A DNA stretch of 64,000 nucleotides from Squalus acanthias (Eukaryota): assembly GCA_030390025.1 (NCBI GenBank), contig CM059438.1, positions 77,438,001 through 77,502,000 on the forward strand. The letters are read 5' to 3'. The position numbers and the translations under genes were made by a program. Within the stretch, counting starts at the first letter, position 1, and the number at the start of each line of letters is the position of its first letter. Positions 1 through 64,000 of this stretch are shown here, piece after piece. Under the pieces are notes generated by a model. The model was not told the origin of the DNA, did no database searches, and saw nothing but the letters and a program-made list of their open reading frames with translations.

Positions 1-1099
1 TTTTAATAGCTATATATAATTAACAACATATTCTGTTTTGATCCATTAATATCCTTTGTAACAGTAACTTATTTTACTACCTTTTGGAGTAAAGTACCTC
101 TTCAAATACATTACTATCAGCAGACCATTTAATACATGCATTACATCCAGATGTTAAAATTGCTGAACTGACATCAGTCAAATAGTGCAGCACTGCCTTT
201 TATGGAGCTAATGCTACATTGATACTGCTGGAATTATGTTCCTAAAAATGTAGCATAGCAGCCCTGGGAACATCTAGAACTTGGTGTACCATTGCAAACT
301 AGGCAACCTCCTACTTTTTAATACCAAGCTGCTGGCTGGACTATTACATACACTAGAATTTGGGAAACCTAAAAGCTGCAGGAAATCAAAGTCTAGCCTT
401 TATAATAAAAAACTTGGAATGTGCAATGCTGCAATTTTTACAGCTGGCTGACATCCATTTTGAATATATTGGTTAGAGCCGACATTATGGTATAACGCTT
501 TAATGATTCTCGTGTAAATGTTTTGCCCTCTACCAAAGCTGAGATTTTTATTGCTTTTATGCCATTTTTCCTCCTATCTTGTAAGTTTCTAGTGTATCCC
601 TTGGCTCACTTCCTCAATACTTGCCTCCTGTTGCTTGCTCTTATTTCAGTGCCATGGATTTTTAGACTTATTGGTGAATCATCAGTTAATGCAAAGCCAA
701 GGAGCAAAAACAATTGATTAGTGAGTCATGTTAAAACACTGGGATACGGGTGATCAGGTTTAGTCTCTGAAACAGCGATTTTAAAAAGCAATGCAAGTAT
801 CTAAACATTGTGTGCTTGGTAAAGACACTACCGTGTCACTGAGATTGTTCCAAGTCCTCCCTATGGTGGGTGCTACTTCTGCTTTCAGTAGCAAAAGAGC
901 TGTTCAGAAACAGGAACTGAGCATGTATGCATTTATTTTTTTTAACTAATAATAGATTTTGATTCATTTAGAAAAAACTAATGTTCGAAGGGGTACTTTT
1001 TTTTTATATAATGTGATGAAACAGTGGATTCAAAAAAGAGATGTAATTTAGGTTATGAGGCACAGTTAGTTGTGCAGGAAGTTACAAAGGGACGTAGGC

Positions 1100-1890
1100 A
1101 AAACTAGCCGATGGAGTTCACTGCGGGGAAGTGGAAGGTCATCGACATTGGATCCGAGAAAGGCAAATTTTCTTAATTGTGAGATGAGGAGCAAAGAGAT
1201 TTGGGTGTCCAGGTACACTAATCACTAAAAGCTAGTGTGCAGGTACAAAAAGTAATCAAAATGGCTAATAGGATGTTGGCCTTTAACTCGAGGGGGTTAG
1301 AAAATAAAAGTGACGAAGTGATGGGGTATAGTTGTATAGGGCCTTGGTCAAACCCCCATCTGGACTACTGCATTCAGTTTTAGGCACCGAACCTCAGGAC
1401 AGATATATTGGCCTTGGAGGTACAGCACTAATTCGCCAGAATGATACCTGGGCTTAAAGGGCTAAATAATGAGGGCAGGTTGCATAAACTTTGTATTCCC
1501 TTGAGTTTAGAAGGTTGGGAGGTACCGTAATCGAGGCATTTAAAATTATATTCAATAGACTAGATACAGAGAAACTATTTCCTCCTGGTTCGGGAAAACC
1601 AGAACAAGAGGGCATAATTTTAAAATTGAAGCTAGCTCATTGAGGACTGAAATCAGGAAGACCTTTTTCCACACAGTGTCGTGGAAGTTTAGAACTCTTC
1701 CCCAAAAAGGCTGTGGATGCTGGGTCAATTGAAATTTTCAAGACTGAGATCGATAGATTGTTGTTGGACAAGGGTATCCAGGGATATGGAGCAAAGACAG
1801 GTAAATAAAGTTGAGGTAGAGATCAGCCATGATCTAATTGAATGGTGGAACAGGCTCAAGGGGCTGTATGGCCTACTCCTGTTCTTATGT
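1100..1890 (+). mobile_element. Degraded CR1 LINE 3' fragment
   Basis: PHLDYCIQF-like coding remnants and the CR1 tail ggcctactcctgttcttatgtt. Confidence 0.8.
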
Positions 1891-2049
1891 TGGCCAGAAA
1901 CTATTGTGCTATATTTAGTCAGTTGCCAATGTTAAAAAAATTGGACTTTCCAGTTTTGTTAAATACTTTTCTTCTTGATTCATTTGATGAAAAAATAGCT
2001 GAAAAATACTGTATAGATCACAAGCTATTTGAATGAGAAAGGCTGCACA

Positions 2050-2530
2050 GTCCATCTTGGTTCATCCATGCAGAAAGGCCCTGCTGTCTCACCACCTCCC
2101 TCTAAATACAACATCTAATTGTTTCTCAAATAATTCCAAAGTTTTTGCCTCCACTACTCTTTCCGAAGTCCATTCCACGTATTTATCACACTTTTTGTGT
2201 GAAGAAGAACTTACTGATACTTGTCCTAAATTTGATACTAGTTTGAGCCCATGTACCCTTGTCCTACACACTCCATTTAGTTTGAAGTACTGTTTTGGTT
2301 CTGCCTTTTCCATACTGTTTACTGTCTTGTATACCTCAACCAGATCATCTGTCCTTTCAAGGCTTGGAAGCCAAAGTTTCACCAGTCTTTCCTCATAACT
2401 CGAGCCTTTTCCACTTGGGATCAGCATAATGGCTCTTCTGGATTGCGTCCTGCACCATGAATGTATTCCCTGTGTCTTAATGTCCAGAACTGGAACACAG
2501 TACTGAGTGTGGTCTGACGAGAGCACTGTA
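2050..2530 (-). mobile_element. Degraded CR1 LINE fragment
   Basis: ORF 2089-2526 contains SYEERL, DLVEVYK and RTRVHGLKL motifs. Confidence 0.75.
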
Positions 2531-2630
2531 CCATTTATTTAAAAAAAAAAATTATGCTTTGTTTCTTTTTAGCTAGAAGTAGTCATGTTGCATATATTTT
2601 GTTGTATTGATAAAACTTTATTGTCCCCAG

Positions 2631-2783
2631 AAACTACATCCAAAATGGATGTGGTTGACTTTAGCGAGATTGAGGCTCTACGGCACCAGTTGGAAGACGC
2701 CCAGCGCTGGAATGTGTCTCTGCAGTCCCGACTTGGACAGATGCAGGCTAGAGCTGGTGGAGTGGGTGCAGCCAATGATTCCG
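2631..2783 (+). CDS. CDK5RAP2: CDK5RAP2 coding exon (phase 1-1), [34 protein letters not shown]...
   Basis: Acceptor ttgtccccag, donor G|gtatac; 153 nt; coiled-coil peptide. Confidence 0.8.
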
Positions 2784-5700
2784 GTATACCGTTACTTTTC
2801 CCTCAAAATATATATCATGTGCATCATCAGCAGGTCACTTATAGTCTAAGATAATATCTTTTTAAACTGGTTATTCTGTGGTAAACTTGCTAGTATGTTG
2901 TGCTTGTTTTTTTTAGTATACAGGTCAAAGTTAAATTATGGCTTGAAATTGTTACAATCAAATATGGCAGTTGCAAAGTTTATTTTCTCATTTACATCTG
3001 GTAGTGTAATATTGCATGATTTCTGTACAGTGTATGCAGGAGATGAGTAAATACAATTTATTGGGAGGATACTTTAAATACTTGCCTCTATCCTGTGGCA
3101 AAGTGTTCTGTAAATTTCTAGCGGTAAAGTGCAATTTAAAATGCAGAGAAAGTACGTTGCTTAATACATAACTTGTCAGGAATCAACATCAGTTTTTTGG
3201 TTCTGAAGTAGCACTATAGCCTTCAAACGGGTGAACAACTGTGGATAAACAGAAAAACTGCAAATGCTAGAAATTAATGGCAGATTTGTCAGCTCAGTTT
3301 GGGGTGAGGTGGGTTGGGGTGAAATACGTTAACATTTTGGGTGGTACTTTTCAGCGGAATGCATGATTTAACCACCCTACCTGAAATGTTAACCTCTTTG
3401 TCTCATTCGGATGCTTACTTACCCGCCATGTAACTGTCATTTTTTGGTTGGTTTTATTGAAGGCAATGTGTTGAGATTCTTGAACTGAAATATAATATAA
3501 TGCACTGCAAGCTGTCTTCACTGACACTAATGTTTTCTAGGTGATACTTTTACAAGCTACGGAGACCAGACCTCGTATCTCAGCATCTGCCTCGGACAGT
3601 TTGATGATTTGGAGCAGGAAATAGTAAAACTTTCCCTGCCAGAGCTCAGACAAAGGTGAAGCTCTTTTTATCATATTTCACCCCCACCCCACTCCCCAAA
3701 CCTTGTGTGTTTTAATTAGAAGAGACTATTTTATGTTACATTTATAGTTTAATACTGCAGACAATTCATTTTTTTAAAAAAGACCGTTTCCTGTTTTGCC
3801 TTTTGCAAATGTCCAGGTTATTGAACTTCAGAAGTCTGTAAAAGCATTGCAAGCCAACAATCGGGAGCTGCAAGATAGAATTACTATGTCTGAGTGTTCC
3901 ATTCTGGGCTCAGACAGTCAAGAAAAGCAAGATGTACCAACGATGGCTGCTCAGATAAAGGTGAAGAAGTTGCTCTGGAGAAATAGTGGTGACCTGTCTA
4001 ACGCAACATAATGTTCTGTAACAAAGTACTTTACTTCCAGTGTTGTGCACAGCTCATGAATTAGCACAAAACATTGGTTCAGAATGCAGCTTACTTGGAT
4101 ATAAAAATGTCTACTGGAGTGTAATTTATGGTACAGATAAGTGACCAGGTGTTTTCTAAGAGTATATAAATCTCGTTGCATAGACATTTGGCTGTTCAAT
4201 GATCTTATTTCATAGTATTGATTTGTTCTGTGCTTAAATTCCCATTACATCACAGTAAATATAACGCAACAAGTTTTTATTCTTTAATCAATTTAAAACT
4301 ATTCAGATGTTTTAAAACTATTCAGATGTTTATGATTTTTTTCAGAATGTTCGGTCTGACTATGAGACTTGAAAAATCTGTTCGTTACTTTTTGTTCCAG
4401 GTCTCCTGTAATCCATTTTGCATTCAAGACATGCTATCATTTAAACTTCAGTTATATATGCTATAGTTTTCATACGTCCAGTTTTTTTTTCTTCAAACTT
4501 CATTCTTTTGTCTCATCCCGCTCCATGTCTCATATAGCTACTTAATCAAAGGCTAGAAGAATCATCGAAAATGAACAGAGTTCTTCAGGAGCAGCTACAA
4601 AGCCTTAACCAGCTTGAGGACCATCATTTGGTAGGACTTTGTTTTTCCATAAGGATTTTACCTATTTTGCTTTATCTTTGGTCTACAGCTACTCTCCTAT
4701 ATGTGGATGCAAACAGATTTTGAAAATGTATCTGAATTTAGCATTTGGATTTTTAAAAAAAAATGTTACTGCCTGCGCCTTTCCATCTCATTGTTACTTA
4801 ATTTTGCTTGGGTTCTTCATTAAGTCTGAAACTAAGGTGCATTTAAGGTTACATTCCTAAGGAAATAATTTTTCATAAGTGAAGAAACATGTATGTATGT
4901 AAATAAACTGTCCCTTGATGCTATGTTTCCCCAACCTGTACCATGTCCTCTGGGAGGATACAGTGATCTGGTCTGCAGTTGGTGCCATTTGTTTATAAAA
5001 CCCAAAATGGTGTGCATTTGAACAATGTGAGAATCCTTTTCTGCCCCTCTTCTCCCCCCGCCCTGTCAACCACCTTTTCATATGACACTCTTTTTTTCTT
5101 CTTCCCCCTCCACTTACAAAATTACTCTCTTGGCACAGTTGAGTGTAAATACTAGTTAAGCCTGAGATTTGACATTAATGAAAGTCTAATACTGTTAGTA
5201 TTTCTTTAGTTCTTGGGTTGCTTCCTCACTGTCTGTGTATTTATTTGATTTGGTAAGACACAGGCCTTGTCCAAAGATGACAAATGTATGCAGACGGCCC
5301 CTGAAGTTAAACAAGCATCAGAGACTGTGCCAGTGCAGCAACCCACTACCTGTGGCCTAAGAACAGCTACTGAGAAAAATTGGGAGCTGGATGCTTCAGT
5401 GGCGCCTTGTGACTCTGCTGCTGCTGATAGAAATAGTTCAGAGTCTGCAAAGTTGATATTTAAGGACCTGAACAAGATTAATTGTGAATTGGAAGATAAA
5501 CATAGACAGCTGCAAGAAGTGGAGACGCAGCTGGAGATAACCGAATGTCAGTTGCATGAAGTGGAGGCGAGACAGCACCAAATGGAGGAAGAAATTAGCA
5601 TGGTGAGGTCATTGATGGAGGAGAATGGTGTATCATCAGTATCTGAGCTCAGGTGGGTGCTATGGATATTTCCATATAAACTAGTATTTGTGAAATATTA

Positions 5701-8700
5701 TTGATCTATGCACTGAAGAGTCTTTCATTTCATTGACTCAAAGCTTGACATTCATTTGAAATTTCATTCAATTCTGGCTGGTTGACGATTTTCCCCCTCC
5801 ATTTCTATAGACTTTGATTTGTTTGCTTTGACTTGATTTGATGTCTTATTTCCTCTGCCACTGCAAATTGAATTTTAAAGCTTCACTAGCTCACACAAGT
5901 TATTATAGTATGAAAAGGACAAAGAAATTTGATATCTTTATATCCATGAATTAAAACATGGAGCGCGAAAGAAAGCACTTCAAGATTTTATCTCAGAAGT
6001 TATTCACATTCATTATACATAGCATCGCAGTGAATGGAATAGTTTTGTACACTTGATTTTTTTAAAAATCTTAAGGAACAATTGATGTCAGTTGATCCTA
6101 GGTTTGTAATACAGGTATCTGAAATAATTTAACAGTTAATTTGGAAGGTTTTTTTTACATAACCTGAATCAAGTGTCTTAGATATCACAAATAGTGCTTT
6201 GTCAAAGCATAATTTAATCATTCATATGACATTGTCTTTTCTGTTATGTACGAATAGATCATCTATATATGATACAGCTCATCTATTAATAGATTGATTT
6301 TCAAAACCATCTTTTCTAGGAATGAAATAGTGAAATTGAGAACAGAGATAACTGAACTGCAAGATCGACGTGGAGAAGACCTGTCAGTAAGTGAGAATGA
6401 AGACACTGAGGAAGAAATCGATGATGAGAGCGAAGGTAGCCTAAGAAAGACAGTTTTGAGGTTGAAAATTAAACTGAAGAATCACAAAAAGATAAATGAA
6501 CTTCTTAAGCAGCAAGTAGAACTTAACTCCTCTGGAGAGGGTGAAAATAATTTTAACCCTGACCTGATTGTAAACATGGCCAAAGAAATTGAACACCTGA
6601 AAGCTGAACTGGAAACTGCCAATCAAATGATAGCGAGCACGGACGGAAGACTGAGAGAAATGAAGACAAAAGAGCGGAAAGGGCTCCACGGGTCAAAGCT
6701 GCCACGGTCAAAATCTTTAGAGTTTCGAAACCACAAGGCAAAGAACACAGAGCAGATGTCTGATCAGTCTGTTATTTCTGCAATCCCTGTGGCTATTACA
6801 GTAAGTTCTTCTGTCTTTCTGTTAAGAGGCCATTTATTTTGTGAGCCTGGTACCATGTGAAAGCATGCACAGACTTTGTTCTAGGAGCATACCTCAGTCC
6901 TTTTTCTACTGTCACTAGTACTGGTTCCATTGTCAAAACACCCCACGAAAAATATCACTTAGTATTAGGGTTGCAAAATTCCGGGAATTTTTTAAAGAGG
7001 AAACTTTCCATGGGAATTTTTGGGAATTTTGAGTTTTTTTGCACACTGATGGTTTTTGTCTCTAACCCTTATATTATCTTTGTCATCAAAATAGACATAC
7101 TGTTCCATACAAATAAAAACAGGCTTTCAAAACTTTATTTAGGTTATAATTTTGAACTTTATTGAACCCCCACAAAAAAGACCCATCTAAAATAAAATAA
7201 AAAGTGCGTCAGCTTATTTAGCCTGTAATTTGTTCTTATTTTGTCTCTTTGAGTCTTCTACTTCTGAGTCTTCTACTCCTCATTGCTCCTCCTGATTCTC
7301 TGACTCTGGCTCTGATGTGTCCATTTCCTCCTCTGTGTCACTGTCTAGCTGTGTGGTGGACACTTCTGTATCTGGCTCAATAAGTTGTAGGTTCGCCCGG
7401 ATAGCCAACAGTTTCTCCACTCTCTTGTTAGTCAACCTGTTGCGCACCTTTGTATGCGTATTCCCAAAAAGTGACCAGTTTCAATGGGTGACAGGGCCTC
7501 AGATGCACAAAGTCCCTTCCACCAGGTATGTGCACTGATATGCTTGCATGATTCCCATATCCCGTCCCCATTCCAAAGACCTTGCTTGGTAGAGAACTTT
7601 GCCAGACTTCCCAGAACTTTGCCCACGTCCAGATTGAGGTGGCGTGAGAGGGTAGGAATCACACTAAGTGCTGTTGATCTGTTCTCCAAAAAGTATTGGT
7701 CTCCCAACATGCTTTGGGTCCAGCATGTATGCTGCAGCATGAATCGGCTTGACACAAAATTCTTGACGCATCTGTATGAATTGAACAATTGCCTTCTCTC
7801 TGCTTTGAGCAGTAGGGATGTGGGTAGGGCAATGCTGATTTGTTCTTTTAAATCAGCAAAAAGCCTGAACATCTGACAAGACAGCGTCATCTCCTTCAAT
7901 CTGAGCAATTGCAGATGCTACTGGTGAGAGTAGTTTAAGGCTGCTAACCACTCTCTCTCCCAAAACACATCATCCAGCAGTATTTTCTTGATGGTGGTTT
8001 CCATATCCCCAGACTGGGATATTGCCATTTCTTGCAGCGACTCCTTACCCTCCAGAAGGCTGTTGTACATTATGACAACGCCACCCCATCTAGTGTTGCT
8101 GGGCAGCTTCAGTGTGGTGTTCTTGTTCTTTGTTGTTTGCTTGGAGTTGTAGGTTGCTGCAACTACCTGTTTTCCCCTGACATACTTAACAACTTGCTTG
8201 GCTCTCTTGTACAGTGTTTCCATGGTTCTCAAACCCATGATGTCATGGAGGAGCAGGTTGAGCCCATGAGCTGCGCACCCAATAGATGTAATATGAGGGT
8301 AGGCCTCCTCCACTTGAGCCCAAGCAGCCTTCATATTCGCAGCATTGTCAGTAACTACTGCAAAGACCTTTTGTGATCCAAGATTGTTGATGACCGCTTT
8401 CAGCTTATAAGCAATGTATGTGCCTGTGTCTGTTGTCCTTCGTGTCTGTGCTCTTGAGAACACTGGGAGAGGAGTGGAGACGATGTAGTTTATGATGCCC
8501 TCCCCTCGTACATTTGACCACCCATCTGAGATCACTGCAACACAGTCTGTCATCTCTATTGTTTCTCTGAGCTTTCCTTGGACTCTGTTATACTCAGCCT
8601 CCAGCAAATAAGTAGACGAAGCATGTCTGGTGGGAGGACAGTATGCAGGGCGAATAACATTGAACAATCTCTTCCAGTACACATTGGCTGTGAGCATGAG

Positions 8701-11700
8701 GGGTGAGCCTGTCGCATATACAGCTCGAGCAAGGCACTCATCTGCATTCTTCTGGCTATGGTTATCCATTGTATCAAAGAACCTTCCAAGTGGGCCAGGA
8801 GTTGCTGATGATAAGGAGCCTGATGCTGAATGTGAACCATCATCTTCTTAAATGGAAGCAGTGGAACTCTGGGCTGACTGCTGTGAGCTTTGAGTGAAGT
8901 TGTTGCATTTGGATAAATGCTGCTGCATCTTTGTGGCATTCTTTACATATGGCTTTGTACAGTGTTTGCACATGTACACAGTCTTTCCATCTTTAATGCC
9001 TGGGGTAAAATGCTTCCACACATCCGACGGTAAACGTGGCATTGTTCTATGCAGAGAAATAAAGGGCATTCGTCTCTGTGTCGAACTGCGGTCGATCAGC
9101 ACGATTGCAACAAGCCAGGGTGAGTACATTTTTCCTGATGCTCCATGTGATGGAAGCATGACCTGTGCACGCACGACGCTACATCACCAATAGAGGGAGC
9201 TAATCGCTCATCCAACCAATCAGGACACATTTGTTCACAGTCTCACACAAAACTTGTAATTATTAAAACAAGCCAAGTAACAAGATAAACATATATTGAT
9301 TAAGAAATTCCTTAATAATTAAGATTCCATCTCTGTTAGTAATTTTAAGAGAGGACCTGTGGGGGAAAAAAAAAAGAAAGACAAAAAAAAACAATATTAT
9401 GCTAGTATATGCTTTTTTGGGCAAAATTCCCAAGCTGAACTTCCCGTGGAAAATTTCCGGAAATTTACCGGAAACTTTCCACCCCTTTGCAACCCTACTT
9501 AGTATTATTTTGTCAGTCTTTTCCGATATTTTAATGTCCTTAATGTATTTTTGTTCCTTTTGTCAAATGTTAAAATGGAAGGATATAATTTTGGATTTTT
9601 ACCTTGACTGGTTATATTCACCCAAAGGCCTGTGGCACAATTCATTGAGACAGGCACCTGATGCTATTCAGACAACACTCTTGCTATAATGGACCATATT
9701 CTGGCCTGTATCTGATGCCCTTAATGTGGCGTCCGGGTTTGCAGCCAATTGAGAGCGTAACTAAGAGGCGGCCAGTCACTTTGTTACACTAATGATTTTG
9801 TGGCAAATGTTAAACTGCAGTGCCCAACCACTCAATTTTCATTTGACGACATGCTCCCTTCACAGTATGGGGTGCTCATCTCCAGGGAGCTTGGAATCCA
9901 GGGATATAGACTCTGCCACATACTCCTTGGAACATTAATAACCTTGAGCGTTCATCAGTGTGGCTGTCGTTACTAATCTGTAATAAATCAGACTGAGTGA
10001 AGCAGTAACTCAATACGGATCTCTATATTGAAGGGTATTCTAACAATCGACTACATGTAACCAAATACAAAAAATACTGTAGGTTCTAAAATATTTTTGA
10101 AACTTTGGTTTCCCTTTGCTATTAATAAAAGCCCGAATGCATGTATTTTATTCAGATCAATACTAGGTCTCGCCTCCCTGTCCCACTGAAACGGCCAAAG
10201 TCTGTCAACAATGTGAACTCTGCCACCGCTAGCCAAGATATCCCTCCTGACCATCAACAAGTTGATCAGTTGAGGGCAGTATTGAAAGACTACAAACTGC
10301 TGAACAAACAGTTGCAGAGTAAGTTGTATGCAGCTGAGGCAACACTTGCCAGCCAGGCAGAGAAATTAAAGCTTCATTGTACTCCTATCCATGGTAAGTA
10401 GCTCAGCATTGTTTGTAAAGAGCAATTGTGCAGTAGCATTATTCAGCGTTTCAAAATGATGGAAAGTTTGCAGAGTGAACCTCTCCCACTCCCAGTCTGC
10501 TCATTGTGTCAGCAATTGCTTTAACTAAGTGCTATTTTCAAACAGTGGTTACCGTTTTAGTTATATTTTTAAATGGGACCTTGATCTCCCTTGATTTATA
10601 TGGCCAGGCTTTTTAGTTATAAGCAGACTAATTCCCAGGCAGCAGCTGTGAAAGGCACAGTGCCAGGATTATTGGATGGAGAAAGAAGAGTGAAATAATG
10701 GCTTCTAGGAGGCCCACATAGCTTTCTAGCTCTGACTCTTGACACATCAGTGCCACAAACAGCAACAGAGCACAGATACAACCAGGCCCCTGCAGGCACC
10801 AGCATCATTGCTGAAATCTCTGTCGACAGCATGATTTATATGGTGAGCCTTTTTATTTGTAACGTGAGAACATGCTTCAAATGGAATATGAAATTTGGCA
10901 ATATTTTGTGGTCCTTAGATTTGATGCATTTATACGAATTAATAGAGGAAATTTTCTAGTCAACATTGCTGGTGGTGCAGGAGTGGAATAGGGAAGGGTT
11001 TGGAAAATCAGCTGGAGATCCATTTCATTGGATTGCAAAGTTCTGGTCAGGGCTTAAGGAAGTTTTTAGGATCTCTTGCCAAAAGCGGGAAAGAAATTCT
11101 TTTCAATATTATAATGTATTGTAACAGCTACTTGCTATCGCACACAAATTTTCAATGATTCTCACCAGAATTAAATTTGGCGTTATAAAACAGGTAGTCA
11201 TGCTCTGGGCTAACAGGAAGTCTGCATTTAAATGGGGCCTGCTGTTTCTGAAGAATATCTGAAAGTATAATTTATCTTTAAATTTGTGTTAAGTGTTCTC
11301 CATTATTATTTGTGTCAGGTTATTTGTGACGAATTTTGGCTACCAGTTGCTGCGCTTATAATTGTGAAAATGGCTATTCTATTTTTGTGGTGGTCTGAGG
11401 ATCAATAAGGGCTGCAAGGCAGGTCAGATTGCATTGGGGTGGACTGCATTTACTTGGGCTTATCCACAAAGCCATATCTACAGGCAGAGATGCCAACCTT
11501 AGAATGAATAAAACTGCCTATGCAGGCTGCACTTCACTTGAGATGCAGTGACCAAGGTCTTGCTGTCTCTTGGAATCTGATCTCCCGACAACTTCCATCG
11601 CAGGGGCAGCGCTGCCAATGGCTGTCAGTCATCACAGTCCTGAAATTTTATGCGTTTAGCTCATTCTAAGCTGCCACAGGAAACATCCGCAACAGCAGCC

Positions 11701-14700
11701 AACTTGCAGTTAACCGATTTGTATCAAGCAGGTGACTGATGAGATTGTTTGCTCTGGCATACAACAAACACTGCCCCCTCTCCCTGCCCCGCCGCCTCAA
11801 GGACAGCAGAATGACAGAGCAGTGCAATTATTTGGATGGTGGGACTCCATTGTTTGGCTCTGGAGATGGGTACTTGAAAAGTATTGTAATGAAAGACTGT
11901 ATTTATATTTGATCCTTCAAGTTGCTTTTTGTTTTTAAGGCTTGCTTCTGGAATTTTGAGCCCGCAGCTGGTTCTTGCAAGATCCTCTCGCTGTTTTGCT
12001 TCAGCCTTCTGTGTTACGAACTTTGCTTTTGTTCTTATTTTTCTGTAGCTGAATCATCTTTGAAACAAGATGATAAAGAGGTCCAAGTGGATTTTCAGGA
12101 CCTTGGTTATGAAACCTGTGGAAAAAGTGAAAATGATGCGGACAGGGATGAGAGCAGTAGCCCAGGTAGATGGCATGAGCATAGAAACCCTGATTAATGC
12201 TCAAGAAACATGAGGGAAAGGACTGCTTCATTTTCTATAGAACGCATGCTGTTAACTTTGTCTTCTCATTTCATTATTAAAATGTGGTGCTTATTAATTA
12301 TTTTCAGTTTAGTAGCTTGTAAAGTCCCAAATTTGCGAAATTATAGCCGAGTAATGATTACCTGATCATTCAAGTAGTTGAGCTCCTAACTTACAACTAG
12401 GTTGTAAGTGCTTGAGCTGACTTAGTTGCTATGGCTAATTTCTGGCTGAATGAAATTAATAAATTGTCAGCCACAACTCCTAGATACAGCAACACACAAT
12501 AATGCGACAAGTTCTCCGATTTGAAAATAATAAATAGGCACAGCAAACTGTCTCTGTCTTCAATTTCTGCATGTTTTAGTCTGCTGATTTCAACTCTGCT
12601 TTTTGTAGTCTTGTCTCCCTGATTTCAATTTATTGGGATTTGTGGTAGCTTTTGCATGGAGGAAAGAAGGGTAGCCCTTCTCTTAATTTGTATCTTTCAA
12701 AATCCAGGAATAAAACAACGAAACAGATGGAATTATTAAGTAATAAAGTCTTTCTTTAACATTAGAATTTTTCCCCCCAGATACAGTTAGCCATTTACCA
12801 GGCCATCACTACAGTGACCCAGCCATTCCCTCACTACTTAAATTAAATCGCCGTTTCTTCTCCATGGAAAATCTTGACACAAACTCATCAACTTCATACC
12901 CGAGTTCACCGAGTTTGATTTCGCCCAAAATCAGCTTGAAGAACCTTGATGTATTTGATGACTATGGCCAGACAGATGATGCAAGTGAGCTCAAACTTCA
13001 AATTGGCGAACTAAAGGCGCAAATTGAGAAGTACCAGAAAGTTATTCACCATCTGCAGACTCACATACGCAAGAATTCTCTATCCAGCGATCAGTTGACT
13101 ATCTCGGACCATAGCCACCAAGCTACAACGAGGGGTTCATATGAGGGGCACTCTTTGGATGCTATTCGAAAGGATGATGATGGTGACTATAGTCAGAGAA
13201 GACATTCTATACAGTCTTCAGACCTATCTGTTCAAACTAACCAGAAGATTGGAAATCTTTCTAATTGTGCGACAAGATCACAGAGCATGGATTTTGGAAG
13301 CCAGAATGAAAAAGGGGACTGGTTGGTATCTAGCTATTCCCAAGATGGGCAACCGATACATAAGTTAAAGGAACAAATGGAACAACTGGAAGACCAGTTA
13401 CAGAAAGAGAAGGCAAGGAATGAGGAGCTTCGGGATCGGCTGCATCATCTTCAAACTAAATTGGCAGCAGCATCACCAGCTCAAAAGTAAATCACTAACA
13501 CATTGCGAACAGTAGTGGTTTATTCAGGGTTTTTTTAAGTGGTCCATACAGATTACTTTAGGTTTGGTAGTTCAGCGGTTATGGTTCAGAACAAGCATCT
13601 GTAAATTTAAATCTCACTATGGCAAGTTGTAAATTCAGTTAGAACATATGAACATAAGAAATAGGAGCAGGAGTAGGCCATTCGGCCCCTCAAGCCTACC
13701 CCGCCATTCAATAAGATCATGGCTGATCTGATCTTGGCCTCAACGCCATTTTCCTGCCCGCTCCCCATAACCCTGGACTCCCCGTCGCTCAAATATATGT
13801 CTATCTCTGCCTTGAATATATTCAATGACTCCGCCTCCATAGCTCTCTGGGGTAGAGAATTCCAAAGATTCACGACCCTCCTGAGAAGAAATTCCTCCTC
13901 ATCTCCGTTTTTAAATGGGTGACCACTTATCCTGAAACTGTGCCCCCAGTTCTAGATTCCCCCACGAGGGGAAACATCCTCCCTGCATCTACCCTGTCAA
14001 GCCCCCACAGAATCTTATGTTTCAATAAGATTACCTCTCATTCTTCTAGACTCCAATGAGTATAGGCTCAACCTTTCTTCATAAGACAACCCCTTCATCT
14101 CCGGAATTAACCTAGTGAACCTTCTCTGAACTGCCTCCAATGCAAGTATATCCCTCCTTAAATGAGGAGACCAAAACTGCACGCAGTACTCCAGGTGTGG
14201 TCTCACCAGCGCCCTGTACAGTTGTAGCAAGACTTCCCTACTTTTATACTCCATCCCCCTTGCAATAAAGGCCAACATTCCATTTGCCTTCCTAATTACT
14301 TGCTGTACCTGTAAATTTAAATCTCACTGGCAAGTTGTGAATTCAGTTGGAACATAAGAAATAGGAGCAGGAGTAGGCCATTCGGCCCCTTGAGCCTGCC
14401 CCGCCATTCAGTAAGATCATGGCTGATCTGACCTTGGCCTCAATGCCACTTTCCTGCCTGCTCCCCATAACCCCTGACTCCCCTGTAGCTCAAATATATG
14501 TCTGTCTCCGCCTTTACCAGTTCATTAAATGTGCTAATTTGTGGTCTGGCACTAAGTTCAAATGGCCATGAAAGCTGTCGGATTGTTATTTTTAAAGAAA
14601 AACTCATTCACTTGTGTCCTTCAGGGAAGGGAACCTGCCACCTCTGCCTGGTCTGGCCTTGTACATGACTGCAGTTCCACACTACTTTCATGCCCTCTGA

Positions 14701-17700
14701 AGTAGCATAGCAAACCATTTGGTTATAAAAAGCAATTGCTTTCAAAAGGGGCTATTGCCACTTTTTCGGAGCAGCTAGGGATAGGTAATAAATGAGGCCT
14801 TGCCACTATCGTCCGGTTCCAAGAATGTTAAAAATGCACGTTCATACACCTTGTTAACATTGGTAAAAACCTTGAGATTTTCTTGGGGAAATGTTGACAG
14901 GAAGATTTGAGAGTAAACCCTAGTCTTATTACAATGTAAAACTTTCATGTCCAAATTCAAACAAATACAGTTAATCAAAAAAATGTGTTTACTGCAATCT
15001 ACATTTTATCTGTTGCTCAAACTTGGCATGTAATAGTATAACATTCAGAGATCAACATGGGACCAAAATATAGGCCCCGATGCACAATCTTGGAGAGGGG
15101 GGGGGAGGAGTTATGGTCGGGAAACCCAGTAGTGTGAGTTTCCCCGAACATTTTAACTGCAGGGCGTGTTTGAATTATTTTTCTTACCAGGTTTCCTTCC
15201 CGACAGCCAGCCTGATTAACAGTCTAGCTGTCTGCCTGCCCAATGGAAAGTCTATAGGTAGGTTTAGTGCGGGTCAGGGGGAGTGGATGCATCGTGGTGT
15301 GGGAGGAGCGGAGACATCGTTTGGCGGGGGGGGGGGGGGGGGTTAACTGGCTGTTGGGCCTGGAGGAAGCGCGCCTGCTCCTCCTGGCCCACAAGCAGTG
15401 CTGTAGAGGCACTTACCTGATGGATTCAGCCCTTCTTACCTCCTTTTACCTGCCGGGTTTCCCGAGGCCCGGGAAAGCTGGCTGACAGGAGTTTAAAAAT
15501 AGAAACCTTGTTAAAATGGAGACATGCAGTCTCCTTTTAAAAGGTTTCAACAACCGACCCACCTGAGAGCGGATTAGGCGCTCGTCCCGCCTCCGTTAAA
15601 ACCAGAAGTGGGCGGGTTCAAAGCGGCTTGGTGTCGGATTTGACATTTTTAACATTTTAACTTCCCACCCAACTCAAACCCACCTGCTTTTGGGAGTTAA
15701 AATTACCCCCTTAGGCTGTACATTCAGAATTATCTCAGAAATGAAAGGGATGAGCAGACCGCTTTAAAATCAGAACACTGGGTGCAGCAAAAACAGGAAC
15801 ACAAGAGACATTCAGCAGGGCAGGCAGTCCACCTGTTGAATGTCTCCAGTGTTTCCAATTTATAGTTCTGATTTCCAGCATCTGCAGTATTTTCCTTTTA
15901 GTTCGCTGGGGGTGTAACTCTGTCTGCGTTTTGAACACCGCTACAATAATATCAATATCCCAACATACAGGGAAATATTCCTTATGAGAACTGCTTATGT
16001 TGAAAATCTGTTTCACAGAATTCTAAAATTTGCATGATTTAAATTATAGTACGTATGGCAGCTCCATAGTGTACTTTTGCTTTTTATTTTGATTGCAAAT
16101 TCATTAGTATTAAGTTCCAATTAGGATATAGAGAACTAAATGACTCACATTTTGTTCTGCTTTACTTAGGTATGATTCACTGGTACAGTCACAAGCAAGG
16201 GAGCTTTCACACCTCCGACAGCAAATTAAAGAAAGCCGTAACATCTGCACTTTGCACCACCAGACCCTGGTGGATCTTACCAAAGCCTTTGAGGAGCTGC
16301 TGCAGGCCAGTGATGTTGATTATTATGTCGGGGAAGCCTTTCGTGACCAGCTAAACCAGAGTTTACAGCTGGTGGAAAAGCTAGAGGACAAGTTTATTGG
16401 TGGTAAGCTAACAGGAAAAATTGCTGAGAGACTTCACATAGATGGAAAGGAAAATTATTTTGGCTGTATATCCAGCTCCCTATACATTAAAGTCTTGCAC
16501 AGGGCACACTTTTCCCGCCCATCACCTTGACTTCCGACTATCAAGATTTATGGTCATGCTTTTCTATTGACCTTTCCCATTCAATTTTTTCTGTCAATTG
16601 TTGTGATGTAGTTGCAGGCTCTAACCACTAGATAGCTCTGTGGAGCAAATTTCTGACCAGGGCAATGTTACAAGTTCTCCAGTAAAGATATGCCTACATT
16701 TCCAATTTCAGTTCACTAGATATTTGGGTGAAAAGTTCAATGCTTCATGTAGATAGTAGCCTACATTTTCTGGTTGGCATTATCTTAACACCAATGTTAA
16801 ATGGGATACTGTCGATTGGTAAATCAAGACTCACTCGCCAGTCTTCTTTGTGAATTTGGTATTTATTAAGCCCTTTATTTTTTCCACCAATTTTGTGATG
16901 GTAGTTTTGTTTCTGCTGAGACTTCTATTACAACTATCTAAATTTATTACAAGATCAGAGCCAGGATTTTCTGCCTCTCTGCTTGCCAGCCCTTGATAGT
17001 CCTCCCCATTGAAATGATTAGCCACAAAATTACAGGCTGACAAATATAGAAGCAGAAAATCCCAGTTCAGAATACAGCTGCCGGAGAGAAGACTTTTCAG
17101 CCAGGATATTCTAGGAGAGCAAGAACAACCTAAGGCTCCTTTTCTCCATGAGGAATTGTTTACTGAAACCACATTCTGCTCCCACCTCCCCTCTCGCCTT
17201 CAGTACCAAGTGCAGAGTTCACTTATTCCTCTTTTCTCTAAGATTGATACCATCTGTGCAGCTGCCTCTGCTGTGAACTTCCCCATCCCTAACCTTTACT
17301 CCCCCTTTGCTATGCAGTTGTTCAGCCATTCTTCTCCCCTTTTGTAAGCTCCCCTCTTCTGAGACTGATCTCCTGCTCCCTCAATCAACTGACCACTTGA
17401 CTACTCATCCAGGCCTTCAAGCTTGCAGACATTGGCCATTCCTCCTCTTCATCTGCACACGACCTGACATGACATCATCTGCAGGTGTGGATCAGCTTCT
17501 GTTTATATGCTGATAGCCCCCAGCTCTACCTCTCCCCCACTTGCCTTTATCTCTCAATTACCTCTGCGCTGTCAATCTGCTTGTCTGACATTAAGTTGTA
17601 GGTGAATCAAGATTTACTCCAACTGAATATTGAGAAGACTGAAGCCATAATGTTTGGTCCCCACCAAACTTTGCTGCCTTACCACTGACTCCAACCCACT

Positions 17701-20700
17701 CCCTGGACACCTGCTCAAGCTGCACCAAACTATGCAAAACCTTGGTGTTCTGTTCAACCCAGAGCTGAGCTTCAAACTCCATGTCCTTTCCATCACCAAG
17801 ATTACTTGCACCTCTGCAACATCACCTTGCTCCTGCCCCTACCTTGCGATTGAAACCATTATCCCAATTTCCAGTGTTGTCTATACCAGCCTCCCATACT
17901 CCACGTCCAAAAACTCTAACTTGTTCAAAATTCAGCCAGCTCTATCCTGCCCTCCACCACATTAAATGTGAAATCCTCATCCTCGACGCCACCCTATCTA
18001 TGCAACCTCCTGCAGCATTCTATCTTTCTTTTCTTCCAATTCCGGCCTTATTGTTCATCTCCCTTTCCTAAGCCCCATCACTGGTGGCAGAGCCTCCAGC
18101 TCCCTTGACCCTAATCTCTGGAATCCACTGCCTAAACCCCTCTGCTTATCTTCTTTTTAATAAATCTTCTCTAAACCCATCTTTTCACCTAAGCTTTCGT
18201 CACCTCCTCTAACCCTCTCAGAATTGCTTTGCATTTTCTACTTGGTGTTTAAAAGCACTATATAAATGGAAGTTGTCTATTCCACCTGTCTTTGGCCTTT
18301 TACTAAAATTAACAGTGCATCACAAATTCTCGTGAACAGGGACAAAAGACTTCAGAAGCATTTATATTTTTATATATTTACTCTTGTTGGGAGGGAAGAG
18401 ACTCGTGTGGAGCATAGACCAGTTGGGGTGAATGGCCTGTTTCTGTGCTGTAATTTCTATGTGATTGTGAGGTACATTCACATTATTATACTTCAACAAA
18501 TATAAAAATCAGTTCTAGGAAAAGAGGAAGTATAAAATGGAGCCATGAAATGATAAAAATAGAAAAACATTAGGCACTGCTATATAATTCATTTTGAATG
18601 GCCATTTTCTTGCACTTGAGGTCATTCTCTTTGCCCACCCTACCTATTTTTGAAGAGGCACTTGAATTGGGAGCTACTTGTACAGTAACTTTTCTTAGCG
18701 ATTTTAATACTCCAGACAAAACACCATCACCTAGAGAATATCCAAAATGCTGACTCTGCCTTTTTGTCCTAATGTGTTACCAATACGTGTAAAACATGCC
18801 TCTGTTCGTTCTTTTCATCCTTGGTTCTCTCTGTCTCTATTTCCTACTGAGTATTCTAAAACCTATCTGCATTATTTTATTTTTAACTAAGACAAAGGGC
18901 AAAAGTCAATATGCAGAATAGTGCCTAGAGTTTCCACTCGATTTGCGTTGGTTTTTTCGTCGCAATTTCCCCGATATTGGCGTAACTGGTGCAATAGATT
19001 GTGGAATTTTAAGCGCAAATTGCGTTCCGCTCAACTTGAGTTTCTGCGATCTTTTGCACTAGATTTAAAAACATCGTGCTAGAAGCAGACTCCGCCCTCA
19101 AAACTGGCCATGCCCCCAGGGTGAATTAATCACCTTTGGGAGTTTCCACTAATTACGCTCGTTTGCAGGCCTTCGAGGAGGCTCCAAAAATTAAGTTAGA
19201 TCTTTTGGATGCAAGGACACTAATAGCTATGTTTTGAATGAATTTTTTTTTTTTTAAATTTACCCAAATTTAACTAGAAAGTAGTTTGGTATATTTTTTT
19301 TAAGTCATTTTCAGTAACTTAAGAACATAAGAAATAAGGGCAGGAGTAGGCCATACGGCCCCTCGCGCCTGCTCCGCCATTCAATAAGATCATGGCTGAT
19401 CATCGACCTCAACTCCACTTTTCCGCCCGATCTCCATACCACTTGATTCCCCATGAGTCCAAAAATCTATCTATCTCCGCCTTGAATATACTCGGAGACT
19501 CAGCATTCACAACCCTCTGAAGAAATTCCTCATCTCAGTCTTAAATGGTCTACCCCTTATCTTGAGACTATGCCCCCTAGTTCTAGACACTCCAGCCAGG
19601 GGAAACAACCTCTCAGCATCTACCCTGTGAATCCCCTTCAGAATCTTGTATGTTTCAATGAGATCACCTCTCATTCTTCTAAACTCCAGAGAGTATAGGC
19701 CCATTCTACACAATCTCTCATCCTAGGACAGCCCTCTCATCCCAGGATCAATTGAGTGAACCTTCGTTGCACCGCCTCCAAGACAAGTATCTCCTTCCTT
19801 AGATAAGGAGACCAAAACTGTGCACTACTCCAGGTGTGGTCTCACCAAGGCCCTGTACAATTGTAGCAAGACTTCCTTACTCTTATACTCCAACCCTCTT
19901 GCAATAACCTCTTGCAATAAAGGCCAACATGCCATTTGCCTTCCTTATTACCTGCTGTACCTGCATGCTAGCTTTCTGTGTTTCTTGCACGAAAACACCC
20001 AAATCTCTCTGAACACCAACATTTGAAAGTTTTTCACCATTTAAAAAATATTCTGTTTTTCTATTCTTCCTACCAAAGTGAAGAACCTCACATTTCCCTA
20101 CATTATACTCCATCTGCCACTTTACTGCCCACTCACTTAGTCTATCTATATCCCTTTGCAGACTGTGTTCTCCTCACAGCTTACTGTCCCACCTAGCTTT
20201 GTATCATCAGCAAACTTGGATACATTACACTTGGTCCCTTCATCTAGGTAATTAATATAGATTGTAAATAGCTGAGGCCCCAACACTGAACCTTGCGGCA
20301 CCCCACTAGTTACAGCCTGCCAACCTGAAGAAGATCCGTTTATCCCTACTCACAGGTGGTGGATTGACTGAGTTAAAATGCTTGCTTTTTTTGTGATAAA
20401 CCTATTTTCAGCTGTATTAATCAAACTTTACCAAGTTACCACTCTTAAATAAGCAAGGAATTTTATTTAAAGCAAAATTTTTTTAAAAAATTCTGTTTAT
20501 AAAACACTGACCGATCACGCTGGTTCATAAGAACATAACATAAGAAATAGGAGCAGGAGTAGGCCAATCGGCCCCTCGCGCCTGCTCTGCCATTCAATAA
20601 GATCATGGCTGATCTGATCCTAACCGCCTATCTACTATCACAGAACCATCTCCTGCATCTAACAGAATTGCACACACGAAATAGGAGCAGAATCAGGCTA

Positions 20701-23700
20701 CACGGTCCCTGGGCCCGCTCCACTACCCACAGGGCCATGACCGATCCGAACCTAGACTCATGTCCAAATTCCTGCCCGCTCCCCGTAACCCTTAATGCCC
20801 TTTACTTCTAGGAAACTGTCTATTTCTGTTTTAAATTTATTTAATGATGTAGCTTCTACAGCATTTTGTGGCAGCATATTCCATAGGACCTACCACCCTC
20901 TGAGTGAAGTAGTTCCTCCTCATCTCAGTTTTGAAAGAGCAGCCCCTTATTCTAAGACTATGTCCCCTAGTTCTAGTCTCACCCGTCATCGGGAACATCC
21001 TCCCCGCATCCACCCGATCCAACCCCTTCACAATCTTATGTGTTTCAATAAGATCGCCTCTCATTCTTCTGAACTCCAATGAGTAGAGTCCCAATCTACA
21101 CAACCTCTCCTCATATGACCACCCCCTTATCCCCGGGATTAACCGAGTGAACCTTTTTTGCACTGCCTCGAGAGCAAGGATGTCTTTCCTTAAGTAAGGA
21201 CACCAAAACTGTATGCAGTATTCCAGGTGCGGTCTCACCAATACCTTGTACAACTGAAGCAATACCTCCCTATTTTTATATTCTATCCCCCTAGCAATGA
21301 AAGCCAACATTCCATTTGCCTTCTTAATCACTTGCTGCACCTGCATACTAACCTTTTGAGTTTCGTGCACCAGGACCCCCAGATCCCTTTGCACTTCAGT
21401 ACTCTCCAGTTTCTTGCCATTAAGATCATAAATTGCTCTAGGATTTTTCCTGCCAAAGTGCATCACCTCACACTTTCCAGTGTTGTATTCCATCTGCCAA
21501 ATCTCTGCCCACTTACTTAGCCTGTCTATGTCCCCTTGCAGATTTTTTATGTCCTCCTCACTCACTACTTTCCCTCCCATCTTTGTATCATCTGCAAATT
21601 TTGATATGTTACACTTGGTCCCTTCCTCCAAATCGTTAATATAGATTGTAAAGAGTTGGGGACCCAGCACTGACCCCTGTGGAACACCACTAGTTACTGA
21701 TTGCCAGTCTGAGAATGAACCATTTATCCCAACTCTTTGATTTCTGTTAGATAGCCAATCCTCTATCCATGCCAGAATATTACCCCCAATCCCGTGATTT
21801 TTTACCTTAAGCAATAATCTTTTGTGTGGCACCTTGTCAAATGCCTTTTGGAAGTCTAAATACACTACATCTACTGGTTCCCCTTTATCCACTCTATATG
21901 TTACTTCCTCAAAGAACTCCAGCAAATTTGTCAAACATGACTTCCCCTTCGTAAAACCATGCTGACTTTGTCCTATTAAATTATGATTATCCAAATGTCC
22001 TGTTACTGTTTCCTTAATAATGGACTCCAAAATTTTACCTACCACAGATGTTAGGCTAACCGGTCTATAGTTACCAGCCTTCTGTCTACTGCCCTTTTTA
22101 AATAAGGGTGTTACATTAGCAGTTTTCCAGTCTGCCGGGACCTTAGCGGAATCCAGGGAGTTTTGAAAAATTATTACCAATGCATCTACAATCCCTACCG
22201 CCACTTCCTTCAAGACTCTAGGATGTAAGCCATCAGGTCCAGGTGATTTATCCGCCTTGAGTCCCATCATTTTACCGAGTACCACTTCCTTAGTGATTTT
22301 GATCGTGTTTAGCTCCTCTCCCCCTATAGCCCCCTGTTTGTCCAGTGTTGGGATATTCTTAGTGTCCTCTACTGTAAAGACTGATACAAAATATTCATTC
22401 AGTGTTTTTGCCATCTCCATATTTCCCACCATTAATTTCCAGATTTTGTGTTCGGCGCTATGCAAATGAGTTTGAGTAGAAACTCTTGGTGGTGTGGGGG
22501 GGAGTTGGAAGAGGACACTTCAAAACGGGCGCAATTGGCACCGGAATCACCAATTGCGCCCAAAGTGGAAACACTGTGTGCAAATGTATAGTTTTTGGGT
22601 ATCCAATTTCTCTGCTGAATGTGGCAATAGATGTTTTTATTTGTTAAATGAATTAAGACCTTACAGTGGAGTGGTTCAGTAGCTAAATGCGAGGGTGTTA
22701 AGCTCATAAGAGAATGGAATTAGACTCTGTTTGAATTGACGTTTGTACTTAAGGTTACCTCATACTTAGCCAGAATGTGTGTAGGAGGGAGGAGAAATAG
22801 CCTGTATTATTCAAATAGGCTTTAGGAGAAATGTACCTGGTCAATTCTGACTAGGGATGAAATTGCAAATACTGGGATGGGAATCATTTTACTATAAAAG
22901 TACCTTTTTTGTTAATCAAATAATATAACGATCTGAAATTTCCTGATGCAAGAATTATTAAAACAGATGAAAAGAGTCAGAGTAAGTGTTCAGTTTATAA
23001 ATTTTTGAACCTAGTTCTGTCTGGTTTGTCTAACTATCATAATATAATGAACATTTATTTTTTTATGCTTGTTGGTCTTTTAAATTTTATGGGATTCATA
23101 CTGGACAACAAAAATATTTTAAAAATAAATATGTCTATTTAAATTTGTACTGAAATAACCTACATTTTTCTGCTTCCTTGCCTATTCTTTATATATTGCA
23201 GGGGATGTATCTTCTGTTGGTGGAGACAACACTCTTGATTTCTCTCAAAGGTAGGTAAAGACAAAATATACATGCAAGGCTTTCAAAAACCATGATTTGA
23301 TGCTCTTCATTCAGTTTATCTCAACCCAATTTGACATGTTATCCAGTTACTAAATCGAGGTTAATCTGTACTATTCACTTATAAGCTACCTCCGTTTACC
23401 CAGGATATAGGTCTGCTGACTGGTGTACTGTGATGATTTATTTTGAGACTTTGAAGAGAGAAAGTATCTTTCCCGACAATCTGAAATATTAATTTATATT
23501 GCATTTGTCCTGGATATTTGATTTAATATGCAGCAGGCTGATTTAAAGACATAATGAGATTGGACAATCATCATTTGCGGGGTTTTATTTGCAATCTTAG
23601 TAAAGTATTAATGGTGTGGCAAGTGTACTTGGTTTCACTACATAAGCAAATCCTATTTATAAAGGAGTAGTAGGTGCCCAATTAAGTCTCTCTCTTTTTT

Positions 23701-26700
23701 GACATTGAAACATTGCATGCAGGCCACCTCTTTAGTCCTTTCAGTGCAATAGTGAGCCTATTGTATTTACACTGCTTTACTGGGGAAAATGGGGCCGTAC
23801 AGCAGGAGCAGACAGCCACCTCTTCTGGCACAGCACCAAAACCGCGCACAATGATGCTGTTCGAAGTGAAAAAAGAACATTACAGAGCCATTTACACAAA
23901 CTCAATGTCAGCTTTTTTTTTACAAATTTAATTAAAGGTAGCCACAAGAAATCCACATCATTGCCAGCAGTTTGTTAACACAATGCAGCAGTCATTTATA
24001 CTTGCAAATCTATAAATTAGCTATCAAATAATTTTTCCAAATTTTCCAATAGATTCCCAGCATTGTTGACACAATAGGGACTAAATCACCCTATGTTGCA
24101 TTGGTGATGCAGTGAATTAGTCATAGAAACATCCAGAACTTATATACATAGTCTCTTTGTAAACAGTGTCATTGTTGGCTGTAGATTCACTATATTCAGC
24201 AGCTAACCGATGTATCTTAGCAATAAATTTCCCTTACTTGGAATGGGGAGGGCAGTAGATAAGACCTTCACATAGTTTAGACAGGTCTTGCACGTGTCAT
24301 AAAAGCAGTCCAGCATGGACCTCCTTGAATTGTTATGTAAAATCCAGTGGTGGTAGTCAAACTTGATTTGGCTGCACTGATTTTTTTAAACTTTTGCTCT
24401 TGTGTTTCTGCATCTTTTATTTCAAGAAATATAATTTTAAGTGTGGTAGTGTGACATTGCTAATGTTAACATGTTAAGTGCATCTTCAATCTCTTAAACC
24501 AATCATCTTGTATTTTAATGACTTAATTAATTCTGCAGCAGATAACTTTTCTCCAATCACTTTAATCATTGCCATGGAAATAGTGCAATATGGGTAATGC
24601 AAGCTACATTACTTTCCAAACCTCTCTGTAGTTAGTGTTATATCTAGATTGTCAATTTTAAAAAAAATAACCGTATGGCTTGTGTGAGCTGTGGCTCAAT
24701 GGATAGCACTCTCACCTCTGAGGCAGAAGGTTGTGGGTTCAAGTCCCACTCCAGAGACGAGTACAAAAAATCTAGGCTTGACGTTAAACCGAGGCCCCGT
24801 CTGCTTCTCTGGTGGACGTAAAAGATCCCATGGCACTATTTTGAAGAAGAGCAGGGGAGTTATCCCTAGTGTCCTGGCCAATATTTATCACTCAATCAAC
24901 ATCACTAAAACAAATTATCTGGTCATTATCACAATACTGTGTGGGAGCTTGCTGTGCGCAAACTGGGCTGCTGCGTTTCCTACATTACAACAGTGACTAC
25001 ACCTCAAAAAGTACATCATTGGCTTGTAAAGTGCTTTGGGACGTCCTGAGGTTGTGAAAGGCGCGATATAAATGCTAGTCTTGGGAGTTTTTTGTTTTAA
25101 AATAAAAAGCCATGCCAAAAGAATTCCATGCTTGAACTGTAAATTTAACTGTCCCCTACAAATATAAAAATTCATTGTCCAGCTGAATGTAGATGAGAGA
25201 GAGAAAGTAGGAAAATGGGTCAGGACTTGCACTGCATATGAGAGGTTTATTGAGAGAGTTCCAAATGGTAGGTTTTGATGAAACTGGCAAACTTTTCACT
25301 CTAATTTCCATGAGTTTAAATTGCACAGATACAAATAATCACAATTAGTGGAGCAAAGAGGATCCAGTGATGACGACAACTACTTTTAAAATCTTTACAC
25401 TGCTTGCCTGTAATATTTTCCCTATTTTCAGTGTATGGTATTGCAGGGTGCTGTTACACAGGCACTTTCTGGTCCTGGTATGACCCTTGTGCATGCTAAA
25501 TCCAAGTGGAGTGTGACTTCTCCCCTACTCCCATTAAGCAGTTATCTCACACAGCTTTTCAGTTTTCATAAGCTTTCATTTAACTTCAGTCTGGTAGGAA
25601 ACCACATTTTTAAAAGTTTGAAATTTTGTATGGAATCTTTTTAATGTTGTAGGGCAGTGACACTGCCGCCCATGGTCTTGGACTTTAAAAAGTAGCTGCC
25701 CAGGGAGCAGTGCTCTGCATGGGTGTTGCTGCAGTGTCAACTTCGCCCTGTGATCTCACCCTCGCCTCTGAGTCAGAATATTGAAGGTTCAATCCTACTC
25801 GAGGACTTGAGCACATAATCTAGGTTTACACTTCAGTGCAATACTGAGGAAGTGCATTATCTAAGGCAGGGGTTCTCGACCTTTTTGCTTCTGAGGCCCC
25901 CCCTGCCCTCCCGTGTTACAAACATTCCGCGGACCCCTGTAACACAGCACAAGTATTTTTTCTGTATAAAGATTTGGAGGGTGGGGGTGGTGGCAACAGT
26001 TTGCCCCACAGTCTGTGGCTGGGGGGGACACAGTTTGCCCCATAGTCTGTGGGTGTGGTCAGTTCCAAGTTTCCAGTCGCATTCAGTTACTGGGCTTTAA
26101 TGACAGCGGAAGGTTCTGGAAACTGCACCGCCAAACAGGCCAAGGAGCGGCTGCACCACCGAGTGGAGCTTCCCGGTAATGGTTTCCGGGGATTACCAAG
26201 CCGGGGCCCGGACTCGATAAACAACGCCCAGCCCACTGAAGCTAATCAGCTGCCCAGGGGCCCTCTCACCCCAGCCAAACCCACACTGTCTTTTTCTCCC
26301 CCCCACCCCGGACCCAGCCTGCATCTCCCTGATTCCGTCCCTGTCCGACTGCAACCTCTCCTGCGATCGGTCCCTCAACCCGACCAAGGGCCCGCCCCCA
26401 GCCGTGGACTTCCCCAGATATGAACCAGCCATTGTCTGGCAGCCCCCTTGAACCCCTGGTCTAAGGTGCTGTCTTTTGGATGAAGCACTAAACTGTATAG
26501 GCAGACATAATAGACCCTAGAACACTATTTACAAAAGAGCGAAACGTTCTCCAAGTATCCTGGCCAACACTTGTCCTTCAACCAACATCACCAAAAAAAG
26601 AGATTAACTGTTTATTTATCTCATTGCTGTTAAACTGCAAAAAGCATATTGCTGGAGAGAAATAAGTAATACAATTCTAAATTATGTACTTAGTTGAACA

Positions 26701-29700
26701 ACTCAAGGTCTTTTACACAGGTTTACATAGTGAAATTTGTGTCATGAGAGGTATGATTTGTACTGTATTTTCCCCTCTTGCAGTGCTTCAGAGAAAAGGA
26801 AAAATTGCATTTTTGTGCCAGAGTAAAATGTAGGAGTACTTTTAAAAAGGATCCACTATACACTACTGCTAATATGAGTAGTTGAAGGTAGATGCTGTTC
26901 CAGCAAGTATGATTAAATGGAACAGCCTGCTGAGGCTAAGAGCCACGTACTAATCCTAATGCATTGATTAATCTCATGCCACTGTTCTTAAGATAACAGA
27001 TCCTCTGAATGCTGAACAGGGGAGTTCTTTAAAGCAATAGAAATGATTCTGTATTCTCCATTCATTGGTGCACTGAAGAATGTATGAAAAGAAGCAGAAC
27101 TTAAATTGTCTGTATGTGAAATGTTGATAAAAATGGCTCAGTATCCTGATTACAGAAAAATGGAGGTCGGTTGCCGTGTGGATGAGCTGCCTGATATATT
27201 CTGCTAATGTTTTGAAAGTTACTGCCGTTGCTGAAGCTTTTCTGTCAAACTTAAGTTCTTTTACTTTACTTTGTGTAGGATAAAGTCACAAATGGACTAG
27301 TACCTTTTTTGGGGGGGGGTGAAGGGGGATGTTTTTCTGTGCTTTAGGCAACTGTAAGAACACTGCCTGATCTCTTTCCGTGCTATATGCCTGCACAAGT
27401 GCCTTGGACTTACCTTCTGGCATGCATTTAATGTAAACAAGCATGCTATCCAAATCTAGCCCCATCTACCGAGAGTCTCTTTTCTCCTTCTCTCTGGCTA
27501 GTCCTCGCAGCCTGCAGTATGAAATTCTCTACCTTCGAAAGCAGCTAGAAAGTGAGCGCAAACAGCTGCACAAGCAGCTGAATGAACTTCTGCGTGAGAA
27601 TCAGGCCTTGTCACGGGCAACTAAAGAACAGCTTGACCAGTAAGTTTATACTCTACATTAATGCGGGCTAAGATGTGCATCTTTTAGTGTTTCACTGTTG
27701 AAGTAATTCATTAAGACACGAATGTCTTTGTTACAAATTTGCCACTGAATATTCTGCTCTGAAGAATGCCCTGGAAGTACAGACTGGGTAGTTTATGAAC
27801 TTTGCGTTAAACTCTGATGCAGGCACGGTCAGTGCATTTGTATAGATTAGAGCCCTACTCGTCTGTGTGGTTCAGCTACTCACTGGCTAAACTATAAAGG
27901 GAGCCCAGACTTTTGTAATCCAAACACAGAATTAAGAGTTGTAATCCAAATTTCAACTGCCATTCAAACTCCAGTCTCCTCATTCCACTTTGACTTTAAA
28001 AGTGCACAGTTGAAACTGAAGATATAACTATCAAGTTCAATATTGGCACTACAGCCTGGAGAAAGATCAGTGTTGCCATGGGATGTTTCTGGATTATGTC
28101 ACTTTTTTTTTTACCTGGTTTACTGAGGGAGGATTTGTAGTGGAATTGGCACAGAACCTTCTGCCTTCATATTCAGTTAGGGGTTTTGTGGGGAGACTCT
28201 GGTTCAGGTGATGACTCCATGGGGTGAACTTAATGCATACGATCTGAAGTTTAGGAGGCTAAGATCTCAGTCTTTGTGGTCTTAATGTGTCCATAGGAAT
28301 TCTGCTGGTCAGTATTGCAAAACTTTTACAATTTCTTTTTTTCTTTTCAAAAGTAAATGAGATCCTGGCATTGTATGTCCTATGTAACATTTGGTAATAA
28401 TCAGGTGGGTGGCTTCAGAATTGTAGTCAGAAGAACATTGAAGTGCTGCAGCCCTTTAATTTGTTGCTCACTCAACATACTTCCTTTTTTCATTATGCTT
28501 CATGTACAGAAGGGAAACATTTAATAAGTTACAGCAAAGTTTTTTTTAAATTACCTACAAAGCATTTAATCTGACCTATTTTTATTTATTTTTTCTTCCG
28601 CAGACTTGCAAAAGAGGTGCAGGAAAAGGACAAAATAATTTATTGCCTGCAGCAGCAGTTAAGGCATCAATCATATGTGCCCTCCACCAGCCAAGCCTCT
28701 TCAGATTCTGAGATATCTGATAGGAACTCTGTTGGTTCACATGAAAGTCAATCAACGACATCTGAGCTGGCACTCATTGGTGAAAACTCAAGTAAGAACC
28801 ATAGTGGTAGACAGCGGAGTTTTCAAAGGAGACTTTCACATAAGTCACCAGGTAAGTTGCATTCTAGCCAAGAAGTGTGAAATTTTAAAGTTTGAGTAAA
28901 TAATGCATTAGTGATTAATATTGGGGAGTAATCTTATTCTGTTGAAACATTTCTTGAAAGGCTTTCTTAAATAAGAACTTTTATTTTTATATAGTACCGT
29001 TCACGGCCTCTGACATCCTTACGCTAGTAAAAGTAATTTTGAAGTGTAGTCACTGTTGTGATGTAGGCAACGTGGCAGCCAATTTGCACACAGCAAGGTC
29101 CCACAAACAGCAATGACATAAGTGATCACTTTGTTATAGCGATGTTTGTTGAAGGATATCTGGAGAACTGTCCTGCTGTTCCGATAATGAATAAGAATGT
29201 TTAGTGGCTGCATTCTGTTACTTTAGAACCAGCACTTCACAGATATCTCATCAGCTTCTTTATAAATGAGCATTTTCTTATTAAAAATAATTGCTTTTCC
29301 AGTACTTATCTGTTTTCACCTCTATACAAATGCTTCCAGATTTCAAAAGTTCCTACTTTCCAAAGCACTATATGTTCATTTTTTTCCTGCGCCCTACCTA
29401 TGTTCTGATTCCCATGTAAACCTTAAACTTTGAAGTGTGTACAATAGTTCCTCTTTTAATTTTAAGAATATGAGGTAGACTGCTTGGTATTGTAGCTTGT
29501 GATTGCTTTGATACATTATGCCACTAAGTGATGGGATGCGGGATAGACCATGCAGCTCCCTACATGGAGGTTCTGGTTGAGTTCCTGTTGGAGAGGTGGG
29601 ATGTAAAGCAGAAGCTTATTGCTTGCCCGTGGGAGGAAGGAAGAAAACATTTGAGATTAAGTTCCTCTTTATAGCTGGTTACAGAGCAGAATTGGCAGTA

Positions 29701-32700
29701 ACTTGCATACGTCACCTGCTTGCAGTTGTATATGATTTTAAAAAGGAAAGGAAAAAAAATTTGAGTGACAATTTAAAAACTAATGATTGTTCTGAAACTT
29801 GAAAATGCTATATTGACTGACACAAATGATGCAGATTAAAAGCTAGACAATTAAATGTTGTACAATATTCCTTTCATTATAAGTCTCATTTTTATAATAT
29901 CCATCACCATGATTAACAAAATCTGCCACCTGTTATTAAGTGATGGATTTTGTATACTACAGTTTCTATCTATGGGAATATTGAATATTGAGGAGAAATA
30001 TATGAATATTGGAAATACAGGCATCTTTTTAATATTCCCAAATTGCAGTTCAATATGGGAAGAACAAATCTTTGTATACACCAAGATATCTGTTCCACGT
30101 AATAACCTAAATTGCCTCATTTTTGTCTTGCAATGAAGGTAAAGTAGCCTTAATGCAAGATGGCAGATTTTGTTAATCATGGCACTGGTGATGGATATTA
30201 TAAAAATGACATCGTTGAGGCATACCTTTTGATAGAAAATATTGCTATCCTCTGACATTGTGAAAGTAATTATCTATAATGTATTAACCTGAAAGCCTTC
30301 AATAGACTTTACAAAGCAAGTGCTGAAAGTTCAGCTGGGGTTGTTTTTCCATCATTGTTTAAGAAGCTACATAATTTATTATTTAATCTGTAAGTGATAC
30401 TGTTCAATTGGAAACAAAAGACAATATGATTGAAATTATTTGGCAATGACACGTGAGAGTTCAGAAGAACTCCACTATTTGCAGTTGCACCACTTGATTT
30501 GTGTCACTTAGAAGTAAAATACTTACAAATGGCAACTTTTGAAGATAGCTTATTTACTATAATTTAAATAGGCCAAGTTCCCTTAAATTAAATCAATTGC
30601 TTCTACTTTCAAAGTGCAAACTCAGCCACTGATATTTGTTATGGAATGAGTATCCATGACCAGAAAATGAATTGTGAAGAGGTAAAACCAGTCAGATTTG
30701 TGCATAGTGGTGTTATGCATGTGAAATGGAGGAAAATTGTTAAAGCTGCTAAGCAGGAATGTAAAGGTACAGTGATGTGCACTAATAAGGAAAGTACTGC
30801 AATCGCTCTAAATTATCTTCTTAAATTGGAAGTTGAGTTCAACAGTTTTGTAAATATTTTAACTGCTAATAAACTAAAGTTTTTGTATGAACTGCATTCT
30901 TTTCAATGTAAGATTCATAAAAGTCAGTTGCCATATGCAGATGTTGAGTTTCTAGGAACTTTTTCTGATCTTTGAAAACTGTAGTTTGACCCGTTTTAAG
31001 GTGAAGAAAATGACTTTTTCTCACCATTTTTCCAGAGGCATTCCTTTTGATACATAGATTTGCTAATTCCACTGTAATCTTTTGTAAGTGATAACAATCT
31101 CGTCTTTAAATTCTGAAACACACAGGTTTCAAAATGTCTCTGGAATATCAGTTGTGATGTTTAGTCCACCGAGCTTTCTGTGAGCATCCATTTCACATTG
31201 CTGTACTGTAGGTTAATACTATTAGTGAAAGCTAAAGCTGGGACACTACTTTATTTATTTAGTATGAAGTGTGTGGTTACAGTATTACCAATGGTTACTT
31301 TATTTCCGTGTTCATTTTGGTTCTGTTCTCTAGACCCAGTGGAAGTGCATATTTCGACCTGTAGATGTGAATATTTAAAAATGTAATGTAGAATATGCTA
31401 AGATTTGATTGTAAACCTTTTAATGTCATGCTTCATTAGATGCTGTCAAATACCAACTTTCTCCAAGTGGTCTCCCAGCAACTAATGCAAACACAAACCT
31501 GCAGAGTGATCCACAGAATAAAGAAGTAAGACTGAGATCTGGACTTTCTGCTTCTCCAGATGGAAAGACACAACTTCTAGGTTTGTATTTATTTATGTTT
31601 CATGCAGATGTTCTGAATACCAAGGTTTTAATGTTTAGAATACTATCTACTGTTATTGAAGAAGCTGATCAATTTTACAATCCCTTCTTTAAAAAAAAAA
31701 TGGAACATAAATTTCAAACACTCCTTCTGCTCTTCCAACTGAGCCATTAGAGAAGCCACAAGTGTTTTATTTCCTCCTTTGTGATGAGACCCATAGCTAG
31801 CATTGAAGCGCATTTGCTGTCCGTCTGCTTTCAGTTGAATAGCAGCCGTTCAATAATGACACATTTACATTGGATCAGACTATCGAGCACCATTTTCAGT
31901 TACTTCCTGAACCAGTTAGTGTAAACGATTGTGACAGCCAACTCATTAGTTTGGCACTCAGTCTGTGCCCATAGTATGTGTGAGTTGTCAGCAAATCATG
32001 TGTAATTATGTCATGTCATAATATTAAGATTCTGTGCGTGGGTGCATGTTTTAAACCATATGCAGTCCTGAAGTAATGCATTATAGCATTAATGCAGGGA
32101 CATGCATGAGTTAAATGTACAGTTTTAGCACATTGCCAGAACCATCCATTATTTAAAAACACGTTTTGGAAAGTAGAAATTGTTGTCGTCATTTTCAGAA
32201 AAAGCACACTCGAATGTGCAAGTAACATGATATAAAGCCAGTTGGAGTAATTTTAGCTTTTGGTGAATAGTGTGAAACGGCAATATTGGATTGGCTGCCT
32301 GTAATGCACCTCTTCCCAGATTCCTTTCCCTTTCCATTGACTTCAATGGAAATTAAAATCGTGAGCTGTATAATGGGCTGCGATTCTGATGTTGCCCGAT
32401 CCAATATTGCCCGTTTTATACTATCACCAAAAGTTAAAATTACCCCCCAATGTGTTAACACATCTGGGTCAGTGTAGGGAACTGCAGGAAAAACATGTAG
32501 CGTTGGCTTGTAGGCTAAGTCTATCTGGGCTAGATATACTTATTTAGTACATCAGAATTGTGTCAGGTCTTATTATATAGGAGAGCTGCAAACCCGGATG
32601 ACTACCAATAATCTGCCACAGTTCAGTTGAAGAACACTTGCCAAAATAAATACCTGGACAATTCACTAAATTCACAATTAGAAGGGGTGGGGAAGGCAAG

Positions 32701-35700
32701 AGAATTGAATTTATGTTGATTTAAGAACTATAAATTGTGGGAGATGTGAAACTACATAGCTCAAACCACATCACATTCTCCTATAATAGCATTTTAATGT
32801 TGACCACAGTTAAAACAAACATAAAATATCTCAATGTAAAGTTCTATTAGTAACAAACTGAATACAGTGGCTTTTGGATATTTGATGTTGCCTGTATAGA
32901 AGTAAATAAAAGTATCGGCAGCAATTAATTGACCTGTTCGCCATTCAGCTTTTCTGTGCATGTTGGTTTAAGGACTGGGTGGGTGGGGGAGGAAATCAGA
33001 ATATTTTCTGTTCCCAATAATCTTCAAACGTGTATTTAGTAGTAAAACGGTAATGAAAATTCATTGAACTTTAAAATTGCTAGTGTATTTTAATGACTGT
33101 GTAGTATTTGGAAAACTCTTTCAGAGAGCAAGCACAGGCACGATGAGGCAAATGGCCTCCTCCTGTGCTGTATAATTCCATTATTCTATGATTTGAATAT
33201 CTTGATGTGTAGTTGAATCTTGGAACATTAGCTATTTCCAAACCAAAAATGTATCTTTACAGCTGAGTTGAAAATATTTTAGCAGTGCAAATTATTTTAT
33301 TAAGATGGTCTTCAACAGTTAAGCATAAATATTTTTTTCACCCATTATTTATGATGTGCAACCAATTCTTTGTATCATGAGATTTACTCTATGAACCTTT
33401 TCATATTGACTTAAGGTTCCTATTACAATTACACTTGGTCACCTGGGCAACACTATCTTCTCTATCTTTTCTCAAGGCATGAACAGACATTGCTATTCTG
33501 TCCCACACCATTTCAAGCAGCAAAAGTTAGATTTCTGTCACAATAGATCCTCATCCTTTGAGTTGACCAGTGCACAGAAGGTGTTGTGCAAGCTACAAGG
33601 ACTGGGTAAAGTGAAAGCTACCCTTGTTCCAGCTTTCATCCTGAAAAATCCACATGTCTTTGTGTATCTTTCAGCACTAATGCTATTAATGCCAGTCCAT
33701 TCCATTCCATATACAGCTCATTAACAATTGACTAGATTGTGTTCATTGCTTTACACCCCTTAATTACTTATACTGCAGTTACTTACTTATTTTTCATAAT
33801 GCTTATGCCATGGGCTTTTACAAAGAGTTCTTGACAAATCTCGAATATCATTTCTGAAATCTACAACATCCTAGGTTTATGTAAAGTCATTGCTGCACCT
33901 TTGTTATACATTTTTACATTTATTATGCCTAGTTTCTTAACTTAATTTTATTTGGGGAATTTATGTATTTTGAAATGTTATTTGTAGCTGAGGTGAGGGG
34001 AATACAAAAATAATACACTTTCACCATCTGCACCACTTTCAAATTCAGCTGGTTCCCCATCTTCATCCCTAAACTCCAGCTTGTTTATAAAGAATGTGTT
34101 CACGATTTGCTATACATTGCACTAGCAGGAAATCTTCCCACTGGTGTGCAATGCTGGATCTGCACAGTGGTGTGGCATTGGGCGTAACTTTCTTTTCATA
34201 TGTTTTTGAACTTATGGGAAAAGTGCTTCCTCCTGAAGTAATCTTTATAAATTGTAAATGGCACCATCGGGATTCCTTTTAAAATCCAATTGCTGCAAAG
34301 AATTATAATTGATGTAATTTTTTTTTCATTGACAACCTTTGGCGCATTTAAAGTGTTGAACTAGCTTGGGGGTGGGGGGGGTGGTAAAGTTACTGAGCCT
34401 GACTGGGTGAAGGAGCTAAATTAATTTCCATTGGAGAGAGCTTTGGTTTCAGATGCATGTTAATTCATCTTCCTTGCTACGTCTATGTCTGTTAATACAT
34501 TTTCTATGTAACTAAATTATCTTTTATTTAAAACAAATCCAATCCGAATGACATTAAATTTACATTTTGAGATTTCTTTGGAATAGTTTAATTATTTTTC
34601 ACAGTGGGGTACTGAAATGGATGTCTTTAAACACTGATTTTCAAATTAATCACCAAGTAATTCTCAAAGATGGATCATTTTTCTTTTTGCCTTCCCAAAA
34701 TACAGAGAATGTGGAAGGCATCCCAGTGCCTCAAGGAGTGTTGCCTACTAGTGACTGGCCAAGTCAGTATGCCAGTAATCAAACATTGTTTGAGCTTCAA
34801 AGAGAGAACTCTATACTTCGGGAGCAACTGATGAACAAGGAAGATCTGAATGAGACACTAAGGACAGAACTTGACTTGCATCGCTCCATTTTGACAGAGA
34901 AACCGCAAAATGATGACGGCCAAATTGCCCATCCACCTGATCACTGTGACCAATCTTTAACAACAGACAAGCAAACGGCAACTTCCACAGAGCCAAAACA
35001 AGATCCTAGCCTAAGTGCTGCAGGTAATAATGTTTTTTTTTATTAACAACTTGCATTTATTAATAACAAACTTGCATTTATATAGCGCATTTATTATTTT
35101 TTTTAAACTATTGAGGCAATTCACAGGCATATGGAAAACTGGCACTGAGTTAGTAAGGGAGAGTGAAAGCTTGGCAGAACAGATGGGTTTTGAGAAGGTT
35201 TCTGAGGAGAGTGAGGGGGCATAAGTTTCAGGGAGGCAATTTAAAAATCTGAGCCAGGCAATTGAACATTTTGCTGCCAGTGCAGGTGTGAAGGAAGAGA
35301 GGATGCACACAAGGCCAGAATCGAAGGCATGGAGTGTTCAGACTGGAGATATAGGGCTGGGAGAAATTGCAGAGATGGGGTGGGGCTAGGCCATGGAGTG
35401 ATTTAAAGATAACTGAGGATTTAAAATTTAATGCACTAGGGGATGGTGTGGTGTGCCAATGTAGGTCAACGAGGACAGGGGTGATAGCCAAGCAAGAATT
35501 TGGACAGGACAGAAATCGTGCATCAGAGTTTTGGACAAGCTGGAGTTTAGGGATGAAGATGGGGAACCAGACCAGCTAGAAGAACTTTGGAGTAGGTGAC
35601 TCGAGAGATGAGGAAGCCATGTGTAAGAATTTCAGTGGTGATGGGGCAGAGGCAGGCGGAGGTAAACAGTCTTTGTGATGGAAAGGATATGGAGTCTGAA

Positions 35701-38700
35701 GCTCTGTTTAGGCTCAAACAGGATACAAAGATTGAGAATGGTCTGGTTTAGCCTGAGTGGTCAAGTTGGGGGGTGAAATCTGTACCAATGGAGCAAGGCT
35801 TGTGGTAAGGGCCAAAGACCCAAACACCAGTCTGCCCAATGTTGAGCTGGAGGAAGGTGTGATTCTTTCACGATTGGATGTCAGACGAGCAGCATGAGGA
35901 AGGAGGAAGGGGCCAAGGGTGGCTTCTTTGGCAACTCGGAAGATTATAGTGCTGGGGAGGCAAGAGAAGCTATTGCTGGAGATGCACAGACTGCGTTCGG
36001 AGAGGTTGGAATGGAATCATTTAATGCAGTCCCACAGAGAAGGTGGAGAGACATTGGAGGAGGATGGCATAGCCAAACTCTGCAGGTAGATTGAGGAGGA
36101 CGAAGAGATCATGCACTGCGGTCACAATCACACCTTGATTCGGGCTGTGTTGTTTTGAGAAGGGCGGAAGCTGGACTGGAGGGATTTGAACAAGGGGTTT
36201 TGGGAGAGATTGGGCACGGAGCTCTATGCACTAGGATGAGAGGTGATGGTTGCTGAGGATAGATGAGCCAAGGGTGGACTTTTGTTTTGAGCAGGATGAT
36301 AACAGTGGTTTTAAAGGGGAGCGGTACAGTGCCTGAAGAGAACCATTAAAAATGTCAGCTAACATGGACTTGGCTGGTCAGGACTTGAGTAGGAAGAGGA
36401 TCAAGGGCGTAGGAGGTAGCTCTCATGGATAAGATTAGCCTGGATAGGGTTGGGGAGATCACTGCCAAAAGACAAGTTCGGGGCAAGAGAGAGTGATGGC
36501 AGACTGGAGGGAGTGTTGAGGGGTCATGGTGAAGGGTGAGGCAGCTATACAGATGATTTCAATCTTGATGAAGAAATGTGTGAGCACCTCACACTTGGCA
36601 CCTGAGATGAGGGTGGAGGGCACAGGGCAAGAGGGGCTTAAGCAGGCAATTGGTCGTTTGGAAAAAAGGTGCCTTGTGTTGTTGTCCTTAAGATAATCCT
36701 GGCATCGTCTGCGGTTTTTGGTGAGGCAAGCGAAACGTGGTAGTGCATGGAGCTTGCTGGTGATGAATGGCTAGGGTTGTTATATGCAAGGTATGTTAGG
36801 TCTGAAAAGGGGCGTAAGGGGTCGTGGACACAAGTACAATATGACAGCCAAGGTGTGTATGTAAATAGACCCAAGTTACATAAACATGACTGAGATTTAG
36901 CTGCTTCAGTGATTTTTCTCAAATGATCTATTGCACTTCATTTGTTGACTATAACTGACACATGTTAGAAAATATCTGTTCTTCCTCCCCCAAAAAATAA
37001 CATTAGTAACTGTCATCAAAAGGCATTAATCTGCAAAGTCACTTCTTAAAGTAAGTCGAAGAGTAAGCTATGTAGGAATACTAGTTGATTTTAGGTTTGC
37101 GCAAGCACAATGGTGTATTTCTCTAAACAGCCTGCAGAACGGAGCAGTGGCAATTGAGGAGCTGTGACACCTTCACGGGTGTTTAGATACCAATCATTGC
37201 TCTAGTAATGTAATTGGTTTAAACTAAATTATTTGAAAAGCTTGCACAATACAATTTTTTTTAGTGTGTTTGATTTTTTTTTTAAACTTCATTTTGTGAA
37301 CACTTCCCCCATTAGGCAACTATCTGAGTACCATTAATAGAATTTAGTTACCAATGTTTCATCTTGTGTTTTGACAAATAATTGGAATAGGGAGGTGGCC
37401 TGCACTCATTGGCTAGACAGATTGATGCTGACTGAAGTGTTGTGAAATGCATACGATTGAGGGGATTCCTCTGCTGATGACATCTAGTGTTTGCAGACAA
37501 TGAATGGTATACAGGGTTTTGTATAGGAATAAAAGTATTGTGAAAAGTAAACTAAAAGCATGGAGGTGATGTAAGGGAATAACTTTAGTACTTCCCTATA
37601 CTGTTATCTTTTCATTTATGTTTCTCCATTTATTTCCGTGGGAATGATGCAAGTGTGGTCGGTGCTAATTCCCACTATTTTTGTGCTTAGAATTATTAGC
37701 AGAACATCTTCACGAAATACGATGTTTAAGGCAACGTTTGGAAGAATCTATTAGAAACAATGACCAGTTAAGACAACAGCTGGAACGTCGACTAGCTGAA
37801 GCTGAACGTGATCCAGGTGAGCCGTACAGTTTGAACTTCCACCTAATCTGGGATCAGTAACTTTAGTCCGGACTTGATTGTGTTTTCAGTGGCCAAAAAA
37901 AAACCAATTCTAAACATGGTCAAAAATGTGGTGTTGAGGTCGGTCTTTCCTTCCCCGGCTAACTGCATGGATCCTATATGAAATTAGTTTGGACAGTCTC
38001 GACTCGTTTCGAAGTGGATGTGGCCCTTTAGCACAAAGCTCCCTGCAATTTGGCATATATTACCACTAAACTAACAACCCAAGAGTGTTACAAGTGTGAG
38101 TTTGAAAAATACTAATATAATAGCAAAATACTGCGGATGCTGGAAATCGAAATAACAACAGAAAACGCTGGAAAAACTCAGCAGGTCAGGCAGCATCCGT
38201 GGAGAGAGAAACAGAGTTAACGTTTCAGGTCGAAGACCTTTTGTCAGAACTTGAAAAATACGCTTGACAGTGTTGAACTTTACTTTATTGTTTTGACAAT
38301 TTGTGTAATTGGAGCCCATTTATGGAGAAATATTCCAATTTTTTAAAATCCCAATTTAAGACTAAATTAGCACAATACTTTATACACCATACAAAATATA
38401 TTATAACTATTTGTAAATACAAAACTATTTGTATTAAAGTCAAGAATCAGCAGTACTAATAAAATTGTACTTGCACCTTCAGCTTCCACAAATATTTTCA
38501 TCCACGGTGCAGAAGAACACAGTCACCTGGCAGATCAGATTCATTACCTGAAGGAACAAAACAAAGCTTTAAAGGAGCAGCTGACGAGAAGCTCCAGAGG
38601 TAGGTGTTGGTGCAGATATTTAAATGACCATGAATGACTACTTCCAGAATCGGTATCTTTTTCAAAACTTCTAGGTCCTATTTTCATAGTCATGTCGCCA

Positions 38701-41700
38701 GAATATCTGTCAGAGCTTTGATATTTGAAAGACTGCTGTACTAGGTTTTGCAATACAATGGCAAAAGGTAGTTTTATTGGCAATACAGGGGAAATTTGTC
38801 AATAAATGTTCGAATTGCTGACAGAAAATAGCTGCTGTGCGAAGTTTTCTGGGAAATTCCGTAACTAGTCAGTATTCCTACATTAGTTGACTAAACTACT
38901 GCGATACAAAACTAGATGGAAATAGCATCCGATATGTTCAAACAGACAAGAATAACAATTTATGCAGTGGCGAAAGCTAGTCAACAAAATAATGATCTTC
39001 GTTCATTCAACCCGCATGTACAAACAGAACATCATCCATACACAGGAAATTACAGTGCAATGCCCATTTAAGTATGCCACACTGTTGCAGCAGTTAATGC
39101 TTGTCACGTAATCTACCTCCGCCCATACTGTGTTGAAGGCCTTATTCAAGATTTGTACTCCAGTTCTTCTTTTCTCCAGCTGTCAGCAACAGTTTCAATG
39201 CACAGTAGAAAATATACGTTTCGTCAAACTTACTGGTGACACGATCTTTATGCTGCTTAAATAGAATATCATAGTAGTTTAAATTAACCATTGAAAGTAT
39301 TTTTCGCAGCTCTTGTAAAGTCTTTCACTCTTCTGGGTGTTTTTTCAGTTCAGTGATCAGCATTAAAATCATTGAGTAGCATCAGTAGAATTTCACAGCA
39401 CAGAAGGCCGTCATTTGGCTCATTGTGCCAGTGCTGGCTCTCCGAAAGAGCTATCCACTCAGTCCCATCGCCCTACCCTTTCGCCAGACCCTTAAGTTTT
39501 ATTTTTCAAATGTGAATCCACTACCTTTTTAAAAGCTGATATGCTTTAAAAAAATCCTAAACTCTCCCTTCGTCCTCTTGGTGATCATTTTTAACTATGT
39601 TCTCTAGCTATCAACTAACTTGCTGGGTAGAAATCGTTTTTCCAAATTTACATATCAAAACCCCTTAAAATTTTGAACACTTCTACCAGATTTCCTCTTT
39701 ATCTTATTTGTTCTAAAGAGAACAGCCCAGTTTCTCTAGTCTCTCCATCGCTAAAACTTCTCATTCCTGATGATATCGTAGTGAATCTCTTCTGCACCCT
39801 CTTTGTAAGGTATCCCAATACTGGCCTTAACAACTGATTTATATAAGTTTAGCATTGCCTCTTTTTTTACTTTTGTACTCTGTACCCCTTATTATAAAGG
39901 TTAGGAGAAGTATGAAGTTATCCACTTTGGTAGGAAAAATAGAAAAGTAGAATATTTTTTGAATGGTGAGAGACTGGGAAATGTTGGTATTCGGAGGGAC
40001 CTGGGTGTCCTTGTACACGAATCACAGAAGTTAACATGCAGGTACAGCAAGCAATTAGGAAAGCAAATGGAATGTTGGCCTTTATTAGAAAAGGATTGGA
40101 ATGTAAGAGTAAAGAAGTCTTACTACAATTATATAGGGCTTTGGTGAGACCACACCTGGAGTACTGTGTACAGTTTTGGTCTCCTTACCTAAGGAAGGAT
40201 ATATTTGCCTTGGAGGGAGTGCAACGAAGGTTCACTAGACTGATTCCTGGGATGAGGGGGGTTGTCCTATGAGGAGAGATTGAGTAGACTAGGCCTATAT
40301 TCCCTAGAGTTTAGAAGAATGAGAGGTGATCTCATTAAAATTCTTAAGGGGCTTGACTGGGCAGATGCTGGGAGGAGGTTTCCCCTGGCTGGGGAGTCTA
40401 GAACTAGGGGTCACAGTTTCAGAATAAGGGACTAGCCGTTTAGGACTGAGATGAGGAGAAATTTCTTAAAGGGTTGTGGATCTTTTGAATTCTCTACCCC
40501 AGAGAGCTGTGGATGCTCAGTTGTTGAGTACATTCAAGACCGAGATAGATAGATTTTTGGATACCGAGAGATATGGGAATAGTGCAAGAAGGTAGAGTTG
40601 AGGTAGAAGATCAGCCATGACGTTATTGAATGGGGAGCAGGCTCGACAGGCCAAATGGCCTACTCTGGCTCCTATTTCTTATGTTCTTATGATCCCATAT
40701 GCTTTTTTATTATCTTTATCAACTTTTAAAGATTTGTGTACTTAACTGCTAATCCCTTTGTTACTTGTCGGTCTTTCTTTATACCTTCTTATTACCCGAA
40801 GTCTCTGTGGTCCTATACACCATTTAAAGTTTTTGCCATTTAGTGTATATAATCTCTTATTTTTCCAAAATGTATCACCTCACATTTCTGCACATTAAAT
40901 GTCATCTATTCGCACAATCTACTAACCTGGCCATGCTGTCCTGAAATAGCTTGCAGTCCCCTTCACAGTTAACCATGCTCCCTATTTTAATGTTGTCTCC
41001 AAATTTTGATGATATCCCCCCACCCCTCCATACCCAAGTCCAGATTATTTTGCTATATGTATTAGGAAGAACAATGGTCCAAACACTGACCCTTGAGGAA
41101 TACCACTATTTGGTTACACCTCTCAAATCCAAAAAGCATTTATTAACCACTTCTGTATCTCTTCTGTTCTTTAATTTGATTTGGTATTGTAAAAATTGAG
41201 TCCTTGATACTGACTCATTGTTGCTGTTTATCATCATTAATTAATCATAGTTGCTCATTTTCATTATTGTACTTTATTTGTGTGGGAAGGTTAAACAAAT
41301 GAAGAATGCTAGATTGATTTATTGTTGCCTTTTTCAAAGTTTGCATGTTGTCTACGCAAAAAGTTCCCTTCCTACCTACTGCACTTTTTTTTTCTCTCTC
41401 ACCTTGGGACTTATTTATGTGTACTTTCCTGAAGGTGTCTCTTCTACACCTGCCTCCTTCAAGAGAATTGACTTGTAAGCTTAGAATGGAGTATTGTGTA
41501 CAGTATGGACTGGGGGAGATGAAATGAGTCATATAATTACTGCAGGAGCATTTTCAAGTTGTACCACGCTTTGATTTTCTCTTCTCTCACCCCACCCCCT
41601 TTGTATAATAGTCTATTAACTTCCATGTGGAGGTTGAATCATACTGAATGAATAGAGAAAAATCACTGTTAAGGATAGATAATCTAAGATTATCAACATC

Positions 41701-44700
41701 ATGTGTTTTACTATCGCCGTATTAACAAGAGTACTGTCTATTCTCTGAGCGGTAGAGGGTATTATTCCTCCTGTGCTTTAGGAAGAAGGGAGGACCAACA
41801 AAGACATTTGTTATTTCTCATTCCCCAGCAGAAAGACAGGCTTCTGCCAGTGCATGAATTCTCCTCTGAGGCAGAGGTGTAGCTGAAGGTGACTCTCTCA
41901 CCAATTTTCCTCCTTTCTGGAGGTCTCTGATCCCTACTTGTCCTAAATAGGCTGACCAAAATTAGGAATTCACTGTAGGAAACTGGGAACAAATGTGCAT
42001 CCTATCGCTTCATTACACAGCACTTTAGACACTCCAAGCCAATGGACCACATATTGGGTTTTATTGAAAACAGTACATAATTGATGGGGTTGAAATAGCT
42101 AAATATGATGGCATTGAAAATGTAATAAAATTATTAATGAAATATGAAGAAAAATGCCATGTTTTCAGCTTGAAAGAATTAGATTGAAGATTCAAAACTC
42201 ACTTTTCACAATACAATAAGCAGTTTACTTCTTGGTACAGAAAGCTAATATTTTTGAAAAATGATTTTGCAGACAAACAAAGAGAAAATGAGAAACTAAA
42301 GGAATCTCTTTCAAAGAAGACTGCCACCAATGAACGCCTGCGTAATGAGTGTGAGCGTGTAAAGAGGGAAAGTAGTCGACTGCAAACTAAAGTTAATAAT
42401 GGTCATGAAGAAAACAGAAGGCTAAAAGATGAGTTGCACTGCAGTCGTGATGAAATAAACAGGTAATGGTTACAGTCTGTGGTAATGTATTAAGTATATA
42501 TGTTTTTAAAGAAATCATAATTTAAATTTTGTTGAGGGGGTGAAAGGGGAGAATTTAAACCAATAACCTACAGAATCAATCCTGTTGCACTATTGAAAGT
42601 TGCCCAGATTTGTGGGTGGCTGATTAATTTTTGTCTTGGAATTACACTTTGCTTATTTCAGGGTTACTCTATCAGCTCTCTGGATTCATATTTTGGGATC
42701 TTGAATAAGCTCCCGATAGCGAGAACCAAATTTAAGAGGAAGATGTAAAGGAGTATGTGGTATGAAGAATTTATTTGAATAATTTTGAAATAAACCAACT
42801 TGGCTTTTATTACAGGCTGCAGCGAGAGCTTAGCTTACAGCATCAGCTATTCACAGAGAACCAGCAGCTATTGCAATCATTACGAGTGGAACTTCGAGTA
42901 TATGAGCAACTCAAGGAAAGAAAAACAGGTATTAATGCAGTTAATACTGCAAATTAAATATCCCCCCCACCCTTTCAATTTAGGAACTTAAGTTTTTTAA
43001 TGAATGTTTGATGAAAAGCACTGTGGTCAGTGTTCAAGCCTGGCTAATGGTGACAACCCAGCCTGTACACTGTACCCTACACTAGAAAGTTTGAAAAACT
43101 GAGATTCCCTTGTGTTTATATATAATCTACATAATTTCCTTTGACTGTGACAGGAGGACTCCGATCAGTGTTGTATGCGTTTTTAACAAGATCAACATTT
43201 CAGACCAGGATCCTTCAAGTTCAGTTTCTATGGCATTTTTCCCATGTGAGAATAGGCTTAAAGAAATATTCTAGGACAGACATTTGATGCAAATGGCATT
43301 GTAGTGCTATGTGAAAAACACCTTCCATTAAATTGAAAAGAAATAGTGTTTCAGTTAGATTATTTGGCTAGTATTTTGATCAGGACTACTTCACTTTTTC
43401 CTGAGGCTGAGGTATTGGAAAAATAATGTTCTCCACTGAGCAAAGACCTAGCACCAACACTTTGTGTTTTGACACCTATCCTTGCAAATAGCACTAAAAT
43501 TGTACTCTGAGCTGGGGGTTAACCACTCCATAAGACTGGAATAAAAAGGTTTCATCGAGCATTACTCTGCAGCTCAATTAAATCAAATTACTATGTAAGA
43601 AGTGGTTTAAATTAAATCTTTTACATGTCTATTCAGTTAATTTTATTTTAATTTTACTAGCAATATATTTGCTTTAGAGGTGTTTGGCTTAATGTCTGAT
43701 CATTATTAACCAGCATGAGGTGATTTGATGGAGTTGGAACTGCAAAAGAAAATAGTTCTGACCAATTTTTTTTCTTTATTGCAAAAATCTTGGAAGAGCT
43801 GTTAAAATGTTTGTGTGTGTGTGAATGTTACTTAAACTCCAAAATCTATTACTAGCTTGGAATTCACTCCAGTGTGCTTTATAATCAAAGCATAACTACC
43901 TGTTTCCTTTTTTTTCCTGAGTGGCTGGACTGTGCAGTTTTTTTGTTGGTCTGTAGGCCTGGAATATTAAAAAGTGACAGACTGCAAGCTCCCTCTTGTG
44001 TATAATTAGACTGGAATCTATATTGGAATTTACTTTACCGGATGAAGTGAGGGATTACCAAAGTTACTGCATGTAAAAGTTACAGATTAAATTAAAGTTG
44101 ACATTTACTTATTGATCTTGTCCAATCTGGCCAAATATGATTAAATCTAACTACATCAGGATAAGAGCCTGTGGAGGAGAAAGATTGTTTGTGTTGAAGG
44201 GCGTCTTGTATGTTGAGAGGAGAAACTGAAACAATGCTGGTGTACTGTCTGCAATTTTTTTGCATATACAAGTGAGAGGGCTTAAAGTATTCAGACTGCA
44301 AAGGATAGCTTTTGACTTTTATGTAAAATTGCAATAGCCATTACAACAGCCTTGTTTCCCAATCCTGCAGAGCCTGCACGACAGATGAGCCATGGGTCAG
44401 TGAAACATTTTCAGGGATCTATTGATTTGAATGAACTCTTGACAGAGATCCGCTGCCTACGGATTCAGTTAGAGAGAAGCATTCAGACCAACACTGCTTT
44501 ACGTCAGAAGCTTGAAGAACAGCTTCAAAAAGGACAATTGAGAAATGAAGGCAGTCCTTCCACTATTAATATAAACTATCTCTTGGCAAGAGAGCAGAGG
44601 CGTACTGGGAACAGACGTTTGTATCAAGGTAAAGAATTTGACTAAATTTCCTTGTGTCAGAAGACATGTATGTAAAGAAATCTTTGATCGTTTCATGCAT

Positions 44701-47700
44701 TGTATCTCATGAGCAATCAAGTTGCGACTTGGGTCAGCAGTACAGATGGGATACAAGTTGTATTAAATAAGTAGTCATGATGTTCCATTTATGGTATTAA
44801 AAAATTGGGTGAAGTAGTTTAAAACATTCATTTAATTATTTTTTTTTTATTTGCACTTGAACTGTGGCTGACACAAGGCAGCATTTATTGTCTGACGTTA
44901 TTTGGCCTCCGCACATTGAGAGTCAACCACGCAGTGTGGGACTGGATTTATGTTTCGGCCAGACTGTGTGGGGGTGGAGAGCTTCCCCTCCCTGAAGGAC
45001 ATTAGTGACCCAGTTGGGTTTTTATGACAAAATTACTGTGTTTATGGTCATTTTCTGGCACCGGCCCACAATTACAAGATTTATTGAATTCAGTTTTACA
45101 ACTTGCCATGGTGTGATTTTGAACTCGCAACCTCTGCGATGCTTGTCCAGTACCAAAATCACTAACCTACCATACCCTTAACCTTGCAGATTGGTCTGAG
45201 TTTAGCTTGCGACAGTGTAAGTGCTAATTAACCTGTTGCTGTGTGACGTGGGTTTAAAATGTTCAGTGTCTGAGTATCCTCTTCAAATGAATTTTCAAAC
45301 AAAAGTAGTTCAGTAATTAGAAACATTGTTACGCTTCTTCAATTAAACTTGAAAAATATTTCCTTGTACATGACAATTTAAATAACACACAACTTATTTT
45401 CTTCGTACTTTATCTCTTTTCAAATCGGTTGCGTTTGTTTCTCTGAATTTAAAATATGTTCTGGTTGAGTTTGAATATTTGAATGATCAAGTTTGTCAGC
45501 TTCAGCTGAAAACTATTTTTGTATTTCAAATTTGTTAAACTCCATTTCTACCCATGTGTTTACCATTTAATTGCTTGCACAGAATGATGCAATAAAATCT
45601 TTATAAACAGTATTATACATTGTGCATAAATAAGTGTCTAGTCCTTTAGATTGCTACAGTGATATTCCTTCATGCTATAATTGTACTTTTGTACTAATGT
45701 TTGACAGACTCTGAAGCTGATGCGTCTGTTTCTGCTGAGGATGGAAAAGAGAATTTCCAGTCTCGTGGATTTCCAACACCACCAAAATCTGCTAACATTC
45801 CTGCAGATGTCAATGTTGCCGACGGATCGATGTTCAGAATTCCAGGTCTGTAACATGTATGAGCGGTGATCTGTAACTTTCATAGAGTAAGAGATGCCGG
45901 GGATGAAACTGTGAAAAGAACTTCCTTTAACACAGCCAGCGAACAGAATTCGGGGTAGTAGTGCAACATGCATACTTGTGGCCATGGTTTAATTTATTTC
46001 AAATTAAACCAATATGTAAGGGCTCACTCCAAACTGCTCAGCGAATCCAGCATACTATGTATTGCATGAGAGCAATTTTAGTTCTGTGTGGCTTTCTAAA
46101 TTAATGTCAGTCATGTTTCCCAATAGTCACCTATCACTTTTGGCTTCAGACTGACTGACGTTCATTTGCTTAGGACAAATGCAAAGAACTGCACATGTCA
46201 TTGACAGAAAAAAAACATTCTATAGAGGAATTAAATTATTTAGTGTTTTCTTTAGTTTAAATTTGTGTAATTAAACTGTTGTCTCCAGTTTATGAATACT
46301 GAAGCCACGGCCATTTATATACTTGATGGCCTTTTTTCAAAAAAAAATTGCTTGTCATTATGCCAAGAGCTAGTTGGATAAAATTGTCTGAAACTATTTA
46401 TTTGGGGTAGAATTTTCTTTTCTCTTCCCATCCCTTGCTTTCCACAAAAACTAATTCTCCACATGGATAGAGGGTGTAGATCAGGAGGAGGGAGAACAAT
46501 GGAATTCTGTATGAAGCTGAAGTTAATCATAGTTGACTTTTTAATTGTCAACAGGTGGGTAAGGCCCAGTGAATTTAGTAATGCATGGGGGTTTGAGTTT
46601 TTCCATTGAGTAGAGTTTTGTTTACCTGTGTGCATACTTTTCTCTGAAATTATTTTTTATATATATAATATATATTTGAATCTGTAACCTTTAACCTTCA
46701 TCCATCTTAGGAATCAAAGCACTGCCAAGAGACGAGTTTGACAGCTCCTCACATTACAGCGACAGTTCAGTGGAGAATCTATCGCACAAACCTTCCAGAT
46801 TCGTACCAGCGCACCGGATGTGGGCGGACAAAAATGGGCAACATGTGCTTGGGCTACTAGAAGATTACAACGCGCTGTGCAAGCAAATCTCCGAGGGCCG
46901 GTTGCTGCTCCATGGAATGGATACGCGTCTTGGAGATGTTGCTGCTCGTCAGACTACTGGCGCAAAGGTAAAGCTTGTTTTTTACGGTTTAGTAATTTAG
47001 CAGTACACATTCGTGCATTTCAGGATAACTGGTTGAACTCCAGTTACAGCCAGATGACCATCAGAATTTGTGTGTGGAAGCCTGTGCTCTGCAGCTCCAT
47101 AGTACTAATAACCTTTGAGAGGTTGAAGACTAGGACAAATTTTGTCTGATAACACTCCTGTGATGTGTCTTGGGATGTTTTAGTACTTTAAAGGTGCTAT
47201 ATAAATGCAAGTTGTTGTTTTTGAAAATATTATGGAGTGACACAATACAAATTTTATTGGCTGTTTCTTGTCCCTCTATTATTTTCACTTGTTTAATTCA
47301 TCATCCTACAAATGCCAGAGTATGCTAGTTTGAATTTAATGAAGAAAATAACATCGGAATCGGCTATTTTAATGCTATTTGCAACCTATTGCACAACTTA
47401 AAAGCAAGCCGTTTCACCATTTGTATTGAAGAGTTTGAACTCGCAAATCACCAGACTCTAAGTCAAGGATTTATATTAATTTGTGTTCCTTGTGATTTTT
47501 GGTATTGAAGAAATATGCAGAAAACAAGCTGTCACTTCAGTCATGCCACTGCATACTGATATCACTAATATTATGGTTTCATTCTAATATCACCACTGCC
47601 CAAAATTACTCTGGAACAATCAACAGGAAATTTTGATGGCAATAAAAACTGATTTTCCCGTGGGACTTCCGTTGGTTTAGAAATGCATGCGTTTTTAATT

Positions 47701-50700
47701 ACTTTTTAATTTGTTACTTAAAAAAATATAAAATACTTTAGAATGCTCATTGTGGTAAAAATGTCCAGAGCTAGATTTCTCAGCCAAGTGTTCTCTTTCC
47801 CCTGTCCACGTCCCACATCTCCCTACAGTATGCACTTTTCCTGGCCAAGAGAACCTGCTTCTATATCTTCAGTAATACCATTTTGTATCTGGTTGCCAGG
47901 AGCTGTATGAAATGGCACGAAGTGACTGTGTTCCACCTCCAGTCTCTTTCCGCCCCCTCACCCCACCCAAATTATTATTTTTTTTTTCACTTCCCTGACT
48001 TGTAGGGAAGTCTTGACTTTTGCCTGGTACTTCACATAGCAGTGTGGCTGGAATTGCAAAAATCACTTTGTTGAAGTGGTGCTCACAACCTTGTACCTTG
48101 CCATGCCCTTTTACATTGTGCTGGAACATGCTTCTCCACCGTGTACCCCCAGGAAAGATGTACGCTTGCCTTTTTCATGACTGCTGCTTGGAATTTGTTT
48201 TTGTTTTTTAAGTTGAGTCTAATTCACTTGTCTCTTTTTCTGCTCCAGGAATCAGGTTCACCTTTCTTAAAGGACTTGTCTTCAAATGTAAACCTCGTGC
48301 AACAAATGCTTGAGGAAGCAGGACGCTTGCTAAAACTCTTCTGGAGGGTATCTTTTCCCATTCCTGCTGCCAGCGCTAGTAGTCAGCATCGACAGGTACC
48401 AAGAGCACAGTTATCAGATTGCAACATTGTCTTTTTATTTAAACCTTTAGTGCCTGGCCTTGAAACAAATACTATTTACAACATAGGGTTGTTTTGTTTT
48501 GGTACTGTAATATATTGAATTTCTGACTGTAAGAACGTAAAACAAGAATTCGGAGCAGGAGTAGGCCATATGGCCCTTCGAGCCTGCTCCACCATTCAGT
48601 AAGATCATGGCTGATCTTCTACCCCCAGCTCCACTTTCCTGCCCGATCCCCATATCCCTTGATTCCCCTAGAGTCCAAAAATCTATCTATCGCAGCCTTG
48701 AATATACTCAACGACTCAGCATCCACAGCCCTTTGGGGTAGAGAATTCCAAAGATTCACAACCCTCGGAGTGAAGAAATTCCTCCTCATCTCCGTCCTAA
48801 ATGGCTGACCCCTTATCCTGAGACTATGCCCCCTAGTTCTAGACTCTCCAGCCAGTGGAAACAACACCTCCACATCTACCCTGTCAATCCCCCTCAGAAT
48901 CTTATGTTTCAATGAGATCACCTCTCATTCTTCTAAACTCCAGAGAGTATTGGCTCAATCTCTCCTCATAGTCCAACCCTCTCATCCCAGGGATCAATGT
49001 AGTGAGCCTTTGTTGCACCGCCTCTAAGGCATGTATGAAAGCTAGCAAACATGGTTCAGCGGGGTTGTAAAGGAAGTCCTATACTGAAAGCATTATGTCT
49101 GGGGTTTTTTAAGTGCCTGATGATTTGGCGATAAATGGTTTGGTACTGAGCCATGTGGACCATGAAGATAGCAAGTTTTGATCCCAAATTATTGCTGGGT
49201 AAGCTGAACTCTGCCAGGCAATACTGGGATCAGTACAATTTATCTGTTTCATAGAATCAGGCAGCACAGAAAGAGGCCATTCGGCCCATCGTGTCTGTAC
49301 GAACTCTTTGAAAGAGCTAACCAATTAGCCCTGCACCTGTACTCTTTCGCCATAGCCAAGAATATATCTAGTTCCCTTTTGAATTCCTGAATGTTTCCCT
49401 ATACTAGGGGGGGGAAAATCATCAATGTTGTTGATCATTTCCAATTTCTCCCATCTTGAACTGTAAGGTGATTGTGGTAGAAGGCAAGATTGAGCTCGGC
49501 TATGATGTTACCTCCAGTTGACTAGCCTGCTGACTCACCCGGTCTAGCTTCACACATGAAAAATAACCAATTGTATAATCTACAGGGGCTGTTGGTGCCA
49601 GTGGAACCCTATCTCAACACAATGATTTACCTTCAGGAGGATGTGGGGTGGCGCGAATATGTGCGGCTAACTTCTCTCAAAGTTCTATTCCACTATCGTC
49701 CACTCCTTGATAACAAGCTAATGGAGATAACAAGAATGACACATGCGCACTAACACATCTTTTTCCCCTTTAGGAAAAAACTGTGAAGGATGAAATCTAT
49801 CGGCTGCGCAAGAAATTGACTGAGCAGGAGAAACTCCTACATGGCACAGTTAAACGTCTTCGTACGACTAACCAGCTTAAGGAGGGCATGGAGAAAGTCA
49901 TCATTGACCAACGTTAGTAACTGACCAAGACTAAATCACTCATCTATACAAGCTGCTTTGTAGTCATCTGCTTTGCCTACCAACACCAATTTTACGTAGC
50001 TATATTTTTCAAAGTCAGTTTAAATACACAGTAGTATTAATCATGTGATGAGTAATCATAATGCAGGCACATCAGTAATCACATCTGTCTTTTATTTCTG
50101 TCTCTTGATCAAGCTGTTTCCAGAGCATCACTTTTATTCTCTCCGCCTACCATCTTCACCTTTTTCACTTGCTAATATTTTTCCCACATCATATTTCACC
50201 TCCCTCTACACATTGTTCATTATTTTTACTAAAATAAATAATTTCCCCACCCAGGTTTCTTGCCTTCTCAACAAGAAATGTGGGAAACCTCTGCCCTTTT
50301 TATGTAGGAGTCGGCCATCGAGTTTATTCCATCATTCGGTATCCATCGCTATCTGCATTGTCCCACTCTGACGTTGCACATTGATGTGTCACCCTGCTAA
50401 TGCTGCTAACCTGCCTGAAGCTATAGTTGTCATCAGAATATTGCATCATTTAAATATATTTGTAGTTAATTGTTAATGAAAATTTTCTATTCCTCTTAAA
50501 GTGTCTTTAACCCATGATGTTTTGAAGAAAGCTAGAGGAAATCTGGAGGTGAGTAGAGCATCCAAATACACGCTGATACAAGATGATTAAAATTGTGATA
50601 ACAGTTGCACTGAGTTTGGCAGTAATATAATTTATAAAAATAATCCCACTGGTTCTTTTTATTTCTAAGTTCTGATAAATCTCTTCTTTTCTCCCTTTTC

Positions 50701-53700
50701 AAATTTAAGTTAACTTTATCTACTAATTTGCAGTATTGTGTACAAATTTGGCCACTCCATTAGAGGAAGGATATATAAACAATGGAAAAGACACTGGGTA
50801 GATTCAGTAAGATGTTGCCAGGAATGCAGGTTTACAGTTATGAAGCGATACTTGAGAAGTTAAGGAGTGACCTGCCAGAAGTCTTCAAGATTAAGTTATG
50901 AATAGCGATAGATTGTTTCCAGTAGTCGACCAGACTGTACCAGGAGGGCACAAATTTAAGATAATCACACACAAAAAAATGTACACACGGTGGTTAGAAT
51001 GTGGAATTCACTGACACACATCATTGTTGAAGCACAAGTTTTTTTTAATGGGGAATTAGTTGCTTGAAAAAGAGAAATATTGATGAGTAGGGAGAGCAAA
51101 CAGAAGAGTAGGATTAGATCAGGTAGCTCATATGGAGAAAAATACCAGCACAGATTTGATGGAACATAGGCACAGGAGTAGGCCATTGAGCCCCTCGAGC
51201 CTGTTCCACCATTCAGTGAGATCATGGCTGATCTGCGACCTAATTCAAAAAAACGCCTCTAGCCCATATCCCTTAATACCTTTGGTGAACAAAAATCTGT
51301 CAATCTCCGATTTAAAATTAACAATTGATCTAGCATCAATTGCTGTTTGCGGAAGAGAGTTCCAAACTTCTACCACCCTTTGTATGTAGAAGTGTTTCCT
51401 AATTTCATTCCTGAAAGGTTTGGCTCTAACTTTTAGACTAGGCCCCCTAGTCCTAGAATCCCCAATCAGCGGAAATAGTTTCTCTTATCTACCCTATCTG
51501 GGCATATCATTGGCAAATGAAGTTCAACACCGATAAATGTGAGATTACATTTTGGTAGGAAGAATAGGGAAGTCACTTATCACTTGGAGGGTGCGAGTCT
51601 AGGTGGGGTAGAGGAACAAAGGAATCTCTGAGTACAAATACACAAATCAGTAAAAGTTGCGACACAGGTTAACAAGGCCATTTATTTTTAAAAAGCAAAC
51701 CAAGCACTAGGGTTTATTTCCAGGGGTATAGAATTGAAAAGTAGGGAAGTTATGTTAAACCTGTATCGAACCTTGGTTAAAAGTGAGAAGTCGCACAACA
51801 CCAGGTTATAGTCCAACAGCTTTATTTGAAATCACAAGCTTTCGGAGCGCTGCTCCTTCGTCAGGTGAAGTGAACCTTGGTTAGACCACACTTGGAGTAC
51901 TGCGTACAGTTCTGGTCACCATACTATAAAAAGGATATAGAGGGTGCAGAGAAGATTTACAAGGATGATACCAGAAATCCGAGGATATACATATCAGGAA
52001 AGGATGAACAGGCTGGGTCTCTTTTCTCTTTTTGAAAAAAGAAGGCTGAGGGGTGACCTAATAGAAGTCTTTAAAATTCTGAAAAATTTTGATAGCGTGG
52101 ATACAGAGGGAATGTTTCCACTTGTGGGGAAGAGCATAACTAGAGGCCATCAATATAAGATAGTCACCAAGAAATCCAGTAGGGAATTTAGTAGAAACTT
52201 CTTTACCCAAAGAGTGGTGAGAATATGGAACTCGCTACCACAGGGAGTGGTTGAAGCGAATAGTATAGATACATTTAAGGGGAGGCTAGACAAGCATATG
52301 AGGGAAAAGAGAATAGCGGGTTATGCTGATAGATTTAGATGAGAAAAGATGGGAGGAGACTTGTGTGGAGCATAAACGCCAGCATGGACTGGTTGGGCCG
52401 AATGGCCTGTTTCTGTGCCATATATCCTATGTAATCTTATCTGTTCCCCTTAATATCTTGAAAACTTCGATCAGATCACCCCTTAACCTTCTAAATTCTG
52501 GGGAATACAACCCTAATTTGTGTTATCTCTCATCGTAACTTAACCCTTGAAGTCCGGGTATCATTCTGGTAAACTTACGCTGCACTCCCTCCAAGGCCAA
52601 TATATCCTTCCTAAGGTGTGGTGCCCAGAACTGCTCACAGTACTCCAGGTGTGGTCTAACCAGGGTTTTGTATAGATGGAGCATAACCCCTACCCTCTTG
52701 TATTCTAGTCCTCTAGATATAAAGGCCAGCATCCCATTAGCCTTTTTGATTATTTTCTGTACCTGTTCATGACATTTTAATGATTTATGTACCTGGACCC
52801 CCAAGTCTCTTTGGACCTCCATGATGTGACTCTGCATACCATCACCCCCGCCTCCCCCATCAACCACGCATTGTCCTGAGAGTATAATAACCCTACACAC
52901 TTAAACACTAAAATAGATGTGAACATAGCTGGTCACCCTGTCTTCCTATTTTTGTTCTGTCTCTCCGTTCATTCACTTATGTTTGTATTATTTACATGTC
53001 CCTTTCATCTAGTTTTTGATGCACTCTCCCTAATCTATAGTTATCATTTTTTTTTTAAACTGCTAGCATTTTTTATTATGTATCTTTGGGATCCCACCAG
53101 AGGTAGCACCAACATTGGAAAGATTGGCTCCAGGGGCTGTTTTTTTTTAATCCAGTTGTGTGTCAGAAGTCTGGCATGGTCTTGCCCACAGATTGGGATG
53201 AATCTTTTGATGCCTTTTCCCTCATTAAATCAGTACCAGTTGTTTCAGAGCCAGATATCTGATTTGCAGGGCCAGCAGACCAGATAATTCATCCGTTCTT
53301 TCCTTGTGTGAATTTTGACACCAGGCACTCAGACTGTGAAGAACGTGTAGCATATGATCAGAAAAGTAAGAGTGTTGTGAAGATGCACTGTCTTGCCCTT
53401 TGTTTGAAGCATACCACGCTCTGCAATTGATTTGCAAGTGCAAGCTGAAAAGACTTGAACAAGGAACTAGAGGTTATGTAATGTAAAATCATTTTCTTAC
53501 CTCAAGCTGATGCCTCTATCCTGACGAGGTGACCTTCAGCTTAGCCCAGTGAATCACGCTAGCATCTGTTCACAAATGATGAGCTTTCCTACATATGTAA
53601 CTGGCGAAGTGCCAGTTTGGCTCAGTGGGTAACATTGTCAGCTCTGAGTGAGGTTGTAGATTTCAACCCCACTCCAGTGCTTGATCACATTATCTAGCTT

Positions 53701-56700
53701 GACATTCCAGTACAGTAATAGAGGGTATGCTCATTGTCAGAGGTAGCACCAATCCAGTAAGACCCATCATGTTTCCCTGATCAGGTGGTGCCTAAGCCAG
53801 CTACAAAAAGAAGACTGTAAGGCTGGTAATGTGGAGGGATGAGTCGAAATGGGCTGAAGGTCTATCTACATCCAAACCTGTCTTGCAATCTTGTGGGGAG
53901 AATTGAATTTTAAAATTTAATTATTGTACAGGAAACTCTTTATTAACCGGGACCGGCGTGGTGCCGGTTAATCAAAAAGTCCGGATAATGGAGAGTTATA
54001 TCTCCCAACGTACGAGAGCCCCGTACACACTGACATGCGCCTGCATTCGGAGCTCCGTCTCCCCGGGGACCGCCAGCTGACCATCTGTCGTGTCCGCTGC
54101 CTACCCGGGCTGCACATTCCCCTCCCAATCTACACGCTCCGATACAAGGCAAACGCCTCGGTTTTTTTTTAAAGGAGAGATGAAGGAAAACCCCGGTTAC
54201 CTACTCAAGAATTTTGCCGGTTAAGAGAGATTTCCGGTTATTTGGGTGCCGGTTAAAAGAGAGTTTCCTGTATCTAGATTGAACTGTGCAGCTCTAAATT
54301 TGGGTACAAATGTAACCCGAGTTTATGATTGAACAGTTTATTTTTAATCTGCCCTCCTGAGGATGTTTAAATCCCTTTTTGTTCTTGCTTTCACATTAAA
54401 AAATTGTGCTCTTCCTATTTGCTAGTTCTGGTTTAAATAGAAGTGAATTGAAGGGGTACGTTAAAGGTATTGATCCTTCCTGAAGAATTAAATCTAAATC
54501 AGGTGCTCATCGTTTTGTTGGGATGGGGCAAAAAGTTAGGTTCTATTAGGGATTTATTTTTTTTATTTGAATGAAGTTACCCTTAACTTATTCATTTCTA
54601 CACTACTTTACATGCAAATGTACTTTCCCCTGTGAGAAAAACGATTGATTGAAAACTTTGATTTTTAAAAGCACATTTATGAACTCAAACCATAGTTTTC
54701 ATGTATCTTGCTGGCTGGTAAGTATATCTGATTAAAGTGTAGAATTATTTTAATGAGAATTAACAAGTTTTTTTTAAATATAGGTTTTTGAAAGTGTAAT
54801 AACATTGCAATAATTTAGTCATAGTTGCTACATTTATGTTTATTGCAGAACATTTGAATTTATATTTAATTCTTTGATATATATATATATATATGTAATA
54901 AACAGTCTACAAACTTGCATTTTAACATTTTGTAGTTTGTTTTATGTTCCTTGTTTGCATGAGCTCGCCTCCAGTTGCATTGTTCCCTGTATTAATCAAT
55001 ACACTTCTGTGGCTGAAGTTCTCTTGCTTTTTCAAACTTATTTACTTCAATGTTTTATTACTCCTTCCTTTTCCTTCTCCGCTCTTGTCCTTCGTCTGAG
55101 CCCTTCCAGATGAATCATTACATGGTTTTTGATCTTAAAGGCTTTCCAAAGCAAAGTGAAGGTTGGTGAAGTGTGTGATCACTTCTGTAACTGCTGCATG
55201 CTAATGCCTGATTCACACTGATTTTAAGGTTCTGGGTTCGAATTGTTTCACTGGCAATTGGCTGATAGTTTCCTCTGAAGGTTTTCCTAGCTTGGTGTAT
55301 TAATAACTGTTATATCTGGTAATGCCATAGATGACCAGTGTTATTTCTTCTCTGAATACATTGGCCCAGAATTTGCTGGAGCAGGGCATCTCGGTGTGCC
55401 CTGTTAGACATGAGCTCAAAAATGTTTTGACCCACAAAGTTGCTGGAAGTACGAGCTGATAATGGCGCAGCGAGGGCAACAAGGTATCTGGGACCTTGGT
55501 GAACAACAGGACCAACAATGTATCTCTTTAATCAATGAGATTAAAGTATTGAGAAGAAGGGTGAATTAATGTACAGAAAGAGAAATGGAGGGAAAGGAAG
55601 ATTGGATTAAGAAAGAGAAAAAAGGCACAAAGGAAAAATAAGAATTTATTTTATCCAACTATTCACAACCTGAAGGAATGAGACTCCACACTTAATTGTT
55701 CACTTTCTGGACCGAAGCAGTTGATTGACAATCATTAACAATTATCATTTACTTAAAAGGGTACTTGCGCTGTTAATTACTCTACTTCACTTCCTGTGGT
55801 GAGATTCATGTGCAAATGCAGCAACTTCATGAAAATTATGGGGAGGTTACGGGCAAGATGCTTATTTCACGACGCTAACAGCGGAACACTACAAACCAGG
55901 CAGCAACTTGTGGCGATTTGCAATTCACGGGCTATTTCTTCCTTGCCACAAGTTGCTGGCCGATTTGCACATTAATATTTTTTTCAGCAAATTCTGGGCC
56001 ATTAAATCCAGTGTGGGCCACTAAGCAGTGAAAGCTAGCCCAGTACAGTATAGGAACACAGTTCACAAAGACTGCAAAGTTGCAGCCATCTCCTAATAGA
56101 ATAGAGAGTGGTTCCAACCCAGAATCTATAAGATGATTTTTGGTCAGTTTGACAGATTTCAGGCATTTTCCTGTTTTTTTGCACATAGAGGGACTGAGCC
56201 AATTTGAAGTGTTATATGTACTGATATTTGCAGTGAAGCCTGAAGGACTGCATACTAAGCTATGTTCTGCAAATCTCACTTATAATTAAAAAGGAGGAAA
56301 AATTAAGTGTTTATTAAGTAGGTTGAGGTCCAGTTGTATCCCACCCAGATATTTAGTTCTGTTTGACAGTGAAACAGAATCGTAGGAGGTATGAATGTAT
56401 TGAGTTGTTCCACTTGAAACTGTTTACATTACTTATCCCCATTAAATCAAGTGTGCCTCTTCTTTCTGTCAGTTATCCTTTTAATGGTGGTAGTTCTTCA
56501 TTTTTCCTTAACATAGAAAAGACCTATATGTATTACATAAACCTTGGAGTGGTTACACCTCATAGTGACTATGAATATTTATGTATTTTTGACTGTCGTA
56601 TCACATATCTAGATGAAACTTCTGCATAAACCTATATAATCTCTTGTATAGATTTCTGCTATAGCCAGGGAGAAATTGCCAAATTTCAAATTCCTATTTA

Positions 56701-57201
56701 GGATTGTAATATTCCTGATGCTGCTGTTTGCAGATTAATGTAACGTGACTCCTGGTTTACTGTTTGTTAGAACCAGTTTTATATTCATATTAAAAGTCTG
56801 CTCTCTCTCTCTCAAAATACCCTTAGTTGTGCATGATAGTAAATCTGTCAAAGTAACTGCATTTTTATGCTTGTGGTGTTGATTACACGATTTGTACAAG
56901 TTTGGTCTGGATGTTTGTTTGTGAAATGACAGTTGGTAGTATTTTGTGTAACTTGCTAACATTTGCTTGAAATCATCTGACTGCTTCATGTCATTCTGAT
57001 TTCAAGGTTCTTCTCCAACATCTCAACAGTAAATTATTTTTTTTTCTTCAAGCAGACCCAACCTTCCGAAGCCCTGCCAGTAAATGGGAACTAATTAATA
57101 GAGTTGATACAGCTGCCTTCAGTTGTGGTTTCAGCAAAGAGACTTGCTCTGCTTCTGAAGAAAAATTTGACTCCTTGACCTCATCATTTTGCAGCTATTG
57201 A
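2631..57201 (+). CDS. CDK5RAP2: CDK5 regulatory subunit-associated protein 2 (CEP215, centrosomin family); 3' part of a multi-exon gene whose 5' end lies upstream of the window
   Basis: 27 GT-AG exons chain in frame (one phase conflict) into a long coiled-coil protein. Diagnostic peptides: [13 protein letters not shown]...[19 protein letters not shown]...[34 protein letters not shown] and [13 protein letters not shown]. By recall these are closer to CDK5RAP2 than to the paralogue PDE4DIP (which has KSFEDLLRSNDIDY). Confidence 0.88.
3541..3655 (+). CDS. CDK5RAP2: CDK5RAP2 coding exon, [38 protein letters not shown]
   Basis: Acceptor tgttttctag in phase 1 matches the previous exon; donor AG|gtgaag is phase 2 (see finding on the phase conflict). 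Confidence 0.7.
3817..3960 (+). CDS. CDK5RAP2: CDK5RAP2 coding exon, [22 protein letters not shown]...AAQIK (alternative start 3783)
   Basis: Acceptor gtccag, donor AAG|gtgaag; heptad pattern. Confidence 0.7.
4538..4630 (+). CDS. CDK5RAP2: CDK5RAP2 coding exon, [31 protein letters not shown]
   Basis: Pyrimidine tract plus catatag acceptor; donor TTG|gtagga; 93 nt, phase 0-0. Confidence 0.75.
5264..5652 (+). CDS. CDK5RAP2: CDK5RAP2 coding exon, [13 protein letters not shown]...VSSVSELR
   Basis: Overlaps ORF 5267-5704; cag acceptor, donor AG|gtgggt (phase 2). Confidence 0.75.
6320..6800 (+). CDS. CDK5RAP2: CDK5RAP2 coding exon, [14 protein letters not shown]...[17 protein letters not shown]...SAIPVAIT
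   Basis: Acceptor cttttctag|G completes the Arg codon; donor ACA|gtaagt. Confidence 0.85.
6966..9497 (-). mobile_element. Full-length hAT DNA transposon with a frameshifted transposase
   Basis: TIRs TAGGGTTGCAAA...TTTGCAACCCTA; perfect 8-bp TSD CTTAGTAT at 6958-6965 and 9498-9505. ORF pieces show a BED finger (CKHC...HLSKC), [23 protein letters not shown] and WWKG motifs. Confidence 0.93.
7210..9042 (-). pseudogene. hAT transposase remnant (BED zinc finger, DUF659-like and hATC-like regions)
   Basis: Starts [12 protein letters not shown] at 9042; split across ORFs 8848-9174, 7918-8769 and 7432-7908 by frameshifts; the 3' end is approximate. Confidence 0.8.
10156..10393 (+). CDS. CDK5RAP2: CDK5RAP2 coding exon with the SRLP (SxIP-type, EB1-binding) motif
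   Basis: Acceptor ttattcag, donor G|gtaagt; peptide [16 protein letters not shown]. Confidence 0.85.
12049..12165 (+). CDS. CDK5RAP2: CDK5RAP2 coding exon, [39 protein letters not shown]
   Basis: Acceptor ttctgtag, donor G|gtagat; phase 1-1; centrosomin/myomegalin family motif DLGYETCG. Confidence 0.88.
12781..13486 (+). CDS. CDK5RAP2: CDK5RAP2 coding exon (706 nt), ...[19 protein letters not shown]...AAASPAQK
   Basis: Acceptor ttccccccag; covers most of ORF 12864-13490; donor AA|gtaaat. Confidence 0.85.
13560..14815 (+). mobile_element. tRNA-headed SINE (Meta-core-like) interrupted by CR1 insertions
   Basis: Core tccttcagggaagggaacctgcc...ggtctggcc and tail ctagggataggtaataaatgaggccttgcc; a related copy lies on - at 44870-45180. 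Confidence 0.5.
13641..14310 (-). mobile_element. CR1 (HER1-type) LINE 3' fragment
   Basis: Peptide [38 protein letters not shown] plus tail aacataagaaataggagcaggagtaggcc; a second tail at about 14350-14512. Confidence 0.9.
16170..16402 (+). CDS. CDK5RAP2: CDK5RAP2 coding exon, [61 protein letters not shown]
   Basis: Acceptor ttacttag|G, donor G|gtaagc; strongly conserved family block. Confidence 0.92.
17220..18270 (+). mobile_element. Degraded L2-clade LINE fragment
   Basis: Remnants of YADxxQLYLS, LNIEKTEAI and NLGVLF motifs; 3' tail aaagcactatataaat. Confidence 0.7.
19321..20350 (-). mobile_element. CR1 LINE 3' fragment
   Basis: ORFs 19507-19713 and 19883-20113 ([13 protein letters not shown]); CR1 tail at 19321. 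Confidence 0.9.
20527..22440 (-). mobile_element. Young, 5'-truncated CR1 LINE with an uninterrupted reverse transcriptase frame
   Basis: 542-aa ORF with [37 protein letters not shown] and FADD motifs. Confidence 0.95.
23202..23250 (+). CDS. CDK5RAP2: CDK5RAP2 small exon, [16 protein letters not shown]
   Basis: Long pyrimidine tract plus gcag; donor AG|gtaggt; bridges phase 1 to phase 2. Confidence 0.75.
24690..25082 (+). mobile_element. tRNA-derived Deu-domain SINE (SacSINE1-like)
   Basis: A/B boxes (gtggctcaatgg, ggttcaagtccc), core gatcccatggcact...gtgtcctggccaa, and L2-like tail aaggcgcgatataaatgc. Confidence 0.8.
25750..26632 (+). mobile_element. Deu-domain SINE split by a hAT MITE
   Basis: SINE head at 25750-25860 resumes at 26467 (tgctgtcttttggatga...tcctggccaac). 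Confidence 0.65.
25867..26458. mobile_element. hAT (Charlie-like) non-autonomous element
   Basis: TIR CAGGGGTTC...GAACCCCTG; 8-bp flanks ATCTAAGG and GTCTAAGG (7 of 8 match). Confidence 0.75.
27502..27639 (+). CDS. CDK5RAP2: CDK5RAP2 symmetric (phase 2-2) exon, [26 protein letters not shown]...
   Basis: Pyrimidine tract plus ctag; donor CA|gtaagt; 138 nt; coiled coil. Confidence 0.78.
28604..28851 (+). CDS. CDK5RAP2: CDK5RAP2 coding exon, [19 protein letters not shown]...HKSP
   Basis: Acceptor ttccgcag, donor G|gtaagt. Confidence 0.85.
28975..29180 (-). mobile_element. Deu-domain SINE 3' fragment
   Basis: gcagccaatttgcacacagcaaggtcccacaaacagcaatg is a diverged reverse-complement match to the 24.9-kb SINE body. 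Confidence 0.7.
29886..30209. repeat. Inverted repeat (arms of about 55-60 bp, spacer about 210 bp)
   Basis: tcatttttataatatccatcacca-tgattaacaaaatctgcca recurs reverse-complemented at 30161-30209 with a 6-nt indel. Confidence 0.85.
31440..31580 (+). CDS. CDK5RAP2: CDK5RAP2 low-complexity exon, [13 protein letters not shown]...GKTQLL
   Basis: Acceptor cattag, donor G|gtttgt; open 141 nt, phase 1-1. Confidence 0.6.
34706..35023 (+). CDS. CDK5RAP2: CDK5RAP2 coding exon, ...[36 protein letters not shown]...
   Basis: Acceptor tacag, donor G|gtaata; phase 1-1. Confidence 0.82.
35050..36660 (-). mobile_element. Degraded L2-clade LINE
   Basis: Peptide [10 protein letters not shown]...[10 protein letters not shown] (ORF 35228-35491); tail aacttgcatttatatagcgc. 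Confidence 0.7.
37691..37816 (+). CDS. CDK5RAP2: CDK5RAP2 coding exon, [42 protein letters not shown]
   Basis: Acceptor gtgcttag, donor G|gtgagc; family motif [17 protein letters not shown]. Confidence 0.9.
38118..38252 (-). mobile_element. Penelope-like element terminal-repeat fragment containing a hammerhead-like motif
   Basis: aatactgcggatgctggaaat...gttaacgtttcaggtcgaagaccttttgtcagaact; degraded relatives at about 3245-3455 and 15785-15900. Confidence 0.65.
38483..38599 (+). CDS. CDK5RAP2: CDK5RAP2 coding exon, [39 protein letters not shown]
   Basis: Acceptor ccttcag, donor G|gtaggt. Confidence 0.88.
39905..40692 (+). mobile_element. CR1 LINE 3' fragment nested in an older opposite-strand CR1 (about 39370-41110)
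   Basis: ORF 40036-40272 encodes a CR1 peptide; tail ctcctatttcttatgttcttatg; the flanks are degraded minus-strand CR1. Confidence 0.85.
42273..42462 (+). CDS. CDK5RAP2: CDK5RAP2 coding exon, [16 protein letters not shown]...SRDEINR
   Basis: Acceptor ttttgcag, donor AG|gtaatg. Confidence 0.88.
42816..42928 (+). CDS. CDK5RAP2: CDK5RAP2 coding exon, [32 protein letters not shown]
   Basis: Acceptor ttacag|G, donor G|gtatta; [13 protein letters not shown] motif. Confidence 0.88.
44371..44628 (+). CDS. CDK5RAP2: CDK5RAP2 coding exon, ...[34 protein letters not shown]...
   Basis: Acceptor cctgcag, donor G|gtaaag. Confidence 0.88.
44870..45180 (-). mobile_element. tRNA-headed SINE (Meta-core-like)
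   Basis: gagagtcaaccac...ggccagac...ccctgaaggacattagtgacccagttgggttttt. Confidence 0.55.
45708..45845 (+). CDS. CDK5RAP2: CDK5RAP2 exon, [26 protein letters not shown]...FRIP
   Basis: Branch-point-like tactaat plus gacag acceptor; donor G|gtctgt; open 138 nt, phase 1-1. Confidence 0.65.
46711..46967 (+). CDS. CDK5RAP2: CDK5RAP2 coding exon, ...[33 protein letters not shown]...
   Basis: Acceptor catcttag, donor AAG|gtaaag; conserved C-terminal block. Confidence 0.9.
48249..48395 (+). CDS. CDK5RAP2: CDK5RAP2 coding exon, ...[20 protein letters not shown]...
   Basis: Acceptor ctccag, donor CAG|gtacca. Confidence 0.9.
48530..49030 (-). mobile_element. CR1 LINE 3' fragment
   Basis: ORF 48619-48921 with RTRGHSLRI...[15 protein letters not shown]. 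Confidence 0.9.
49774..49912 (+). CDS. CDK5RAP2: CDK5RAP2 CM2-region exon, [46 protein letters not shown]
   Basis: Acceptor cccctttag, donor C|gttagt. Confidence 0.9.
50502..50548 (+). CDS. CDK5RAP2: CDK5RAP2 CM2 end exon, [16 protein letters not shown]
   Basis: Acceptor ctcttaaag, donor GAG|gtgagt; centrosomin motif 2 signature THxVLKKARxNLE. Confidence 0.92.
50720..52820. mobile_element. Cluster of nested CR1 fragments (+ 50720-51160; - 51160-51500 and 52440-52820; + 51501-52437)
   Basis: CR1 peptides in ORFs 51944-52342 and 52523-52900; TATCTG duplicated around the inner + copy. Confidence 0.85.
51832..51868 (-). ncRNA. Minimal type I hammerhead ribozyme motif (Penelope-like element type)
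   Basis: Minus strand reads UCAC-CUGACGA-A-GGAGC-AGC-GCUCC-GAAAGCUU-GUGA; it lies in a 92-bp insert flanked by the 12-bp TSD GAACCTTGGTTA. Confidence 0.65.
53929..54270. mobile_element. Tc1/mariner (Tigger/pogo-like) MITE
   Basis: 22-bp TIRs (left CAGGAAACTCTTTATTAACCGG, two mismatches to the right copy) with TA on both flanks. Confidence 0.85.
55110..55161 (+). CDS. CDK5RAP2: Candidate alternative 52-nt exon, [17 protein letters not shown] (phase 0-1)
   Basis: Long pyrimidine tract plus ttccag; donor G|gttggt; would shift the frame of the last exon. Confidence 0.55.
55363..56000. mobile_element. PIF/Harbinger-like MITE
   Basis: Perfect 16-bp TIR GGCCCAGAATTTGCTG and 3-bp TSD ATT. Confidence 0.8.
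57056..57201 (+). CDS. CDK5RAP2: Terminal coding exon: [12 protein letters not shown] (stop at 57092-57094) or [18 protein letters not shown]...SSFCSY* (stop at 57199-57201)
   Basis: T-rich tract plus tcaagcag (tandem AAG/CAG acceptor); both frames open to a stop; followed by AT-rich UTR-like sequence. Confidence 0.6.
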
Positions 57202-58067
57202 AAATAATCTTCTTAAAGCAGCCTGTCGGTTTGCAGGTTGAAATGCTGATTTTTTTTTTTTTTTGTAATGTTATTTTTGCCTGGAAATTAGCTTTTTTGC
57301 ACAAAGAGTGCGGAACTGTTTCTGCATGTCTACCAGTAAAAATGTTAGATGTAACCTTAAGTACTTTTCAGAGACCGTAGCAGTTGGAACAGTACAGATG
57401 AAATATCGCAGACATAAAAAGAGTGAAATGTTAAAGGGATTTTTTTTTAAGTGAGATTGTAGAAATGGACTGTTTTAAAATTGTTGTATTTAAAGTGTTT
57501 TAAAAAATTATGTAGACCTTCAGAAATGTTGAAACATTTCAGACCTCAAATAATTTAGAAGAAACCTTTGTACATTCCCTCTGTTCAGCAATAATTGTAG
57601 TGTGTAAAAATCTATTTTGTAAATAATCCAGAGGTTGTGTGAATGTGTGATTATCGTATTGTGCTGTTGTATAATGTTTCTTTCCTGGCTACTGAGATGT
57701 TTATAAGGTACTGCCTTGGCCTTAAAATTGATTCTTTTTAATATCCTTGTTTGTGTTTTTATTGTAAAGAATTTATGTAGAAGATTCCAAATTGTGAAAT
57801 GGAGACTGCCTTACTGTACATTTTACTGGAATGTATGGACTTCAATCTGTTCTCTATTTTTCAAAATACATTTTATATCTTTACTGAATTTGTTGTCCAG
57901 TTTTTTCTGTTTCTTGATATTTATAAAATTGCATTCAAAGGAGGCTTAAAATATTTTTACGTGTTACTTTCTAAATCTGGAGTATAGAGATAAAAGTACC
58001 ACTGTATACTCCCAAAAACTTTAGCATACAAGTTAACAAAACTCTCCTTGGATTCCCAAGTCTAGAA

Positions 58068-58073
58068 AATAAA
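58068..58073 (+). promoter_or_regulatory. Candidate polyadenylation signal (AATAAA) for CDK5RAP2
   Basis: AATAAA about 0.9 kb after the stop codon, followed by T/GT-rich sequence. Confidence 0.35.
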
Positions 58074-59754
58074 AGTTTTTGTACTCTGATTCTTCCGATG
58101 GAGCTAGTAGCATCTTCATTGGATTCTTCAGCAGATCCCCAACTAAAAGCAGCCAGGGACCAGTCGGTGCCTCCAACTCCACACAAGCACAAACTGCAGC
58201 TCCTAGAAGTATTAGGGGGCAGAATACAGCGCAGCATGCATCGTGGCTTCCAGACCTCTTGTGCCTCCTATGCACATGTCCTCTAATACCCTCATTTGAC
58301 CTGTGCTGCCTGTATAGTCGATCAGGGTCGGTAATATCTGGTGAGTTGCATCCTCTTAAATGTTGACTGAGTTTCCTTCGCTCCATTCTGTGCTACTCCT
58401 CATGATAATGGCATACAAGAGTATGCCCAGAGGGAATTGCATACCTGTTCTTGAGAAGCCTGACTCGGTGAGTGGGAAGTCCTAAAGTCTGATGGGCAGA
58501 AGCAGGTTTGGGTGCTAATCAGCAGAATTGCAAAAAAAATCTCTTAATCATTTCCTAGCTGCAGAAATTCAAAATCTCCAGATTCTTCTGCCAGGAACTC
58601 ATTTTCCGCTTTGATCAAGTGATCCTGCTAGTTGCTGTGCCTCATGTATCCCAGTCTCGAAGTTGCTCAGAGTGCATTAACAGTGCAAAACCAGGGAACT
58701 CCGAGCTGCTGTGCCACTGACCCTCACTTTGACGAATGGGAATTTGGCAGCCGGATTGTGGGAAGACACATCTAGCACAAGAGAACTAATGGTGGAAAAT
58801 GGGCAGAAAAGGCTTGCACCTGCTTTTCCTGCCTAAAATAAATGTCCAACATTGTTTAAACAATGCTAACGCACTGAAAACAGCAAGGAAAGTCACCTTG
58901 TCTTAGGAGCCAAGATACTAAAAAAAAGTGTTGTTTGGACCAGCATATATATATGAAACTTGTGAGCTATAATGAGTAAGCACATTCAATTTCAGTTTGT
59001 CTTGCAATTAATACAGTTTGCAGTGGTTTATTTACAATGATCTGAAATGTAGTGTGAGCATCCACTACAAGCTTTAATACAAAGCAACAATTGCAACATA
59101 AACACATTTGCAAGAAAATTATTTCAGCAGTATTAGCAATTATGTTAATGTTGTAATTCTTTATTCAAAACTTTGATATCATGCAGCAAGTTTTAATATA
59201 AATTTCACTATTGGTTTTATTGCACTATAGCCCATAATGTGCCACTATTCAACAGTTCACAGTTAACAAAGCAGTTCCTGAACAGAGATTAAATAACCTT
59301 TAAGAGTTGTTGCCTTATATTTTTCATAAAGGCCAAAATGAATCATCGTGTGTATTTGAATAATGGACTTCACTCCTCCTATACTTAGACACTAAATTAA
59401 CTACTCCCGCAGCTCGTTTCCGTGTCTCATTTTCACAGCTGGAGATCCAACTTCAAATGCAGATCTTCAGATTATTGGAACCTTGCATAGACTGAATTTT
59501 GTAGCTTATTGTTTGTGATTGGATTTTTCCACAGCCTACGCCTCCATGCTCAACATTAACTTCAAACAGTGCCTAATAAATTATATTACAACCAAGAAAA
59601 GCAACAATATATACAGCTAGTTGATCCGGTTGCTTCAGTGCAAGGGGAAAAATGCCCAAATTTTGAAAACAGTAAAATTGTGGGGTTTTTTAAAACTGCT
59701 TTTCTGTGTGGCAGTCGAGCTATACTGCAGCAACAGTCTACAATACTGATAACG

Positions 59755-60455
59755 TGTCCTGGAGTGCATGTCCACAGATCCCTGAAGGTAGCAGGCCAAG
59801 TAGATAAGGTGGTTAAGAAGGCATACGGAATGCTTGCCTTTATTAGCCGTGGCATAGAATATAAGAGCGGGGGGGGGGTTATGCTTCAACTGTATAAAAC
59901 ACTAGTTAGGCCTCCGCTAGAGTACTGTGTGCAGTTCTGGTCACCACATTACAGGAAAGATGTGATTGCACTAGAGAGGGTACAGAGGAGATTTACAAGG
60001 ATGTTGCCGGGAGTAGAGAATCTTAGCTATGAGGAAAGACTGGATAGGCTGGGTTTGTTTTCCTTGGAACAGAGGAGGCTGAGGAGAGACCTTATTGAGG
60101 TGTATAAAATTATGAGGGGCATAGATAAAGTGGATAGAAAGGACCTATTTCCCTTAGCAGAGGGGTCAAAACCAGGGGGCACAGATTTAAAGTAATTGGG
60201 GGAAGGATTTGAGGGGAAATTTCTTCACCCAGAGGGTTGTGGGGATCTGGAACTCACTGCCTGAAAGGGTGGTAGAGGCAGGAACCCTAACCACATTTAA
60301 AAAGTACTTGGATGTGCACTTGGGATGTTCTAACCTGCAGGGCTACGGACCAAGAGCTGGAAAGTGGGATTAGGCTGGATAGCTCTTTGTTGGTCGGCGC
60401 GGACACGATGGGCCGAAATGGCCTCCTTCCGTGCTGTAACTTTCTATGATTATAG
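59755..60455 (+). mobile_element. CR1 LINE 3' fragment
   Basis: ORF 59569-60195 becomes a CR1 peptide from GVHVHRSLKV onward; tail gggccgaaatggcctccttccgtgctgtaactttctatg. Confidence 0.9.
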
Positions 60456-61789
60456 GAAAGGTGAACATAGTCACTGGAACTGCATAAAATTATTTTCATT
60501 CCCTCATCCATTAATCTGCAAATTAGTATTGTATCTTTCAATTAACAATTTCATTAGTTATTCTCCACATACCAGATTACGAGCTGCACTGCAGATTGAC
60601 AGGGAGATTCCCCGTAGGAAATCCCGAGGCCACATCTCAACAGCTAACTTTACACATGCTACTCTTAATTTGTAGAAAATCAACCACCAGGAGTCATCTG
60701 GGCATTTAACCAAACATTAGGATCTGCCTTGGATGATAAGCCTCCTCCTTCCTCCTCTTCCCACTTTAGACAAAGGAGCCAGAATGATGAGAGACACCTC
60801 ACTCAGTATGTGGAGGGTATCAAAATAATCTAGATCACTGAAACAATGCGGACTTAATCCACCACTTGAAATTGCCAAACTCAGCTGCACCACAGCATGA
60901 AGCTGTTGATGAGCAAAAGATTTTTCCCACAGTAAGCTGCTGGAAGGCATACAGAAACATTAGCATAGAGACCTGGCACCAAATTGCCAGCCTGTCCTCT
61001 CTGCTGCAAGTGCTGCAGGGGCTAGGAAAACCTCAAGAAGGTGAAATACCCTTTCAAAAAAAGGTGGATAGTTCACTTAGGATGGAAACAAAATTAACCT
61101 CTACATAGCATATTTTCTAACTTCCCTTCCTTCGGACTTTAATATGGACCAATGCCTAGATTATGCAATCTATCTTCTATACAAATGTCTGCAGCACCAT
61201 ATTTTAGTCATGATATGCACCCTGCTGTGCTGTAATGACAACCTAAATTTGTTTCCATGTTAAAAATGTCTACTGTATTGCATTTAAAAAAACTAAACAT
61301 GTTCCATTTGTAGGTAACCTAGGATCATGGAAGATTCATCAACAAATCTCATGCTTCTGGCATGTTTTGACTGAAAGGACTGTTTGATAACATCCCGCTA
61401 CTGAATAGGAAAGTGAAGGCAAGTATAGTTTGGATGAAAAGCTTCACAGGACAAGAATCTCTCCGATTTCCTTAATGCACATTTTATCTTGCCCTAGTAT
61501 GTAGAGAGTAACCTTTTTGAGAATGTGGAATATGATACTAAGCCAAAGCTGCAGGCCATGAGGTAAGTAGAGAGATTCCCTTTTACTCTTTGTTTCTGTA
61601 GAACATTTTCTAATCTAATTGTTATTGGAATTCTAAAAGATCACGTAATTTAGTAGATTTTTTATATAGAATTTTTAAATTCTTTAAAATGGATTATACC
61701 AAATGCCTCTCTGAAGCAGTATCGTCGCTCTGTCTCTAATCATTAAAAAGTAAAACTTTTGAATTGTTTGGAATGTTCTTTACAGACAC

Positions 61790-61795
61790 TTTATT
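61790..61795 (-). promoter_or_regulatory. Candidate polyadenylation signal of the MLLE gene
   Basis: tttatt on + (AATAAA on -), about 285 nt downstream of the stop codon. Confidence 0.4.
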
Positions 61796-62079
61796 GATAA
61801 TTTGTTACTGGGGTTGTGCAATATGCAATTCCAAGCCACCCAAAGTAGATAAATAAATGCCCAGCAGTTCAAAGACAGAACTACTGGTACAAGAAAGCCG
61901 GCAATTTAAAGCTCTTCACTGTTCAATCAACTTATATACCATAAATTGCTCTGTGACTTGCTAGTTTCTTAAATTGATCATCCAAATTAAAACATGGAAA
62001 TTGATGCTGCAGCTGCGATTGCTTTGTAATTTATAGATCATTGTGGGATTTATTAAGTTCCTAACAACTAATCACGTTT

Positions 62080-62186
62080 TCAGCCATCTTTGAGTGCTAA
62101 AGCAGCAATTTGGATCTTCTCGTTCAGTTGTTCTGGTGATTTCAGCAGTTCTGCTAAGCTGTTGCGCGGCATCTCGAGCAACATAC
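62080..62186 (-). CDS. Last coding exon of the tandem-MLLE gene, (G)MLLEMPRNSLAELLKSPEQLNEKIQIAALALKDG*
   Basis: Acceptor tcttctttag|GT ATG TTG CTC GAG completes RITG-MLLE in frame; TGA at 62082-62080; too short for the ORF track. Confidence 0.85.
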
Positions 62187-63224
62187 CTAAAGAAGATTGC
62201 AGAGCTGTTAATGCCATTAAAAGGAGCTATGTGTTCTAATCAAAATCACTAAAACTTTAATTATTTGATGTCCAGACCCTGAGTTACTGTAAGTGATTTT
62301 TACAAAAAACTTAATCAACTTGATATCTCCTTAACACTGCAAAACCACAATTTTAAATGAGGACCACAAATACTCCATCATATATTTCCATCCTATAATA
62401 AGCACACCACAGAAACCTGTATTGCTTTCTTTACAAAGTCACGGATTCCACTGCTGAAAACACTAAATGTAAGCATTTTAGTGATCCCGTCAGTTAAAAC
62501 AGTTTAATGCCACTTATGCTTATACAGCTTCTTTGACCTATGCTCCTACTGAAGCTAATGACCACCAGTTGTGTACTGTTTATCAAGTGGTGCAGTATCT
62601 GTTCTGTTTTCACAGTGGCTTAAGCAGGTAGATGCATTTTTACCACCACCTACATTACTGTAAAGTAGGGGAGTACGAGTTACATGCAGGCAAAGGACAC
62701 TGATCAGCCAGAGACTAAGTGATTTTTTTAATATATAATTTGAAAAGAGCTGCGTCATGTTTTGGGATTTTTGACTATTTACTCTTGGAAGGATTTCCTA
62801 ATGAATTCATATTACGATGATGCTATTAAGTTAAATGGAGCTTACAAAAGGTCCGCAACACAAACTAACGGGAATGTGATTCGAACAAAGTATCTGTCCA
62901 GAATGGTGCTTCCATATACCAAATCAGCCTGAGACAGTAGAGGTATGTTAAGACATGCCAGTGAACAATGTGTTTCAATGGCTTCATTAGCGTAAGATCA
63001 GCAGTGGTTAGTTGCCAGGAGCCCACACCTGGACCAGCAATAACAGGTTTAATTGTTTTACAATTGGTCTTAGCTCAATAGAGTGTTAATCAGTCTGACC
63101 ACGCTTGTGAGATTACAGAATCCAGTTCAGACAACCAGGGGTTTCAGTGTTATGACTCCTGGATCACACTATCACATGACTAGATGTTGGGCAGTAAAGA
63201 TAATCTCCTGAATATAGGCAATGT

Positions 63225-63497
63225 GGGTTCTGTTTATTCAGCGACAGCCAATTTACGCACAGCAAGATCCCACAAACAGCAATGTCATAATGACCAGACA
63301 ATTTGTTTTAGTGATGTTGGTTGAGGGATAAATATTGGCCAGGAAACCAAGAAAAACTTCCCTGATCTCCTTAGAAATAGTGCCATGGATTTTTACATCC
63401 ACGTGAGAGGTCAGACAGGGCCTCAGTTTAAGGTCTCATCCGAAAGACGGCACCTCCAACAGTGCAGCACTCCCTCAGTACTGCACTGGAGTGTCAA
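63225..63497 (-). mobile_element. Deu-domain SINE fragment in the last intron of the MLLE gene
   Basis: ataaatattggccagga...tagtgccatgg...cctccaacagtgcagcactccctcagtactgcactgg. Confidence 0.75.
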
Positions 63498-63572
63498 AGA
63501 TAACTAAGATGTAAAAAAAAAGTGCAAAGAATATATGGTATAAAGGATAGGATCTTTAATAAATACATTTAC

Positions 63573-63812
63573 CTGTTATCCTGCTTGAGAGTTCACTGTA
63601 TTTTGTATTGTTGATGTAACAATATAACTCCTCTCCTAGCTTTTCAGTCTCACTGTCCAGATCACCTCCATCTTCATTAATCAACAAGCAAGAAGAATTC
63701 TGAGTAGCTGACTGCGAGAGAGCTGCCTGTGCTCTTTCAACAGCAGCTTGTAGTGCTAATCTGTCAGTTAGCAACACCTGAATGGCTGAAGGATCTATTT
63801 CCAGGAGCATTC
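63573..63812 (-). CDS. Penultimate exon of an uncharacterised tandem-MLLE (PABC) domain gene: (G)MLLEIDPSAIQVLLTDRLALQAAVERAQAAL-linker-EKLGEELYCYINNTKYSELSSRIT(G)
   Basis: Acceptor ctgttttag|GA ATG, donor ACA G|gtaaat; 240 nt, phase 1-1. Carries the second half of one MLLE domain and the first half of the next (PABPC pattern LGERL...KITGMLLE). Confidence 0.85.
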
Positions 63813-64000
63813 CTAAAACAGAAATGGTTAGTCACTGAGCTTTAGGTTCTTGTTAAATTAGAACCCGATCAACGTAGAGAATTTGGTGAATATAAATTCT
63901 AAAATTGCAAATAGCCTCACCGACATTGATGACAAATATAGCTACTGCAACAATGCATTTAAAAAGTATTTGCAACGACAAAGACAGGCAATATGTACTT

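What the first reader, a model, noticed from the sequence alone, without database searches (positions are those of the whole stretch)
62080..63812. Convergent gene ending in tandem MLLE (PABC) domains built from a symmetric exon module
Seen in sequence: two minus-strand exons splice in frame to give GMLLEIDPSAIQVLLTDRLALQAAVERAQAAL-(acidic linker)-EKLGEELYCYINNTKYSELSSRITG|MLLEMPRNSLAELLKSPEQLNEKIQIAALALKDG*. That is one complete C-terminal MLLE domain preceded by the second half of another. Both exons start at the same position (phase 1 in the Gly before MLLE), so the 240-nt exon is a repeatable unit. Established: vertebrate PABPC1/4/1L and UBR5 carry a single MLLE, which binds PAM2 motifs (PAIP1/2, eRF3, TOB, GW182, ataxin-2, LARP4); UBR5's is followed by a HECT domain; tandem MLLE arrays are known from fungal Rrm4. 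Inference: this is an uncharacterised multi-MLLE adaptor or PAM2 sink that could scaffold or compete for translation and deadenylation factors, and more MLLE exons may lie beyond 64 kb.
Basis: partly seen in the sequence, partly recalled or inferred. Interest (0 to 1): 0.88.

Follow-up and report, generated by a model that had tools for sequence, protein, structure and literature searches.

The report
Ancient animal MLLE-only adaptor protein

Summary
Observation confirmed and extended. The two exons splice as described (4 of 4 runs laid, 2 studies) and both hit Pfam MLLE. Five more coding exons lie past 64 kb. Together they give a protein of about 298 aa with four MLLE domains, acidic linkers and no RRM or HECT, head to head with RPL28. 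In this assembly the first coding exon is one base short; this is unresolved.

The family is wide: four repeats in sharks, chimaera, sturgeon, coelacanth, lungfish and amphioxus; three in teleosts, lamprey, echinoderms, an acorn worm and molluscs; four to six in cnidarians. No tetrapod appeared among the best 120 hits of two searches. The pocket for the PAM2 phenylalanine is kept, but Gly579 and Gln560 are replaced family-wide, and each repeat keeps its own signature.

Best reading: an RNA-free adaptor whose repeats likely bind different PAM2-like motifs. A 2022 paper lists only PABP, UBR5 and Rrm4 as MLLE proteins. The scan had not noted this family; it did note an octopus poly-MLLE array, described there as PABP-derived.

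The parts
63813..64000 (-). 3' end of the 4679-nt intron that leads out of the window. Upstream, in continued window numbering (= G000:C14 77,438,000 + x), lie five coding exons: 68616-68492, 69588-69489, 72140-72028, 72635-72521 (GC donor; GT donor at 72503) and 74495-74379 (ATG at 74474; one base short of the orthologue frame near 74412-74415). A probable non-coding first exon ends at 75411, and RPL28 starts head to head at about 75830.
   Evidence: the first exon is inferred from its donor, the CpG island and contig lengths; upstream exons not checked against reads
63573..63812 (-). Coding exon 6, 240 nt, phase 1-1: C-terminal half of MLLE repeat 3, acidic linker, N-terminal half of repeat 4
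62187..63572 (-). 1386-nt GT-AG intron holding a high-copy repeat at about 63250-63500
   Evidence: joint in 4 of 4 runs; very high depth over the repeat
62080..62186 (-). Coding part of the last exon: C-terminal half of repeat 4 and TGA
60422..62079 (-). 3' UTR of at least 1.5-1.6 kb. The true end is unknown, because the contigs stop where a high-copy repeat begins. AATAAA at 62054 and 61795.

Best explanation
The gene encodes a small acidic protein made of four MLLE domains on acidic linkers with no RNA-binding or enzyme domain, and it likely acts as a multi-site adaptor whose repeats would bind different PAM2-like peptide motifs in mRNA-regulating proteins. Shown: gene structure, splicing of the last intron, four Pfam MLLE domains, family range and residue patterns. 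Predicted: four independent four-helix bundles (helix 1 of PABP's MLLE is absent) joined by flexible linkers. Inferred: repeats 1 and 4 keep the pocket for the PAM2 Phe, Lys/Arg580 and mostly a small residue at 579, so they are the best candidates for near-canonical PAM2 motifs. Repeat 2 (Glu/Gln579) and repeat 3 (no Lys580 in jawed vertebrates; Cys578 and Ala606) would read variant motifs. The protein would thereby bring two or more motif-bearing factors together off the poly(A) tail, for example deadenylation, termination or granule proteins, much as Rrm4's main and accessory MLLEs do but without RRMs.
For: Four MLLE stretches in the sawshark and sevengill orthologues (E 2.6e-60, 1.4e-58), and no other family over cut-off. 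AlphaFold2 of the sawshark orthologue with 104 sequences: pLDDT about 90 in four domains, below 50 in three linkers, pTM 0.31 (similar). The first 21 Foldseek rows listed are all MLLE structures, rmsd 0.6-2.4 A, though none reaches E 0.001. Phe-pocket residues named in PMC2854688 and PMC7356810 are kept in the named family domains: G563 67/76, E/D564 68/76, F/Y567 72/76, T582 74/76, L586 72/76, K/R580 56/76. The repeats differ in ways tied to position. In jawed vertebrates each repeat forms its own clade (support 0.99, 0.89, 0.97, 0.80; the repeat-3 clade also takes in one insect domain). The repeat-3 marks picked from vertebrates recur in the penultimate repeat of invertebrates: Cys578 in 7/11 against 0/21 other repeats, Ala606 in 11/11 against 3/21 (species are related, so these are not independent counts). 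Where present, domains are 49-78% identical to the sawshark across 8 jawed vertebrates, linkers only 10-50%. Precedent for unequal tandem MLLEs: Rrm4 (PMC9249222, PMC11572963; passages read).
Against: Gly579, which PMC2854688 ties to the close approach of the PAM2 backbone, is present in only 6/76 named family domains against 23/32 PABP-type domains. Gln560 is present in 0/30 jawed-vertebrate domains (26 acidic, 4 Asn). So canonical PAM2 binding may be weak or absent. The UBR5-type domain of this genome has Ser at 579 and human UBR5 binds PAM2 (PMC11572963), which softens this point. Repeat number varies from 2 to 6, and teleosts have lost repeat 4, which fits simple avidity as well as a fixed scaffold. 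No partner is identified. This assembly's first coding exon is frameshifted.
Confidence: 0.5

Rival explanations
1. Decoy or buffer: the protein binds canonical PAM2 motifs (PAIP2, eRF3, TOB, PAN3, GW182, ataxin-2) by avidity. Having no RNA-binding part, it titrates these factors away from poly(A)-bound PABP and so damps deadenylation, silencing or PAIP2 repression.
For: No domain other than MLLE. The Phe pocket is kept in all repeats. Repeat number is flexible, 2 to 6. The genome has PAM2 motifs to bind: 11 matches to PF07145.
Against: A pure sponge would not need position-specific signatures that recur from molluscs to fish. Gly579 and Gln560 are replaced family-wide. Repeat 3 lacks Lys580 in 104/104 jawed-vertebrate sequences.
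Confidence: 0.25
2. The repeats keep the MLLE fold but no longer read PAM2-type motifs; they bind another class of partner, or each other, outside mRNA control.
For: Family-wide changes at 560 and 579, and changes at 580 and 606 in repeat 3. Rrm4 MLLE1 and MLLE2 bind neither PAM2 nor PAM2L (PMC9249222, passages).
Against: Rrm4's non-binding domains lack the canonical Gly (563 in PABPC1 numbering, my mapping), whereas 67/76 named family domains keep it, along with the rest of the Phe pocket. Holding a surface pocket constant that long points to an aromatic peptide ligand.
Confidence: 0.17
3. The family is real, but this shark's copy is damaged. The one-base deficit in coding exon 1 is genuine, so only forms starting at the second Met or using an early donor (repeats 2-4) are made, or the gene is decaying.
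For: The ATG frame stops after 28 codons, and orthologues need one more base. The genome has one locus and no second copy. Several sharks have annotated isoforms that start at the second Met or skip this part (P0002, P0122).
Against: The deficit lies in a short C run, a typical long-read assembly error (general knowledge). All other exons are intact and match two orthologues at 79-97% identity. The gene is spliced in 4 of 4 runs. The closest relatives have the full frame (P0001, P0124).
Confidence: 0.12

Closest known systems
Rrm4 of Ustilago maydis (three C-terminal MLLE domains; PMC9249222, PMC11572963)
   Same: Tandem MLLE domains on flexible linkers; repeats unequal in their pocket residues.
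   Different: Rrm4 has three N-terminal RRMs, is fungal, and its MLLE3 has seven helices. This family has no RRM, predicted four-helix repeats, and keeps Gly563 in nearly all repeats.
Cytoplasmic poly(A)-binding proteins PABPC1/4/1L (single MLLE; PDB 3KUS, 3KUJ)
   Same: Pfam PF00658, the KITGMLLE-type helix 3, Phe-pocket residues, fold.
   Different: No RRMs; four domains; helix 1 missing; Gln560 acidic; Gly579 mostly replaced. Intron positions differ: 4 of 4 PABP-type loci of this genome are split at Gly563 and after Lys606, whereas this gene is split at Gly583 in every repeat.
UBR5/EDD/HYD MLLE (PDB 1I2T, 3NTW)
   Same: Short MLLE (TM 0.92 to the 61-residue 1I2T by target length); a non-Gly residue at 579.
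   Different: UBR5's single MLLE sits in a 2800-aa HECT ligase; there is no HECT here, and UBR5's exon has no intron at Gly583.
Lineage-specific tandem expansions of the PABP C-terminus (for example P0175, P0182, P0207; octopus array in scan note e1-8666990)
   Same: Several MLLE domains, in some cases without RRMs.
   Different: Their repeats are near-identical to PABP's MLLE and group with it in the tree. The family here is separated by a long branch (0.52, support 0.80) and has old, position-specific repeats.

Membership tests
MLLE/PABC domain (PF00658) | Pfam hit over curated cut-off | tested here: met
   Window peptides 27.2-36.2 bits; orthologues four stretches, 185-201 bits
MLLE/PABC domain (PF00658) | Helical bundle with helix-3 KITGMLLE signature | tested here: met
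   Four predicted four-helix bundles (model of the sawshark orthologue); top Foldseek rows all MLLE but E above 0.001
MLLE/PABC domain (PF00658) | Phe pocket: Gly563, Glu564, Phe567, Thr582, Leu586 | tested here: met
   67-74 of 76 named family domains at each position, with Tyr often at 567
Canonical PAM2-binding MLLE (PABPC1 type) | Gln560, Gly579, Lys580, Lys606 contacts (PMC2854688) | tested here: not met
   Gln560 0/30 in jawed vertebrates; Gly579 6/76, Lys/Arg580 56/76; Lys606 invariant only in repeat 4
Canonical PAM2-binding MLLE (PABPC1 type) | Measured binding to PAM2 peptides | not testable with these tools
   Needs ITC or pull-down
PABPC | Four N-terminal RRMs | tested here: not met
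   The ATG lies about 1.4 kb from the RPL28 start, leaving no room for them; no RRM in full-length orthologues
PABPC | Single MLLE with introns at Gly563 and Lys606 | tested here: not met
   Four MLLEs, each with an intron at Gly583
UBR5 | HECT, UBR box and UBA domains | tested here: not met
   the genome's UBR5-like MLLE lies elsewhere (C8)
Rrm4 | Three RRMs plus three MLLEs, fungal | tested here: not met
   No RRM; animal distribution

The most novel reading that the evidence does not exclude
Animals have had a fourth class of MLLE protein since the cnidarian-bilaterian ancestor: an RNA-free poly-MLLE hub that reads its own code of PAM2-like motifs and organises or buffers the poly(A)-tail regulators. 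It was lost at the origin of tetrapods, so fish and invertebrate mRNA turnover has a layer that human, mouse and frog work could never have shown.
Probability: 0.35. Interest if true: 0.88.

Novelty: new variant of a known kind. Interest (0 to 1): 0.72.

Why it matters
PMC9249222 (2022) states that only PABPC1, UBR5 and fungal Rrm4 are described as MLLE proteins, and calls Rrm4 the first with several MLLE domains. A conserved MLLE-only family across cartilaginous and bony fish, cyclostomes, amphioxus, echinoderms, molluscs and cnidarians adds a fourth kind. It is present in laboratory-friendly animals (cyprinids, killifish, stickleback, sea urchin, Nematostella), is small and soluble by prediction, and can be tested directly with peptide arrays and knock-outs. 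It bears on how many PAM2 proteins share PABP's single docking site, and on which motif variants MLLE domains can read. If the tetrapod absence holds, it also marks a difference in mRNA control between fish models and mammals.

Tried and rejected
Complex prediction: the sawshark orthologue with a 36-residue eRF3-like tandem-PAM2 peptide from this genome gave 'no answer' (score 0.00, alignment not used, peptides untested in the benchmark). It is used neither for nor against.

No holder is on record as RNA; 'RNA' is the tool's guess, so the evidence used is the splice joint itself.

IQ-TREE timed out. FastTree on 60 match columns was used instead, leaving out all unnamed representatives and five PABP-like proteins (P0160, P0185, P0189, P0192, P0208). 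Its deep nodes are weak, and it cannot prove that cnidarian and bilaterian proteins share one origin.

A Pfam MLLE search of the genome found 5 loci (PABP- and UBR5-type) and missed this gene, likely because each domain is cut in half by an intron.

No canonical PAM2 motif was found inside 148 family proteins, so there is no sign of self-inhibition through a canonical motif.

A processed-pseudogene source for the spliced contigs is unlikely, as the genome has one locus; the joined form was not checked in DNA runs.

The ESM Atlas gave only automatically named MLLE clusters. Four further Atlas requests for the neighbour gene did not complete. The bacterial promoter scan was irrelevant.

Literature: 10 searches gave no paper on this family. 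One search was uninformative, since 0 of the 25 papers listed held 'MLLE domain'. PMC4566254 is not held. Subscription journals and supplements were not seen.

Synteny in other species could not be tested.

Full report
Observation. The window is G000:C14:77,438,001-77,502,000 of a 3.7-Gb genome. The closest proteins found are from sharks, 89-90% identical to the sevengill and sawshark orthologues. Of 12 runs listed I laid 4, from 2 studies. All 4 hold a contig that skips exactly the 1386-nt intron with canonical ends and continues 494-731 letters 5' of the 240-nt exon. The tool calls these runs RNA only by guess, but the genome has a single locus for the gene, so spliced mRNA is the simplest source. 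Pfam MLLE is hit at or over cut-off by 3 of 3 peptides.

The whole gene. Reading on past 64 kb gives five more coding exons, at 74495-74379, 72635-72521 (or -72503), 72140-72028, 69588-69489 and 68616-68492 in continued window numbering. A probable non-coding first exon lies in a CpG island, and RPL28 starts head to head a few hundred bases away. With the orthologue frame the exons add up to 298 codons plus stop, the length of the sawshark and sevengill proteins. In this assembly coding exon 1 is one base short in a short C run, so the ATG frame stops early. Neither this nor the upstream joints were checked against reads. An assembly error is likely but not shown. All four repeats carry a phase-1 intron at the Gly before the MLLE motif, whereas the 4 PABP-type loci and the 1 UBR5-type locus of this genome have none there. 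That intron therefore likely predates the repeats. Only the last module is a single symmetric exon; the two upstream modules have an extra phase-2 intron in the linker. One predicted Heptranchias isoform skips exactly the 240-nt exon and yields three MLLEs (P0022).

The family. A profile search gave 1058 hits, of which the best 120 were listed, 104 of them named. Sharks, rays, chimaera, sturgeon, bichir, coelacanth and lungfish have four repeats; teleosts have three, having lost repeat 4. All carry names such as 'uncharacterized', 'hypothetical' or 'PABC domain-containing', or automatic PABP-like or hyd-like labels. A full HMMER search of 50%-identity representatives gave 1549 hits, best 150 listed. 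I looked up 20 of these and 15 had a name, directly or through cluster members: amphioxus, acorn worm, starfish, sea urchin, lamprey, hagfish, a nemertean, scallop, limpet, two further gastropods, a cephalopod, a planthopper, Nematostella and Pocillopora. These have 2-6 detected MLLE domains and little else. The repeat-3 marks seen in vertebrates recur in the penultimate repeat of the 11 named invertebrate bilaterians: Cys578 in 7/11 against 0/21 other repeats, Ala606 in 11/11 against 3/21. This points to one bilaterian family. A fast tree separates the family from PABP and UBR5 domains by a long branch of modest support (0.80) and recovers each jawed-vertebrate repeat as a clade, the third with one insect domain inside. 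The cnidarian link is weaker. The same search also returned unrelated PABP-derived tandem expansions.

Tetrapods. None is named among the best 120 of 1058 hits with a mostly shark profile, or among the best 120 of 536 with a coelacanth-lungfish profile (105 named). Of 146 representatives compared with 14 named members, only 3 had a lobe-finned best hit, at 28-36% identity. This suggests loss in tetrapods, but the lists are cut at 120, word-based and length-limited, so it is not proof.

Structure and pockets. AlphaFold2 on the sawshark orthologue predicts four confident four-helix bundles and three low-confidence linkers, with no fixed packing (pTM 0.27 and 0.31). The first 21 Foldseek rows listed are all MLLE structures, although none reaches E 0.001. 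The proteins are acidic: 54 Asp+Glu against 26 Lys+Arg in the sawshark. I used human PABPC1 numbering, anchored and by passages of PMC2854688 and PMC7356810. The Phe pocket is kept in 67-74 of 76 named family domains at each position. Position 560 is never Gln in 30 jawed-vertebrate domains, and Gly579 is kept in only 6 of 76. Repeat 1 keeps Lys580 and, outside elasmobranchs, mostly Gly579, but loses Lys606. Repeat 2 has Glu or Gln at 579. Repeat 3 has lost Lys580 and Lys606. Repeat 4 keeps Lys/Arg580 and Lys606.

Mechanism. A protein with nothing but peptide-docking domains can bridge ligands or sequester them. Old, position-specific differences between repeats, on a conserved aromatic pocket with an altered rim, fit a bridging adaptor that reads several PAM2-like motifs (0.5) better than a plain PAM2 sponge (0.25) or a fold reused for other partners (0.17). 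These steps are inference; no partner is identified. That this shark's copy is truly broken is a separate possibility (0.12).

Comparison with what is known. It works like the MLLE platform of Rrm4 but fails membership of Rrm4, PABPC and UBR5 on their defining domains. PMC9249222 (passages read) lists only those three kinds of MLLE protein. I also read passages of PMC11572963, PMC12852828 and PMC3018788; those passages do not mention such a family. Ten searches found no paper on it; subscription journals and supplements were not seen. The scan's own notes held nothing by place or sequence and one octopus poly-MLLE array, described there as PABP-derived, which I did not test.

Verdict. Real, spliced, conserved and apparently undescribed: a new architecture of a known domain, present in databases but uncharacterised. 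Interest 0.72.

Noticed in passing
window 2573-48515 (+), 3' region perhaps to about 58000: Many exons of a large coiled-coil gene of the CDK5RAP2/myomegalin (PDE4DIP) family, convergent with the MLLE gene (E 4e-13; weak CC_CDK5RAP2 Pfam hits). That it is PDE4DIP rather than CDK5RAP2 is recalled, not tested.
   Followed up: partly
L007:1821-4881 (+): RPL28 starts head to head with a pyrimidine-run (TOP-like) start; a shared bidirectional CpG-island promoter is likely. From recall, human RPL28 has a different gene in this position.
   Followed up: partly
L007:1440-1535 (-): Three imperfect copies of a 31-nt unit, each with TGACGC words and an ATG, in or just before the probable first exon; possible promoter elements or upstream ATGs.
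   Followed up: no
L006:8503-8521 (-): Alternative GC and GT donors 18 nt apart; both isoforms (298 and 304 aa) are annotated in other sharks.
   Followed up: partly
window 7921-9183 (-): Broken DNA-transposon-like remnant in an intron: zf-BED and DUF659 hits in two frames.
   Followed up: partly
window 20840-22519 (-), 59560-60373 (+), 63250-63500: LINE-like reverse-transcriptase remnants and a high-copy SINE-like repeat (family labels recalled).
   Followed up: no
proteins P0160, P0175, P0182, P0185, P0189, P0207, P0236: Proteins not looked up by name, with 2-7 near-identical PABP-type MLLE repeats, apparently independent recent expansions; P0151 and P0180 have 4-6 MLLEs inside proteins of 1200-1600 aa.
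   Followed up: no
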